Assembly (NCBI RefSeq): GCF_000372725.1
Contig: NW_005202113.1
Coordinates: 248,001-312,000, forward strand
DNA length: 64,000 nucleotides
From: Emiliania huxleyi CCMP1516
Lineage: Eukaryota
Direction: 5' to 3'
Shown here: positions 1-64,000 of the stretch, one piece after another
Layout of the letters: each line of letters starts with the position of its first letter
How positions within the stretch are numbered: the stretch's first letter is position 1
Notes under the pieces: generated by a model
What the model saw: the letters and a program-made list of their open reading frames with translations, nothing else
Told to the model about the DNA's origin: nothing
Databases searched by the model: none
Position numbers and translations under genes: made by a program

Positions 1-822
1 GACCGTCAGCGCTCCGACAAACACCGTGTTCTTGCCGACGGCGAAGGTCGGGTAGAAGGGCGTGCGCGCGTCCCAAGTCAGCCCCTCCGCGAAGGGCTCC
101 CAGCCCTCCGCGTCGCTCCCTCCGGAGCGCGAGAGGAGCACCGACGAGACAGCGCTCACCCACGGCAGCGCCGCGAGGACCAGCTTCTTGCCCGCGTCGA
201 GGGCGACCAGGTCGTAGACGGGGCGGGTGAGCGACCGCGTCCAGCTTGCGCCGCCGTCGTGCGTCGCCCACACGCCTCCGTCGTCTCGCGAGTGGAAGTG
301 GGCGCGCGCGCCGACGAGGAAACTGGTCGGGCTCTGGATGACGATGGCGGATATGTAGTAGTTGGCGGGGAAGGCACCGAGCATCGCCCACGTCTTGCCG
401 GAGTCGCGCGACAACATCAGCCCGCCCCAGTCTCCGCTGTTGGCGGCCATCCAGTCCCAGCCCATCTCGCTCGACGTCGCGCCTCCGCAGCCGGCAACGA
501 CGGTGGCGCCGGCGGCCGCCATCGCAGAGATTGAGGTGCAGGCGACCGGCTGCCCGTCCAGCACCTGCTGCCAGTGCGGGCGCGGCGTCGCGAGGATGTC
601 AGGCGAACGCCAGATGCCGCCGTTCGCGGTGGCGACGAGCCATGCGGTGCCGTTGAGGTGTGCCATCGCCTGAGCGGCGCCTGCAGAAGCAATGCCCGTG
701 AAGGCGCCGGGCGTGGAGCCGGCGGTCGAGTACGAGCCAGGGCCAGCGTGGCCCCAGGGCGCGGGCGAAGAGGGCGTGTCGCACGGGAGGGCGGCGAACA
801 CGAAGGCGGGGAATGGCAACAT
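1..822 (-). CDS. BNR/Asp-box repeat beta-propeller protein (GH74/sialidase/VPS10-like fold), probably secreted; 3' end runs off the window
   Basis: Manual translation from ATG at 822 gives MLPFPAFVFAALP..., then LVATANGGIWRS, LMLSRDSGKTW and GVWATHDGGASW (S/T-x-D-x-G-x-x-W Asp-boxes). The frame is open to position 1, so it is missing from the ORF track. Confidence 0.75.
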   Translation of the reverse strand, partial: MLPFPAFVFAALPCDTPSSPAPWGHAGPGSYSTAGSTPGAFTGIASAGAAQAMAHLNGTAWLVATANGGIWRSPDILATPRPHWQQVLDGQPVACTSISAMAAAGATVVAGCGGATSSEMGWDWMAANSGDWGGLMLSRDSGKTWAMLGAFPANYYISAIVIQSPTSFLVGARAHFHSRDDGGVWATHDGGASWTRSLTRPVYDLVALDAGKKLVLAALPWVSAVSSVLLSRSGGSDAEGWEPFAEGLTWDARTPFYPTFAVGKNTVFVGALTV

Positions 823-1044
823 ACACACAGATATACCTGGGTAGCGGCGGCCCGGGAGTGCTTGTGTCTGTCGGTTGTCCTTGTGTTCACAGCGCCGATG
901 TGAGCGTTGTCAGAGCGGTGTTTCGACACCGATATCGTTCAAGGAGAACGCTGATTCAAAATCCGCTGTTCACACTTCACAGGTAAGTGTAATCCTTGTT
1001 ATTGAAGAAGAAAATACGTTCACACAAAAACACAACCACGGACC

Positions 1045-1654
1045 CAAGACGCACAAGCTCAGGCAGTCGAGAAAGGGATAGACCGCAACGACAGTCAGAA
1101 GTCAGCGCTGGGTCCCAGGGCGAATGCGATGACGGCCTCTAGTGTGAGCTCTAGCTAGTGAGCTCATCGCTACTATATGCATGCAGCGAGTTAGGAGCCG
1201 ACCGACCGACCCTCGCGTCCGGTGCTCACCGACGGCCGGGCGGGCCACCCGCCCACGCGCCGCCTACGCGCAGCGCGTGCGCCGCAAACTCGCCCGCCGA
1301 CAGCGCCGGCCAGTCGCCATCGGCCGTCGCGAGAGGCCTGCCCGGCTGTCGCCGCGGGGCCCCCACGAACACCACGCGTCGGATGCGGTGCCGCGCGAAC
1401 TCGCGCGCAAAGTGCACGCCCCACGCCCGCCGCAGCGTCGTAGCGAAGTAGGACCGCGCCTCCTTCGCGCTACGCGCGCCGATCCGCCTCCAGTGCTGCT
1501 TGGATGCCGAATCCACCACACAGTCGAACAGCTGGTGCAGGTCGTCCGACGCCTCCGCGTAGGCCCCGACAACGAGGCTGCGCACGGTGCCAAACGAGCG
1601 CAGCACGGAGGAAACGGCGTCCCTCGAGCCGTTGTTCCATGCCTGCACGTGCGT
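1045..1654 (-). mobile_element. 5'-truncated non-LTR retrotransposon remnant (CRE/RLE-type C-terminus) between 27-bp direct repeats
   Basis: ORF 1226-1723 contains GTVRSLVVGAYAEASDDLHQL...RRAWGVHFARE, resembling the end of a restriction-like endonuclease domain. Identical GTTCACACAAAAACACAACCACGGACC at 1018-1044 and 1655-1681. Confidence 0.6.
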
Positions 1655-1845
1655 GTTCACACAAAAACACAACCACGGACCACGCTCGCAAAAGAATTTC
1701 CCACCTTGTGCGTACTGGCACAACTAAAAAGAATGGAACCCACCAAAAGAAACATTGATTTGCCAACAACATACCTGTAAAAACCAAAAGAAACACTCGG
1801 GTTGCAAACGTGCCCGCTAGAGGCTGCCCCCCGAGGTATGTGTGT

Positions 1846-2963
1846 ATGTCCAGCGTCGACTTCGTGTGCTCCGAAGAGCAGGCCGCGCTGGTGGAGCAGG
1901 TCCGCGAGCAGACAGGGAGTGCAGAGCCTCGACATGTGCTCATGCGCTTTCTCGTCGCCCGCGACTGGGACACCGGTGCGGCAGTAAAGCAGCTGGCGGC
2001 GACAATGCGTTGGCGTGAGGAGCACAAGGTGGACCAGCATCGCCGGCCCACGCAAGGGCTGTGCGGCAAAGACACCAGCGACTGGCTGTCCTCAAGGCCG
2101 GACGGCCATCTCGTCGTGGGCGGAGTCGAGCTCTGGCCGGCCTTGCGGCAAATGGTGCTCGGAAACCATGAGGGAGCGTGGATCTTTTTCGGCAGCCCTC
2201 CCCCATTCTTCGGCCAGCCGCATGTCACGCCCTTCTCCTACGGTTGATATGCTGCTTGTTAGGTGGGCCGTGCATGGCGCTCGGGCACGATAAGCAGGGC
2301 CGGCCCATACACTTGCAGCGAGCGGGAGTCGCCAGTGGCAAGCGAATGGCGGAGGCGTGCGCGTATTTCGGGCGTGAGTGGCAGCAAGCCTTCATGTCGC
2401 GCAACATCTTCTTCCAGGAGTTGCAGGCGGCCCGCATGGAGGATGCGACACAGCGCTTTGGCCACCTGGTGACACAGCAGGTTGTCATCATGGACATGGC
2501 AGGCATGAGCTTCCGACCGGACCAGCGCGCGCTCACCATTTTCCGTGATTTTGCGGGCATGATGTCGCGAAACTACCCCGAGACCCTCTACAAGCAATTC
2601 ATCATTAACGCGCCAAGAGTGTTCAGCGCGATCTGGCGCATTGTGCGCGTTTGGCTGGACCCAAACACGCGAGAGAAGGTGCGCTACGTTCGGCCCAGGC
2701 ACACAGTTCTCCGCCCACCCACCTGCTCCTCTCGCCCGGTGCAGGTGCACGTACTGGGCTCCACCTTTGCACCAACGCTGCTGCAGCACATTGACGCGCA
2801 CCAGCTGCCTGTCGAGTACGGGGGCACCAGCCCGTACAAGTTCCCCGTGGTCAAAAGCATAGGGGAGGGCGAGGCTCTCTGGAAAGCTGTTGTCCAAGAG
2901 TTCAACGCGCCAGAGCTCTTGTCGGAGACGGGGTGGATGGCTGCGCCTACCCCTCTTGGTTAG
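1846..2963 (+). CDS. SEC14/CRAL-TRIO lipid-binding protein (spliced)
   Basis: LMRFLVARDWD...ATMRWR (CRAL-TRIO N domain), GHDKQGRPI, VIMDMAGM, NYPETLYKQFIINAPRVFSAIWRIVRVWLDPNTREKV and LPVEYGG. Intron near 2679-2744. Confidence 0.9.
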
Positions 2964-3284
2964 ACCGTTCACACCCACCGAGGTCATTAACGCTCTAATC
3001 AGTTAGTGCGCTTTCCGCCTGCTGCTTTCGAGTTTCGTCATTCGTGTCGTATCCGCCTGTTTTCGTATACGCTCGCCGATGGAGCAAGACATTCAAAACG
3101 GTTGATGAGTAACCTGTCGCATAGTTGACACTCTATACGATGTCTCAACTCTTTCCTGGTCCTAAACAGCCGCGTCCGTGCTGGCTCGCGCCGAAGAGCG
3201 CACACACGCCCTCTTCCTCGCCTCTCGCGCACACAAGACAACCAAACGCCCCTCCCTGATTGATAGATACGGCGGAGCAATGGC

Positions 3285-4411
3285 TCACGCGGCTGCTTGC
3301 ACGAGGCCCTTCTCGATCAACGAGTCGACAGCGTCCTTCAGCGCAACCTTGTACCCCTTCAGCTCCCCCAGCTCGGCGAGCGTGCGCGCCGAGTCCACCT
3401 TTCGCGCGGCGCCCTTCACCCCGGACGCGATGTTCTGCCCTTTGAGCGCGGCCACCGGGTGGTCCGGGTACAGCTCGGAGAGCGTCGCGAACACATCCTC
3501 GATCGTCACCATATCGGTGGCGATCAAGTAGCGGCCGTGGGCTGAGTCGTCGAGCATGCACTTGGCGTGAGCGGCGGCGACGTCTCCAACGTGGACGATC
3601 GCCAGGTCGGCCGCGCCCTTGAGGGTGTTTGTGCCCGACACGATGTCCTTGAGGCGCGTCATCGTTCCTGCGGTTGCATTCGACCAAGAGGTGAGAAGTT
3701 GGCGTGTGTAGCGCCGCTGAGGCGGGCCTGCGCGCCGTTGATGTTGGCCGAGGCGATCGGGCCGATGCACAGGTTGCCCGGCACGACGACACGCAGGTCG
3801 AGGCCGTTCTGCTGGGCAAAGTCCACCGCGGCCTTCTCCTGCTCCACCTTGCTCTTGACGTATGTGTAGTGCGTCGCCCACTGCGTCTCGAGGTTCTCCT
3901 TTGAGTCGTACACCTCCGGCTTGGACCACATCGTCTCGGTGAGCGTGCCCGAGTCGTTGCCGCACTCGACGGCCGCGAGCGAAGAGGTGAGGACGACCCG
4001 GCGCACTCCCGCCGCCTTGGCCGCCTCGAGGACCGTGAGCGTTCCCGACACCGCCGTCTTGAGGATGGCCTCGCGGTTGCCTGCCTCGAAGCCGTACTTC
4101 GGATGGACCGCCGCCATGTGGAAGAGGCCGTCGACGCCAGCGAGGGCCTTGACGAGCGCCGCAGAGTCGTCGAGCGAGGAAACCTCGACCACCTTGGCGC
4201 CGAGCGCTCCCACCTGCTCGCTGTAGGCCTTGGCGTCGCGCACAATGCCGAGCACGGTGTGGCCCTGGGCACAGAGGTCCTGGATCACTGCGCGGCGAGA
4301 GGCGGGACGGGGTGAGCGTCAGGGCGGCTCGAGGGTGCGATGTGCAGGGCGCAGCGCACGGTGGGCGGCGATGAAGCCATTGGAGCCTGTGATCGCGTAC
4401 GTAGAGGGCAT
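3285..4411 (-). CDS. NAD(P)-dependent epimerase/dehydratase, DFR/cinnamoyl-CoA reductase-like extended SDR (3 exons)
   Basis: Exon 1 MPSTYAITGSNGFIAAH (Rossmann motif), then FHMAA, VVLTSSLAAV, YVKSK (YxxxK), VHVGDVAAAH and GRYL. Confidence 0.9.
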
Positions 4412-4522
4412 GGTGAGGCTGTCGGAACGACTGGGACTTGCGCGCAATCTTGTCTCGCCTTCGCGGAGTTTTCCTCGCTTGGTCAGGAAGTTCATCAGAA
4501 GAAAAAAGAAAGAAACTACACG

Positions 4523-4606
4523 TGCACGCCCTCCGAGCGGGGCGGGGTCTGCCCGTCGGGTTGCTGCCCTAATCCCACCAGGGGTTGACTGCTCTATTTA
4601 TTTATT
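4523..4606 (+). repeat. Short dispersed element (LINE/SINE 3' end) with (ATTT)n tail; second copy at 35922-36015
   Basis: Both copies share TGCACGCCCT..GAGCGGGGCGGGGT and TGACTGCTCTATTTATTTATT. Confidence 0.6.
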
Positions 4607-4857
4607 ACATGCCTTAGGAAAATAATTTCCGCGGGTTGCTGCCTGCTAGGATTCCTAAAGGTACGCTTGATGCGAGTAGGAGTATGGGAGTGCCTTTGCT
4701 CTTCACAGATGCATTTCACTGAACTTCAACCCTGCAAGTTCCTTCCCTTTCCTCGCCATTTCCAGCGTGACTTGGACATTTTGCCCATCTTCCCACTGCC
4801 ACCTCTCGCCCCATCCGCAGCAGTAGACGAAGCACCTCGCCGCTGCCTCTCGCCATC

Positions 4858-7800
4858 ATGCAGCTCTCGCCAATCGACAACGTCACGCTCGCGTTTGGCG
4901 CGATCCTCGGCCTCGCGGTCGCGCGCACGCTGCCGAGCTGCGTATCGTACTACGCCTGGTTCAAGTCGTCCGGCCTCGACCTGGCCAACTACCGCGGGTA
5001 TGGTCACGGCGCCTGTCGGCTATTTGGCATCATCCCCGCCCCCTTCCTCTCCGTCCGAGCGATGGCCGTCTCCGGCGTCGCCTTCCTCGCCCTCATCGTC
5101 GCGCCTGCTGCGCCCGGGCTTCTCGCCGCTCCGTGGCGTGCTCCCGCATACCTCGCCGCGCTGGCATTTTACCACCTCTACTTTTCGCAGCTGTACTGCG
5201 AGGCCCACATCGGCGCGCACGTCACCGTCCTGATTCCTCCCGCCCTCATCCTCCTCGCGCTTAGTCCGGCCCTCGACGAGTCGCCCGGCGCGCCAGCAGA
5301 GGCGGCCGCCTTCACCTGCTGGCTGATGAAGATTATCCTCACCTCGGCGTACTGCGGTGCCGGTGTCTGCAAGATCACGCACTCGCTACGGTCGCTCGCG
5401 CGCGGCAGGAGTTCGTGGTGCACTGGCTCGACTCTCCAGGCGTTCATCTTTGAGGCCATGTTTCTCTCGACCCCGCGCACGCACAGCTCATTTGGCGTCC
5501 CCACCCCCTTCTCCTACACGCTCCAAAAGCTCCACCTGCTGTACCCGCGCACCCTCCTCATGCCCGCCTCTTTCGTCGCCGTCGCCTTTGAGACGTTCGC
5601 TCCGCTCATGCTCCTCGCGCCGGCGCACATCGCCTCGGTCCCCTTTGCACTCGTCGGCCTCAAGTTTCACTACGGCATCGCGCTCCTGCAGAACATTGAC
5701 TTCGTCTCCTGGTGGGCGGCGGCGTACGCCTTTCTGCTCGCCGATCCCGCCGCGTGGAGCAGCGGCCTCCTCGTCTGCCCGGTCGACGGAGGCGCCGCGC
5801 TCGGCCTGGCCGCAACCGTGTCGGCGGCGCTCGAGACTGCGCCGCTCCGCGCATCGCTCGCGCTCGCCTACGTCTCGATCCATGTCGCCGCGACTGTGTT
5901 GCTCCGCTTCTTCCCGGACGTTGAAATCTTGCCCCTCTCGTCCTTCCCCATGTTTGGGACGCCGCAAAACGTGTTTGACCGGAGGCTTCGCAAGCATTTC
6001 TGGCTGACGCACAAGCCGCACGCGACGGGGACTCTGAAGAACTACGCATTCCCGTTCACGCGCCCACACACGGTATTGCCCGAGGAGATTGCAAAGCTGC
6101 CGTTCAACTACCTTCTCCTCAGCCACGGCGGCAGCGAGAAGCCAGAGCTTCACTCCAACGTCGAGGTGACACCCGAGCTGCAGGTTTGCGGCGCAACCCC
6201 GTGCGGTGATCCTCCTCCACCCCTCCCCCCCTTCTCACATGCCCCCGTCGCCGCTTTCACAGGCGGCGCTCGACAAGATCCAGAGCCTTGGCAACCAGGA
6301 GCCGGACACCTTCGCCACCGACTCGTCTGCCGCACCGGCGATTCTCCTCGCTCTCGAGCAAGCCAAGGCGGCCTTCGACGCCGCACCTCGCGTCGCGCCC
6401 GAAGCCCCGCTGGTCGCCGCCACCCCACTCACCGAGGCCGCACTCGCCAGCGATGACACTGACAGCGCGGCTCGCGAGCTGCCGAGCACGACCGCTTGGG
6501 CGGTGCCCAGCGAGCTGCCCCTCGGCGAGCGGCTGCGGCTTTGCCTCGTCCGCTCCGTGATCAGCGCGGCGATTGCCCTCTTCAGCGCGGTGGATTTGAT
6601 TTTCGTCGGCGTTTTTGCCGCCAGAGACGCCGCACGCCGGGCGATCTTTGGTGGGCCTGCCCGCGCCGGAGCATGCAAGCCTGCGGTTGTCGTTGTTGGC
6701 GGCTCGTTTGCGGGGCTGAGGGTTCAGCGCGATCTGTCCGCAGACTTTGACGTGACGCTCATCGATCCCAAGGAGTATTTCGAGTACACGCCGGGCGTGC
6801 TCCGCCTCTTCACGCAACCGCACAAGCTGCTCGCCCTCACGGCGCAGCTGCCGCGAAAGCACAACCGGTTGATCGTGGGCGAGGCGACCTCCGTCTCCTC
6901 TGAGGTCGTGAGCGTGCGTGACGCTGCCACGGGCGAGACCGTCGAGCTTCCATACGACTACCTCGTGCTCGCGTGCGGCGCCGGCTACCCGTGTGCGACA
7001 GTCAAGCCGGCGATGGCTGAAACGACGCTTGAGGCGCGGCAGGCCACGTGGAACGCCGCGTCTACCACTCTCGTCGCCGCCAAATCGGTCGTCGTGGTCG
7101 GCGGCGGCTTGGTGGGCGTCGAGCTGGCGGCCGAGATCGTCGAGGCACACCCACGCAAGCCACTGACTTTGCTCACCGGCGGCGACGTCCTCTGCGGCAC
7201 CTTGCCGCGCAGCGTGGGGCGTGCGTCTCTCGCGTGGCTCGTCCAGCGCGGTGTGACGGTGCGCTTCCATGCGGCCGTCGACGACGTCGACACCGGCGCC
7301 GTGCGCCTCGCGAGCGGCGAGGTGCTTTGCGCCGACATCGTCTACGATTGCCGTGGCAATGGTCCCGGAAGGGCCGCGACCCTCTTGAAGGATGGGGCGG
7401 CGTCTGCGGCGACGGACGCCAAGGGTCGCGTCTTGGTCGACGAGACTCTCCGGTGCGCAGCGGGCAGCGGCCGCATCTTCGTCGCAGGGGATGCCATGAG
7501 CCTCCCATCGAGCGACGACCTCAAGCTTGGGCACACCGCCGAGCTCAACGCCGACGTGGTCGCAGACAACATCCGACACCTCTGCCACGCTGCCAAGGGT
7601 GGAGCCCAAGGTGTCGCGACCGGGCTGGCCACCTACCCATTCGGCGCCGTCGGCGCTTCGAAGACGCCGCGCGTCTCCTGCGTCTCGCTCGGCGAGGTCT
7701 ATGGCGTCCTCTCGTTCAACGGGCTTGTGATCGACGGCGCGCTCGCCGCTGTCGTCAAGGCGCTCCTCGAGTGGACCAAGATCGCCGCCTGCGCTGAGCG

Positions 7801-8362
7801 ACCAGTCGGCGTAGCGTTTTGGAAGTTTGGCGACGCGGCCGCCAACTGGATCTCTCGCACCATCCTGTCGCCGCCGCCGGCGGTGCGGCCACTAGTCCTC
7901 TACGACGGCGTCTGCCTGCTCTGCTCCACCTTTGTGCAGTTCGTCCTCGACAACGACGAGGAGGAGATCATCGACTTTGCTCCGCTGCAGGTACCGAGTC
8001 ACTCGTGCCGCGGCTCGTCCGTGCGTCGCCCCACTCACTAGCTGCCCGGCCCGCCTTGTCCACAGAGCGAGGTGGGCCTCAAGGCGCTCAAGCAGGCCGG
8101 CCTCGAGGCAGACCTCTCGACTATGGTCCTCATCGACGAGGCGGGAGCACACGTACGCTCGACTGCCGCTCTCCGCGTGCTCTCGCGCTGCGGAGCGCCC
8201 TTCTCGCTTCTGTATGCGCTCATCCTGCTCCCTCGCCCGCTGCGCGACCTGGGCTACTCGTGCGTCGCGGCGGTGCGGTACCGCCTCTTTGGCAAGGACG
8301 ACGGCGGCTCCTGCCGCCGCATGACAAAGGCGATGCGTGCGCGGTTCCTCGACCAGCGCTAG
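4858..8362 (+). CDS. Fusion protein: HTTM-like membrane domain + FSP1/AIFM2-like FAD/NAD(P)H oxidoreductase + DCC1/DUF393 thiol-disulfide oxidoreductase (exons 4858-6183, 6263-7990, 8066-8362; ~1116 aa)
   Basis: Two phase-0 GT-AG introns join three ORFs in frame. HTTM motifs AYCGAGVCKI..WCTG, FHYGIALLQNIDF, PLSSFPMF. Reductase motifs VVVVGGSFAG, YDYLVLACG, VVVVGGGLVGVELAAEI, IFVAGD. DCC1 motifs LYDGVCLLC, FAPLQ|S, STAALRV, PLRDLGY..VAAVRYRLFG. Confidence 0.8.
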
Positions 8363-8752
8363 CCAAGCTCCGCCCTGTTTCAAACTCGGGGCTTTGAGAG
8401 GGAGGACAAGAGATGCGAGATGCGATGGACAGAAGGCGTCGCTGAAGATGCCGAGTCAATTTGTACGTGCGTGGGAAGTTGTTACACACTAGTGCCGTGT
8501 GAGAGAAGTGCAGCTGCGCTCCTCCCCGTCTCTCTGGAATGTGGACCCGTACTAATATACAAGTCTTGTGTACAGTAGTGTTAGCGCCTTATGTGCCGTT
8601 TGCTTTGCTGAATGCTCTGCGTGCATATGCTACATACTGAACGTATCTGTTATCTGACCGCTGCCGATGAGACTGAGTGAGACGCGGTGCCGCGCCCCTG
8701 CTGCGCGCGTGTGCCCCCGCAGCTCCACATCGAATAACGAGCAATGACTCTG

Positions 8753-10304
8753 TCAGTCGTTGAGGGAAGCACGTAGTGAAAACGTGCTGAGGCCGCCCGT
8801 CTCAATCAGGAGGCTCATCACCTTGAACTTGTGCTCGCCGGAGGACGAGTTGCTCAAGACGGTCATCGTCAGCGTGCACGAGCCGCACCCGCCAACGTCC
8901 ACGGCCGTGACCTTGCGGCGCGGCGTCCAGACCAGCTCGACTCTGCGGACGTCGGTGACAGAGACCGAGCGCTTTGTCTCGTGTGCGTCGATTACGTCCG
9001 CCCTGCAGCGGCAGCGACCGCTGCAGCCCAGGCTGGCTCGGCCCATGTGTTCATAAGAGCGCAGGTACCCCACCCAGAGAGCGGTCCGCTGCGCTCCTCG
9101 CTCGGCCTTCTCGCCCGCGTCAGGCGCCGGGAAGCAGAAACCAATGGAAGAGCCGATGTCATTGGCCAGGTACCCGAGCTTGTCGGGCCCGCGGCCCTCG
9201 TCCGACGGCCCAAAGCCGTGCGCCCAAGACACCAGGGGGGAAAGGTGCTCGGCCCGAGCGCAGGTAGTCGCCGCAGCCTAGTATCAAAAAGGGCGTAGCT
9301 GGCACAGGCAACGCCGCATGCCTCGGGGGTGGGCGGCATGCCTGCCGGCCCGCTGCCCCGTACAGTGGGCTCGGCAGCGTCCGCGAGGGGGAGGCTGCAG
9401 CTCTTGCTGAGGCGGGTGTTGCCGCGCCAGCCGCGCACGCAGCATGCGAGTCCGCCCCGTCTGGGGCCGTGAGCAGGCGACGCAGCACCACCTCCGCCAG
9501 AATGGAGTGGCCATTGGCCCCAGGATGCTTGCAGTCGAGCATGAAGTCGGGGAGGGTCAGATCGCCCTTGCGAACGGCGTCGTACGTGGCAGCACGCATA
9601 GAAACTAGAGGGATGCGGTAGTGCCGGCAGAGCGCAGCGATTGCGTCCTCGTCGCTTTGGAGTGAGCAGCGAGGGTCGCGGAAGCGGCCGTCCTCGCCGT
9701 ACGACTGGGCGGCCCACTGTGTGCGATTCCGTCGCATGTCGATCTTCCCGGCCGAGGACCTTTTTCCGTTTGACCAGCACTTGCACGGGTTGCCGTCCCA
9801 CGGGCGAATGGCGCGCCAGCGGTGGTCATTCACCACAATCACCGCTGGCGCCCGGGGATCGGTGAGCAGAGCGCGCAGCATGCGCTCATAGGCGTGCGGT
9901 CGCCGGTCCGTGTTCACAGCATACTCCACGAGAACGAGGTCGACGTGGCCGCGCGGCAGATGCTGCTTCACGCAGTGCTCCATGTAGGTGGGTCCAGTGC
10001 CCGGGACGCCGCCGTTGAGCATCGAATGGTTGCTCGGGTGGAGCAGCCGCAACGCAGCCAAGATCTTCCTGTGGTACAGGTACCCCAGCCCTTTTTCGCT
10101 GCCTTTCATGGTCCGGTAGCTCGAGCCCGCCGTCACCGAGCCGCCGATGGCTGCCATTGCGAGACCCTCGCCACGGCGCAGCTTGGCGCGAAGGCAGGCG
10201 AGGCGCGAGTCGTCGCCGACGAGCTCGGTCGAGTTTGCGATCTGCGCCGCGCTGAGAAGCGGCTCTTTTCCTGGCCACACGACGCGCGCGTGGACCGTCG
10301 TCAT
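8753..10304 (-). CDS. SGNH/GDSL-like hydrolase (spliced; possible extra 5' exon to 10428)
   Basis: Blocks AIGGSVTAG, NGGVPGTGP, DLVLVEYAVN and DCKHPGANGH (DxxH). C-terminal exon GYLRSYEHMGRA...GEHKFKV. Confidence 0.8.
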
Positions 10305-10764
10305 GAACCGGCGGTGACGGCCGACCGACCGCGGCAAACTCGCACGTCACCAACCTAGCGAGACGCGAAGGCCACCCCACCACCCCCGCCGCCACCGCCG
10401 TGCCGCTGCGGCGGGATCTATCAGCCATCTATCTAAACAAAAGTTCTGTGAAACGAATCATGGGCCGTAGATACTGCAGCTTGTACTTGTGTTAGTGCCC
10501 AGAGCGCGCCAGTCCCGTGCCCAGTGCTATTCGACAGATTCTTTCCCGTTCGTTGAGAAAGAGGCTTGGGTACTTGCAGTGTAAGGGAAAATTTTCCTGT
10601 CCCGTGCCCTATGTACAAAAAGAAAGAAAATTGAAAAACGGAGGGAGGGTGCAATTGGAGCACTTGGAGTGCAGTCATTTCCACTACAGCTTCTTTTCCT
10701 CACGACCTTCCGGTAGGGATCCACGATTGTGATGTTAGAGGTGGGTTAAGAGGGAGATACGCGC

Positions 10765-12506
10765 AGGGACGGGATCCCTACCGGGATTGCGCTGAAATCC
10801 TGCACGCCGATAAGTGCATCGCTGCTGCGAGCAGGATGCCCCAAACGGACCTGCAGTCTCTCCAATGTAAGGAGAAGTGCGGCGCTCCGCCGCACACGAC
10901 GACCTGCGCCGCCATATTAATGGTGCGCCGATATTAGATGAGGCGAGACGAGCAATTGCCGGGTCGATTTAACCCAACCAAGTTGATCGTAGGCCGCCAC
11001 GCTCTCGTGCGTCGACACTCGCGCGCTGACTGGCCCTGATTGCCCTTCCGGGTGCACCGAATGCTGTAAGGAAGGGCACACCGCGATCGGCTATGTTGGC
11101 TTGGAGTGGGGCCCGCCTCGGTCCGCCGTGAGATCTCGCCAGGGCGCCTGCCGCAAGGCGGACGGCACAAAGGCAAGTGTGGACGAGAAGTGGGGGCTCA
11201 AAGACGTCGCAGCCTGCCGGGACGCGTGCGAGAAGAGCGACATATGCGTGGCGATCGAGTTCTCCAAGCCGGAGCCCGCATCTGGCCGCGCCATCTCCAA
11301 GTGTGCCATGCTCAAGGAGGACCCCTACAAGATGGTGCCCCTCGACGGCGTCGTCTGCCTCGTCAAACCTCTCGCGGGCTGGGCACGCTCGTACTCCTCG
11401 GTCAACCTGCCCGGTAGCAGCCGGGAGGCGGGCCGCTTCCGCCGTGCGGTCTGTGGCGGCGGCAAGCACTGCCAGAACCTGGCAACTTGCGTGTGCTGCC
11501 GGCTGCTGCTGCCGAGCGCAGCGCCCATCGACTCGGGCTGCACGCACTTCCGCGAATTCGACCTGCGCGGCGCCAACCTGTACAACTCCAAGCTCGACAT
11601 GGGCGACTTCTCCGGCGCGCTGCTAAAAAGTAGTAGGCTGCCTTAGAGTTTAGCAGGCAACCTCAATTCCAAGACTTGACTCCTATCTCACCGCCCAAGC
11701 GACTAGCGAAGGCGCGCTGCTCGACGGCGCCAATCTCCGCTCCGCCACGCTGCACGGAGCCAACTTCGAGTTTACGTCGCTCGACAAGGCAATGATGGAC
11801 TCAGTGCGGCGAGAGAGAGACGCGCTCCGCTCGAGCCGCCGTTCCGGCCCCGCCGAGCCGCGCCGCCTCTTTGCAGGCGAGCGCCAACTCTAAGACCTCC
11901 TTCGAGCACGCGTCGCTCAAGGGGGCGAGCCTGCGCGGGGTGGGCCTTTCAAGTGCCTCGCTCAAGCACGCCTCCTTCGCACACGCTGACCTCTCCCAGT
12001 CCGACCTCTCCGGGGTGAACGCCAACGACGCCAGCTTCGTCAATGCCACGCTCAGCTTCGCCTCGCTGACGGGTGCGAGCGGGCAGGGTCCCCACACCTC
12101 GTCACCATCGCACCAGAGCACACTCCGGAGGCTCTGCTCGCGTGCTTCCGTAGGCGTGATGGCGGAAAACGCGAACTTTTCGCTCGCCCGGCTGGACAAC
12201 GCATTCTTCAGCGGCGGCAATCTGAAGGGCGCCTTTTTTCGAGGCGCGGACCTCACCGGCGCAAGTTTCAACGACGCCCTGATCGAGCAAGCCGACTTCA
12301 CAGGCCTCCGCCTTCCCACATCCGCCACGAGTCGTATACGCCACCCCACGCCCCTCTCTGTGGCGAGACACTCAGCGCTTGTCGCCCACTCCACAGGCGC
12401 AAGAGGCATGGAGACGGCCAGCTGGGCTGGGTATACGGGCATTCCATACAACGCACCGCCCTCGATCCTCGGGTGCCCAGCGGCGGGGTGCGCGAGTGGG
12501 AGGTAG
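10765..12506 (+). CDS. Pentapeptide-repeat protein with Cys-rich/PAN-like N-terminal region (multi-exon; start uncertain)
   Basis: A(D/N/S)(L/F)xx repeats such as FDLRGANLYNSKL, ASLKGASLRG, ADLSQSDLSG and ADLTGASFNDA. PAN-like segment GACRKADG...AACRDACEKSDICVAIEF. Confidence 0.75.
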
Positions 12507-12998
12507 AGCGAGCTGGCCACTTGCTGAGCTCGCGGACACCGCGCCCCTGACGGCGCACACACGCCGACACGGAGACCAGACACCTGCGCTGTGTGAGCCG
12601 TACCACTAAAACACATCGTCGAAACCTGCAACCTTCTACCCTCTCATCAAATAAGTGGCGATATGTGTTTCTTCCACCTCGTCTCTCACACTGACGACCG
12701 AGCGTCGCGACTCTCGTCCAAAATATATCTCCGCCACTCCGGGTCCGGGTCCGGAGACCGAGAGCGAGACCCTCGCCCCGCTCCCGGCTCGCCCGCAGCC
12801 CCGCACACCTCCCCGCGGCGCCCCCGCGAGCCGGCGTCTCTGCCGTCTCTGGCTCTCTAGTCCGGGGATATTACACAGCACACCGTTTTTTACATTATAC
12901 GAATATTCGTCGGCTATACTACGACGAGCGCTGCTGTAAGTGCCCTTCTTCCCTGCTTGCTGCGGCTCACACCTTTTCCACGTCGCACTCTTTTTCGC

Positions 12999-13757
12999 TC
13001 ACACTCCTAACGCCGCCTCGACGGCCTGCTGTTGGTAGACCTGGGCTGATTGTGACGACGAGCGCGACGAATCGAGCTCATAGTCCGATCGACTCGGACT
13101 CGACGGAGACGGCGATTGGGGATGAATGCTCCAGCGTGGCTCTGCCCTTGCCAGTCGCACACCAGTGTGCGAAAGGGGGTCTCGAGACACGGCAAGCACG
13201 TCGCGAGCCAATGAGGATCCGTCGCCCGCGACCTGCCGAAGCGGCTCGTTGCGCGGCGCCGCCAGTAGCTCCTCGGAAATGGCAATGAAGCGCCCGTCAT
13301 TGTACGGCCTGCAGGGACGCTCGGCGCCGTGGCCAACAATGGGCTTCCGAACGCGTCGTTCGGGACGAGCTGGTCGCTCAGGCCAGATCAGTCGTCTCTT
13401 GGGAGGCGGAAGCTTCTCGCGCCGCGGCGACGTGATCGTCTTGGGTATGACGAGCTTGCCCGGCGCGGCTTCCCTCGGTGAGACGTGTGGCAGCCATCCG
13501 CCTTCGTTGAACGTTGCGGTGAGTGACTTGTCGAGCACTCCGAGCCCATGCTTGTTGTGCTTCTGCTGGTGCTTGGGGGGGACGATATCTCGTCCCATGC
13601 TGAGGTTCGCACAGAGCCAAGTCGGGTTGGCGCGACGCCAATTGCACCCGCTCAAGTTTGATCGTTCGCGAGGTCGCCCGTGTTGTTGCTCCTCGTCGTG
13701 GTACTCGAGTACGTGGGATGTTGTTGCCTGTGTCGTAGATGTAGAGACCGCGTGCAT
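12999..13757 (-). CDS. Hypothetical protein (252 aa)
   Basis: ATG-initiated ORF with a composition unlike the GC shadow ORFs; no recognisable motif. Confidence 0.3.
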   Translation of the reverse strand: MHAVSTSTTQATTSHVLEYHDEEQQHGRPRERSNLSGCNWRRANPTWLCANLSMGRDIVPPKHQQKHNKHGLGVLDKSLTATFNEGGWLPHVSPREAAPGKLVIPKTITSPRREKLPPPKRRLIWPERPARPERRVRKPIVGHGAERPCRPYNDGRFIAISEELLAAPRNEPLRQVAGDGSSLARDVLAVSRDPLSHTGVRLARAEPRWSIHPQSPSPSSPSRSDYELDSSRSSSQSAQVYQQQAVEAALGV

Positions 13758-13945
13758 CAGATCAGTGGAAGGGGGGGATTGGCATGGTTAATTAGTCATT
13801 TCATTGAACTTTCGCAGCTCCGCTGCAGCTGAACCAACAACATCCTACAGCTTGGTAGCGCCGGGCCCTTTCAAAAATAAAAAAATCGTGGAGCCGCACT
13901 GACTGTCGTTGCTGTCTCTCCCTTTCTCGACTGTCTGTGTGGTGG

Positions 13946-14028
13946 AAAAGAAAGAAAGAACATAGGCAACCCAGAGGGAGGATGGGTGGGAGGACGGCAC
14001 GCCGCCACCACACAGGGATTTTAAGCCT
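13946..14028 (-). mobile_element. ~85-bp SINE-like element with (TTTC)n tail and 10-bp TSD TGTGTGGTGG
   Basis: TSD at 13936-13945 and 14029-14038. Close copy at ~37297-37369; related copies at ~15612-15700, ~39812-39865, ~43870-43930 and ~46968-47050. Confidence 0.65.
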
Positions 14029-14536
14029 TGTGTGGTGGTGCTTGTGCGCCTTCGCCCAGTTGCGTTTTTTGCGTGAACAAGCGACCGCGCGACGGCGACG
14101 GCGGCTACGGCTGCCGCTGCCGCGCTTCTCGTGCTGCTGCTGCCTCTGCTGCGGCTACTGCCAAAGCTGCAGCTGCGGCCGCACCACCCGGCGAGGCCAT
14201 CCTCGCGCGCACGGACGCTACAGGCGCGGGCGCGGGGGTATGAGGCGGAGATGATGGAGGCGCTCAATTGAGCGCCTCCCTCTCTCTCCGGCTGCGCGCC
14301 TGACCGGTGCAGCCTCCGAGTCGGCGTCTAGCGCGCGAGAGAAGGTTTTTGCTCGCCTTCCCTGGGACCCCGTTTTGCGTGACTGTCTCTGTGCGATTTC
14401 GGGCCCGGGGTTGTGCGTTTATGTGAAAAGCCGTATTTTCTTCTCATACAAGGCTGTGAACGAGCCCCGGGCCGGCGCGAGTCGGCGCGCATCATTAAGC
14501 CAGAAGGTGAACGAGCGCCAGAGTGCGAGTAGCACA

Positions 14537-15595
14537 ATGGTAGGCCAAGCCTCGAAAGCTGCGGACATGCGCGCCGGCAACGTCCCCAAGCCTGGCATGA
14601 AGGCGATGAACGGTGGCGGCGGCTCGGTGAGCCGCTCATCCCAGAAGTACGTTGCGCGAGCTGCTGAGAAGCCGAAGGCCAAGCCAAAGGGCCTGACGCA
14701 TGGGCAAATGGTGATGCAGTGGGAGGCGAACGGGCGCGACGCCGAAGGAAAACTCATCAAGCACACGCCCAAAAAGCAAGGCTGGACAAAGGACGAGATC
14801 AACCGGGCGCGCGACCGAGCAGATGCGGAGCGGCGGCGGGCTGCGGAGCAGGCTGCAGTGACCACGACGCCAGCCGGCGCTGCTGGCGAGGCAGTCGAGA
14901 CCGCGGAGGGCGTGCCAGCGCACGAGCTAGCGCGTGCACGCCTGCGCGAGCTGGCGCATGCGCTGCAGACTGGCGCAAAGGGCGCGGCCGGCGGCGGCGC
15001 AGAGGGCGCGAGCGCGGCCGAGGGTGCGGGCGCGAGCTGTGAGCCGCCGCCGGAGGAGCAGTGGGCGATTGCCGAGTGCCGCCGGTCACAGCTCGAGGAG
15101 CTCGAGTGCCTCGAGGCGATGTTCGCCGACGAGTTTGTGCTCGTGTCGAGCGCCGGCGGGGTGGAGCGGCTGCGGGAGCTGAGCGAGTCGCTCGGGGAGG
15201 ACGCCGCGGGCACGGATGCCGCCGCGCTGCGGGAGGTCGCCGCCCACCCTCCGCTCGAGTGCTCTCTACAGCTCACCGCCCATGGGGAGCGGCCGGCGGC
15301 GGAGGAGGGGGAGCGGGCGGTCCCGTTGGTTGCGTCGATCCTGCTCCGCGTGCGACTGCCGGTCGAGTACCCGAAGACGCCACCAGTGCTGGCCATCGAG
15401 GACGTGATGGTGACCACGCAGGAGCCGCTCGGCAGGGACAAGATGCTCACGACCGTGGCGAGACTGAACGAGGATGCGCTCGTGGCGGCAATGCTGGAGC
15501 GGGCGGCCGCGACGCTCCCCGAGCCCTGCATCTATGAGGTGGCGACTTGCCTGACGGAGAGCGCACTCGAGGCGGTGGGGCACTCGTGGGTATGA
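14537..15595 (+). CDS. RWD-domain protein
   Basis: QLEELECLEAMFADEF, LRVRLPVEYPKTPP (YPxxxP) and EPCIYEVATCL. Intronless ORF with basic N-terminus. Confidence 0.8.
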   Translation: MVGQASKAADMRAGNVPKPGMKAMNGGGGSVSRSSQKYVARAAEKPKAKPKGLTHGQMVMQWEANGRDAEGKLIKHTPKKQGWTKDEINRARDRADAERRRAAEQAAVTTTPAGAAGEAVETAEGVPAHELARARLRELAHALQTGAKGAAGGGAEGASAAEGAGASCEPPPEEQWAIAECRRSQLEELECLEAMFADEFVLVSSAGGVERLRELSESLGEDAAGTDAAALREVAAHPPLECSLQLTAHGERPAAEEGERAVPLVASILLRVRLPVEYPKTPPVLAIEDVMVTTQEPLGRDKMLTTVARLNEDALVAAMLERAAATLPEPCIYEVATCLTESALEAVGHSWV

Positions 15596-15794
15596 TCCAT
15601 TCAAAGCGGGCAAAGAAAGAAAGAAAGCAAACAGGCACACCCAAACCAGGGATGGGGGAAGAGGACAGGGTCCACACCTGCACGAGCAGGATTTTGGAAG
15701 CACAGGTTCAACCGTCCGCGAATTCTTTTTTGTGCACTTATGAAAAAAACTCTCCACCGCGGGAGCCTTTCGAAGCCCAGAAGAACGTCAGAAA

Positions 15795-17857
15795 ATGCTC
15801 CTCCCACTGCTTGTCTCCGCCGCTGCCACAGCCGACACCTCTGACCACGAGCTCGCGCAGCGGCTCAAGCTGTCGCTCTGGCAGCGCGGAGTGTTGGAGT
15901 GCGGTGCCGACGGCTGTGGAGCGAGCTCTGCGGAGTTCCCGCGCCTCGCCGCCACCTGGCTTTCTCAGCAGCACCTTCCCATCGTCCGGCTTCGGGGCGG
16001 CGCCGACGGGTGCGGCGGCACGTCGTGCGAACCGCCCTCGGCCAGTCTCGATGCCCTGCGCGCGGAGCTGGGCGAAGAGTTTGCCGCAGCGCTTGACCAG
16101 AATGAAGCGGACCACGCCGACGACTGTGCAGCTAGCTGCGAGTCCTTCTACTGCGGTCCGGGCGCGCAGCTGCCGGCCGGAGCGGCCGAGGCGCGGTCCC
16201 ACTCGATGGGGTCCGTCCCACCCGAGGAGTGTGCACCACGCCAGGCTCTCTTCTCCCTCGCAGCCTGGTCTCGGACTCGTCTGTGCCTGCAAAGTAGGAC
16301 TTCGCCGACGCCTTCAAGTTCCCGCTCGATCTGATCCGCGTGACGGCCAGCCCGCTAATCCCGCCCGATGAGGCGGAGGCGGCAGTCGCGGTCGCCAACG
16401 AGGAAGGGATGAGCAGCAACGAGTACGCTTCTGGAAAGTACAAGCTCGGCGGAGACTGGGTCAAGAAGATGCCACGCACCCGCGCCTGGTTCCAGCTCGC
16501 TTTTGGCCGGCGGCGGCTGGGCTGTGACCGGCGCCTCTGCACGCCTCCTGCCTTTGCGGGTAGGTTCAACTCGCGTCTGGAGTCGCTCATCTTTCCTACG
16601 ATCGCCGCGCTGTTCCCCGAGATTGTCTCCTCCGCCTCCGTGCTGCGCGCACACTCCGTGGCGATACTCAAGTACAACTCGAGCCACCCGCGCACGGATG
16701 TCCACGTCGACGACGGCTCGTCCGAATTTAGCCGAGATGAGCCGACATGAGCCGACAGACAAGTGCGGTTTCAGACACCACAGGCTTGCTACTGATGGGC
16801 CTGGGCCAGGAGAGCGACAGAGAGCCATGCCGTTCACAAGCTCGGCCCGCGCGACGCAGGCATCCTCGCCATGACGCTCGCCCTCTCGCCGCGCGCAAAC
16901 TACACCGGCGGAGGCACCTTCTTCGAGCACCTCGGCGAAGGGTGCGCCCCGCCGACGGAGCGCAACTCCCTCCCGAGCCTTCTCGGAGCCTGCGCCGCCG
17001 CCCCGTAGGTCTGTCCTGCCGATGGAGCAGGGCCACTGCACCTTCCGGCCGGGCTCGGTGCGGCACGGCGGCCACCCCGTCACGGCGGGCGAGCGGTACA
17101 TCCTCGGCGCCTTCTTGCTCATCGAGGACCGCGTCGAGCACGTCCGCCGGCTGCAGAACCAGGGGCGTGCTGCGCGGGGCCGCGGTGCCGCAGAGGAGCC
17201 GAGAGGAGCAAAGACGCGCGGAGCTGTCTCTGTTGACGCGGTGGCTTGGCCCCACCAGGCGACCTCGCGAGGGCGAGGCGGCTCTTCAAGTGGGCGCTCA
17301 AGCTCAACCCTCGCTGCGCGACGTGCCTCAAGAATTGGGCCGAGGCCATCACGGCGCAGGCGAGCGGCGGGCCGCTGTCGCCCGCGCTGGCCGACGCGGC
17401 GGAGGAGAAGCTGCGCCGCAGCCTCGCGCTGCTCCCCGAGGACAGCGACGCCTGGTACTCGCTGGGTAGGGTGCTGAGCGAGCGGGGGAACAGGGAGGGG
17501 GCGGTGGAGGCGTACCGCCGCTCGCTCGCTATCACGAGCGACGACGCCGATGCCTGCTTCAACCTGGCGGTGCTCGTCGGCGACGGCGGCGACGCCAGCG
17601 AGGAGATCGCGCTGCTGCGGAGGGCGCTCTCCGCCAAGCCGGACCACGGCCAGGCGTGGGGCAACCTCGGCGTCGCCCTCGCGTCTGCCGGCGACCTCGA
17701 CGCGGCGGAGGAGCCTTTCCACAACGCCGTGCGCTTCGACCCGAGCGCGAAAAACTGGATCAATCTGGCCAGGCTGCACCAGGCGAAGGGGCGGGCGCCA
17801 CAAGCAAAGGCGGCCATGGCGGAGGCGCAGGCGCTAGGGGGCGCGCGACAGAGCTGA
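15795..17857 (+). CDS. Signal-peptide-bearing 2OG-Fe(II) oxygenase (prolyl/lysyl hydroxylase-like) with C-terminal TPR repeats (multi-exon)
   Basis: HVDDG (HxD), YTGGGTFF, SVRHGGHPVTAGERYILGAF. TPR units DAWYSLG, ADACFNLA, QAWGNLG. MLLPLLVSAAATA signal peptide. Confidence 0.85.
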
Positions 17858-18440
17858 CACGCAAGTACTCTACTCTCTAGTGGAGCGCGGCGCGGCGCAT
17901 ATGCGGACGCGCATGGTGCCACCCAGTAATGCACTCGGCAGCTGAGGGGAGGTCTATCCCCTACCACGTACGAGTAAGTTAGCAGTTACCAGAACAGCAG
18001 CTCCATATGACAGCAGCCCCCGCGCGGCACCCGGTCCGGTTCTCTCGCGCCAAATGGCGCACAAGAGTGTGCTGTGTGGGGGGGTTCTTTTATTTTTAAG
18101 TCTTCTAAATCCTATATGGTAGTACCCAGACACCCCCATGTACGCAACTCAGAGTTCACAAGACCCGCACAGTGCATGGGACCCAGGAGGAAAAGGGTCA
18201 GTGTCTGAGAGTCAGTGCGGTCGGTGTTCGCCGAGCAAAATGCAGAGAGAACAGCCAGCCGTGCCTCGAGGCGCACGCGAGAGCGGTGGAGCCCCCGCCG
18301 CCGTCGTGCTGCGACGCTTGAGTCCGCCGTGGTTGCGATCCTGAAGCGCCGCGCGGCTTGCGTCACGCAGCGCACGGCGAATAGCGCCGAGCGGCGGCCA
18401 GCGGCGGGGCCGCCATGGCGGCGGTGCGAGCGCGGCTCCG

Positions 18441-19633
18441 TCACACGGGGGCGGCCACGGAAGTGGGCTCCGCCTTTGCTCGCACCGCACGCTGCGCCAG
18501 CGAGGCGACCGCCTTCAGCTCGGCGGCGATCTGCACATGCGTCTCTTGCAGCTGGGCAATCGACTGCGCGTGCGCATCGAGAGTCTCGCGGCAGCGGCGC
18601 TTGACGCCCTCGGCGGCGGCGTCCCCGCCGGGCGATGGGAGCGGCGGCGGCGGCATCGCGCGACCGAGCTTGGTGACGCTCTTCATCGGGTCGGTGACCA
18701 CGCTGTGGGCAGAGGCACGCGCACGTCGCTCACGCGCCGCCGCGGGGCATGGGGCATGGGGCATGGGGCAGGGAGGGAGGGTGGGAGGGAGGGCAGGAGG
18801 GAGGGAGGACGAGGGAGGGTTGCCCTCGCCTGAGGAGCGGCTCGGTGCGCGTGAGCGACTCCTCCTGCGGAGCGACCTGGATGCGGAAGCGCTGCTTGTC
18901 GCGGTGGCTCGACCTATACGGCGATCCCCCTCCGCCGTGAGGCAGCGGCTCGACGGCGCTGGCGCGGCCCCGGCAGCGGCGCACAGGGAGGTGATTCGCA
19001 GCTTGAAGGTCGCGGCGCCCTGCAGCGCCACGACGTCCGTCTCGCCGACGAGCAGCGGCTCGGAGAGACTCGTCTGCCTGCAGAGGAACACGCCCGCCCG
19101 TTACCGACGCTGCCCACCGCCCGGCGGCGCCGCGTCGCGTGTAAGGCGCTTGACGGCGGAGCCATTCTCGTACAGGAGAGTTGCGCGCAGCGGCAGCGAG
19201 CAGTCGACGATGGGCACATCCGCCGAGTCATGCACCCCAACCTTGAGCGTGAAGGGCCGCAGATTCGACACCACCAGCTCCTCCTCGCTCTCCCCGTTTT
19301 CGCGCGTCCTCATCTCCACCTTGTGCACGCGGTGCTCCAGGATGCGGAGCTTGCGGCCGCTGATGACGACGGCGGTGCTGCTGCAGCTGGGCGCGACCGT
19401 CGCGATCGCGGTCGTCGTCGCCGGCGCCGCCGCCGCCGCCGCCGGCGCGGAAGAGCCCGCCACCTCGCTGAGTCCTGCGCACGGCGGGTAAGGGCGTCGC
19501 GCGCGCGGCGGGTGGACGGCAAGTGCCGCGGACGCGCGCCTCCAATAAAGTCGATGTCCAGGATGTTGCCGCTCTGGGACCGGGTGAGCCGCACGTCCAG
19601 GCTGGGGGTGGTCCCGTTGCCGCTGGCGGCCAT
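18441..19633 (-). CDS. Putative transcription factor with Ig-fold (CudA/CBP60/STAT-like) DNA-binding domain and C-terminal coiled coil (multi-exon)
   Basis: Spliced pieces read LRATLLYENG...EPLLVGET...GAATFKLRITSL..SSHRDKQRFRIQV...VVTDPMKSVTKL. Heptad tail IAQLQETHVQIAAELKAV. Family assignment is by pattern recall. Confidence 0.5.
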
Positions 19634-19997
19634 GTTCCAACAGCTGCTGGGGCCAGCGCGACGGAAGCTTGCAGGAAACGACGTCTCGACGTGTGCAGGC
19701 GAGAGAAAGCCACAGATGTATTTTCTTTTTCCGAAAGTGAGTTCTTTTGGTAACCCCGAAGTTTTCAAATCAATTTTGCCACACATGAAATCGTGGGGTC
19801 GCTTCAGTCCCAGCTTCAGTCCCCCCGTGGACCGACCCTCAAGAAAGCGATTTATGACAATAGAACAAGGAGGCCCGGGGCGGGGGTCGGGAGGGGCATG
19901 TATGTATGTATGTAGGAAGGTGAACAGTCAGGCTCGGACTGGACACCGACGCGGTATGGGTCGGAGTGAAAAAGAGAAACGCGGTCAACACGTGTAC

Positions 19998-20633
19998 ATG
20001 TCACTGCTCTTCGCCGCCTCGGCGTTCGCGCTGCCCGCCGCCTCGGCGTTCGCGCTGCCCGCCGCCTCGGCGTTCGCGCTGCCCGCCGCCTCGGCGTTCG
20101 CGCTGCCCGCCGCCTCGGCGTTCGCGCTGCCCGCCGCCTCGGCATCGCCAACCGTCGCCACAGCGCACCGCTCGCAGCGGCATGCACGCCGGGCCGAGGT
20201 CGCGTCGATGGGCCTCTTCGACGCGCTCAAAGGCGCCTTCGCAAACGAGGAGTTTGTGGCGGACGACCGGCGCGTGCGGGCGTCGCACATCCTGATCAAA
20301 GGGGAGGGCGACCTCGAGAAGGTTGTCGAGCTCATGCAGGAGCTCGGCCAGCGCGTTCAGCGGGAGCCGGATCGGCTGGCACCGATCTTTGCCGAGCTGG
20401 CGAGACGAGAGAGCCAGTGCTCCTCCGCTTCATCGGGCGGCGACCTCGGCCTCTTTGGGCCGGGGAAGATGGTCCAGGAGTTCGATACCGCGCTCTTCCC
20501 GGCAGAGGACGCGCCGCAGCCTGGCGCCATCCTCGGCCCCGTCGTCACCGACTTTGGCTGCCACTTGATCCTGGTCACGAAGCGCGAACAGAACCGCGAT
20601 CAGGTCGAGGAGAAGCTCGCTCGCAACGACTGA
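19998..20633 (+). CDS. Parvulin-type peptidyl-prolyl isomerase, likely plastid-targeted
   Basis: VRASHILIK, FAELARRESQCSS..GGDLGLFGPGKMVQEFD and GPVVTDFGCHLI. N-terminal ASAF motif plus transit-peptide-like segment. Confidence 0.9.
   Translation: MSLLFAASAFALPAASAFALPAASAFALPAASAFALPAASAFALPAASASPTVATAHRSQRHARRAEVASMGLFDALKGAFANEEFVADDRRVRASHILIKGEGDLEKVVELMQELGQRVQREPDRLAPIFAELARRESQCSSASSGGDLGLFGPGKMVQEFDTALFPAEDAPQPGAILGPVVTDFGCHLILVTKREQNRDQVEEKLARND
20013..20143 (+). repeat. 24-bp coding tandem repeat x5 encoding (AASAFALP)
   Basis: GCCGCCTCGGCGTTCGCGCTGCCC at 20013, 20037, 20061, 20085 and 20109, plus a partial copy at 20133. Confidence 0.95.
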
Positions 20634-21517
20634 TGAGAGCCGGGGGCCCAACGCGTTCGCGTGGGCCGCCTGATGATGCGCGCATGCGGAAACCAATTGT
20701 TTTTTATCATGGTACATGGACGAAAAGGAAAAAGTGACTAATAAAGTGACTCTGTCGGCTGCTGGAGAAGGGGGATTCACCCGTGACATACGAAAGCGGC
20801 TCTAGTTACGATCCAACGTTCACTCTGACACGCTAATCTCTTGAAAACGTCCAACGGAGCTCCGTGTTGCTCCCTGCGCAATCCCCCGCGCTCCCTGCGG
20901 CCATGGTCGATGATACTAGTATGAGAGGTCATCTGGCTACCGCGAGAGCGACCCAACTCGTCCACATCGTCCGATGGTGGTGCCTCAAAGTCACAGCCTT
21001 CGGAGGCTATCGTGGGGTCGAGCCGGCAGTAGCCGCGACATGTGGTTCCACCACCCCTCGTAGGCTTTGCTTCTGCTCGCCGCCGTTCCCAGGCTGCCTA
21101 ATGGGATGGAAAGGAAGGCTGGGCGAGCGTATAGAAGCGTGCTCGACCTCGTCGTGGCAACCTGTACGGCAGCGCTGGCAGGCGCGATGAGCGTCGTGCC
21201 ACCTGACCCGAGACGGGTCGCAGGCGTCGTACCGAGCGCGTCGAGACCGTGTCCTGATGCGCTCTGCACGGGTGAGTCACGTCGGCGTCAAAGGAGCGAC
21301 GTGCGACCTGTCAGAGCTTGATCTCCGATCTCAGCGGCGTCGAGTCGTCTCCGGCGGCGACAATTTTGTACCTCCCCAGGACGCGCAGAGGCAGCCGCGA
21401 CCCCGCCGAGTGACGGTTGCACACAGCAGAAGGCACCGAGAGGTACGAAATGGCGCAAATGACCAAAATCAAGATTGTGTAACGCGAGCTGTGCCACAGT
21501 GAAATGGAACTAGCCAA

Positions 21518-22078
21518 AGGGGAAGGACCCTGAGAGTGAGTTGACCAGGGGTTGTGCGCCGGGCCCTCCTGCTCGGCTCCAGGGAGTAGGCAAGTGTTAC
21601 CATCAACAGAGGAGAAGGATCTGACCTCGGGGCCGATGTGACCAAGCGCTGGTAGCGTGGTTTTACCTCACACCCATGGTCTCACAGTGTGCCGGCAGTC
21701 GCCGCGCAGTGTCGCTTACACAAGCCGCAGCACAAGTGACTGAGGGCCAGTGAGGGCGAGCCCATCGCTGTGACAGCTGTGGCAGCCGACAGTAGGCTGT
21801 GCCAACTGTGCAGAGTGTGTGAGCAGCAGAGGAGCTTCACTCCAGGCTTCTGTCGCAAAGAGCTGCATGCCACCGAAGGCGCTGTCGAGGTTCGCCGAGC
21901 GCGGCGAAATCGGGGGAAGCCGCCGCCGACGAGCGCGTTGGACTTTTCACTCTGGACAAAGACGGGGACACAGCGGACGGTGCGGGGCGTGCCGCAAACT
22001 TAGCGGCGAGGCGCGGGACCGTCTGTGGCGAAGTGGGTCGCGTCCCCCGATTTCCGTCAACTCACTGTCCTTCCCCCG
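21518..22078. mobile_element. ~560-bp MITE (TA-flanked, Tc1/mariner-type), copy 1
   Basis: Colinear with 59660-60216. Imperfect TIR GGGGAAGGAC..AGTGAGTTGAC / GTCAACTCACTGTCCTTCCCCCG followed by TA. Confidence 0.8.
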
Positions 22079-22113
22079 TATTTCTTTTTTCGGTGTCCGT
22101 AGTTTCAAGAACA

Positions 22114-23320
22114 TCACCTCATCCTCAAGCTCAGACATCGCTCGAGCTCCAATACCTGATCGGGTAGGCTCTTGCCCGAGAGGCCCAAGCCGAGCGCCTC
22201 CGCCGCGCTGCGGGCCGTCGCCACCAGGTTGCGCCCCGGCTCCAAGCCAAGGACCTCACAGACGCGCCGGAGGCGTGAGGGCAAAGGCTCCGGCCGAGCG
22301 CTCGTCGCCCTCTCGGGCAAAGCCTTCGTCGCGTCGCCGTCGCTCTCGCCGCCCCCGACTGTCGGGGCCGCCTGAGCCACGCATCTCGCAACAGCGTGCA
22401 GCGCGTCAGCAGACTCCCTTGCCCCAGCAGCCGCTGCCGCCGCCGCCCTCGCCTCTTGAACCCTGGCCGCCACGGTGACCGCGGCGGCGGCTGCGGCCAT
22501 CGCGGCAGCGTGCGCCGCCTCCGCTGCCTGCTTCGCTGCCGCCTCCTCGGACTCTCTTCTGACGACCTCCTCCAACGCCGCCCTCTCCTCTGCCCGGGCT
22601 ACCGCCGCCACAGCCGCGGCCTCCTCCAACGCCGCCGCGGCTTCAGCTGCCGGCCTCTCCTCGTCGCGTCTCCGACCCTCGCTCCGCCTCGCCGCCCTCG
22701 CCCCAAACGCAACAGCAGCCTCGGCCACCTGCGCTTCCGCCTCCGCCTCCGCTTGCAACATTGCCCACCGCCGAGCGGCCTCCAACTGTTCCGCCTCGCG
22801 CGCCGCCACCTCGCGTGCCAAGTTCGCAGCCGACTCCCTTGCCTCCCGCTCGAGCCTCTCCGTCAGCGCGTGCCGCGTCCGCTCGTCAGCCGCCGTCCGC
22901 GACGCCTGCGCTGTCGCTAGCTCCTCCTCCCCCCCCTCTTCCTCTGTGACCGAAGCCGAGCTGTCCGACTCCTCCGCCGGCAGCGGCGCGGCGGGTGCCA
23001 CGGCGGGCTCCGCCTCTCCCTTGGCCGGCCTTCCACCCTTCATCCTCGCACGGAACTCCTTCTTCTTGGCGGCCTTCCGGCTCAGCGGTCCCGTCTCCCG
23101 CGGCGCCTTGGCGGCCTCCTCCGCCGCCAGCAAGCGCTGCGCCGCGGCCTCAGCCTCAGCCTGCTGCCGCGCAGTCGGCTTCGCCTCCGCCCCTGAGGCT
23201 CCCGCGCGCTCCTGCCGCTCTTTGCGGGCGGCGAGCACGCCGCGGAGCCGGCTGCGTGAAGAGCAGGGCTCGCCGCCAGACGGCTCCTCCCAAGAAAGAT
23301 CAGCCGGCAGCAGGGAAAAC
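22114..23320 (-). CDS. Ala/Glu/Arg-rich coiled-coil protein segment with a small C-terminal helical domain; in frame with the upstream RT fragment
   Basis: C-terminal part of the 884-aa ORF, ending LRRVCEVLGLEPGRNLVATARSAAEALGLGLSGKSLPDQVLELERCL. Confidence 0.45.
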
Positions 23321-23344
23321 TGCCGATTCGTTTGGCCAGGGCCG

Positions 23345-24640
23345 GCGATGTCTCCGAGGGACGGGTTGTTCTTGACGTGCGCATCCCGCGCCTTGACGAG
23401 CTCCTGGTGCGCGTACCAGTCCTTGTGATTCTTGATGGCAGCGAGCGCCCGCGGCCGCGGGTACGTGGATTTGCAAGTGCCATTGAGAATCGCGTCGGTA
23501 GCTGGAAGGGACTCGGGCTCGGGGAGCGGGACGCTCTTGGGGTAGAACTCAGTCAGGTAGCCGCCGCGGACGGTGTAGTACTTGTTTTTGTCGCGGGCGG
23601 TGCGCTTCTCGCACACCTCCTTCCAGTCCGAGAGGGCGGACTCGTAGGTGGCGATAGCTGCGGCGATGGCGGGGTACTTGGATGCACCTCCCTCGTCGTG
23701 GGCGAAGTCGGGGTTGTGGGCGACGAGGGTGCGCCAGTTCTTGAGGAGCGACATGGAGAAGTCGCTGTCGGCGCGCGAGAAGGCGGTATCGATGTTGCAC
23801 CCGCCCATCTCGGTCGGCAGCTGTGCCTGGAGCCACGCGAGGTCGCGGAGCGCCTGGGGCGAGGCGTCGGCGCGAGCAATGCTCTCGAAGGACTTGCGGA
23901 TGCGGTTGTGCGCAAACTCGAGAGCCTCGCACGCGACATTGGGCGGCGTGATGCCGGCAATGTACTTGGTCTTTGCGCAGGCGATCCGTTGGACGAGGTT
24001 GAGGCGGAGCTGCGAGGTGTTCGTGACGCAGTCAGTATCGACGATCGTGTCGATGACGTCGAGCGGCGCGAGCTTCTTCCTGAGGTGCGCGGTGAGCTCC
24101 TTCTTGCAGGCTTCAGGGTCGCCAAAGAAGGTGCCGACGGCCTTGAAGCAGTCCACTCGCCCCGTGGGTTTGCCCTCCTTGTCGCGGTGTGCAGGCGAGC
24201 CGCGGAGCCAGCCCGGCGCGCTCGAGAGGTCACCCTCGGGCGAGTAGATGAGCGACTTGCTGACGCCGTCGAAGACGCTCGCTCCCTTCTTCTGCGCCTC
24301 GAGGAGGCCCTTTGGTCCGGAGTAGGCGGCGACGGCGCGCGAGGGCTCGTCGTTCTGGCAGATGTCGTCCGCAAAACCGATGAGACGCATGCTCGGGTTG
24401 TCACGTTGGACTTCGTGGCAGATGTCATGGAGGAAGCAGACGCTGAGGATGGTGGACAGCGCGCGTCCCTGGATGACCCCGCAGGCGGACCTGGCGTAGT
24501 TGGGGTCGTTGTAGTCGGGGCACTCGAGGCTGAGTGGGTCCCAATCGGCGGCAGAGAGGTCCAGGTCGTCGCCGTCGGCGGAAGGCAGCCGCAAGGCCCC
24601 CTCGGCCTTGACAAGGCGGATGAAGCTGGGCGTGCCTTTG
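23345..24640 (-). mobile_element. Non-LTR retrotransposon reverse transcriptase fragment (CRE/R2-like; 5' and 3' truncated)
   Basis: GVIQGRALS (QGxxLS), LIGFADDI (YADD-type), KSLIYSP, FKAVGTFFGD and QAQLPTEMGGCNI (LPxxxGGLG-type). N-terminal RT motifs and endonuclease are absent. Confidence 0.85.
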
Positions 24641-24697
24641 TTTGTCAGGAAATCACAAATTGCAAAATCACAAATTCTTTGAAGAAATTTCACAGGC

Positions 24698-27600
24698 ATG
24701 GCGGTGGTCCACAGCGCCGAGTCCTCCGACGCCGCCGAGACGGACGTCGAGAGCGACGCTGTCGACACGGAGGCCGAGGAGACGGACGTGGAGGACGACT
24801 ACGTTGCAGTCGGCAGGGGGAGTAGCGACGAAGAGTCTGGCCGTGGCGGCATCAGCGAGGACGAGCTGGCAGAGGCCACCGAGCAGGATTTGCTCGCCGT
24901 GCCGTTCCGCAACCTCGACACTGGAGAGATCATCTCGCTGACGGATGCGATGAAGCTCAGCTGTTCGTCGCTCTCCTCCTCCTCCTCCTCCACCCGGGCG
25001 CCGACACCCGCACCGGCGGCCGCTGCCGCCGCTGGCGCCGCCGCCGCCGTGAGCGCCGCCGCGGTGGGCGCCTCGCCCCGCTCCTCATCCTCCCGCTGCT
25101 CCGTTGCCGACGAGGCTGCCGCCGTGGTCGGCTACCTGTGGAAGCGCGGCACCACGCTCTCCGCCCTCGTGCGGCGCTGGTACGTCCTCTCTCCGACCGG
25201 CCTCTGCTACTACCCGTCGGCGCAGGACTCTGTGCGCGCGCCGCACTCGTTCCGCGTCGTGCCTCTCGCCGGAGCGCGCGTGCGCCTCGCCGGCGGCGGC
25301 GAGGAGGGCGGCCTTGGCCTCGGAGGCCGCAGCCCCAAGGACAGCATCAAGGGCGGCGGCGGCACCAAGCGGGGCGGCAGTCCCGCCCACGGCCTGGTGC
25401 TCGAGCTCGGGCAGGGCAAGGCGCGCGAGCTGTACGCGGAGCACCCGGAGGAGCAGAGGCTGTGGCACGACGCGTTGGCTGCCTGGCTCGCGCGCGGCGG
25501 AGGCGGAGGCGGCGACGGCGGCGGCGGCCGCGGCGGTGGGGTGCTGAGCGGCGCTCTCGGGCTTGTGGGGCTCGGTCGGCGGGGCGGCGGCGGCGGCGGC
25601 GGGGGAGGCGGAGGCGGAGGCGGCGGCGGCGGCGAGGCGGCCGCCACCGACGGGCACGGGTTTGCTCTCTCGCCCGCCGAGGCGGATTGGGCGATGTGCA
25701 TGATCGAGGCGCCGGTGAGTTGCTTGTGACACGCGGCGTGTCGCGTGCCCTGTAGGCTGGGAGCTGGTCCGCGTGGGCGCACGTCGTCGCCGCGGCGGAG
25801 CGCGTGCAGACGCAGCATTGGCGCGCGCATTTGGCCGAGCACGGGCTGCCGCAGGTGATCCTTCCACTTCCACCGCCACGCCTCTGCACCACACCCGCCC
25901 TCTCCAGCTGGCGCCGCCCCCCTCTCCCTCCCCGGCCTTGCCCCCGCCTGACGCGTGCCGCGCCTCTGCCCCAGCCGCCTGCGCCGCGCGCCGACGGCCG
26001 AGTCAAGACGGTGGGGCGGAAGCGTGTGTGGCGGGAGCGGCTCGCGGGCGGTAAGGGCGCCGCCGCCGCACGCGCGTGCAAGCAGTTGGTGCGGGGGGGC
26101 GTGCCGCCGAGCCTGCGGGCCGAGGTGTGGCTGTCGATGTCGGGCGCGCAGCAGCTGCGCGAGGAGCGGCCGCCTAGATGCGGAGCGCCGGTTCCATGCC
26201 CTCCAACTGGTCACGCGCTCTCGTCACTCTACGCTCTCGCTGCTACCTCCAACCAGTCACGCGCTCTCGTCACCGCACGCTCTCACTGCTAGCCTTGCGT
26301 TCCCGCGAGGCCCACAGAACCAGCTCGGTGCGCTCACACTGCAGGAGCATCCGGTCGCGTTTGCGGCGCTACTCAGCCGCGTCGCCGCCGGAGAGTGCGC
26401 CGAGATGGACGAGATCGAGAAGGACCTGCACCGCACCTTTCCCGGGCACGCCGCCTTTGGCGCGGGCGGCGCCGGGCGCGAGAAGCTGCGGCAGGTGCTC
26501 GCGACGTACTCGCTGCGCAACCCCGCGGTCGGCTACTGCCAGGCGCTCCGCCATGTGGCGCACGCTCCCTGGACGTGGCCTCGACACGCACCCTCTTGAC
26601 GCTTGCCCTGCCAGGCGCTCAACTACGTGGCGGCGATGCTGCTCGTGGCGATGCGGCTGGAGGAGGAGGATGCCTTCTGGCTGCTCGCCGTCTACTGCGA
26701 GCGCCTCTTCCCCGACTTTTACCTGCGCGACATGACGGGCATCCGGATCGAGCAATCGCTCTTCGCGGGCTTCGTCAAGGAGATCTCGCCGCAGGTGCAC
26801 ACCCACTTCGAGTCGCTCGGTGCGCCGCTCGACGCGCCGCGGGGTGGGGAGGGAGCCAGCTGGAGGGAGCCAGCTGGAGGGAGCCAGCTGGAGGGAGCCA
26901 GCTGGAGGGAGCCAGCTGGAGGGAGCCAGCTGGAGGGAGCGGCGCCTCTCCGCCTCGCCCCCTCACCCGCCGCGGCGCCGTGCACTGCCGCAGGGGTGCC
27001 GCTCGAGCTGGTGACGACCAGCTGGTTCCTCTGCCTCTTTGTCAACGTGCTCCCGGCCGTCTCGGTCCTGCGCCTGTGGGACGTCGTCCTCTGGGAGGGC
27101 CCTCAGGCGAGGAGAGACACTTCCTAGACACTTCCTAGTGGCCCTCAGGCGAGGAGAGACACTTCCTAGACACTTCCTAGTGGCCCTCAGGCGAGGAGAG
27201 ACACTTCCTAGACACTTCCTAGTGGCCCTCAGGCGAGGGGAGACACTTCCTAGACACTTCCTAGTGGCCCTCAGGCGAGGGAGAGACGCCGCCCACGCCG
27301 GCCGGCCACACCAGAGGCGGCGGCACGAGCCCCTCCCGCCCCCGCAGGTGCTGATGCGCGCCGGCGCCGCGCTGCTGCACTGCTACCGCGACGCCGTGCT
27401 CGCTGCGCGCGACTTCAACGGCACCTCCCTCGTCCTGCAGACGATTGGCCGCGACTTGTGGCGCGCGGGACGGCCCGGCGCCACCAGGCACGCGCGGGCC
27501 CGAGGCGAGGAGGGACGCTGCCCACGCCGTAGGCACGCCGACCGGCTCGTCGCCACCATGTACACAAAGTCGGCCGTCACCGGACGGCCGCAGCACAGGC

Positions 27601-28534
27601 ACGCCCTCCGCCGGGCGAGGGAGGAGCGGCGCGAGCAGTACAGGCACGCGGCGCGGCGCCGCCCTCTCCGCCGTCCCGCGACCCCGCCTTGCCGACCCCC
27701 CCTCTTTGCCCCCCCCCCCCCCACACACACACCAGGCGGCACGAGGCGGAGCAGGTCGCTTCGCTCGCGGACGAGACGGCTTTCGACACGGCCGAGCTCG
27801 AGCTCCTCCGCTCCGCCCTCCGCTCTTCGGTGCGCGCGGAGCTCGCCACGACGGCCCGAGCCGCGTGCGACGTCGCCGACGCCACCGTCACCGAGGCGCA
27901 CGTGCGGTCGCTCTTCGCGTCGTGCGGAACGGTCCTCTTCCCGCCGCCGCGCCTCGGCCGCGAGTCGATCGGCAGGGTGCGGCAGCGGCTCGACCCGTCT
28001 GCCGTCTACGCCGTCGTGCGCGCGGCCTGCTGCGCGCGGCGGGACGGGCTGCCGGACGACGCGCTCACCCTCAGCCGGCTGCTGCACGGCCTCTCGGCCC
28101 TCTGCCGGCCGCAGTCCGAGGAGGAGGCGCCGCGGTACGTGCTAGCCGCCTTCGACGCCGATGCGGACGGCGCGCTCGACGAGGGGGAGCTCGCGGCGCT
28201 GCTCGCCGAGGCATATGCCGGCTGCGCCACCCGCGGCATCGACACGCGCATGCCGGCCGAGCTGAGCGCGTACTGCCGCGCCCTCGCCGCCGCGCTCGCG
28301 CCCCCGCCCGACGGCGCGGCGCGGGAGCCTGCTGCGGCGGCACCCCCGGCCCCGCCGGTCGGTCCCCGCGGCGTGCGCACGCTCCTCGCCGCCGAGCCGT
28401 CTTTGCGCGCGTGGCTGCCCGTGTCGGTGATTGCGGCCGCCGCGGCCGGAGACTCGCCCGAGCGGGGGTCCGAGGCGGGCGGCGATCCCGAGGTGGAGCG
28501 CGTGGAGGCCGTCGTCGCGGAGTGGCTTGCGTAG
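24698..28534 (+). CDS. PH + TBC (Rab-GAP) + EF-hand protein (many short introns)
   Basis: PH: GYLWKRG..RRWYVLS..LCYY..EEQRLWHDAL. TBC: LVRGGVPPSLRAEVW, EIEKDLHRTFP, NPAVGYCQ|ALNYVAAMLL, EEDAFWLL, WFLCLF..LRLWD. EF-hand: FDADADGALDEGEL. Confidence 0.9.
26847..26940 (+). repeat. Intronic 14-bp minisatellite (GGAGGGAGCCAGCT) x~6
   Basis: Directly visible inside a TBC-gene intron. Confidence 0.95.
27098..27287 (+). repeat. 42-bp tandem repeat x4.5 spanning an exon end and GC donor
   Basis: GGCCCTCAGGCGAGGAGAGACACTTCCTAGACACTTCCTAGT at 27098, 27140, 27182 and 27224, with a partial copy at 27266. Confidence 0.95.
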
Positions 28535-29248
28535 AGTCGTGCTTGCCCCACGACGACGCAGCAGACGAGAGCCAGCTGGTGGCCGCCCGTACTGTACTGT
28601 GATTTGTTCACTATTGTTCCAATCGCGGCTGAACGCGGCGACTGGCGTGACGACTGACGTGTGTGTGGGCGCGGTTTTCTGTTTCCATGTCTATTTCTCT
28701 CCCGGAATTGTGATGAAATAGAAATAGTCTGGCGCACCCCGTTGACACCGACGTCCGACGGGGAAGGTCTGGGGCCCGCACACACACCCCGCGGTTCGTT
28801 GCCCCCCCCCCCCCCCCCGGCCGGGGCAAGCGCAAGCCAAGGGCGCATGTGGGTAAGGCTAAAGCCGTTAGAGCATAGAGGCGGCCCGGGGCCGGGGGAG
28901 CGCGGAGGGGGGAGCGCGGCGATCGACCCGCTCCACACATAGAGAGACCACTCGTGTACGACCACTTTTGCACTAAGCTCACACCAAGTGACACCGCGAT
29001 GCGCACACGCTTGTGTGCACATCACAAACACACAACAACGCACAACCACAAGCAAAAGCACCACTAGCACACCACCATGCTCTCCGCACTCCGCTGGCCT
29101 GCAGAGACCCACACGCAGAGCGGGAACCCCGGCCGGCACACTCTCCACTACTACGGCATACACGCCGCACTCTCCTCCATTTCGTCACACACAAAAGACG
29201 AGGGGTAGCACAGCATAGGGAACGCTCAGGTACAGGCACTAAGCGTCG

Positions 29249-29747
29249 TCATTGCCACCCAGAGAGGCACGCCCCAACACATGGCACGCGTCCGTGCATA
29301 TTAGTGTGTTGGGAAGGCCGTGCGTCTGCGAGCCTGCTCACGTCATCTCGGGGCAGGAGCCGCTGGGCGTGTGACGGGAGGAGCGGCTTTGGAACGAGTA
29401 GCACATCGTCGAAGCCAGCCTCGAGGCACGTCTCACGTAGGTTCGGGATGTGTCGCGCGTTGGCCGAGACGGCAAGAACGCGAGCACGGGAGCCCCCCTG
29501 ATGGGCTTCGTAGTTCGTTGTCGCGAAGGTGGCGTACCGCCGGCAGCCCATCAATCGTCTTTAGGTCAACGAGCACGAGGCTGAATCTGTCGTGTGAAGG
29601 CGAGGTCAAGAAGCGGAGGCCCTCTGATCCGTCGCTGGCGACGACGAGGCTGCCGCGCCCGACGCCGAGAACGTGGACGAGCTTGCGAGCGAGGTCGTCG
29701 TCGCCCACCACAAGCACCGAGTAGCCCCTCGTATTTAACACCGCCAT
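29249..29747 (-). pseudogene. Response-regulator receiver domain with a frameshift
   Basis: One frame gives VLVVGDD..VASDGSEGL..FSLVLVDL..IDGLPAVRHLR; another gives VLAVSAN..CLEAGFDDVLLVPKPL. The frames switch near the C6 run at 29493-29498. Confidence 0.7.
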
Positions 29748-30060
29748 TGATTCCACTGAGATTGCTCAAAGATTCGTTGAGCCATGCGGAAGTTTCCACG
29801 AATTTCTTCATTATAGACAATCAAGCCGCCGTCCACGTACATTTTTTTTCAGCGAGATTTCTTGTAGTTCCTCTTCTCTCCCCTCTCCCTCCTCCCCTCC
29901 CTCTCTCGCTCTCACTCTCTCCCAACCGTTAGACGACACGAGGCGGTCAGTTCCGTCCGGGTCTCTGCAGCCCCACGGCGGCGTCCGGAAACAGATTTTT
30001 AGCAATACCAAACAACTCTAACTCTCACACATCATTTGGGGACGAGAGAGAGCAACCAGC

Positions 30061-30345
30061 ATGGTCAACATGAAGGCCTCGGGCCACCAGGGCCAGCGCA
30101 AGCGGCGTCAGGCAGGCGCGGAGGACGCGGTGACGAAGCTCGAAAAGCTCAAGCTCCGGCCCGACAGCCTCGCCTGCGTCAATCCCGACGGCGTGCCTCT
30201 GCGGGTGGTGGCGCGTGAGAAGGTTCTCGGCGGCGAGAGCAACGCGCACCTCAAGGCGGCACTCGTCGCACCGGCGACGCTCGCAGCCCTCGGCGCGGCG
30301 CCAGGCTCTCGCGCGATGCTCTGCCGTCTCGTCTCGCCCCCGTGA
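30061..30345 (+). CDS. Short ORF or truncated gene fragment, function unknown
   Basis: 94-aa ATG ORF with coding-like codon usage, ending just before a poly-C tract. Confidence 0.3.
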   Translation: MVNMKASGHQGQRKRRQAGAEDAVTKLEKLKLRPDSLACVNPDGVPLRVVAREKVLGGESNAHLKAALVAPATLAALGAAPGSRAMLCRLVSPP

Positions 30346-30865
30346 CCCCCCCCCCCCCCCCACGCGCAAGTTGCGACGCACGCCACTTTGTGTGCAAGAC
30401 GAGTACAAGGAAACGCGTTGCTACACGCCGCAGGCGAGGCAACCCTGATGATCACAGTGAGCCACTAGGTCACCAGGCCGTGCCACGGCCGACTTACTTA
30501 GCCCGCATAAGAGGCTCCCACCCATCTTTCTTATACACACCTTACCCCGTTGGAGCCTGTAAAAGAAAAAATAGTCCGTGGGCCCGAGAGCGATGTGCAT
30601 TGTCCGCCTTCCTTTGTCTTCATATGTTTTCTAACATCCAAGAAACGAGAAAAAAATAACGCGTCGCGTCCTTGACACATCCCTCCTTCTCGCTCGCTCG
30701 CTGCACACTCCTCAAAACAGCGCGCCGCCCCATCTCCGCCTCCCCCATCACCACCACCTCCCTCTCCGCCTCCTCGCCGCTGAGCGGTGGAGCCGTGCTC
30801 AAGCCACACTCCTGCACAACAGCGCGCCGCTGGAGTGAGCGGTGGAGCCGTGCAGCCGTGTGCTC

Positions 30866-32665
30866 ATGACGCATGTCGTCCGCATGAGCTCAATGCCCAC
30901 GAAACTCGGCAAGTCGGAGCAGGCTGGAAATCTGTCGCGATACCTCTTTGCGGCGTCCAAGCTTTACCCGCCCCGAGGCATGCAGCGCGGCGTCAGCATC
31001 GCCGAGACGCTCATGCGGTGGAGGTCGGTGTTCCACACCAACCCAGACCGCATGACGCTCAGCGATCGCGAGCAGCTCTTTGAGCGGTCAGAGGTGGTCG
31101 GCAGCCTCGACGCCTTCGTCTCGCACTCGTGGAAATCGCGAGGGCGCTACAAATGGGCCGCCTTGGTTTTCCACGAGCTTGGCATCGTGCCTCTGGTCGC
31201 TGCGATCGTCGCCTGCCTCATGATGGCCTGGCAATCAGCGGCGTTTCACATCGCCTGTGACTCCAACGGAAATCCCATCATCAACCTGCCCGTCCTGAGG
31301 GAGACGATGGTGGCCGGGCTTCCGACGGTGACGGTCGCCTCACCGTGGGAGTATGTGCTGGGCATCTCAGTCGCACTCTCCTCGGCCGTCTTCCTGCTCG
31401 CCATGCAGCGGCGACGCTACTATTTCGTCGACGCGGCCTGCATCCCTCAGACCGATCGAGCGCAGAAGGTCCAGGCCATCAGGCACCTGGCAGGCTTCGT
31501 CGCCCTGTCGCAGCGGCTGCTGGTCCTCTGGGACGAGCACTACTTCACCAGGCTCTGGTGCGTGTACGAGCTGGCCGTTTTTCAGGCGGTGCACCCGAAC
31601 CGTCCCGTGATCTTTCTGCCGCTGCAGTGCGCCGCCGCCTCGTTCGTCATGCTCGGACTGATCTTTCTCGGGATAAACCTGTTCGCAATCGGGTGGGTGG
31701 TCGTCGTCCACGTGACGATGCCTTGGTCGTCTGTCTACTCGCTGTTTGTGATGCCTCCAACGGTCGCCTCCCTCCGCCCCCGCGCCTCTCCGAGACATCA
31801 TCTCAGATCCATTCGATTCAGCAACACACAATTCGACGTCCCATCTCCCCCATCCTGCCGCCGACCCGCCCCCTGCTGTGCACAGGTGTGGGCCGTCCAC
31901 TTTTTCGGACAGGTCGCGGCCGCGTTTTGGGGCGCGAGCGCCGTCTTCCAGCGGATCCTGCTCCAGCAGACTCTCGACTCCTTTGATGTGAGGCAGGCTG
32001 GCTGCTCCTGCGCCACCGACCGCGAGGAGATCTACGCCGCCATCGAGGGAATGCACATGCACCACGGGGGCGGTGGGCTCGACGCGTTCAACCGGATGGT
32101 TCGGACCACTCTCAAGGATCAGGTGCTGCAACGCCTCTACGGCCCTCAGGGCCAAAGCACGGTCAAGTATTCGACGCTTCTCATGGTGCTGCTTCCCGTC
32201 ACCTGCTTCGTGCTGGGCCAAATGTTCACGGCCATCCGCGAGTCCCCCGCCTTTGTGCAGGGCGCCTGTCTCACCCTCTTCATCACGACGACCCTGTGCA
32301 CCATCCCCTACCTCTACCTCAACGGCATCGACAGGGGCGCGCGCCTGGCACGCGAGAGCAGCCAGCCGGGCTGCAACACCCTCCGAGCGTTTGAATCGCG
32401 GGCGCGGCTGGCAATCGTGTGGACCGCGGTGCGCGGCGCCACGGAGGTCACGCTGGCGGTCAGTGCATGCATCTCGATGTACGCGGCTGCGGAATGGCCA
32501 GAGGCCTTCGGCCTCAGCCCTCGGAGTCCCTGCGTCTGGGTAGTCGTGAGCCTGTGGAACGCCGCGTGGGGGCTCGTGGCGTACCGCGCCTTTGGCGTTG
32601 GGTCGAGGGCGGCGGCGACGCCCGACGGTGCCCTGGTTGGCGCGAACGAGAGCAGCGCCAGCTAG
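30866..32665 (+). CDS. Multi-pass membrane protein with a TIR-like domain (intron ~31762-31885)
   Basis: DAFVSHSW, FVDAACIPQ and LAGFVALSQRLLVLWDEHYFTRLWCVYELAVF, with multiple hydrophobic helices. Confidence 0.75.
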   Translation: MTHVVRMSSMPTKLGKSEQAGNLSRYLFAASKLYPPRGMQRGVSIAETLMRWRSVFHTNPDRMTLSDREQLFERSEVVGSLDAFVSHSWKSRGRYKWAALVFHELGIVPLVAAIVACLMMAWQSAAFHIACDSNGNPIINLPVLRETMVAGLPTVTVASPWEYVLGISVALSSAVFLLAMQRRRYYFVDAACIPQTDRAQKVQAIRHLAGFVALSQRLLVLWDEHYFTRLWCVYELAVFQAVHPNRPVIFLPLQCAAASFVMLGLIFLGINLFAIGWVVVVHVTMPWSSVYSLFVMPPTVASLRPRASPRHHLRSIRFSNTQFDVPSPPSCRRPAPCCAQVWAVHFFGQVAAAFWGASAVFQRILLQQTLDSFDVRQAGCSCATDREEIYAAIEGMHMHHGGGGLDAFNRMVRTTLKDQVLQRLYGPQGQSTVKYSTLLMVLLPVTCFVLGQMFTAIRESPAFVQGACLTLFITTTLCTIPYLYLNGIDRGARLARESSQPGCNTLRAFESRARLAIVWTAVRGATEVTLAVSACISMYAAAEWPEAFGLSPRSPCVWVVVSLWNAAWGLVAYRAFGVGSRAAATPDGALVGANESSAS

Positions 32666-33026
32666 CAGCGGGGTGGACCTTGAAGGAGGGGGAGGGCGGG
32701 GAGGCTGATCGATTACAGCTGTACTCGTGTCAGTGTTGAGTTTGTGCATTTGTTATATTGTATCGCCAGTCCCGTGCCTAGTGTGGTGCGAGGAGTTTTG
32801 TTTTCAAGCTACAGACTGCTTCAGACTAGGAATTCTAGAGTGGGAGAGCACGCTTGACGTAGCCCGCCGCAGTCTGACGCAGTCTGGCGCAGCCTGACAC
32901 ATGTACATGTGCATGTTCAGACTGCACACTAGACTGCGCCAGACTGGAGGACATGAAACTGCGCCAGGCGGGAAAAACTTTCCTTGCGTGCGTCCCTCGG
33001 CTCGTCGCCCACCACCCTCTTCTCCA

Positions 33027-34466
33027 ATGGTCTGGGGCGCGGCTCCGCCCGCGCTCGACGTCCCAGCTCTGCTGGACCGCTCTCGCCGGAGCCGATCGCT
33101 GCACCTCATGCCGTCGCGCAAGTTGGACGGCGCCGGCTGCGTCAAGCTGTGTTCGGCGCTTTCGGAGGCGCCGGCCACACTAACAGAGCTCGACCTCTCT
33201 GGGCACGACGTCGGGGAGGACGGCGCACATGCGGTGGGCGCGCTCCTCGCCACGGCCGGCTGTACGATTGAGCGCCTCGGGCTTGGCAGCGCCGCCTTTG
33301 GCGCGGGTGGGGTGGAGGCGCTCGCCGCCGGCGTCAGCAGCGGCAGCTGCGCCCTCCGCTCGCTCGATCTGGAGCACCGCGGCCTGGACGCCGCGGGCGC
33401 TGACGCGCTGGCGCGGCTGGCACACTCGGCGCTGCCGCACCTCTCCTCTCTCACCCTCTCCCGCAACCCGCTCGGCGACGCCGGGCTGCAGCCGCTCCTC
33501 GAGCTGCACTCCTCGGGGGCCGGGGCGGCCGCCGCACCGCTCGCGCGCGTGCGAGAGCTCGACGTCTCGGACACGCAGCTCGGCCCCGTCGGCGCGGCGG
33601 CGCTCGCCGAGGCGGCCGAGCGCGGCCTCCTCGCCGCCCTCGCCGTCCTGCGCGCGTCGGCAAACCCGCTCGGCGACGACGGCGGCGCTGCACTCGCGCA
33701 GCTGCTGCTCGCGGGCGGCGGGCGGCTGTCGCACCTCAGCGCGCGCGAGTGCGGCATCGGGCCCGCGGGCGCCGCCTCCATCGGCCGCGCTGCCGGCCAA
33801 CGCCCGCCGCCGGAGCTTCTCGACCTGGAGGCGAGGCTCCGCCCCCGAGGCTCCGCCCCTCCCTCCTCCGCGTGCCAGCCTCCCCTCCTCGCTCCGCAGG
33901 ACAACGGCGACGTCGGAGACGCGGGCTGCGAGGCGCTCGCCAACGGCCTCGGCGGCGGCGGCGGAGGCGGCGGCGCAGCTCTCGATTTGCGGCTGGGCGG
34001 CTGTGGCTGCGCCGACGGCGGCGCGGTGGCCATCGGCGCGGCAGGCGGCTGCATCGCCGCCCTCTCGCTGCCGCGCTCGAAGCTCGGGCCCGCTGGCGCG
34101 GCGGCGGTGCTCGGCCTGCAGGGCCTGCGCCGCCTCTCCCTCTTTGCCAACCCGTCCGTCGGAGGCGAGGCGGAGGCGGAGCTCGGGCCTGTCCGCACTG
34201 CGCTCTGCGGCGCGTCTCACCTTGAGGAGCTCGATTTGGGCGCGTGCGGGCTCGGCGACACGCGGCTCCTCGCGGCGCTGGAGGACCCGTCGAGCGCGCC
34301 GCGATTGCAGCTGATCGAGTTGCACGCCAACCCGCTCGAGAGCGAGGCGTGCCAGGCGGCGCTGGCAGCGCTGCGGGCGAGCCGCCAGGGCCTGGACGTG
34401 GCCTGGCGGCCGCCTCCCGGGGCCGGACAAGGGCCGGGCGGCGGCGCGTCAAGCGGGGGAGGGTAG
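33027..34466 (+). CDS. RNI-like leucine-rich repeat protein (in-frame GC-AG intron ~33831-33899)
   Basis: Repeats LTELDLSGHDVGEDGA, LRSLDLEHRGL, LSSLTLSRNPLGDAG, VRELDVSDTQLG and LEELDLGACGLG. Confidence 0.9.
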   Translation: MVWGAAPPALDVPALLDRSRRSRSLHLMPSRKLDGAGCVKLCSALSEAPATLTELDLSGHDVGEDGAHAVGALLATAGCTIERLGLGSAAFGAGGVEALAAGVSSGSCALRSLDLEHRGLDAAGADALARLAHSALPHLSSLTLSRNPLGDAGLQPLLELHSSGAGAAAAPLARVRELDVSDTQLGPVGAAALAEAAERGLLAALAVLRASANPLGDDGGAALAQLLLAGGGRLSHLSARECGIGPAGAASIGRAAGQRPPPELLDLEARLRPRGSAPPSSACQPPLLAPQDNGDVGDAGCEALANGLGGGGGGGGAALDLRLGGCGCADGGAVAIGAAGGCIAALSLPRSKLGPAGAAAVLGLQGLRRLSLFANPSVGGEAEAELGPVRTALCGASHLEELDLGACGLGDTRLLAALEDPSSAPRLQLIELHANPLESEACQAALAALRASRQGLDVAWRPPPGAGQGPGGGASSGGG

Positions 34467-34614
34467 TTGAAGGTGGACACGGTGCTCTCCGTTTTGTCCT
34501 TGTGCAAAGTAGTGATATATTAAAATAATTAAATATGAAAAACGGGTGCACAGTGCACGACAGTGCACGAGCGCGTCACACGAGAGAGAGACCCGTGGTC
34601 CCGACCCGCATGCC

Positions 34615-35499
34615 TCAGTCGCCCTCCTCAGCCAGCGCCCTCTCGAGCACTCGTAACCGCTCGGCCAGAGAGCCCTCTCCGCTCATCGGCGCTCGGAAGA
34701 TGTACGAGCCGGCGACGAGCGCGTTGGCGCCCGCCGCCGCCGCGAGCGGGGCCGTCGCGGCGTCGATCCCTCCGTCGACCATGAGAAAGGGAAGCTGCGG
34801 GTGTGCCTTCCTCAGCGCACGGAGCCGCGCCAGCGCGTCGGCCTGGAAGGGCTGCCCGCCGATCCCAGGGTGGACGGAGAGCACGTTGACGAGGTCGACC
34901 AGGCCACCGCTCACCAGCCGCGACACCGCCTCGATCGGCGTGGTCGGCGCCAAGCAGACGCCGGCGCTGCAGCCGAGCGATCCGATCGCCGCCGCCAGCG
35001 CCGCCGCGCGCTCCTGAGCCGCCGCGCCCAGCACCTCGGCGGTCGAGGCTCCACTCTCCGCCATCGTCTCGATCTGAAAGGTGATCCGATCGGCGCCTGC
35101 AGAGGGCCAACACCTCCGCGGTGACCATCTCATGCGCCGGCTCCGGCGGATTTTGTATCAGCGGGTGCCGGCGCTCGCGCATGCCTCGACGTGGTGCTCC
35201 GGCTCCCGCACGTACAGGTGCACGTCGACGCAGAGCGAGGGAGCGGCCCGCCTCACCGCGGCGATTGACGCGGGACCGAGCGACGAGAGGCTTCGGCCGC
35301 ACTCCGCCGAGCCGTCCGTCACGTCCACGTGAACCCAATGCGCCCCCGACCGGACGAGCTCCTCGGCAGCCGCCGCGAGGTGGCCGACGTCCGCCGCGAG
35401 GAGGCTGGGCGACACAACGGCCGGACGCCCGCTGGTGGTCGTTTTACCATCGGGCGCCGCAGCACTTGACGTGCTGAGCCACAGCACGAGCAACAACAT
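34615..35499 (-). CDS. RPE: Ribulose-phosphate 3-epimerase family protein with N-terminal signal peptide (one intron)
   Basis: VSPSLLAAD, WVHVDVTDG, DVHL, VLSVHPGIGGQPF, MVDGGI and LVAGSYIF. Confidence 0.85.
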
Positions 35500-35921
35500 G
35501 CTTCGCGACGTGTGGCGACGAGGGTGTTCGCACGCGACGGTGCGAAACAGCTGTGTTGCTCGCCCACCGGAAGGTGTATCTAAATACAGAACCTCGGACT
35601 CGCGAGGAGAGTCCGACTCCCGAGGAGCAGCGTGCCCAAAAAAGAATCTGTGCGCACTCCCGTGCCCAGTGTTGTGCAAAAAAGAATCCGAGACTCAAGG
35701 CAACCGCCCGGCTGCTCAAGCACCCGCGCTCCGGAGCGTGGATCGAGATCACTCCCGGCAGCCCTAGCCAGGCCCGGCGCGCTGGCCGCGACCGCGACCG
35801 CGGCCCTCACTTGAGCCCGAACTGCCCGCCGGACATGTCGGAACCGTCCGACTATAGTGACTAGCACACCTCTGTCAAGAGTCCCCAGAAACCCGAGGAG
35901 TCACACAGTCCACCTGTGTGA

Positions 35922-36015
35922 TGCACGCCCTGTGAGCGGGGCGGGGTGCGCACTGTACCTCTGTGTTCGTGTGTTGCCCATCTCTACGGGAGATGACTGC
36001 TCTATTTATTTATTT
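35922..36015 (+). repeat. Short dispersed element with (ATTT)n tail, copy 2
   Basis: Shares both conserved blocks with 4523-4606. Confidence 0.6.
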
Positions 36016-36032
36016 ATAAACAAGACTTGAAT

Positions 36033-37602
36033 CAGTACTATTTTTTTGCTTGGGGCGGCCAGCATGATGAAATCTGGAAAAACCTGACCGGCCCCTGCCC
36101 TGCCCCTACCTACCTAGGGTGCCCACAGGACCCAAAAGAAAATAGCTTTCCGGCTCAAAAAGGGACGCACGAGGCAAATCTGATGTTGGAGTGTTCCAAT
36201 AGGAGCGAGGCCTCTTCCGTTGGGGGACCGAGTGCCTAAATAAATAAATAAATAAAACGGACACCTCTCTAGTGTGAGATGGATCTTTGTGCAGGGTTCT
36301 TTGTGGGTGTGGTCGGCGACTAGCCGGGGTCGTCCTCCGACCGAGTGACTAGGAAAAGAGGGTCCCCCGGTTTGTCACGCGCGAGCGCGAGCGTGACACT
36401 GCACTTGGCGCCGAGCGCCCGCGGCTCAGACCTTGTGCAGGCCACCCCTCGGTGACCACGCCGGTCCGGACCGATGGCGCTCGGTGTGGAGCAAGCAAGA
36501 CCCCCCCCCCCCCATCGGCGCGCGCTCGCCATTCCAACGGCCGCCAGGAGCACCAAGAGGACTCCTCATGGCTGTGGTCAAGTGGGCTTCGACCGGCCTC
36601 GGCTGGGGGGGCGGGTTGTCCCGGCTGCGGACGCCTTCTGCAGCCCCCTGGGCCCGTGACAGCACCCCAAAACTGCCCCTCGGCGGCATACAGCACTGCC
36701 AGCCAGCCTCTTCCTCCTCCTAAGGGCTGTACTATAGGCCATATTGCGCCGCCTCCTACTGGCAGCCGGGCGGGCGCGCGCCGCGGGCGCCTCGGCGCGC
36801 GCACGGCTCGCAAAGTTCGAACGAGTACTGCCGCCCGGCCGCCTCAAGGCTGCCGGGCGGCAGTACTCGCCTCGCAAGCACGCGTCGTCACTCAGCCGCG
36901 GAGAACAGGCGGTGCTGTGCGCGAAGCGCGCGCGATCTCGTACTTTTAAGGCTGGATCCGGCCATTCCAAGGGTATACCTTTGAGAATCCCCAGCGTCCC
37001 ACCCTCCTAGTCACACTCTCAATATCTCGACTATCCAACATGAAGTGCTGCGATCGGGAGTGCCCCATTTCGTTTTTCCTTTCTTTTTTGGGTCCTGTGG
37101 GCACCCTAACCTACCTACCACCTACCTACCCTACTTATGGGAAACTAAAAAAGAAATCACTGAGCGGGGTGAAGGTGGGGTACTATACCAACTAAAGTGA
37201 TGGCTGGTGGTACTCTCCTGCAACCACAGTCCTTCCTGTGGCGCATGGCAGGCCACTCAAGGCCATACAAGCACCAGATCACCCACTTTGGGAGGGTAAA
37301 AGAAAGAAAACATACAACCCAAGGGAGGGATGGGAGGACGGCACGCCGCCACCACACAGGGATTTTAAGGAGAGGTGTGTGATGCGCTAGCCGTCGCCCA
37401 CCCTAGGGAGTCTGCCTCTTCCTATCTCTCTTCGCAGTCTCTCGCCGCTTGGGGAGGGTTGACATCGTGATTTCGCCGGAAAATTCTTTTTTTGCTGTGA
37501 AAATTCCGGCGTGAAGAGAGGGGAAAACCCGACGGGAGGGCCCAGACCTACCCTACCTACCCCGTCATGCTGGCCGCCCCAAGCAAAAAAAGAATACACC
37601 TG
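36033..37602. mobile_element. Non-autonomous TIR element (CAG..CTG ends, 7-bp TSD CTTGAAT) containing nested insertions
   Basis: Perfect 27-bp IR at 36041-36067 and 37565-37591. CTTGAAT at 36026-36032 and 37603-37609. Confidence 0.7.
36115..37108. mobile_element. Nested hAT-like non-autonomous element (TAGGG..CCCTA termini)
   Basis: TIR TAGGGTGCCCACAGGACCCAAAA / TTTTGGGTCCTGTGGGCACCCTA, flanked by ACCTACC within a CCTA microsatellite. Confidence 0.7.
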
Positions 37603-38518
37603 CTTGAATGCCGGCATTCAAGCAAGCGAGACGACGCTAGTCGGCTCCGCGACGCGGAGCGCTGCATGAAGGCCGGCAAGCCGCTCACGGTGCGCGAGGC
37701 GTCCTTCATCAGCTTGCTGATGGGACACACCGAGCGCACCGGCGCGGCCACCGTGCGCTTGGCCCGAGCCGACTCAGCAGCTCCGGCCCAACCAATCCGG
37801 CCGCCGACGGGAGGGCGAGCAAAAGGGAGAGCACGCGCATGGGCCAAAATGTCCGTTACGCATCCTTGGTGCTCTGTTTTCTTTCTTTCTTTCTTTCATC
37901 CATCCCTTGGTTTCTCGAGCTTGGTTTCGCCCTCCTTTTTATTTTTTATTTAGGGCGGGGTCGTGCACGACATGCAGCTTGCAGGCAAGCGGGTTTCTAA
38001 AAAAGGGTCGCCCGCCCCTTCGACCCCGGTTAAGTGACTCGTTCGCTTTCCACCCAGACTGTGATTTTGTGTGTATAGTGACTAGTGTGAGCTCTGCGTC
38101 TCGACTCTGCGTCTGCCCATACCGACGCATACCCGCACGAAGCACTCTCGAGGTTGCTAAGAGCATCTGACTATCCCGGATCCTGCTGAACAAGTTCCTC
38201 TTGTAGCTCGATCGGTCACACCGCCACCACCGCCGACGTCTCCCGGTGAGATGATGGAGAGCGAGAGGGGGGACGACACTGCTTTCGTTCGACTGCTTTT
38301 GCAGCGTGAGATCTCCGTGCACCCCGATCCTGTACCGTGTGTTTGTTATGAGGACCCCCCCCCCCCCCCAATGAACACTCCAGTGAGGGAGGGTGAGACG
38401 ATCGAGGGGTCCCGTACCACGCGGAATCGACCCTATCCGGTGCTCAAGTGCTCAAATTGCCGGGATTAAATTCGTAAAAAGATCATCGCCCCACACCTTG
38501 ATCCTTGTACAGCGCCCA

Positions 38519-39814
38519 ATGGCAAGCAATGGGACAGCATGGCTGGCTCGGTCTCGTGCTGGCTACTGCCTGGAGACAGGGTATGAGTTCAAGCCATCTT
38601 GTTCAGTAGACGTCGCTGGTGCGCATATGCTTCCCGCCGACATCCGCAGCTGGACCAAGGCAGCGGAATTCTGCCTCGCAAAATTCGCAAGATGCAAGAA
38701 TGCACGCTTTGTGACGGTGTCGATTAAGTTCAGGGACTGCTCCTGGGCCTTCCGCTGTGAGATGAAGCACGTTGGCTCAGTTGACCCCGCCTTCCGCTCG
38801 GCTCCGGTTTCTGGTAGCCGCGCCGAGGCCCATGAGATGGCCAATGGCGTTTCCATGGAGACATCTGTCGGCCGCGTGGTACTGCCGCCATATCCTTCTA
38901 TTCGAGACCGCGGCTCGGTAGCTGTGCTCTACTCCGGCCGCTACCACCTCCAACGCGTGACCCAGACCTGGCCAACGCACCTGCGCCTGCTCGTGCAGCC
39001 CACCGCCGCGGCTCTCTTCGTCTTTGTGTCTCTTCCGACTGAGGGAGGGAGACTAAGCGGAAACGTAACCTGCATTGAGATTGGAGCGCAGCTTCGGCCA
39101 TGGTTGGCCGGCTGTCTCGTTGGGACGACGCCCAAATCGCCACGCCCCCCCAAGGTTGGGAGTTTGCCGGGCTTGAGCCAGACACCAAAATGGCTGAACG
39201 AGAGGTACTGGGCGCAGTACGAGAATCTGCGTCAGGCGAATCAGCTGCGTCTCGACCACGAGCGTGTTCGTGGCACCCGCTACACTTTTATTGTCCGCGC
39301 GCGCCTCGACTTGTTCTTTGAGACCCACGCTCCAGTCGGCCCTTTGGTGGAAGCGCAGAGCAAGTGGGTCGACAAGTCGAAGTGCTGGTTGGCCGTGGCG
39401 CTGCCCCCTGAGGTTGCGCAATGCGCAGCATGCACGCGGACGCTCAGCCATTATCAGCGTTTCGTCAGATTTTCACTCTACCCGTCGGACCATTTCATGG
39501 TCTTCACATGGCTCGCCGCCGCTGCGCTCGACTCGTTTCCTGGGAACATAATGCGCTACGCAGGTCACCGGTGCAGAAACGGTGTGCTGCATAATGCAGT
39601 AGAAGGGTGGCTTCTTCTGGAGCTGAACCTGTCGAACGTCTCGCTGAGCCTGGTCCCGCTCAGAGGCGGCGGCGCTAGGGGCAAGTACCTGTCGTTTGAC
39701 AGCACACGGAACCCCGCGACCACGCACATGCTTCGCTCGACAGAGATTGCCACAGCCTGCGTGACGGACGCGGGCTGCAACCCCGACTTTGATCTTCCTC
39801 TGTGTGGAGGGTAA
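38519..39814 (+). CDS. Glycosyltransferase-like protein with N-terminal Cys-rich PAN/Apple-like domain (intronless)
   Basis: GYCLET..C..C..RC...VTVS...DCSW...C module, followed by VAVLYSGRY, RYTFIVRARLDLFF (YxxxxRxRxD) and SDHF. Confidence 0.55.
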   Translation: MASNGTAWLARSRAGYCLETGYEFKPSCSVDVAGAHMLPADIRSWTKAAEFCLAKFARCKNARFVTVSIKFRDCSWAFRCEMKHVGSVDPAFRSAPVSGSRAEAHEMANGVSMETSVGRVVLPPYPSIRDRGSVAVLYSGRYHLQRVTQTWPTHLRLLVQPTAAALFVFVSLPTEGGRLSGNVTCIEIGAQLRPWLAGCLVGTTPKSPRPPKVGSLPGLSQTPKWLNERYWAQYENLRQANQLRLDHERVRGTRYTFIVRARLDLFFETHAPVGPLVEAQSKWVDKSKCWLAVALPPEVAQCAACTRTLSHYQRFVRFSLYPSDHFMVFTWLAAAALDSFPGNIMRYAGHRCRNGVLHNAVEGWLLLELNLSNVSLSLVPLRGGGARGKYLSFDSTRNPATTHMLRSTEIATACVTDAGCNPDFDLPLCGG

Positions 39815-39946
39815 AACCAAAGAAGGAAAACAGACCAGCACCCAAGCGCCAAGGGAGCAGGGACGTTTGGCGTGTGGTCTGTCGGGCATGGAAAGTCGAA
39901 AATAAAGAAAGAAATCCTCGACGAGGGACCCCTTTTGAGTTTTGTG

Positions 39947-40630
39947 TTCCGGCTCCTACCCAGATAGGGGGTCTGTTCACCACGGTGACACCCGATGTTA
40001 GGCTGTATCCATATTTCCTGATTCCTCGCGCACCCGTCTCGTTTCCTTTCCGTGTAGCGTGTTTCTCCACAGCACCCTCTCGTTTCCTCTCTAGTTTCCC
40101 GAGGAAACTCCCATGGAAATCAGCAGCAGGTGTGCTTGGGCGCGCCCAAAATCAGCCAAAGCGCGGCAAAATAGCTGGGTATTTTGCGGTATACCTGGAA
40201 AACCCCGGGTATACCTGGAAAAATCCGGTATTTTGCCGATTTCCTCGGTTTCGCCTTTCAGATTTTGCCCCAGACCAGCTCTCAGACTCAGGCGTCAGGG
40301 AAACTCGAGAGTTGCCAGATATGGAGCACCAAACACCCTCTAGTTTCCCTGGAAATTTCCGGAAACGCCAAGTGCTGGGGACCCTCTCGTTTCCTTTTTG
40401 GTTTCCGGAAACATGGATACACAAAACAAAATCTGGATGGAACAGGCCAAACATGCAACAGGTAGGTAGGTCCGGTTTTGACCGCCCCAGAGGGCCCTAC
40501 AACAGGTAGGTACCCCCTTTTTGGGTCTTTTTTCGCTTCGCTGCGCGGCCTGAGGATAGGTAGGTAGGTAGGGCGTTTTGGCGCGAGTCATGCCGCAGCC
40601 CCCCTATCTGGGTACGAGCCGGAAACCCTG
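39947..40630. mobile_element. ~690-bp MITE (hAT-like right end CCCTG) immediately upstream of WRAP73
   Basis: 25-bp IR with one mismatch: TTCCGGCTCCTACCCAGATAGGGGG at 39947-39971 versus 40600-40624. Internal repeated CTCGTTTCC, GGTATACCTGGAAAA and GGTAGGTA motifs. Confidence 0.65.
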
Positions 40631-40647
40631 CCTGAACCAACGGCAAA

Positions 40648-42327
40648 ATGGCGGCAACCTGTCGGTTCTCCGACAGCCACGAGGGTGGGCACGTCCTCTT
40701 TAGCCCCGACGGGCGGCTCGTCGCCGCCGCAGCCATGTACCGACTCGTGGTTCGCGACGCGCGCACGCTCGAGATCGTGCACGTCTTCGCGTGCGTCGAC
40801 CGCATCGACATGCTCGAGTGGTCTTGCGATTCAAAGTACGTGCTGTGCGGCCTCTTCGCGCGCGGCCTCGCGCAGGTGTGGAGCGTCGACCCCGACGAGG
40901 CGGACTGGCACGCCAAGATCGACGAGGGTCCCCTCGGGCTCGCGCACGTGCGCTGGGCGCCTGATGGGCGGCATGTTCTCGCGACCTCCGACTTCCGGCT
41001 GCGCGTGACGGTCTGGTCGCTGGTCGACCGGTCCGTGTCGTACCTGCAGTACCCAAAGTTCGCCAAGGAGGGGCTGTCCTTCTCTGCCGACGGCCGGCAG
41101 ATGGCGCTCGCCCACCGGAGGGACGGGCGCGACTCGGTGGGCTGCTCCCAGCCTCTTGGGGAGGGGAGGGGAGGGGGAGAGGGAGGGGAGGGTCGAGGCG
41201 GTGCTCGCCCTCCGCCCGAGCAACCGGGCCGCCCGCGGCGCGCGCAGGTGCAGCTCGTCCAGACGGAGGGCTGGGCCGTCTCCCTCCGCTTCGAGGTTGC
41301 CAGCCGCGACTTGGCCGACCTTCGGTACGCGCCGCGCGGTGACACGACCCTGTGCGTCCTCGACGGGCTGCTCGAGCCGCAGGCCCTCGTCTACCGCGAG
41401 GGGCTCCTCCTGGCCACCTGCCGGCTGCAGCCCGGCCCGGAGGGCTCCTCCCACCTCGGGCCGAAGGCGCTCAGCTGGAGCCCCGCGGCCGACCTCCTCG
41501 CGGTGTGCGGCCACGACGAGAGGGTGCGGCTGCTGCACCGCGGCTCGTGGGCGCACGTCGGCGACCTGCAGCACGGCGCCGAGCTGCTCGAGGCCTTTGC
41601 GCCCGACGCGGTCGCGTACGTGCAGGTGTCGCGCCAGGGCGGCGGCGCGGCGGCCGCCGAGGCGAGCTCGTCGGCTTGCGACACCGAGGCGGACGCGGAG
41701 GCAGCGGAGCTGGCCGAGTCGCTGGCGGAGCTGCACGCGAGCGGCGGGCGGCAGTACGTCTACGCGGCGCAGAGGCTCCCCCTCTCGCTGCCGACCGTCC
41801 GCCCCACGCCCGAGAAGCCCAACCCGAGGATGGGGGTCGGGCTGGCGACGTGGTCGGCGGGCGGCCGCTTCCTCGCGACGCGCGACGACGGGGCGCCGCG
41901 CGCGCTGTGGGTGTGGGACGGCGCGTCGCTCGGGCTGCACTCGCTCCTGCTGCAGGCGCACGCGGTGCGCGCCGCCGCGTGGCACCCCACGAGGCAGCTG
42001 CTCGCGCTGTGCACCGGCATCGGCGCCGTTGTCCTCTGGTCGCCGCGCGGGTGCCAGACGGTGCCGCTGCCCGAGGGGCGGTCCTTCCGCGTGTGCGGCC
42101 TCGCGTGGGGCGGCGGCGGCGACGCGCTCCTCCTCCTCGACAAGGACCGCTTCACCCTCGCTCACGTCCAGACCGGGACAGAGCCGGAGCCTCCCCCGCC
42201 GGCGCCGCAGCTCGACCCCGACCTGGAGGAGGAGCTCAAGCGGCTCCTCGCGGCCGAGAAAGGCGACGAGAATGCGGACGCGCAGTACGAGTACCTGCCT
42301 CCGCCGGACGGCGCCGGCGCGGAGTAA
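40648..42327 (+). CDS. WRAP73: WD-repeat centriolar protein WRAP73/WDR8 (in-frame intron ~41137-41247)
   Basis: FSPDGRLVA..YRLVVRD..WSCDSKYVLC..WHAKIDEGPLGL..RWAPDGRHVLATSDFRLRVTVWSL..YPK and PNPRMGVG..FLATRDD..ALWVWD. Confidence 0.9.
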   Translation: MAATCRFSDSHEGGHVLFSPDGRLVAAAAMYRLVVRDARTLEIVHVFACVDRIDMLEWSCDSKYVLCGLFARGLAQVWSVDPDEADWHAKIDEGPLGLAHVRWAPDGRHVLATSDFRLRVTVWSLVDRSVSYLQYPKFAKEGLSFSADGRQMALAHRRDGRDSVGCSQPLGEGRGGGEGGEGRGGARPPPEQPGRPRRAQVQLVQTEGWAVSLRFEVASRDLADLRYAPRGDTTLCVLDGLLEPQALVYREGLLLATCRLQPGPEGSSHLGPKALSWSPAADLLAVCGHDERVRLLHRGSWAHVGDLQHGAELLEAFAPDAVAYVQVSRQGGGAAAAEASSSACDTEADAEAAELAESLAELHASGGRQYVYAAQRLPLSLPTVRPTPEKPNPRMGVGLATWSAGGRFLATRDDGAPRALWVWDGASLGLHSLLLQAHAVRAAAWHPTRQLLALCTGIGAVVLWSPRGCQTVPLPEGRSFRVCGLAWGGGGDALLLLDKDRFTLAHVQTGTEPEPPPPAPQLDPDLEEELKRLLAAEKGDENADAQYEYLPPPDGAGAE

Positions 42328-42689
42328 GGCTCCTCGCGGCCGAGAAAGGCGACGTGAGAATATGTGCGGACGCGCAGTACGAGTATATACCCGCCGGGCC
42401 GCGCGCCGGCCCGCCGGACGGCGCCGGCGCGGAGGCACATGACGGGCACCGCGTTGAGACTGTGCAAGAGGGTTTTCGATTACACGAATTACACGTGCTC
42501 AAGTAGCGTAGCTCAATGTTGGGCGAGATCTCGGGTGAAATTCTGAAAAACGTGCAGCACTTCTAGCCGACATCGACAAAAGTCACTCTCTAGCCCCGCG
42601 GCGAGCGGCCCCGCCGGAGGCGAAGAAAATTTTGCCATCTAGCGCTCTCTAACACACATTTTTGCACAAATCGACGCCTCCAAACAAGT

Positions 42690-43100
42690 TCAATAAGACT
42701 GGTCTTCACTGCAGCACGCCTCGAGCGAGTAATGCGTCTGTAGGCCAATATAATAGAGCTTCTCGCGCGCGCTCCTCACGAGCTGGCGGTCCGCAGGGCC
42801 GCCCGGGCCGGGCGAGAAGCGCAAGCCCGCCAGCCGCACCATGTGATTCACGATGATGAGCGTCTCGGCCTCGAGCAGCGTGTAGGAGCGAAGCTTGCCC
42901 TCGCACTCGCGTTGCTCGAGCCTGAGCCACTGCGCCTTGACCACGAGATAGCCCGCGGGGATGGTGTCGGTGTTGACGACCGTGTCCTCGGCCAGCGTGT
43001 ACGCCTTCCCCTTGAGCACCGCCAGCCAGTAGAGCCCCTCGAGCGACTGCTCGCGCCGATCTGCGCGGCGACAGCGGCCTGGACAAGTCCGGCCAAGTCG
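42690..43100 (-). pseudogene. Degenerate coding fragment, probably transposon-derived C-terminus
   Basis: Protein-like ORF (YWLAV)LKGKAYTLAED..GYLVVKAQWLRL with no proper start and a frameshift upstream. Adjacent to a GNA-hairpin/AAAATTTT motif. Confidence 0.35.
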
Positions 43101-43357
43101 GTTACGGGGAGGGCTACTACGAGGTCTTTGCGCGGGGGTGGTCGGGCGCCAGGCGCCCAGTCGATTGCCGCATAGTTCGTCGTAGTAGCCCTATCATAAA
43201 CCTCTTATTCACACCTTGCACTTTGAAAGAAGAAATATCCGACCTTTGTCGAAGATCCGGAGGGTTTATCAGAGCATCACCCCCCTCTCGTCCGTCGTCG
43301 CACTGCACGCACACCGGCGTCGCGGGTTGACCAAAATAATAAACAAATGGTTCACAC

Positions 43358-43795
43358 TCACTTCAGGCCTCGCTTTTCGAGAGCCGCGAGCCGCTTCTCA
43401 CGCTCGCTCATGCCGCTCGCCTCGCCGGCGCTGCCGCCGAGCGCCTGGCCCTCGCCGGCAGCGGACCACTTGTCGCCCTGGTGAGCCACCACCAGCGCTT
43501 CGAGCGCCTCAGGGTTGGCTCCGCGGCACGAACCGACCTCTTTCTTGTCGCGGAAGGCCTTGAAAGTTGGCATCGCAGAGACGCGGCACTCCTGTGCGAC
43601 TTCCTGATTCTCGTCCACGTCGATCTTGACAAAGCAAACATGGGAGTACTTGGCGGCGAGGGCCTCGAAGATGGGCGCAATCATCTTGCACGGCCCGCAC
43701 CACGACGCCGTGAAGTCGACGACCACAGCCTGGTTCTTTGCAGCCGCGTCAGCCAGCAGGGCGTGCCACTCCTCGGTAGTGGCGATGCTCCTCAT
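43358..43795 (-). CDS. Thioredoxin with C-terminal extension
   Basis: VVDFTASWCGPCKMIAP, FVKIDVDE and VSAMPTF. Confidence 0.95.
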   Translation of the reverse strand: MRSIATTEEWHALLADAAAKNQAVVVDFTASWCGPCKMIAPIFEALAAKYSHVCFVKIDVDENQEVAQECRVSAMPTFKAFRDKKEVGSCRGANPEALEALVVAHQGDKWSAAGEGQALGGSAGEASGMSEREKRLAALEKRGLK

Positions 43796-44028
43796 CTTGG
43801 CTGATCAGCGTCGGGACCTGTATGTGGGTGAGAGTGCAGAACGGCGAGAAAACGCGTACTCTGGCCTCCAGTCGACTCCTCCCCCATCCCTCGTCTGGGT
43901 TGGTCTGTTTTCTTTCTTTCTTTCTTTTCCAGCCAGGGCCATACCCCCCCCCCCCCCTTCCCTCGCCCCACCGCCGGCCGCCTTATCTAATGGATGGCCA
44001 CTGAAAAAATGAAAAATATGACATGTAT

Positions 44029-45197
44029 GAGGGCCCAACTTCAGAATCGTGCTTTGAGTTGGGTTGTTACGTGTTGGGTTGGGTTGTTGGGTTGTTCCGT
44101 GAGGTTGGGTCGTCGGCGCGAATGGTGAGGTCTCGACCGCCGCCGCTCACGCCAGCGGACGGCCACCATCGGTGTTTTTGGCTTCGCCACCGTCCAAGGC
44201 GTGCGCCATGCGCTCGCCGGCATCGAGCGAGCAACGTGATCGACCGAGCGGCTTGCTGTGTGGACGCCTTCTTGTGGCTCTCGTCGAGAGCGTTTTGCGT
44301 CCCGGCGGGTGGGAGAATATGTGTCGTCTGATGTGTCACTGTGTACGTCACATCGGTCTTGATAACAAGCACGGTCGATCCGTCGAAGCGATACACTCGT
44401 TCCTATCACGCTGGAAGGCTGGCACGGAGCTCTGTGCCGGCACACAGCAAGAGCCGTGCGGCAAGAAGAGCTCGATGGGGAGCGAGAACCGTCAGAGGTG
44501 CTCACCCAGGTTTCGGAAGTCCGCCTTGATGCGGTCAGTTCCCCCCAGGTTTGACCGCGCAGCTCGCAAGACTCGTCGAGCACTCGCAGCCTTTCTGCGC
44601 CTCTGACTCTGCAAGCTATGCGGGAAGAGCAGTTTATCCGCAATATATCGACGAGTTCGAGAGAGCCACAGGCTTTCGCTCGGGAGGGATTGAGTGCATC
44701 GCGACGGACTTCAGGTTACACCTGAAAATCTGACGGTTCTCGCTCCCCATCGAGCTCTTCTCTTGCCGCACGGCTCTTGCTGTGTGCCGGCGCAGAGCTC
44801 CGTGCAAGCCTTCCAGCGTGATAGGAACGAGTGTATCGCTTCGACGGATCGACCGTGCTTGTTATCAAGACCGATGTGACGTACACAGTGACACATCAGA
44901 CGACACATATTCTCCCACCCGCCGGGACGCAAAACGCTCTCGACGAGAGCCAGAAGAAGGCGTCCACACAGCAAGCCGCTCGGTCGATCACGTTGCTCGC
45001 TCGATGCCGGCGAGCGCATGGCGCACGCCTTGGACGGTGGCGAAGCCAAAAACACCGATGGTGGCCGTCCGCTGGCGTGAGCGGCGGCGGTCGAGACCTC
45101 ACCATTCGCGCCGACGACCCAACCTCACGCGGAACAACCCAACCCGGGCCAACAACCCAACCCAACCCAAAAAGCACGATTCTGAAGTTGGGCCCTC
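44029..45197. mobile_element. Foldback-type non-autonomous DNA transposon with ~470-bp TIRs, GAG..CTC ends and 5-bp TSD TGTAT
   Basis: Near-identical inverted arms at 44029-44496 and 44729-45197. TGTAT at 44024-44028 and 45198-45202. Confidence 0.9.
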
Positions 45198-45599
45198 TGT
45201 ATGCGGAGGCGGCCGAGGCGGCCCGTAAGGCGGCGGAGCTCGCCGCGAGAAACGCCAATGGTCTTGAGCTGTGGAAAGCCGACCGCAGCACCGCCGGCGC
45301 CGTTGTCGCGTTGCGAGACTCGGCGCTTGGCTACTGCTGGTGCTTCGTTCCCGCCGCTGCCGGTAGCTCACGCCAAGCTGATGCACCTTCAGCCAGCTGC
45401 TGTCCCCGACTTTTAAAGTTACCAAAAGGAGCGCACAGCAGTACATACATCGTGTTCACGCGTTGCCCGAACAACAGAGGCGGATAACGCCGCGGGTCCC
45501 ACTAGTACCAAGGAGGGCTGCGCATTTTATCTGCGACAAGGACGTACGCCGATACCCGCGCGCCGAGCAAGGAGACATCGCGCAACAGCGCTGTGCGCC

Positions 45600-46584
45600 A
45601 TGGACAAGACGACGGTCGGGCGGCTCTCGAACAAGTAGCAGCGCGCGCCCCTGCCCCCGCCCTCCCCTCTCCGCTCCTCTCCAGCAGCGCGCGCGCCCGG
45701 CCGCAGGTACGGCGACGACGGCTGGCCTGGCAAGACATCTCCGTACCCGTGGCCGATCGTCGTGCTCAACCAGTTTATTCGCGAGCCGAGCTACTACATC
45801 GTCGGCTTCGTCTGGAAGCTGCGCGGGTGCTGCCGGAGCAAGAAGTCGAAGCCGCCGGTCCTCACGAACGAGCCCAAGCAGATCTCGTCGTCGTCAAAGA
45901 CGGTGCTCTTCATCCGGCACGGGCAGGGCGACCACAACGCGAGCCTACCCGGCTGGAACCTGGTCGACCCGCCGCTCAACGCGACCGGCCTCGGGCAGGC
46001 GAGGGACCTGCACGAGCGGCTGGGCGGCACGGGCGGCCCGCTCAAGGACGTCGAGGTCGTGCTCGTCTCGCCGCTCACGCGCGCCTTCCAGACCGCCCAG
46101 GGCGCGTTCGGGCACGGGCCGGCGTTTCAGAACCGGGAGCCGACGCTCAAGCCAAAGTGGGTCGTCTGCCCGCTGCTCCGCGAGCGGATGGGCGCGCCCT
46201 GCGACGAGGGGCGCCCAAAGGCGCAGCTGGCGATGACGATGCCCGAGATGAAGGAGATGGAGGGGTTCGACACGATGAAGCCGGATGTCTGGTGGACGCC
46301 GCACTTTGAGTTCGGGCTGTACGACCGCATCGCCGAGCTCGAGGAGCAGGCGCGGGGCGCCGCGCCTCTCGCCTCTCGCACCGCACCGCTCACCGCCCCT
46401 CTCGCCGCCTCACTGCCCCGCTCGCCTCCTCACCGCTCCTCTCGGCCCGCTTGCCCGCCTGCAGATCCTCTCGCGCCCCGAGTCGACGATCGCCGTGGTC
46501 GGGCACGGCGGCCTCTTCACGCGCATCCTGGGCTACCACCTCCACAACTGCGGCCACCAGTGGACCTCGTGGGATGCGGACTAA
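45600..46584 (+). CDS. Histidine phosphatase / phosphoglycerate mutase family protein (3 exons)
   Basis: LFIRHGQGDHN, DPPLNATGLGQA, VSPLTRAFQTA, PCDEG and IAVVGHGG. Confidence 0.9.
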
Positions 46585-47363
46585 GCGCCGCCCAGCGCTG
46601 CGGCGACCCCAGCAGCGCTCGGAGCCGTGGGCTGCGGAGCGAGCTGGGGCTGCGGTCCGAGGGCGGCCACGGCCCACCGCGACCGGTGGGAGCTCTCACC
46701 GGTTGATATTGTGCGTGCGCCATTATTGCCTGCGGGGCGTTTCACAGCTGCCTCGCCGACGCAGTGCCGCCGCGTGCCCCGTGTGCCCCGTCCACACTGT
46801 CACTGGTCACTGTCGATAGAAACCCCTGTGTGTCTTGTTGATTAAGGTCAGTTCTGAAAGAAAGCACTTGGAGCACTTGGAGAGCAGTCATTAGCCTCAC
46901 ATCCAGGGCCGGGAGCTAAGCGCTGGCACCCAGCGGGCCGGATGTGTCCACCCGCAACCCGGATGAACGAAAGAAAGAGAAAACGGACAGCCAAACAAGG
47001 GGTGGGAGGAGGACAAGATCCCCACCTGCACGCGAGCAGGATTTTGGAAGGACGATCAGGGACACAGGGGAACGGGAGCGGGGAGCGCATCGCGACACGG
47101 AGGGCGAGGGGGGCTGGGCCGCAGGGTTCACCCACACGACAGGGTCCCAGGGATTCCCCTCTCGTATAGGACAAAGTCGCACCCGGCGGCACGGGGGCAG
47201 GCACGGGCCTCCTACTGGTTGCGCTCCGCTCTCCTAGTTCTCCTGCTCCTTGACAAGGGACCGACAGGATCGCGCGAATCTTTCTCTCTTCCCGGCTGGC
47301 CACTGCGATTGCATGCACGTCGCCCTGGCCATCGCCGCGGCGTCTACTCGCGCTTCTGTGGAA

Positions 47364-48838
47364 ATGGCACCGTCCAAGTCGCCCGGCGCCTCGTCCGACC
47401 GGCCGCTGCCGACCGACACCTACCTCTCCGAGTACAGCAAGATCTTTGACCACATCGGCATGCTGGAGGCTCGCTCCCGCTCGCAGCCCATCTCTCCCAC
47501 AGCGGCGGATGCGCTTCACCGCTCTCGCACCTGGCCGCAGGACATGCAGAGGATGGCTGCCTACCACGACGCCATCAAGCGGAACGCCGCAGTGCACTTC
47601 AAGGGCAAGGTCGTGCTCGACGTTGGGTCGGGGACGGGCGTGCTCGCCATCTGGGCGGCGCAGGCGGGCGCGCGGCGCGTGTACGCCGTGGAGGCCTCGG
47701 GCGTCGGCGCTCACATCCAGACGATGGTCGAGGCGCACGGGCTGGCCGACACGGTGACGGTCCTGCGCGAGAGGGTCGAGCAGGTGGAGCTGGCCGAGCA
47801 GGCTCGCCGCAGCCCGCCGCCCGCGCCGCCGCGCGTGCGGCCTCCGACCTCCGCCGCGCGTGCCCACTCTGTGCAGGTGGACGTGATTGTGTCCGAGTGG
47901 ATGGGCTACTTCCTGCTGCGCGAGTCGATGGTCGAGTCGGCAGCCGCCTCGCCGGCTCGGGGTGTGGCGAGGCTCGGACGCCGCGGCCTCACCGTCGTGC
48001 GCACGCGAGGTAGGTGCTCCTCGCGCGGGACCGCTGGCTCAAGCCGGGAGGAGTCATGTACCCTTCGCACGCGCGGCTGCTCCTCGCGCCCTCCGCGCTG
48101 CCCCGCTTCCTGCTCCGCCGCCGCGAGGAGATTGCGAGCTCGATGCACGCGTGGGAGCAGCTCGCCGCCGAGCTGCGGAGCAAGTACTCCCTCCGCCTGG
48201 ACGCGCTGCAGGCCTCGACCCGCCGCCCCGCCCCTCGCACGCCCCTCCGCCCCCCCCGCCCCCCCGCCGCCCTCGCGCCACTCCCGCCGCCCCGCCGCCC
48301 TCGCCGCCCGCCGCCCTCGCCGCCCGCCTCGCAGGCCGCCTACGAGCGCGAGCACCACGAGTACGCCTTCTCCGAGGCGTGGCAAGGCATCCTCCCCGCC
48401 TCCCTCCTGCGCGACGAGCCGCAGGTGCTGCTCGAGGCGGACATGCACTCGGTGACGCACGCGCAGTTCTTCGACTGGCAGACCGAGGTACAGTTCGCGC
48501 CGCCGCACGCCGACGAGCCGCAGCACGGCCTCTGCGGCTGGTTCGACGTCCGCTTCTGTGGCTCCGAGTCGCAGCCCGCTCACGAGTGCGTCGAGCTCGA
48601 CACCTCGCCCGAGGCGCCGCCGACGCACTGGGCGCAGACCACGCTGCTGCTCGAGCGGCCGCTCGACGGGTCACCGCTCGTCGTCGCGCTCGCGCAGAAC
48701 AGCGGCTTCCACCACGACCTCAACGTGACGGTCTCGTCCGGCGCGTGGAGCGCGTCGTATGCTGTGACGGCCGACTTTCGCGGCGGCGAGGACTTCCTGG
48801 AGGACGCGGAGGCGGAGGAGGGGGAGGAGGGGGCGTAG
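47364..48838 (+). CDS. Type I protein arginine methyltransferase, plant PRMT10-like (multi-exon)
   Basis: VVLDVGSGTGVL, VYAVEAS, VDVIVSEWMGYFLLRESM, ARDRWLKPGGVMYPSHAR and PTHWAQT. Confidence 0.9.
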
Positions 48839-49264
48839 GCGGACGACGCCACCTCCCCGCGTCTCGGACCTGACCCGCGACGACCGCTGGAGAGACGCGT
48901 GCGCGGAGAGAGTGGCGGGCCCTGGCGCCCTGCAGTGTCCTTCTCTGCTGAGACGTCTCGCGCACCCAGGGCCCTGCCGGCCCCGGCCGTACGGCGCTCT
49001 TCTCTAGATCTCTCTGAGGGAGTCTGACCTCTCCTCGTACCTCGAGAGTGCACAGCACCTCCCACACCTTGAAGGGGTGGGGGAAAGCTGCTAGCTGGAA
49101 AGGAACGGCGAACGCGCCGCCGCCCCAGCCACGGGGCCCACAAATTCCGGAACCCTTCGCTTGGGAATTCTGTTTTCAATTTTCGATAATTAAACATAAA
49201 AACTCGTGAGCCTTCAGGGGCCCTTCGCGCCCCACAGATTTCTCCCTTCCGCTCTAGCGGTAGT

Positions 49265-50275
49265 CTAGCCTGCGTCTCGGTCCTGACTGCGTGTTCCCTC
49301 CGGCCGCTCCCACTGCGACCGCCCACTCGGGGCGTGGTGAAAGTAGACGGCGCCCGTGGCGGGGTCTACTCCCGAGACCCACCCGTCGGGCAGCTCCGTC
49401 GCCGCGGCGGCCTGCTGCTGCTGCTGCCATTGCGGCGTCAGCGGCGCCTCGCCACCACTAGGCCCCTCTGCACCTGGGTACTCCTCAGCCACCGGCGTGA
49501 CCACCTCGCCCGGCGTCATCTCCCACACCGCGGGCTGTGCCGCCTCCGGACCGCCGCCGCCGCCGCACGCCGCCGCCGCCGGCCCCTCCCTCCCGCCGTT
49601 CGCCTCGGGCCGCGCCGCCTTTGCCGCCCTCCCCTCCGCCTCGAGCCGCTCGTAGAGGTCGTGCTGCGCGTCGCGCCGCCGCTTCGCCTCCTCCGCCGCG
49701 CGCAGCGCCAGTTGCCGCGAGTGTATCGCCCGCTGCTGCTCCGGATCCGAGTTGGAGAAGGTGACGCGCAGCGCGGGCCCCCCCTCCGGGTCGATCGGCC
49801 TCCCGTCCATCGCCTCGGACGCGAACTGCGCACACGCGCGGCTCCGGAAGCGGACAAAGCCGGTGCCCGGCGCGACGCCCGCCCAGGTCCGCAGGAGCGC
49901 GCCCCACTCCGAAAACTTCTCGAGGGAGGCGCGCACCTCTCGCTGCGAGGCCGCCTCGTCGAGGCCCGTAACGAAGAGCAGGCAAGCCGCGTCGACCGAG
50001 GAGGTGCGCCTCCGCCCAAAGATGTCGTAGTCGATGCCGTCGGCGGAGAAGGCCATGCGCTGCTCCTCGACGACGGACGGCAGGCGGTGGAGGTTGACGC
50101 ACGCGGCGCCGTCCCGGCAGGCGCCGCGCGCCCAAGCCAGGCATATCCAAGCGCCGCCTCGCCTGTCGCCGGCTGTCGACTGGGTGTCGACCTCCGGCCA
50201 GCAGCGCGGGAGCGCGGGCACGGCGCCGCTGTCGCCGGTGCCCACCGCGTCGATGCCCGGCGGGAGGTCCGACAT
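49265..50275 (-). CDS. CWC2/RBM22-like CCCH zinc finger + RRM protein with C-terminal WW domain
   Basis: ICLAWARGACRDGAACVNLHRLP, DIFGR, RRM segments LFVTGL and GFVRFRSRACAQFASEAMDG, and WW domain LPDGWVSGVDPATGAVYFHHAPSGRSQWERP. Confidence 0.8.
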   Translation of the reverse strand: MSDLPPGIDAVGTGDSGAVPALPRCWPEVDTQSTAGDRRGGAWICLAWARGACRDGAACVNLHRLPSVVEEQRMAFSADGIDYDIFGRRRTSSVDAACLLFVTGLDEAASQREVRASLEKFSEWGALLRTWAGVAPGTGFVRFRSRACAQFASEAMDGRPIDPEGGPALRVTFSNSDPEQQRAIHSRQLALRAAEEAKRRRDAQHDLYERLEAEGRAAKAARPEANGGREGPAAAACGGGGGPEAAQPAVWEMTPGEVVTPVAEEYPGAEGPSGGEAPLTPQWQQQQQAAAATELPDGWVSGVDPATGAVYFHHAPSGRSQWERPEGTRSQDRDAG

Positions 50276-50669
50276 GGCGTGCCTACTGGGACCCAGCGCT
50301 GACTTCTGAGTCGATGCGGTCTTCCCTTTCTCGACTGTCTGAGCTTGTGCGTCTTGGGGAGCTTTACGCGCGTGCGCGGGGTTGTGTTTTTTTAATGTGC
50401 TCTCGAAGGAGGACTCTCCTGACAGGGTTTGCGATGAGGAGCGACCCGAAGGGTTTCTCGGAGGTTAGTGCACCACTAACCGCCGAAGCGCAAGCGCTGG
50501 GAGCAAGAACACTGCGACGTATCGGGCTCACACTAGCACCCCACCTCGCGAGCCGACGTTCTGGCTCAGCGAGGCTGCTGCGGAGCACTCGCGGACCGGT
50601 TCTTCTGGGTTTTTCAGTAGAACATCAAAAAAGGGAAAAATTGCAGTTTACTACGTTTTGAGCTTTTCT

Positions 50670-50929
50670 CTTGCAGATTACTACACACCACACAATCCAC
50701 CTTGCAGATTACTACACAGACACAATCCACCTTGCAGATTACTACGCACCACACAATCCACCTTGCAGATTACTACACACACACAATCCACCTTGCAGAT
50801 TACTACGCACCACACAATCCACCTTGCAGATTACTACACACACACAATCCACCTTGCAGATTACTACGCACCACACAATCCACCTTGCAGATTACTACAC
50901 ACCACACAATCCACCTTGCAGATTACTAC
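50670..50929 (+). repeat. Left subterminal array, 30/31-bp unit CTTGCAGATTACTAC..CACAATCCAC (9 core copies)
   Basis: Cores at 50670, 50701, 50731, 50762, 50792, 50823, 50853, 50884 and 50915. Confidence 0.95.
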
Positions 50930-50940
50930 TCATCACACAT

Positions 50941-53900
50941 TCATCGCATGATCCGAGGTTGGTTTTTGCACCCGCAGCCCTTCCTGACCGGGGCGCCGCA
51001 CCTGCGGCAACCGTACTGCCGAGACGCGCGAGGTGGAGCTGGCAAGGCAGGTGCGTTCGCCATCGGCCCTGCGTCGTCGGCGCCGGCAGCTGCGGTGAGG
51101 GCTGCGGCGGTCTGAGAAGCATCCTCGTCGCCAGAGGGTGCCACTGTTCGCCTCCTCTTCGCGCCCGACCCCTCGCCTGGAGACAGGATGCGGCCCCGCT
51201 TGGGCCTGCCTGGCTTGGTTGGAAGGAAGACGGGCAGCTTGAGCCGGCTCGGCGGTCCATCTGGCACACTGCCGGGGAGAGTGGCGGCAAAGTTGAAGTT
51301 GTACTGCGCCTGCCAGACGGCCGTGGTGTATTCGGAGTCGACGAGCTGAGCAATGTCGGGGACACCCTTTTTCTGCACCGCCACAGCCGCCAAGCACTCG
51401 CACGGGAAGCCGGTGACCTTCTTGAGCCCGCAAGCGCACGTCCATTCGCATGGCTGGCCGTCGCAGCGGACGAGATGGAACCAGTTTCGCGGCCTACGGC
51501 CCTGCCCTGGTGTGGTGTATGCGGGGTAGAAACGAAATGTGTCGGCTGCCGCCGAGTCGATGCGGAATCCTCCATCGCGGACACGATTCAGCAGGCGGGC
51601 GACCATCATCCGCATCCTTGGCGGGCATGCGTCGGTGCAGCGTGTGCTCTCCACCCTGCGGCCGTCACAGCGCTTGATGTCATCCTCCAGGAGCAGGCGC
51701 ATCATCTCGAGCGGATTGGGAATGCCGCGCGCCCCGCTGTGCCTGGTGATGTGATTCATCTTCTCACCAAACTGCGACGTCGTGCGGGGTAACGGCATAG
51801 CCCACGCCTCGCTGTTTGGGAGGCTGGCTGGCATCTTGCCACCGTCCTCAGCAAAGGGGAAGAGGAAGCGCTGCGCCGGCGTGTCTGGGGTGTGGGTGAC
51901 GTACTGCCAAAGGCTGTGCGCAACTTCTGCCTTTGCCTTCTCGTATGAGCCCTGGTTCAGCGCACGCGCCATGGCTTGGTACTGCAGTACAGCAACGGCC
52001 TTGCTGATGCCTCCCACAGTGTGAGAGGCGGCTGCAGCCGCGTGGCTGACGCACGAGAACTGGTGGGCCCGTGGCGCGTTGGCCGTGATGGCGGTGCGCA
52101 ACTCGCGTCTGCCGTCCCGGACAAAGACAACGCGAGGGTCATCGAGCTCAGGGACGTCGGCAACCGCCTGGCGGACGGACGCTGTCGCAGTGGCATTGTT
52201 TTCATTGTCGGCAAAGTGCGCGTGCCCCAGAGGTAGGACATTGCGATTGGAGTCGATCGCCACAAACGATGCGAGCGTCCCTGTGTCGCAGTGAGTGAAG
52301 TCGTAGGCCAGGCAGTAAACTCCGTTTTGCAACACGTGGCGTGCCCACGCGTACATGAGCACAAAGCCGTAGAAGTAGTCAGAGTTATCCTCGATGCTAT
52401 TCAGCGTCTCGCTGAGGCCGTGAACAGCATCATCTGTGAAGGTGAGCCCCGAGCCCTTGTTGTCGAACGTCCACTTTCGTTTCGCCGCCTCGCGCGCTAC
52501 CTTGCGCACCTCCGTGCCCTTCTTGGAGAGGATTGTGACGCAGTGGCCGAGCCGTCGCAGCTCCTGCGCGTAGTTCTCGAGCTGTCCCATGTCGTCGGCT
52601 CTCGCAGCGACGGCGGTGTCGGTCGCACTCGTGCTCACATTCATGCCCTGCGCCTCTTTGCCTACGGTACAACCCGTGTCAAGGTGCGAGTCGCGGCGCG
52701 CAGTGGTCGCGGCAGGTCAGGAGAGGCGCAGCAGTGGACTGTCACATCTAAGTCGGCCACCGATGCGGCGGCAAAAGTCCTCCGAGGCCTCTGCCCGGAG
52801 GTACGGCTGCACCGCCGCTTGGACCTGCCGCCAGTTGCTGCAGTCGACAACCTGCTGCACAACGACCGACGCCAGCTCGACCGGCGTGTACGCGTGGAAC
52901 CTCTTTCGCCGCTCACGACCCGCCTGCGCCGACTGATCGCAGGTGTGGTCGACTGCGTTCGTGCATTCCCAGACGCTGCCATCTGTGCGACGGCGGAATC
53001 GGACATTGAACATGCAGCCCTGCTTCGCGCACATGGCTGACGCGCGCTTCAGGTCGTACAAGGCAGTTGCAACCGACCGCATGGCCCTCTTTGCCGTGCT
53101 GTCGGCGTCCCAGACGTACTCGCCAGTCTCACGCTTCTGATGGATCGTGCCATTCCAGCGGACTTTGCGGGTGTCTCGCTCACTGATGGCAAGGATGCGG
53201 AATCTGACGTCGGAGCGATCGTTGGCCGTGTCTCCCACCGAGATGCTCATGGTGCTGGCCTCCGCCTGCGTGTATGGCAGCACCGACACGGTCGCTCCCG
53301 AAGCCGCCTGCCTCAGCGCCGCCGCCTGTGCTGCGTCCCCAGCTCGCCTCTCCGCCGCCAGCTCCGAGGCGGTCGGCGACGCCAGCGGCGAGGCGGTCGC
53401 TCGCACCAGAGTCCTCATGATGAGCCAATCTTCGACGTTCGGCTCGGTGGCGCCTCCCTCGACACAAAAGCTGGGGAAGGTGGCGGCGTCTCCGCTTGCG
53501 GCGATGGCAGGCCCGCCTGGTTGGTGTCGAGCCAGGGCTGACGTGAGGGTTTCCTTGAGCGTCTCCACTCTGCTCGAAATCTCGGGGCCGACCAAGACCG
53601 GGTTTGGCGCAACCAAGTTCGCCAGCGAGAAGGCGTGCGATCGCTCCTGGCCTGCGCGGGCAACGAACACCGAGAGATGCTCCGCCTCCCGGCCCAGGTA
53701 CCACTCGTGCATGTACTGGTACTCGGCTGCCCCTGGCTCCCACTCGTGGATGCCGAAGCTGTACACGTGGTTGGTCGCCTCGTTCTCCCACTCGACGAGT
53801 AGGATCTCAAATGCTCCGCGCGGATCGGCTGGGCCGCGCTCGTAGAAGGCCTTGATGGTCAGCGTGCCGACGCCTTCCGCCAAGTTGCGCAAGAAGGCCA

Positions 53901-56900
53901 CGGGAAACTTGCTCGCCCTGCTGGTCCCGCGCGGCGGAGTGCACAGGCCCATCGCGCGCAACCTTGTCACGCCTTTGAGCTGGAGGAGGGTGCGAAATGC
54001 CTGATATGCGCCTGGGCTCCTGACCAGCCGCTCTGGCGACCTCCCGTCCTCGAAGGTGACGTGGTTGCCGCCGGCTGACCACAGTACCAGCTCGCCGGCT
54101 TGCCGGCGCGGACCCGCCGCCGCATCAGGCGTGCTCGGTGCGGGCTGCGACGACGTGGCCGCGCCCTGCGACGAAGAACCTGCCCCGCTCGCACCAGACA
54201 ACGAGGCGGGCTCTAGTAGCGCTCGTGCCAAGGCTTCGTCGTTGAGGATGCGCGGCTTCTGCCAGCGTTCGGCCCAGCGGTCAACGTCCCACTCGCCGGC
54301 GCCAAGGGCAGTGGCAACCGCCAGCGAGAATTCAAGGTTACGGGCGTTGTGGTCGGCCTCCGACAGCCTGGCCTGAAAGGCGGCCACGGAGAGCCCCCCC
54401 ATTGTGCAGGCGTCGGCCACGTGCGGCTGGACGCCGTTCGTGACCCACTCCTGCGCCATCTGGAAGAGCTCCGGCTCATCCGCGTAGTGCGAGAAGTGGG
54501 GGTGCTCCTGCCGCTGCTGGCGCGCACCGCGCGTGGCGGAAGCTGGCGTGCTGTGTCCAGGAGAGGGTGGCGTGTTGCGTCCGGCGGAGGGTGGCGTACT
54601 CGAGCCGGGCGGGGGAGGCAGCAACTCCCTCATCGAGGCGGCGGCGATGCTCCGAGGCACCTCTCTCGAGCGCTCTGCCTCCTGCCTCGCGCGCTCCGCC
54701 TCCTCCTCCCTCGGCTGATCCCCCGACTCCGTCTCCGAGCTGTCGGCCACAGTACCCTCCGAGTCAGCTGCAGTGGCCGCACGGCGGAACCGCGGCGACG
54801 ATCGCGGCGCCCCGCCGCGACCAGCCCGATTGCACACGTGGACGATGGTGTCCCATGTCAGGCTAGCGAGGCAGTCAGCATCGAGGGGCAGGGGCGCGGG
54901 ACGCAGCGACGGGACAACAACGTAGTGATCCTCGTCCAGCCCGAGGTCCTGGAGCAGCGACTCGACGGTGACGCCGCACGAGGCCTCGTAGCAGAGCGGC
55001 CGCATCCCCCAGCCTGGCAGCCCGTGGACGAGCAGCTGCGTATAGACACGCCTGGCATACGTGGTGGCCGCGTGCCGCCGAGCATCGATGTACGGCGCGA
55101 GCAGCCCGATGCCAGGCAGCACGGCGCGTTCGTCCACCGCCAGCTTGCAGGCTTTGGAGCACTGCCGGAGCTTGAAGACGGGCGAGCGAGGCTCTTCCGC
55201 GAGGACGTCGGACGACGCCAAGCTGCCGTTGATGTGCTCCGTGACGAGCGTCACGAACAAGTGGATGGCGTCACCACTTGGCTCCCAGGCTGGGGCCGCA
55301 GCAGCCGGTGCAGGCGCTCCACCGCCGCCGAGCGCGTCGCCGCTCGCGACGCTGCGAGATACGGGGGCGATGATGTCGGACTGGTGCGGGTTGACGGCGA
55401 CCTGCTCGGCGAGATCAGCCGTGTACGAGGGGCACCCGCGTGGCGAGACGATGAGGACGTGCTCCGAGGAGAGCGTGAGCGGCGAGACAATGAGCGCGTG
55501 CTCAGACACCTCGAGCAGCTCGGCAGACGGCTGGTCTTGCGCGACGACGGCCTCGGCCACCTCGGCCTGGAGCTGCAGCTCCTCAAGTTCGCGCAGCACC
55601 GCCTGCCTCGCCTCGCGCGCCTTCTTCGTCCACACAGCGTGCATGCTCGTGAAGATGGCCGCGAAGGCAGGCCATGCGCGGAGGCGCGACGCCCCTGCCT
55701 TCTGGAGCGACGCGCGGAGCGACGCGCGGAGCGGCTTGAGCTTGAGCAGCCGCTGCTGCGCGGCAGCGGCGGCCTCGGCTCGCTCCCGCTCCGCCTGAGC
55801 GAAGGCCGGCGACTGCCGCTCCTCCGCCGCAAGCCAAGAGAGAAAGTCGATAACGCGCTGGTGCGAGTCTCGCTCCGCGCGCCGCTCCGCGCGCTGGTGG
55901 CGGCGCTTACGGGTGCGGAACGCTGCCCGCCGCCGCTCGCGGGCCACCTCCGCCTCCGCAGCCTTCGCCTCTGCGCACGCAGCCTCCACCGCCGCCGTAC
56001 GGAGCGCGACACGCCACCTCGACCGCCGCAACTGCACAGACGTGGCGGCGAGCGGTGGCGCAGCCTGCACTTGCACATCAACAGTGCTCTTCGCGCGAGC
56101 TGCGGCGGCGACGCGACGCCGGCGAGCCTGCTGCTGGGTGGATCGGAGGAGCCGTGCCTCCCGCGTCTTCCGCGCCGCGTCCTTGCGGTCGCGATCGGAC
56201 TGGCGGCGTGCGAAGCGGCGCAGCTCTGCCTCTCGCCCTGCCGCCGCCTCTGCAGCAGCCTCGCGCGCCGAGATGCACTCTTGCGTCGCGAACATGGCGA
56301 CGGGCTGCGGGGCGGGGACGACAGCGAACTGCGAGAAGGCACTGCGTGAGCCGGCCACCCCCAGCGTGTCTCCGACACCGCGTGCGTCAGAAGAGGTGAA
56401 GTTGGGGATGACAGAGATCTTGTTGGTCACCTTGCTAAAAGCCTTGATGGGGAGTAACGCCACCTAGAACATCGACGCGAGTGAAAATGGGGTGAGGTAG
56501 AGAGAGCGCAGAGAACTGCTCTGGAGGCGTGCGCCTCCGCCAGCGCCTCCGCCGCCTTGGACGGCTCCTCCTCGTCGGTGGAGGACGGCTCCTCCTCGTC
56601 GGACTGGGGCGTCTCCGCCACGGAGACGCCCGTGGTCGCGTCGTCCATGCCTTGCTGCACAGGCAAAGGCCCGTTGGAACGGTCAGAGCCAGTTGTTACT
56701 GAAGGCATGGTGGTGCCGACAGCGGTCGTAGTCGCAGCGCCGGCGTCGAGCTTGCACTCCTTTGCCGTCGCAACCGACTCCAGCGCCGAGTCCGGAGGAG
56801 CTGCAATCTTTACCTTGGCTTTTGCCTGAGCGTCGGCAAACGCGCGCCACTCCTGTGGCCAAAACGATCGATGGTGGGTCGGATGATTGTCGTCGTCCAC

Positions 56901-56948
56901 GACGAGGAGGTCCCCCTCGCAGAAGGCCACCGCGCGATCGTCAGCCAT
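50941..56948 (-). CDS. MULE DDE transposase with long N-terminal extension (exons 56948-56535, 56463-52761, 52661-50941; ~1945 aa)
   Basis: MuDR/WRKY-type finger CAKQGCMF..DHTC. DDE residues in LAYDFTH, FVRDGR and TTSQFGEKMN, with CVSH (CxxH). SWIM-like CACG..GFPCEC, AT-hook PGRPKRGR and terminal Cys knuckle. A phase-0 GC-AG and a phase-1 GT-AG intron join the three ORFs in frame. Confidence 0.85.
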
Positions 56949-57077
56949 CGCGTGCAGGCAATCCGGCCAGACAGAAGAGCACAGCAGACAATGACAATCC
57001 GGATTGGCCAGCGAGTAGGATGACGCCCGAATCAAGTTTCAGCGTTCAACCAGTAACGGATTCGGATTTGCAGGTGA

Positions 57078-57273
57078 GTAATCTGCGAGGTGGATTGTGT
57101 GGTGTGTAGTAATCTGCAAGGTGGATTGTGTGGTGTGTAGTAATCTGCAAGGTGGATTGTGTGTGTGTAGTAATCTGCAAGGTGGATTGTGTGGTGCGTA
57201 GTAATCTGCAAGGTGGATTGTGTCTGTGTAGTAATCTGCAAGGTGGATTGTGTGGTGTGTAGTAATCTGCAAG
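57078..57273 (-). repeat. Right subterminal array (7 core copies, inverted)
   Basis: GTAATCTGCAAG cores; unit variants mirror the left array from the terminus inward. Confidence 0.95.
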
Positions 57274-57374
57274 AGAAAAGCTCAAAACGTAGTAAACTGC
57301 AATTTTTCCTCAAAAAAAACAAAAATCGAAAACGTCAATCCCGGCCTAGCCGCCTCCTTCCGAGAGCCTCGACG

Positions 57375-59187
57375 ATGCTCACCACTCGGCCTCTCTCCGG
57401 CGGCGGGAGGCCACGCCTGGTCGGAGGTCTTGCTGCGCTGCTAACGACGCTGGTGCTGCTCGCAAACTCGCGGCGGGGCGGGAGTGGCTGGGCTGTCGGT
57501 GCAGAGGAGGCAGCGGCCTCCAGCAGCACCGGCGGTGGCAGCACCGGCGGCGGCGGCGGCAGCGAGCAGCTGGACGCCGAGTGCAATCACTGCAGGTGGA
57601 CTGCGGAGTGGGCCTGCCCGGGCGGCGATATTCCGGGCACAAAGGGCTGGGCCGAGCCGGACGAGTCGGTCTGCTTCAACCACTGCTGCCCCGACTCGTG
57701 TGCAGCGTACAGCGTGATCACCGGGAGCTGCTGGCGGCACAAGGCCCCTCGCGAGGTGCCGTACAACGAGGCTCTCGCGAGGACGGACGGGTACAAGCTC
57801 GTCAACGTGGCGCTCGGCACAGACTGCAGGGAGACGTGGCTCCTCTCCAAGTTTGCGACCGCCGTCACGGGCCTCGTCCGGCACGGCATCGAGTCGCTCA
57901 AGCTGCCGATGAAGGTGACGCGCTTTCTGCCGCCCGGCGCCGACCTGCACGTCAGCTCGATCACCGGGGCGATTGTCGTCCTCGACAACGTCACCGTCAC
58001 CAAGATCCAGCCATCCGTGCTCAAGTACGGCTTCTGCTACGACGACCAGGAGTGGCGCGTGGACCAGAACTGGGTGCTGAGGAACACGTTGTACCAGCGG
58101 CCGCCCGACCGGATGATGGTCGTCTCGAGCGAGATCCAGGCCACCGTCAAGTTCGACTACGAGCTCTACCAGGACCTGCTGCTCGGCAAAGTGCCTCTCG
58201 GGGACGGCCCGCCGACTAGATGCGGGGCACGTCACTCTGTCAGAGACAGCGCCCGAGAGGACACGCGACAGCGCCCGAGAGGACACGCGAAGAACTGAGC
58301 TAGTGCTCGCGCCCTCCTCCCCCGCAGGCTCCGCGCAGACGACCGTCAAGGGCTTCCTCGGGCTCGACCTCGACCTGTCGCGCATCGCGACGAAGGCGAT
58401 CAGCGACTGCGACGGCAAGTTCGGCATGACCTCCCTCGCCCTCGAAGTCAACTCCGACCTGCTCGGCGAGAACCTCGGCATTGAGGCGTCGGGCGCGATG
58501 ACGAAACACCTCGTCGAGAGCTTCGCGCCGCTCATCGCCTCGCAGGTGACCCGTCGCCCCCAGCGACGCCGCGCCCCGCCCCTGCCGTCGCCTCGCCCTC
58601 GCCCGCCCCAGCGACGCCGCGCCCCTGCCCGCCCGCCCACCCCGCGGCCGCACCGAGGCCCACCACCGCCGCACTGCCCTCCGCCGCCGCAGATGCACGC
58701 CATCATCTGCCACGGGAACGGGCTTGCCGACGTCAACATCGTGCTGCACGACCCGCCCGAGGGGGAGGGCGACGTCGACCTCGAGGCGGAGCCGGTTGCA
58801 GAGGTGGAGCGCTTCCGCGGCACACGCCCTCCTTGCGCGGCTGCTGGACGGCGAGCGGCGCGCGTCTCTTCACGGCTCCGCCTGTGAGCAGGCATCGTCG
58901 AGGAGATCAACGAGCAGCTGGCGAGCAGCTTCGGGATGCTGGGTGCGGTGCAGCGCTTCGCGGAGACCGACGAGGACCGGCGGCGCAAGATGAAGCGCGA
59001 CTGCGAGCGGCTGCGCAAGGCGGGCAAGGAGGTCTGGGGCGACTCGTGCCTCGGCATGAAGCGCTTCCAGAACGTCGACGCGGCGCCGCCGCCGCCCGCC
59101 CCGCCCGCGCAGCCGAGCTGGTCCGACATCTTCGTGAAGGACGTCGTCAGCTTTGGCTGGGCGCCGCAGGTGCCGACGATGGGCTAG
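57375..59187 (+). CDS. Secreted or anchored protein with Cys-rich module and probable BPI/LBP (TULIP) domain (4 exons)
   Basis: Hydrophobic N-terminus and CRWTAEWACPG..CFNHCC module. Beta-rich region VLDNVTVTKI..ATVKFDY..G.G..ISDC ending in the helix FAPLIASQMHAIIC, as in BPI N-terminal domains. Confidence 0.55.
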
Positions 59188-59659
59188 CGAGGCGCTTGTT
59201 CGCACCGCCGCCTCCGGCGTGCGCCCAATTTAGGAATCTAGTCGATGTGTGCATGCGTGCTGCGGCAGCGTGGTCCATCAGACACACACACATGCTCCAT
59301 GCAACGTCAGCAGCACCACAGTCGCAGTGGAGCGGCGAGTGAGGCCGCGGCCCGTCCGGCGCCAAGACGCGCACACATGACACATCACCGGCGCAACACC
59401 AGCACCACAGCATGCATTTCCCATGTCCAGTTCGCACAGAGTTGTGCCTATGAGCTTCACACTACGTTACACACACTCTCTCTCTCTGTGATCTCTGCGC
59501 GCGCGGGTGTGTCTGTCTCTCCCCCGGTCTCGGTCCGTCGCACCGTGACAAATACGTATGTGCAAAACACCGGCCACCTGGCACCCTCCCCGCCACACCC
59601 GCGGCGCGCGCCCCGGGCACGCCTCACACACACAGCCTGCTGACACAGCTCCCAAAATA

Positions 59660-60216
59660 CGGGGTGTGGACCCTGAGTTGACCAGGGGTTGTGCGCTGGG
59701 CTCTCCTGCTCGGCTCCAGCCAGTAGACAAGTCTTGTCATCAACAGAGTAGAAGGATCTGACCTCGGGGCCGATGTGACCAAGCGCTGGTAGCGTGGTTT
59801 AACCTCACACCCATGGTATCACAGTGTGCCGGCAGTCGCCGAGCAGTGTCGCTCACACAAGCCGCAGCACAAGTGACTGAGGGCCAGTGAGGGCGAGCCC
59901 ATCGCTGTCACAGCTGTGGCAGCCGCACAGTAGGCTGTGTCAACTGTGCAGAGTGTGTGAACAGCAGAGGAGCTGCTCTCCAAGCTTCAGGCGCAAAGAG
60001 CTGCATGCCGCCGATGGCGCTGTCGAGGTTCGCCGAGCGCGGCGCAGGTTGGAGGAAGCCGCCACCGACGAGCGCGTTGGAGTATTCACTCCGGACAAAG
60101 ACGGGTAGACGCACACGAGCCGCGGTCGTCTACCCGTCATAGCGGCGAGGCGCGGGACCGTCTGTGGCGAAGTGGGTCGCGTCCTCCGATTTCCTCAACT
60201 CACGGTCCGCTCCCTC
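59660..60216. mobile_element. ~560-bp MITE (TA TSD), copy 2
   Basis: TA|CGGGGTGTGGACCCTGAGTTGA ... TCAACTCACGGTCCGCTCCCTC|TA; colinear with 21518-22078. Confidence 0.85.
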
Positions 60217-60639
60217 TACCAAAAACGAAATATGAGCTTTGTGGCATATAACGATCTGAGGGTTAGGTTTCTGGAGCCCCGGGTGCTTTTACGCTGCTTT
60301 TGATCCGGTCAGGGGAGTGCGACTTTTACCACTTTGGTCGTCTCGGAGCGCCTCCATAAGCTCGTTTAGGGTTTAGCATTTATTCTCAAAATTTTCCTCG
60401 GCGCTGCGCGCCGGGTGCAGATTGATTGCAGTATAGTACACAGTAGTAGTGGCTCTCGTCCCGCAAAGTACTGTTCCCGCACAGTACGCTGTATTCACAG
60501 CGATTGCGGCGAATAAGATACCACCCTCAATTGACAAGCAGAGCCTGACCAGCTATAACACCAACAACGGATACAACAGACGCAAAGTAATACGGACAAT
60601 GAGCGGTCAACGCCTGCTGCGATTGCTTGCTGCTGCTAT

Positions 60640-61578
60640 TTACTTCTGCTGATGAGAGAGCTCATCTGCTGGCGATCGCTGGGCCCAAGCCAAGCTGCGC
60701 TGCAGAACATCCATGGCTCCAGAGCAGACAGGTTCCACATGGCACGCCACTAACTGCTGCACCTGCCACTCATCTTTGAACTTGAGCAACGCCGCTCTCA
60801 CCGCCTTGCAGTCAACCCGTGGATCGCTGTTGGCATAGGTTGGATAGAGCTGTCCAGATGAGAAAGACGGCTCGTAGTACAAGCAGTGGTTAGCACGCGC
60901 GAACCACTCTGGCGTGTTTGCAGGAAGCGTCGACGAGCCAGGGCCATATCCTTCATTATTTGTCTTGTACACATGGTCACAACCAATGAAGGTGCATGTG
61001 GCCTTGTGCAGAAAACAGTACTCACCCTGCAAAGACAGCCAGTCAAACTCAGCACCAATGAATGTAACGACCTGAGCAGCATCTGAATCACGACTGAGAA
61101 ACAGATCAATGCGATAGTCTGGCAAGCTTTCTCCAGCTATGTAGATGGCATTCGGATAACGATCTTGGAACCGCTTCAGCCCTGACAGATGTGCTCGTGG
61201 TACAAAGGCGACCTTGACCTCACCTAGGCTGTCCAAAGCCACTTCCGCTGCTCGGCCGCCGTCAGTTTCGGAAAGCCAAGGGGAGTAAACAAAGAGGCCA
61301 CCCTTACGCAGCTTGAGGACAATCATCGAGGAATTCCATGCAGGCCTCCCAGCACTCGTGGCCAGGCTTTCGTACTCCAAATCGCGCATAGACATGAGTC
61401 GCTCGTACTCCGCACGGTCCTCTGGCTTCATCCTGTCTGCAACACCCATCATGCCCGGGATGCGATCCAGGAAAAGCTCCAGAAAGCGCTTGCTCGTGGG
61501 AACCTCCCACCAGAACTGATAAATTGGCGCATTGGCAAAGACTGATATGGGTGGAGCCTCCGTACGCGGAAACGCCAT
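60640..61578 (-). CDS. DUF4336-family (metallo-beta-lactamase-like fold) protein, intronless and lower GC
   Basis: MIVLKLRKGGLFVYSP, LDSLGEVKVAFVPRAHL, RYPNA, EYCFLHKATCTFIGCD and W...LVACH. Confidence 0.75.
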   Translation of the reverse strand: MAFPRTEAPPISVFANAPIYQFWWEVPTSKRFLELFLDRIPGMMGVADRMKPEDRAEYERLMSMRDLEYESLATSAGRPAWNSSMIVLKLRKGGLFVYSPWLSETDGGRAAEVALDSLGEVKVAFVPRAHLSGLKRFQDRYPNAIYIAGESLPDYRIDLFLSRDSDAAQVVTFIGAEFDWLSLQGEYCFLHKATCTFIGCDHVYKTNNEGYGPGSSTLPANTPEWFARANHCLYYEPSFSSGQLYPTYANSDPRVDCKAVRAALLKFKDEWQVQQLVACHVEPVCSGAMDVLQRSLAWAQRSPADELSHQQK

Positions 61579-62360
61579 GGACGGGGAAGTCTGTGCCGCA
61601 GCGATGTCGCATGTTTTCTTCTTTGAGAATTGTAGGACTTAGTGAGAGGGGGTGGTTGCGCGCGCCCCTGAACGAGAGGTGAAGGGTCCCCGACGGGGTC
61701 CTGTTTCAATTCTGGGCCTGGCGGTTCCCGCGCGTGGCGGGAGCCGCAGAGTTGCGTGGCGGTCGGTGCCCAGGCAGGGGGCGGAGCGCAGAATTCCGCC
61801 GCGCGCGAGAGGCAGGAGCGGAGCGGAGCTCCACCCGAAGTCGTACCGCGGAGCGGGGTTCTTTCTGGTTGGTTTTGGCGTAACAAGAGACAGTGCTCTC
61901 GTTGTGGGTCTGCAGCCTGGATGCAGCCTGTGCCGCACAATGCTTTCTGGCGTTGTAAGATTCTTTCTGGCGGCATGAGCGCGTCGAACACAATGCTGGC
62001 CACCTGGCTCTATTTCTGCAACCTTCGAATCGAAGCCTTCGTTCACAAATTAGCTTTTTCTCTCGAGCTTTCTCCACGACACTGGTGAGTTTCGCGATTT
62101 ACCATTTTGCATTTCTGCCCCGAGAGCCTGTGCGGCTTTAAATTATGATTTATGCACGTTGGTATATGTAAAACTAAAGAGGTGGGCGCATGAAGAGGCG
62201 CGGGAGCCGGGACGCAATAAAATGACGTACCACACATGGCCTGCCTGCTGCCTCGCTCGGCCTCGAGACAGACTCGACAGGTGTACACGGTAAACGGTAA
62301 ACGGTACAGTACGGAGACATGCGCACGTACGAGACAAACCTACCCGCGCCCTATGATCAT

Positions 62361-63206
62361 CTACCACCACGAGCTCCAGGCCCCCGGGCCGGCGGCATCG
62401 CTCACCGCCCCACCACGCCCTGGGCCGGCCGCCGACGGCCGAGGCGCCGCCTCGATCGCTGCCGCGACCGCCTTGACGTCGAGCGTGGCGTCGGGACCTG
62501 CGGCGACCGCTCCGCCACCCTCCTCGGCCCCATCCCGCGCGCAGAAGCTAACCCGCTCGGCGAGGGCGGCGGGCAGGACCGGCCGGACCACCGACCAGAG
62601 CATGCCAAAGGCGGCGGGCGCATCGAGGATGACGAGGGCTCCATACTCGCACGGGAAGGCGGCGGTGAGGAGGCGCGCGTAGTTGAGCTGCGTTAGGAGC
62701 GCGCTCGGCATGACGAAGCTGCTCACGTCGGCCGCGGTCATGCCCGCCAAATCCTGCACGAGAGAGACGCCGTGCGAGGTGCCGCCCTCCTCGCGCAGCA
62801 GCAGGTCCTTGAGCCACCAGACGTGCGCGCTCGCAACCTCGTCCAGCGTGTGCCCCGCGTCAAGCATGCGGCGCAGCGCGTCGAAGCCGAGCACGATCAC
62901 CGGCCGCCCAGCTCCATCCCGCCGAGCAGCGAGCCGTGCGACGCCAAAGCGCAGGCGGTGGGCAGCCTCGGCGTCCGTGCACGGCCCCACGCCGGCGGCC
63001 GACCACGAGAGGTTGGACCGGACCAGCTGAACGCAGCCGTCGGCCGAGCCGGAGGCGTGCCACAGGAAGCACCGCAGCCAGCCGGGCTCCTGCCGAACGA
63101 GCCTCCGCATCGCCGCGGCGACGGCCTCATCCGCGTCCTGGTGAGTGGCGATGGAGAAAATAGCGGCGGTGAGGCTCGGGTCGGCGAGCGAGGATGCGGT
63201 GGACAT
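62361..63206 (-). CDS. CRAL-TRIO domain protein
   Basis: LRCFL, RDGAGRPVIV, GVSLVQDLAGM and FPCEYGALVILDAPAAFGMLWSVVRPVLP..LAERVSF. Confidence 0.85.
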   Translation of the reverse strand: MSTASSLADPSLTAAIFSIATHQDADEAVAAAMRRLVRQEPGWLRCFLWHASGSADGCVQLVRSNLSWSAAGVGPCTDAEAAHRLRFGVARLAARRDGAGRPVIVLGFDALRRMLDAGHTLDEVASAHVWWLKDLLLREEGGTSHGVSLVQDLAGMTAADVSSFVMPSALLTQLNYARLLTAAFPCEYGALVILDAPAAFGMLWSVVRPVLPAALAERVSFCARDGAEEGGGAVAAGPDATLDVKAVAAAIEAAPRPSAAGPGRGGAVSDAAGPGAWSSWW

Positions 63207-64000
63207 TGTAATCCACAGCGGACCGCCGTATCTTATTTAATAAGTTGCGGGTCGAGGGTGGCGGCGTGCCTTGCAGGAGCGAGTGGTTCCGTGCGACTTA
63301 TACCAGGCCACGCACCCGGCAACAGTTCGACGCGACGTAGCGAAGTTGGAGACTGGGTGGGTGGGGCGCCGGATGGCGACATGGCGAGCATTCCGAGCAA
63401 GCTTGGGAGCTCAAAGGGAGGCAACCCGGCAGCCTTCGCTGGTCAGCATGCGGGACAGCTCATATCACAGATTACTTTCTTGCAACAAACACCCTAGCAA
63501 ACACCAAACAAATCTAACACTCACATCATTTGGGGCCTCGACATACAACAAAAACAAAAGCTATGAAGGGTTACAGTCTGTCGGGCATTAAGAAAACGTA
63601 GCATTAAGAAACCCTACCAAGCGATTTCCGCGAAAATCTAAGAAACCACGGCGCGCCGCAGGCGCGCCGGCTGGCAAACGCCGCAGGCGCGCAGGCCTGC
63701 AGGCCCGCGCCAGTGCCGGGCTGCAGCCGCAGCCCAATACTACGCCTCCGCCCCCTCCGTCGCCTCCCCTTCCGCCTCGGCTGCCCCCGCCTCCACACCT
63801 CGCCCTCGACACACACTCACCCAAGTCCCTCCGTTGATACAGTCGGTTGGCGTCGACGACCACAAGGTGCCGCCCAGGGCGCTCCGGTGTGCATATGTAC
63901 CGTACCGTCTCGAGTCTTGCGACCGTGTACGCATATCACGCGCGCAACGTCTAGTGTACCATGTCGCATGCGTTTTTTGCAATACACGCGTAGAGACCCG

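What the first reader, a model, noticed from the sequence alone, without database searches (positions are those of the whole stretch)
4858..8362. HTTM + FSP1-like quinone reductase + DCC1 redoxin in one polypeptide: a candidate self-contained vitamin-K/quinone redox machine
Seen: three ORFs are joined in frame by two phase-0 GT-AG introns (6184-6262 and 7991-8065). The second junction rebuilds the DUF393 signature FAPLQS. The membrane domain has AYCGAGVCKI and FHYGIALLQNIDF. Established: HTTM is the membrane domain of vitamin-K-dependent gamma-glutamyl carboxylase, whose VYFIAGVKKL motif holds the catalytic Lys; FSP1/AIFM2 reduces ubiquinone and vitamin K with NAD(P)H; bacterial HTTM proteins are often linked to DCC1/DUF393 domains. 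Inference: the fusion is a Rosetta-stone link in which the reductase supplies hydroquinone to an HTTM enzyme and the DGxCxxC domain recycles thiols or an epoxide. I do not know of this three-part architecture being described.
Basis: partly seen in the sequence, partly recalled or inferred. Interest (0 to 1): 0.88.

Follow-up and report, generated by a model that had tools for sequence, protein, structure and literature searches.

The report
Self-recharging carboxylase-like algal sunscreen enzyme
A marine microbial eukaryote, likely an alga, splices three parts into one protein (a predicted structural look-alike of the human vitamin K clotting enzyme, a likely quinone reductase and a likely thiol-redox domain), and because close relatives sit beside or are fused to genes resembling those for mycosporine UV sunscreens, it likely performs a still-unassigned sunscreen-tailoring step, powered by a reduced quinone that it would regenerate itself.

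Summary
The fusion is real. Both introns are spliced as predicted in 8 of 8 runs laid, 5 runs hold one contig over all three exons, and a 1119-aa database protein matches at 1110 of 1116 residues. The membrane domain has the GGCX/HTTM fold (Z 17). It keeps the quinol-deprotonating residues (K218, D263 as Glu, W223, H287) but lacks most Glu/CO2-site residues and the propeptide domain, so it is probably not a carboxylase. Relatives carry VKOR instead, and a second, distant HTTM subfamily has the same reductase+DCC1 tail, which supports quinol supply. New: close relatives are fused to a MysD-like ligase or lie beside mysB- or mysC-like genes of mycosporine (MAA) synthesis, and the active site appears to face the cytosol. 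Best reading (0.5): an MAA-tailoring enzyme, most likely the unidentified porphyra-334 to palythenic acid dehydratase, fed with quinol by its own reductase. No mys gene lies in this window, and no activity was tested. The scan earlier noted a cyanobacterial reductase + HTTM-DCC1 module on other DNA; my look-ups showed no note on this family or on the MAA link.

The parts
4858..6183 (+). Exon 1: GGCX/HTTM-fold membrane domain, aa 1-442, about 9 membrane helices plus a soluble part
   Evidence: Model pLDDT 93; Foldseek ranks 1-14 all GGCX; VIA-align Z 17.0, rmsd 4.5, 299 aligned, model 3-403 on GGCX 61-441
5218..5220 (+). His121, equivalent of GGCX His160 (binds substrate carboxylate)
   Evidence: His in 62 of 67 sequences with a residue there
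5371..5373 (+). Lys172, equivalent of GGCX Lys218 (base for the quinol)
   Evidence: Lys in 70 of 70 and 42 of 42
5590..5592 (+). Glu245, equivalent of GGCX Asp263
   Evidence: Glu in 74 of 76
5668..5670 (+). His271, equivalent of GGCX His287
   Evidence: His in 74 of 74
5950..5952 (+). Met365, probable equivalent of GGCX Met401 (inferred from motif and aligned range, not from a residue-level alignment)
   Evidence: Met in 65 of 68; inside the superposed range
6184..6262 (+). Intron 1, 79 nt, GT..AG, phase 0
   Evidence: skipped in 8 of 8 runs
6263..6394 (+). Start of exon 2: C-terminal segment of the membrane enzyme, aa 443-486
   Evidence: Matched in homologs that lack the fusion
6536..6622 (+). 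Hydrophobic helix with a central Asp (D553) that belongs to the reductase family; likely a membrane anchor, spanning or not unresolved
   Evidence: Hydropathy 2.4; Asp in 40 of 44
6683..7868 (+). AIFM2/FSP1-like FAD/NAD(P)H oxidoreductase domain
   Evidence: Pfam Pyr_redox_2 E 2.7e-25; best PDB hit AIFM2 E 1.2e-11, NDH-2 next at 1.5e-10
7895..7990 (+). DCC1-like domain, first part, with DGVCLLC at 7904-7924
7991..8065 (+). Intron 2, 75 nt, GT..AG, phase 0
   Evidence: skipped in 8 of 8 runs
8066..8362 (+). Exon 3: rest of the DCC1-like domain and stop codon
   Evidence: whole domain 79 bits against a cut-off of 27.8 in P0276

Best explanation
One spliced gene encodes a membrane domain predicted to have the vitamin K carboxylase (GGCX/HTTM) fold, joined to a likely quinone reductase and a DCC1 domain, and it most likely tailors mycosporine-like amino acid (MAA) sunscreens on the cytosolic face of a membrane, using a quinol that its own reductase would regenerate. 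Proposed cycle: (1) the FSP1-like domain reduces a membrane quinone with NAD(P)H (inferred, about 0.75). (2) Lys172/Glu245 deprotonate the quinol, which reacts with O2 to give a strong base and a quinone epoxide, as in GGCX (inferred from kept residues). (3) His121 holds the carboxylate of a disubstituted MAA; the base removes the neighbouring C-H, and with no CO2 site the carbanion eliminates the Thr/Ser hydroxyl, e.g. porphyra-334 to palythenic acid (MAA substrate about 0.55; this exact reaction about 0.3). (4) The DCC1 CxxC returns the epoxide to quinone, the step VKOR would do in VKOR-fused relatives (a guess, about 0.25). Shown here: gene structure, conservation, fusions, neighbours. Predicted: fold. 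Inferred: all chemistry, the quinone used and the topology.
For: Fold and residues. The best viral match is the Yasminevirus epoxidase-desaturase (E 4.7e-3), which shares the D263-to-Glu and N290-to-Ile changes (PMC13486548, passages). Quinol supply: the same domain is fused to VKOR with CVVC and the loop Cys pair intact in one clade of 5 rows. A distant HTTM subfamily (P0101; 29% over 198 aa, against 48% over 384 aa for its reductase and 64% for DCC1) has the same tail, and its model also ranks GGCX first (Z 13.1, rmsd 4.4, 243 aligned). MAA link: P0092 (3 of 3 cluster members 897 aa) and L019 join the domain to a MysD-like ligase. L006 (68% identical to the window domain) is divergent from a mysC-like gene, and L007 (57%) is followed by a mysB-SDR fusion. 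For all three, the best match among 72,556 plasmid records is the Nostoc HK-01 mys cluster (E 2e-62, 3e-71, 1e-62). They carry the same active-site residues as the window protein (12 or 13 of 13 positions). Topology: the active-site side is richer in K/R in 49 of 49 full-length sequences; the window has 8 K/R there and 0 on the other side. MysD follows with no hydrophobic segment between (max 0.59). Open step: PMC6997860 (passages) says the enzymes for this dehydration and decarboxylation are unknown. PMC3083659 (passages) reports palythenic acid in dinoflagellates and in Phaeocystis-dominated samples.
Against: No mysA-D homolog lies in the 64 kb window or in L004 from the same species, and only 4.8 kb upstream is visible; no genome is held. 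The two loci with the reductase fusion and a visible neighbour (L005, L011) have a SnoaL-like gene, not a mys gene, so MAA linkage and reductase fusion were never seen in the same locus. Only 3 of 16 non-self loci show a mys gene, though 11 are too short to show any neighbour. Most family members show no fusion, and some are fused to a methyltransferase or an ion-channel domain. Members occur in Amoebophrya and Picozoa, which lack plastids (recalled); whether they make MAAs I do not know. Dehydration is redox-neutral, so spending quinol and O2 on it is costly; another MAA reaction could fit as well. GGCX's own lumenal pocket is positively charged (bioRxiv 2025.02.09.637231, passage), which weakens the K/R test, and I set the helix limits myself. 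The sequence alignment to GGCX is weak (E 0.1) and covers GGCX 114-305 only.
Confidence: 0.5

Rival explanations
1. A membrane redox or antioxidant machine: the reductase keeps quinones reduced as radical traps, as FSP1 does, and the HTTM domain acts only as a quinol oxidase/epoxidase or modifies a lipid, as proposed for the giant-virus module.
For: AIFM2/FSP1 is the best PDB match. The same reductase clade also fuses to DoxX/MauE, CRAL-TRIO and DCC1 alone. The viral epoxidase-desaturase is the nearest viral fold, and a CRAL-TRIO gene lies 2 kb upstream.
Against: Does not explain the mysB, mysC and mysD links or the kept His160 equivalent; burning quinol to epoxide would oppose an antioxidant role.
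Confidence: 0.2
2. A true vitamin K-dependent carboxylase that adds CO2 to a protein Glu or, like MloH, to a small-molecule residue.
For: GGCX fold reaching GGCX residue 441, including the 374-418 region that the viral enzymes lack; K218, H160, W223, H287, F286, A214 and S300 equivalents kept. F282 (73 of 74) is one position from the F299 slot.
Against: N159 is Ala, N158 Gly, N290 Ile, F294 Gln and F299 Val in the gapless alignment; N159A and F299A impair GGCX (PMC12647623, passages). There is no room for the 200-aa propeptide domain or the Arch domain. Y395 and R436 could not be mapped.
Confidence: 0.12
3. The domains are joined for co-expression or by lineage-specific shuffling; the HTTM domain works without quinol (as a plain base catalyst, perhaps on MAAs) and the reductase serves something else.
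For: Most family members stand alone; partners vary; P0094/P0095 look like derivatives that kept only the first helix of the membrane domain. None of 5 bacterial or archaeal plasmid loci read has an annotated quinone reductase of this kind beside the HTTM-like gene.
Against: Two unrelated vitamin K reductase types fused to one domain, and the same tail on two HTTM subfamilies, are unlikely by chance.
Confidence: 0.15

Closest known systems
Human gamma-glutamyl carboxylase GGCX (PDB 9L6Q, 9WF3) with VKOR and FSP1 (PMC12647623, PMC13187478, PMC9929328, PMC9402432)
   Same: Membrane fold; K218/D263/W223/H287/H160 equivalents; pairing with FSP1-like or VKOR reductases
   Different: One polypeptide; most Glu/CO2-site residues changed; no propeptide or Arch domain; active site probably cytosolic; extra DCC1 domain; 12-13% identity
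Giant-virus vitamin K module, VKOR + epoxidase(-desaturase) (PMC13486548; Yasminevirus A0A5K0UBG6)
   Same: Carboxylase-like domain with K218, D263 as Glu, N290 as Ile; linked to a quinone reductase; proposed non-carboxylase chemistry
   Different: The algal protein keeps the region matching GGCX 374-418, has no desaturase, uses an FSP1-like flavoenzyme + DCC1, and its family is linked to mys genes
Bacterial HTTM-DCC1 + DUF5819 pairs and MloH (bioRxiv 10.64898/2026.08.19.745780)
   Same: HTTM with DCC1; seen here as adjacent genes on Novosphingobium and Pantoea plasmids
   Different: The bacterial enzyme is split in two; no fused flavoreductase reported in the passages read
Linaridin HTTM proteins (CrdG; PMC9927463)
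   Same: HTTM protein in small-molecule or peptide tailoring; a weak relative lies beside an alpha/beta hydrolase and a DUF5819-like gene. That linaridins carry dehydrated Thr is recalled, from no call.
   Different: Peptide substrate, split enzyme, mechanism stated as unclear in that paper
MAA tailoring enzymes MysH/MysI/MysF (PMC10666671, section 13)
   Same: Association with mysB/C/D and SDR genes
   Different: Those are soluble Fe/2OG dioxygenases or methyltransferases; that section names no membrane or HTTM enzyme and no dehydratase

Membership tests
HTTM/GGCX fold | Structural match to the GGCX membrane domain | tested here: met
   Foldseek E 5e-5, prob 1.0; Z 17.0, rmsd 4.5, 299 aligned, next unrelated row Z 6.3
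Pfam HTTM PF05090 | Score above the gathering cut-off of 27.7 bits | tested here: not met
   No hit for the window domain or for 76 of 76 close members; relatives found by the family profile do pass (P0271 30.6, P0266 36.1, P0257 30.5)
Vitamin K-dependent carboxylase | Catalytic Lys218 with acidic partner at 263, Trp223, His287 | tested here: met
   K172, E245, W187, H271; GGCX numbers counted by me on the printed alignment
Vitamin K-dependent carboxylase | Glu-binding Asn159/His160/Tyr395 | tested here: not met
   His kept, Asn159 is Ala (65 of 67); Tyr395 not mappable
Vitamin K-dependent carboxylase | CO2-stacking Phe299 | tested here: inconclusive
   Val283 in the gapless alignment, conserved Phe282 one position off
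Vitamin K-dependent carboxylase | Propeptide-binding (405-604) and Arch (605-730) domains | tested here: not met
   Only about 120 residues follow Met365 before the linker; best superpositions end near GGCX 441-444 (domain limits)
Vitamin K-dependent carboxylase | Quinol/O2/CO2-dependent carboxylation | not testable with these tools
   Needs an assay
AIFM2/FSP1 | Two dinucleotide-binding motifs, Pyr_redox_2 fold | tested here: met
   GGSFAG and GGGLVG in the sequence
AIFM2/FSP1 | Orthology to FSP1 rather than NDH-2 | tested here: inconclusive
   AIFM2 1.2e-11 against NDH-2 1.5e-10; no tree with reference enzymes was built
AIFM2/FSP1 | NAD(P)H:quinone reductase activity | not testable with these tools
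   Needs an assay
DCC1/DUF393 | DxxCxxC motif and Pfam cut-off | tested here: met
   DGVCLLC; 79.2 bits in P0276
MAA tailoring enzyme | Linkage to mysA-D in this organism | tested here: inconclusive
   None within the window; genome not held. Linked in close relatives L006, L007, L019, P0092
MAA tailoring enzyme | Conversion of an MAA | not testable with these tools
   Needs expression and LC-MS

The most novel reading that the evidence does not exclude
Marine algae use a vitamin K carboxylase-type superbase, turned to face the cytosol, as the missing MAA dehydratase that makes palythenic acid (the route to the UVA sunscreens usujirene and palythene), and this gene packs a complete VKOR-free vitamin K cycle into one chain, with DCC1 as a new quinone-epoxide reductase.
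Probability: 0.2. Interest if true: 0.93.

Novelty: new variant of a known kind. Interest (0 to 1): 0.8.

Why it matters
It gives a concrete candidate for an MAA tailoring step described as having no known enzyme, in compounds of ecological and sunscreen interest. It suggests a substrate class for eukaryotic HTTM proteins outside animals and a non-carboxylase use of GGCX chemistry. It shows the GGCX-FSP1 and GGCX-VKOR partnerships of the animal vitamin K cycle as natural gene fusions in protists. It also sets up a direct test of what DCC1 does, since lineages carry either VKOR or reductase+DCC1 on the same enzyme.

Tried and rejected
Artefact of reading across two genes: rejected. Sequence searches of the PDB with the domain, profiles A1 and A2, P0271 and P0266 found no GGCX; only profile A3 did, at E 0.1. 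LMF1 membership: weak hits in 23 of 76 members, none reported for the window above cut-off; read as clan-level likeness. No relative of the family was confirmed in viral contigs or prokaryote genomes with the patterns used, nor in metagenomes with P0271, nor on plasmids with the window domain. These word-based searches do not show absence. The trio in bacterial operons was not found in the 5 plasmid loci read; this is a small sample. Reductase tree (51 of 51 rows, quick method): P0101 lies outside the 97% clade that holds the window-type fusions; no clade test was run. HTTM tree (94 rows, FastTree, 26 redundant ids left out and only near-full-length hits kept): P0101 is a long branch and its place is unsure. 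The P0318 model has pLDDT 62, was built on an alignment mostly of other subfamilies, and gave Foldseek E 0.17, so it is supporting only. Pfam scan of 32 further long window ORFs showed no MAA or quinone gene. Paper searches: HTTM+DCC1 1 paper; carboxylase+HTTM+cryo-EM 0 (25); HTTM alone 92, 40 listed, none on algae or MAAs by title (54); linaridin+epimerase+vitamin K 0 (56); carboxylase+haptophyte 0 (90). I did not run a direct mycosporine+HTTM search, so novelty of that link rests on these listings and on two MAA reviews (PMC10666671 section 13; PMC10384724, 0 occurrences of 'vitamin K' or 'carboxylase'). The genome-neighbourhood data behind the first review were not seen.
Full report
Observation. 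Contigs of 8 of 8 runs laid skip both introns at these places; 5 runs from 4 studies hold one contig over all exons. Three of the eight are on record as RNA, five are guessed, and all are assemblies. P0276 in the protein collection is the full product, 1110 of 1116 identical. Intron 1 falls inside the membrane enzyme, whose last ~44 residues open exon 2. The organism is a GC-rich marine eukaryote; the nearest Atlas clusters are mostly Haptophyta, so a haptophyte is likely but not shown.

Membrane domain. Pfam and PDB sequence searches are nearly silent. An AlphaFold2 model on 76 homologs (pLDDT 93) ranks GGCX at 1-14 in Foldseek and gives Z 17.0 over model 3-403 and GGCX 61-441, with the next unrelated fold at 6.3. 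The best viral match is the Yasminevirus epoxidase-desaturase. A profile that includes shorter relatives hits only GGCX in the PDB, at E 0.1; counting along that alignment and alignment A3 gives the residue map. Kept: K218=K172, D263=E245, W223=W187, H287=H271, F286=F270, A214=A168, S300=S284, H160=H121. Changed: N158 to G, N159 to A, N290 to I, F294 to Q, F299 to V (Phe one position off). Roles of these residues come from passages of PMC12647623, PMC13187478 and bioRxiv 2025.02.09.637231. The quinol-activating centre is therefore intact, while the Glu/CO2 site and the propeptide domain are not. The viral enzymes show the same D-to-E and N-to-I changes (PMC13486548, first part and passages).

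Partners. The reductase fusion recurs in P0089, the P0093 cluster and L005/L011. HTTM-DCC1 without reductase occurs in P0003/P0006, P0009 and L006. One clade has VKOR at the N-terminus with its Cys residues intact. P0101, with 1140-1491-aa members on several contigs, has the same reductase+DCC1 tail on a distant HTTM domain, which points to a second joining, though no clade test was run. In animals both VKOR and FSP1 supply GGCX with quinol, while VKOR handles the epoxide (PMC9402432 and PMC9929328, passages). Most family members show no fusion, and gene callers cut many at introns.

Mycosporine link. P0092 joins the domain to a D-Ala-D-Ala-ligase-like domain whose best plasmid match (42%, E 2e-62; the vanB rows score 6e-24) is the ligase of a Nostoc cluster of DHQS, O-methyltransferase, ATP-grasp, PhyH and Ddl-like genes, the mysA-B-C-H-D layout of PMC10666671 (passages and section 13). 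L019 shows the same join. Of 17 loci from metagenomes, one is the window's species and 11 are too short to show neighbours. Of the other five, L006 has a mysC-like gene divergent from HTTM-DCC1, L007 a mysB-SDR fusion downstream and an amino-acid transporter upstream, L019 the MysD join, and L005 and L011, probably one lineage, a SnoaL-like gene. The mysB- and mysC-like genes return the same Nostoc cluster as best hit. L006 and L007 are 68% and 57% identical to the window domain with the same active-site residues. The window itself has no mys gene.

Topology. GGCX's site faces the ER lumen. Here the active-site side averages 9.1 K/R against 2.5 on the other, which is acidic, with the same direction in 49 of 49 full-length members of A1 and 32 of 34 of A2. 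An ATP-using ligase follows that side directly in P0092. Both suggest an inverted, cytosol-facing enzyme, which suits a soluble substrate and puts reductase and DCC1 on the side with NAD(P)H if the helix at aa 534-562 does not cross the membrane. That last point is unresolved.

Mechanism. The simplest account joins these facts: quinol from the reductase, a GGCX-type base, a bound carboxylate and no CO2 site, acting on an MAA. Removing the proton next to the Thr carboxylate of porphyra-334 and losing the hydroxyl gives palythenic acid, a step proposed in PMC3083659 and said to lack an enzyme in PMC6997860 (passages). That linaridin HTTM systems dehydrate Thr is recalled, not checked; PMC9927463 says only that the mechanism is unclear. 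Other MAA reactions remain possible, and the epoxide role of DCC1 is a guess from its alternation with VKOR. MAA linkage and reductase fusion were not seen together in one locus.

Verdict. A real, conserved, three-part gene; a GGCX-fold enzyme but not shown to be a carboxylase, and failing two of that family's defining features. It is a new variant of a known kind of vitamin K/quinol module. I found no description of the architecture or of the MAA link in the searches listed under Tried and rejected, which did not include a direct mycosporine+HTTM query. Interest 0.8.

Noticed in passing
window 3150-4411 (-): NAD-dependent epimerase/dehydratase-family gene with two spliced introns, divergent from the fusion gene across about 450 bp. 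SDRs of unknown role are noted in MAA clusters; no link shown.
   Followed up: partly
window 1895-3057 (+) and 62364-63236 (-): Two CRAL-TRIO genes; P0115 fuses CRAL-TRIO to the same reductase+DCC1. The first intron of the upstream one (joint 2190-2262) was not reported as GT..AG.
   Followed up: no
P0114, P0121: The same reductase clade fused to one or two DoxX/MauE membrane domains, another likely quinone-linked pairing.
   Followed up: no
P0094, P0095: Reductase+DCC1 proteins whose N-terminus resembles the first helix of the membrane domain, as if its core had been deleted.
   Followed up: partly
L007 4501-6462 (+): mysB-like O-methyltransferase fused to a short-chain dehydrogenase, in a eukaryote-like MAA cluster with an amino-acid transporter.
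   Followed up: partly
L006 229-1512 (-): Old-yellow-enzyme-type flavin oxidoreductase just downstream of the mysC-like gene; a candidate MAA side-chain reductase.
   Followed up: no
P0240, P0164, P0014/P0017/P0177, P0101 N-terminus: Other fusions of the family: methyltransferase, ion-channel domain, a shared unnamed ~120-aa C-terminal domain, and a methyltransferase-like plus unknown N-terminal region.
   Followed up: no
L002 4554-6902 (+): Streptomyces plasmid cluster combining lanthipeptide enzymes with an HTTM, alpha/beta hydrolase and DUF5819-like set.
   Followed up: no
window 7868-7880: In-frame insertions of 3, 6 or 9 nt in the reductase-DCC1 linker among the runs laid.
   Followed up: no
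window 4522-4603: A short stretch between the divergent genes matches many unrelated contigs, suggesting a small dispersed repeat.
   Followed up: no
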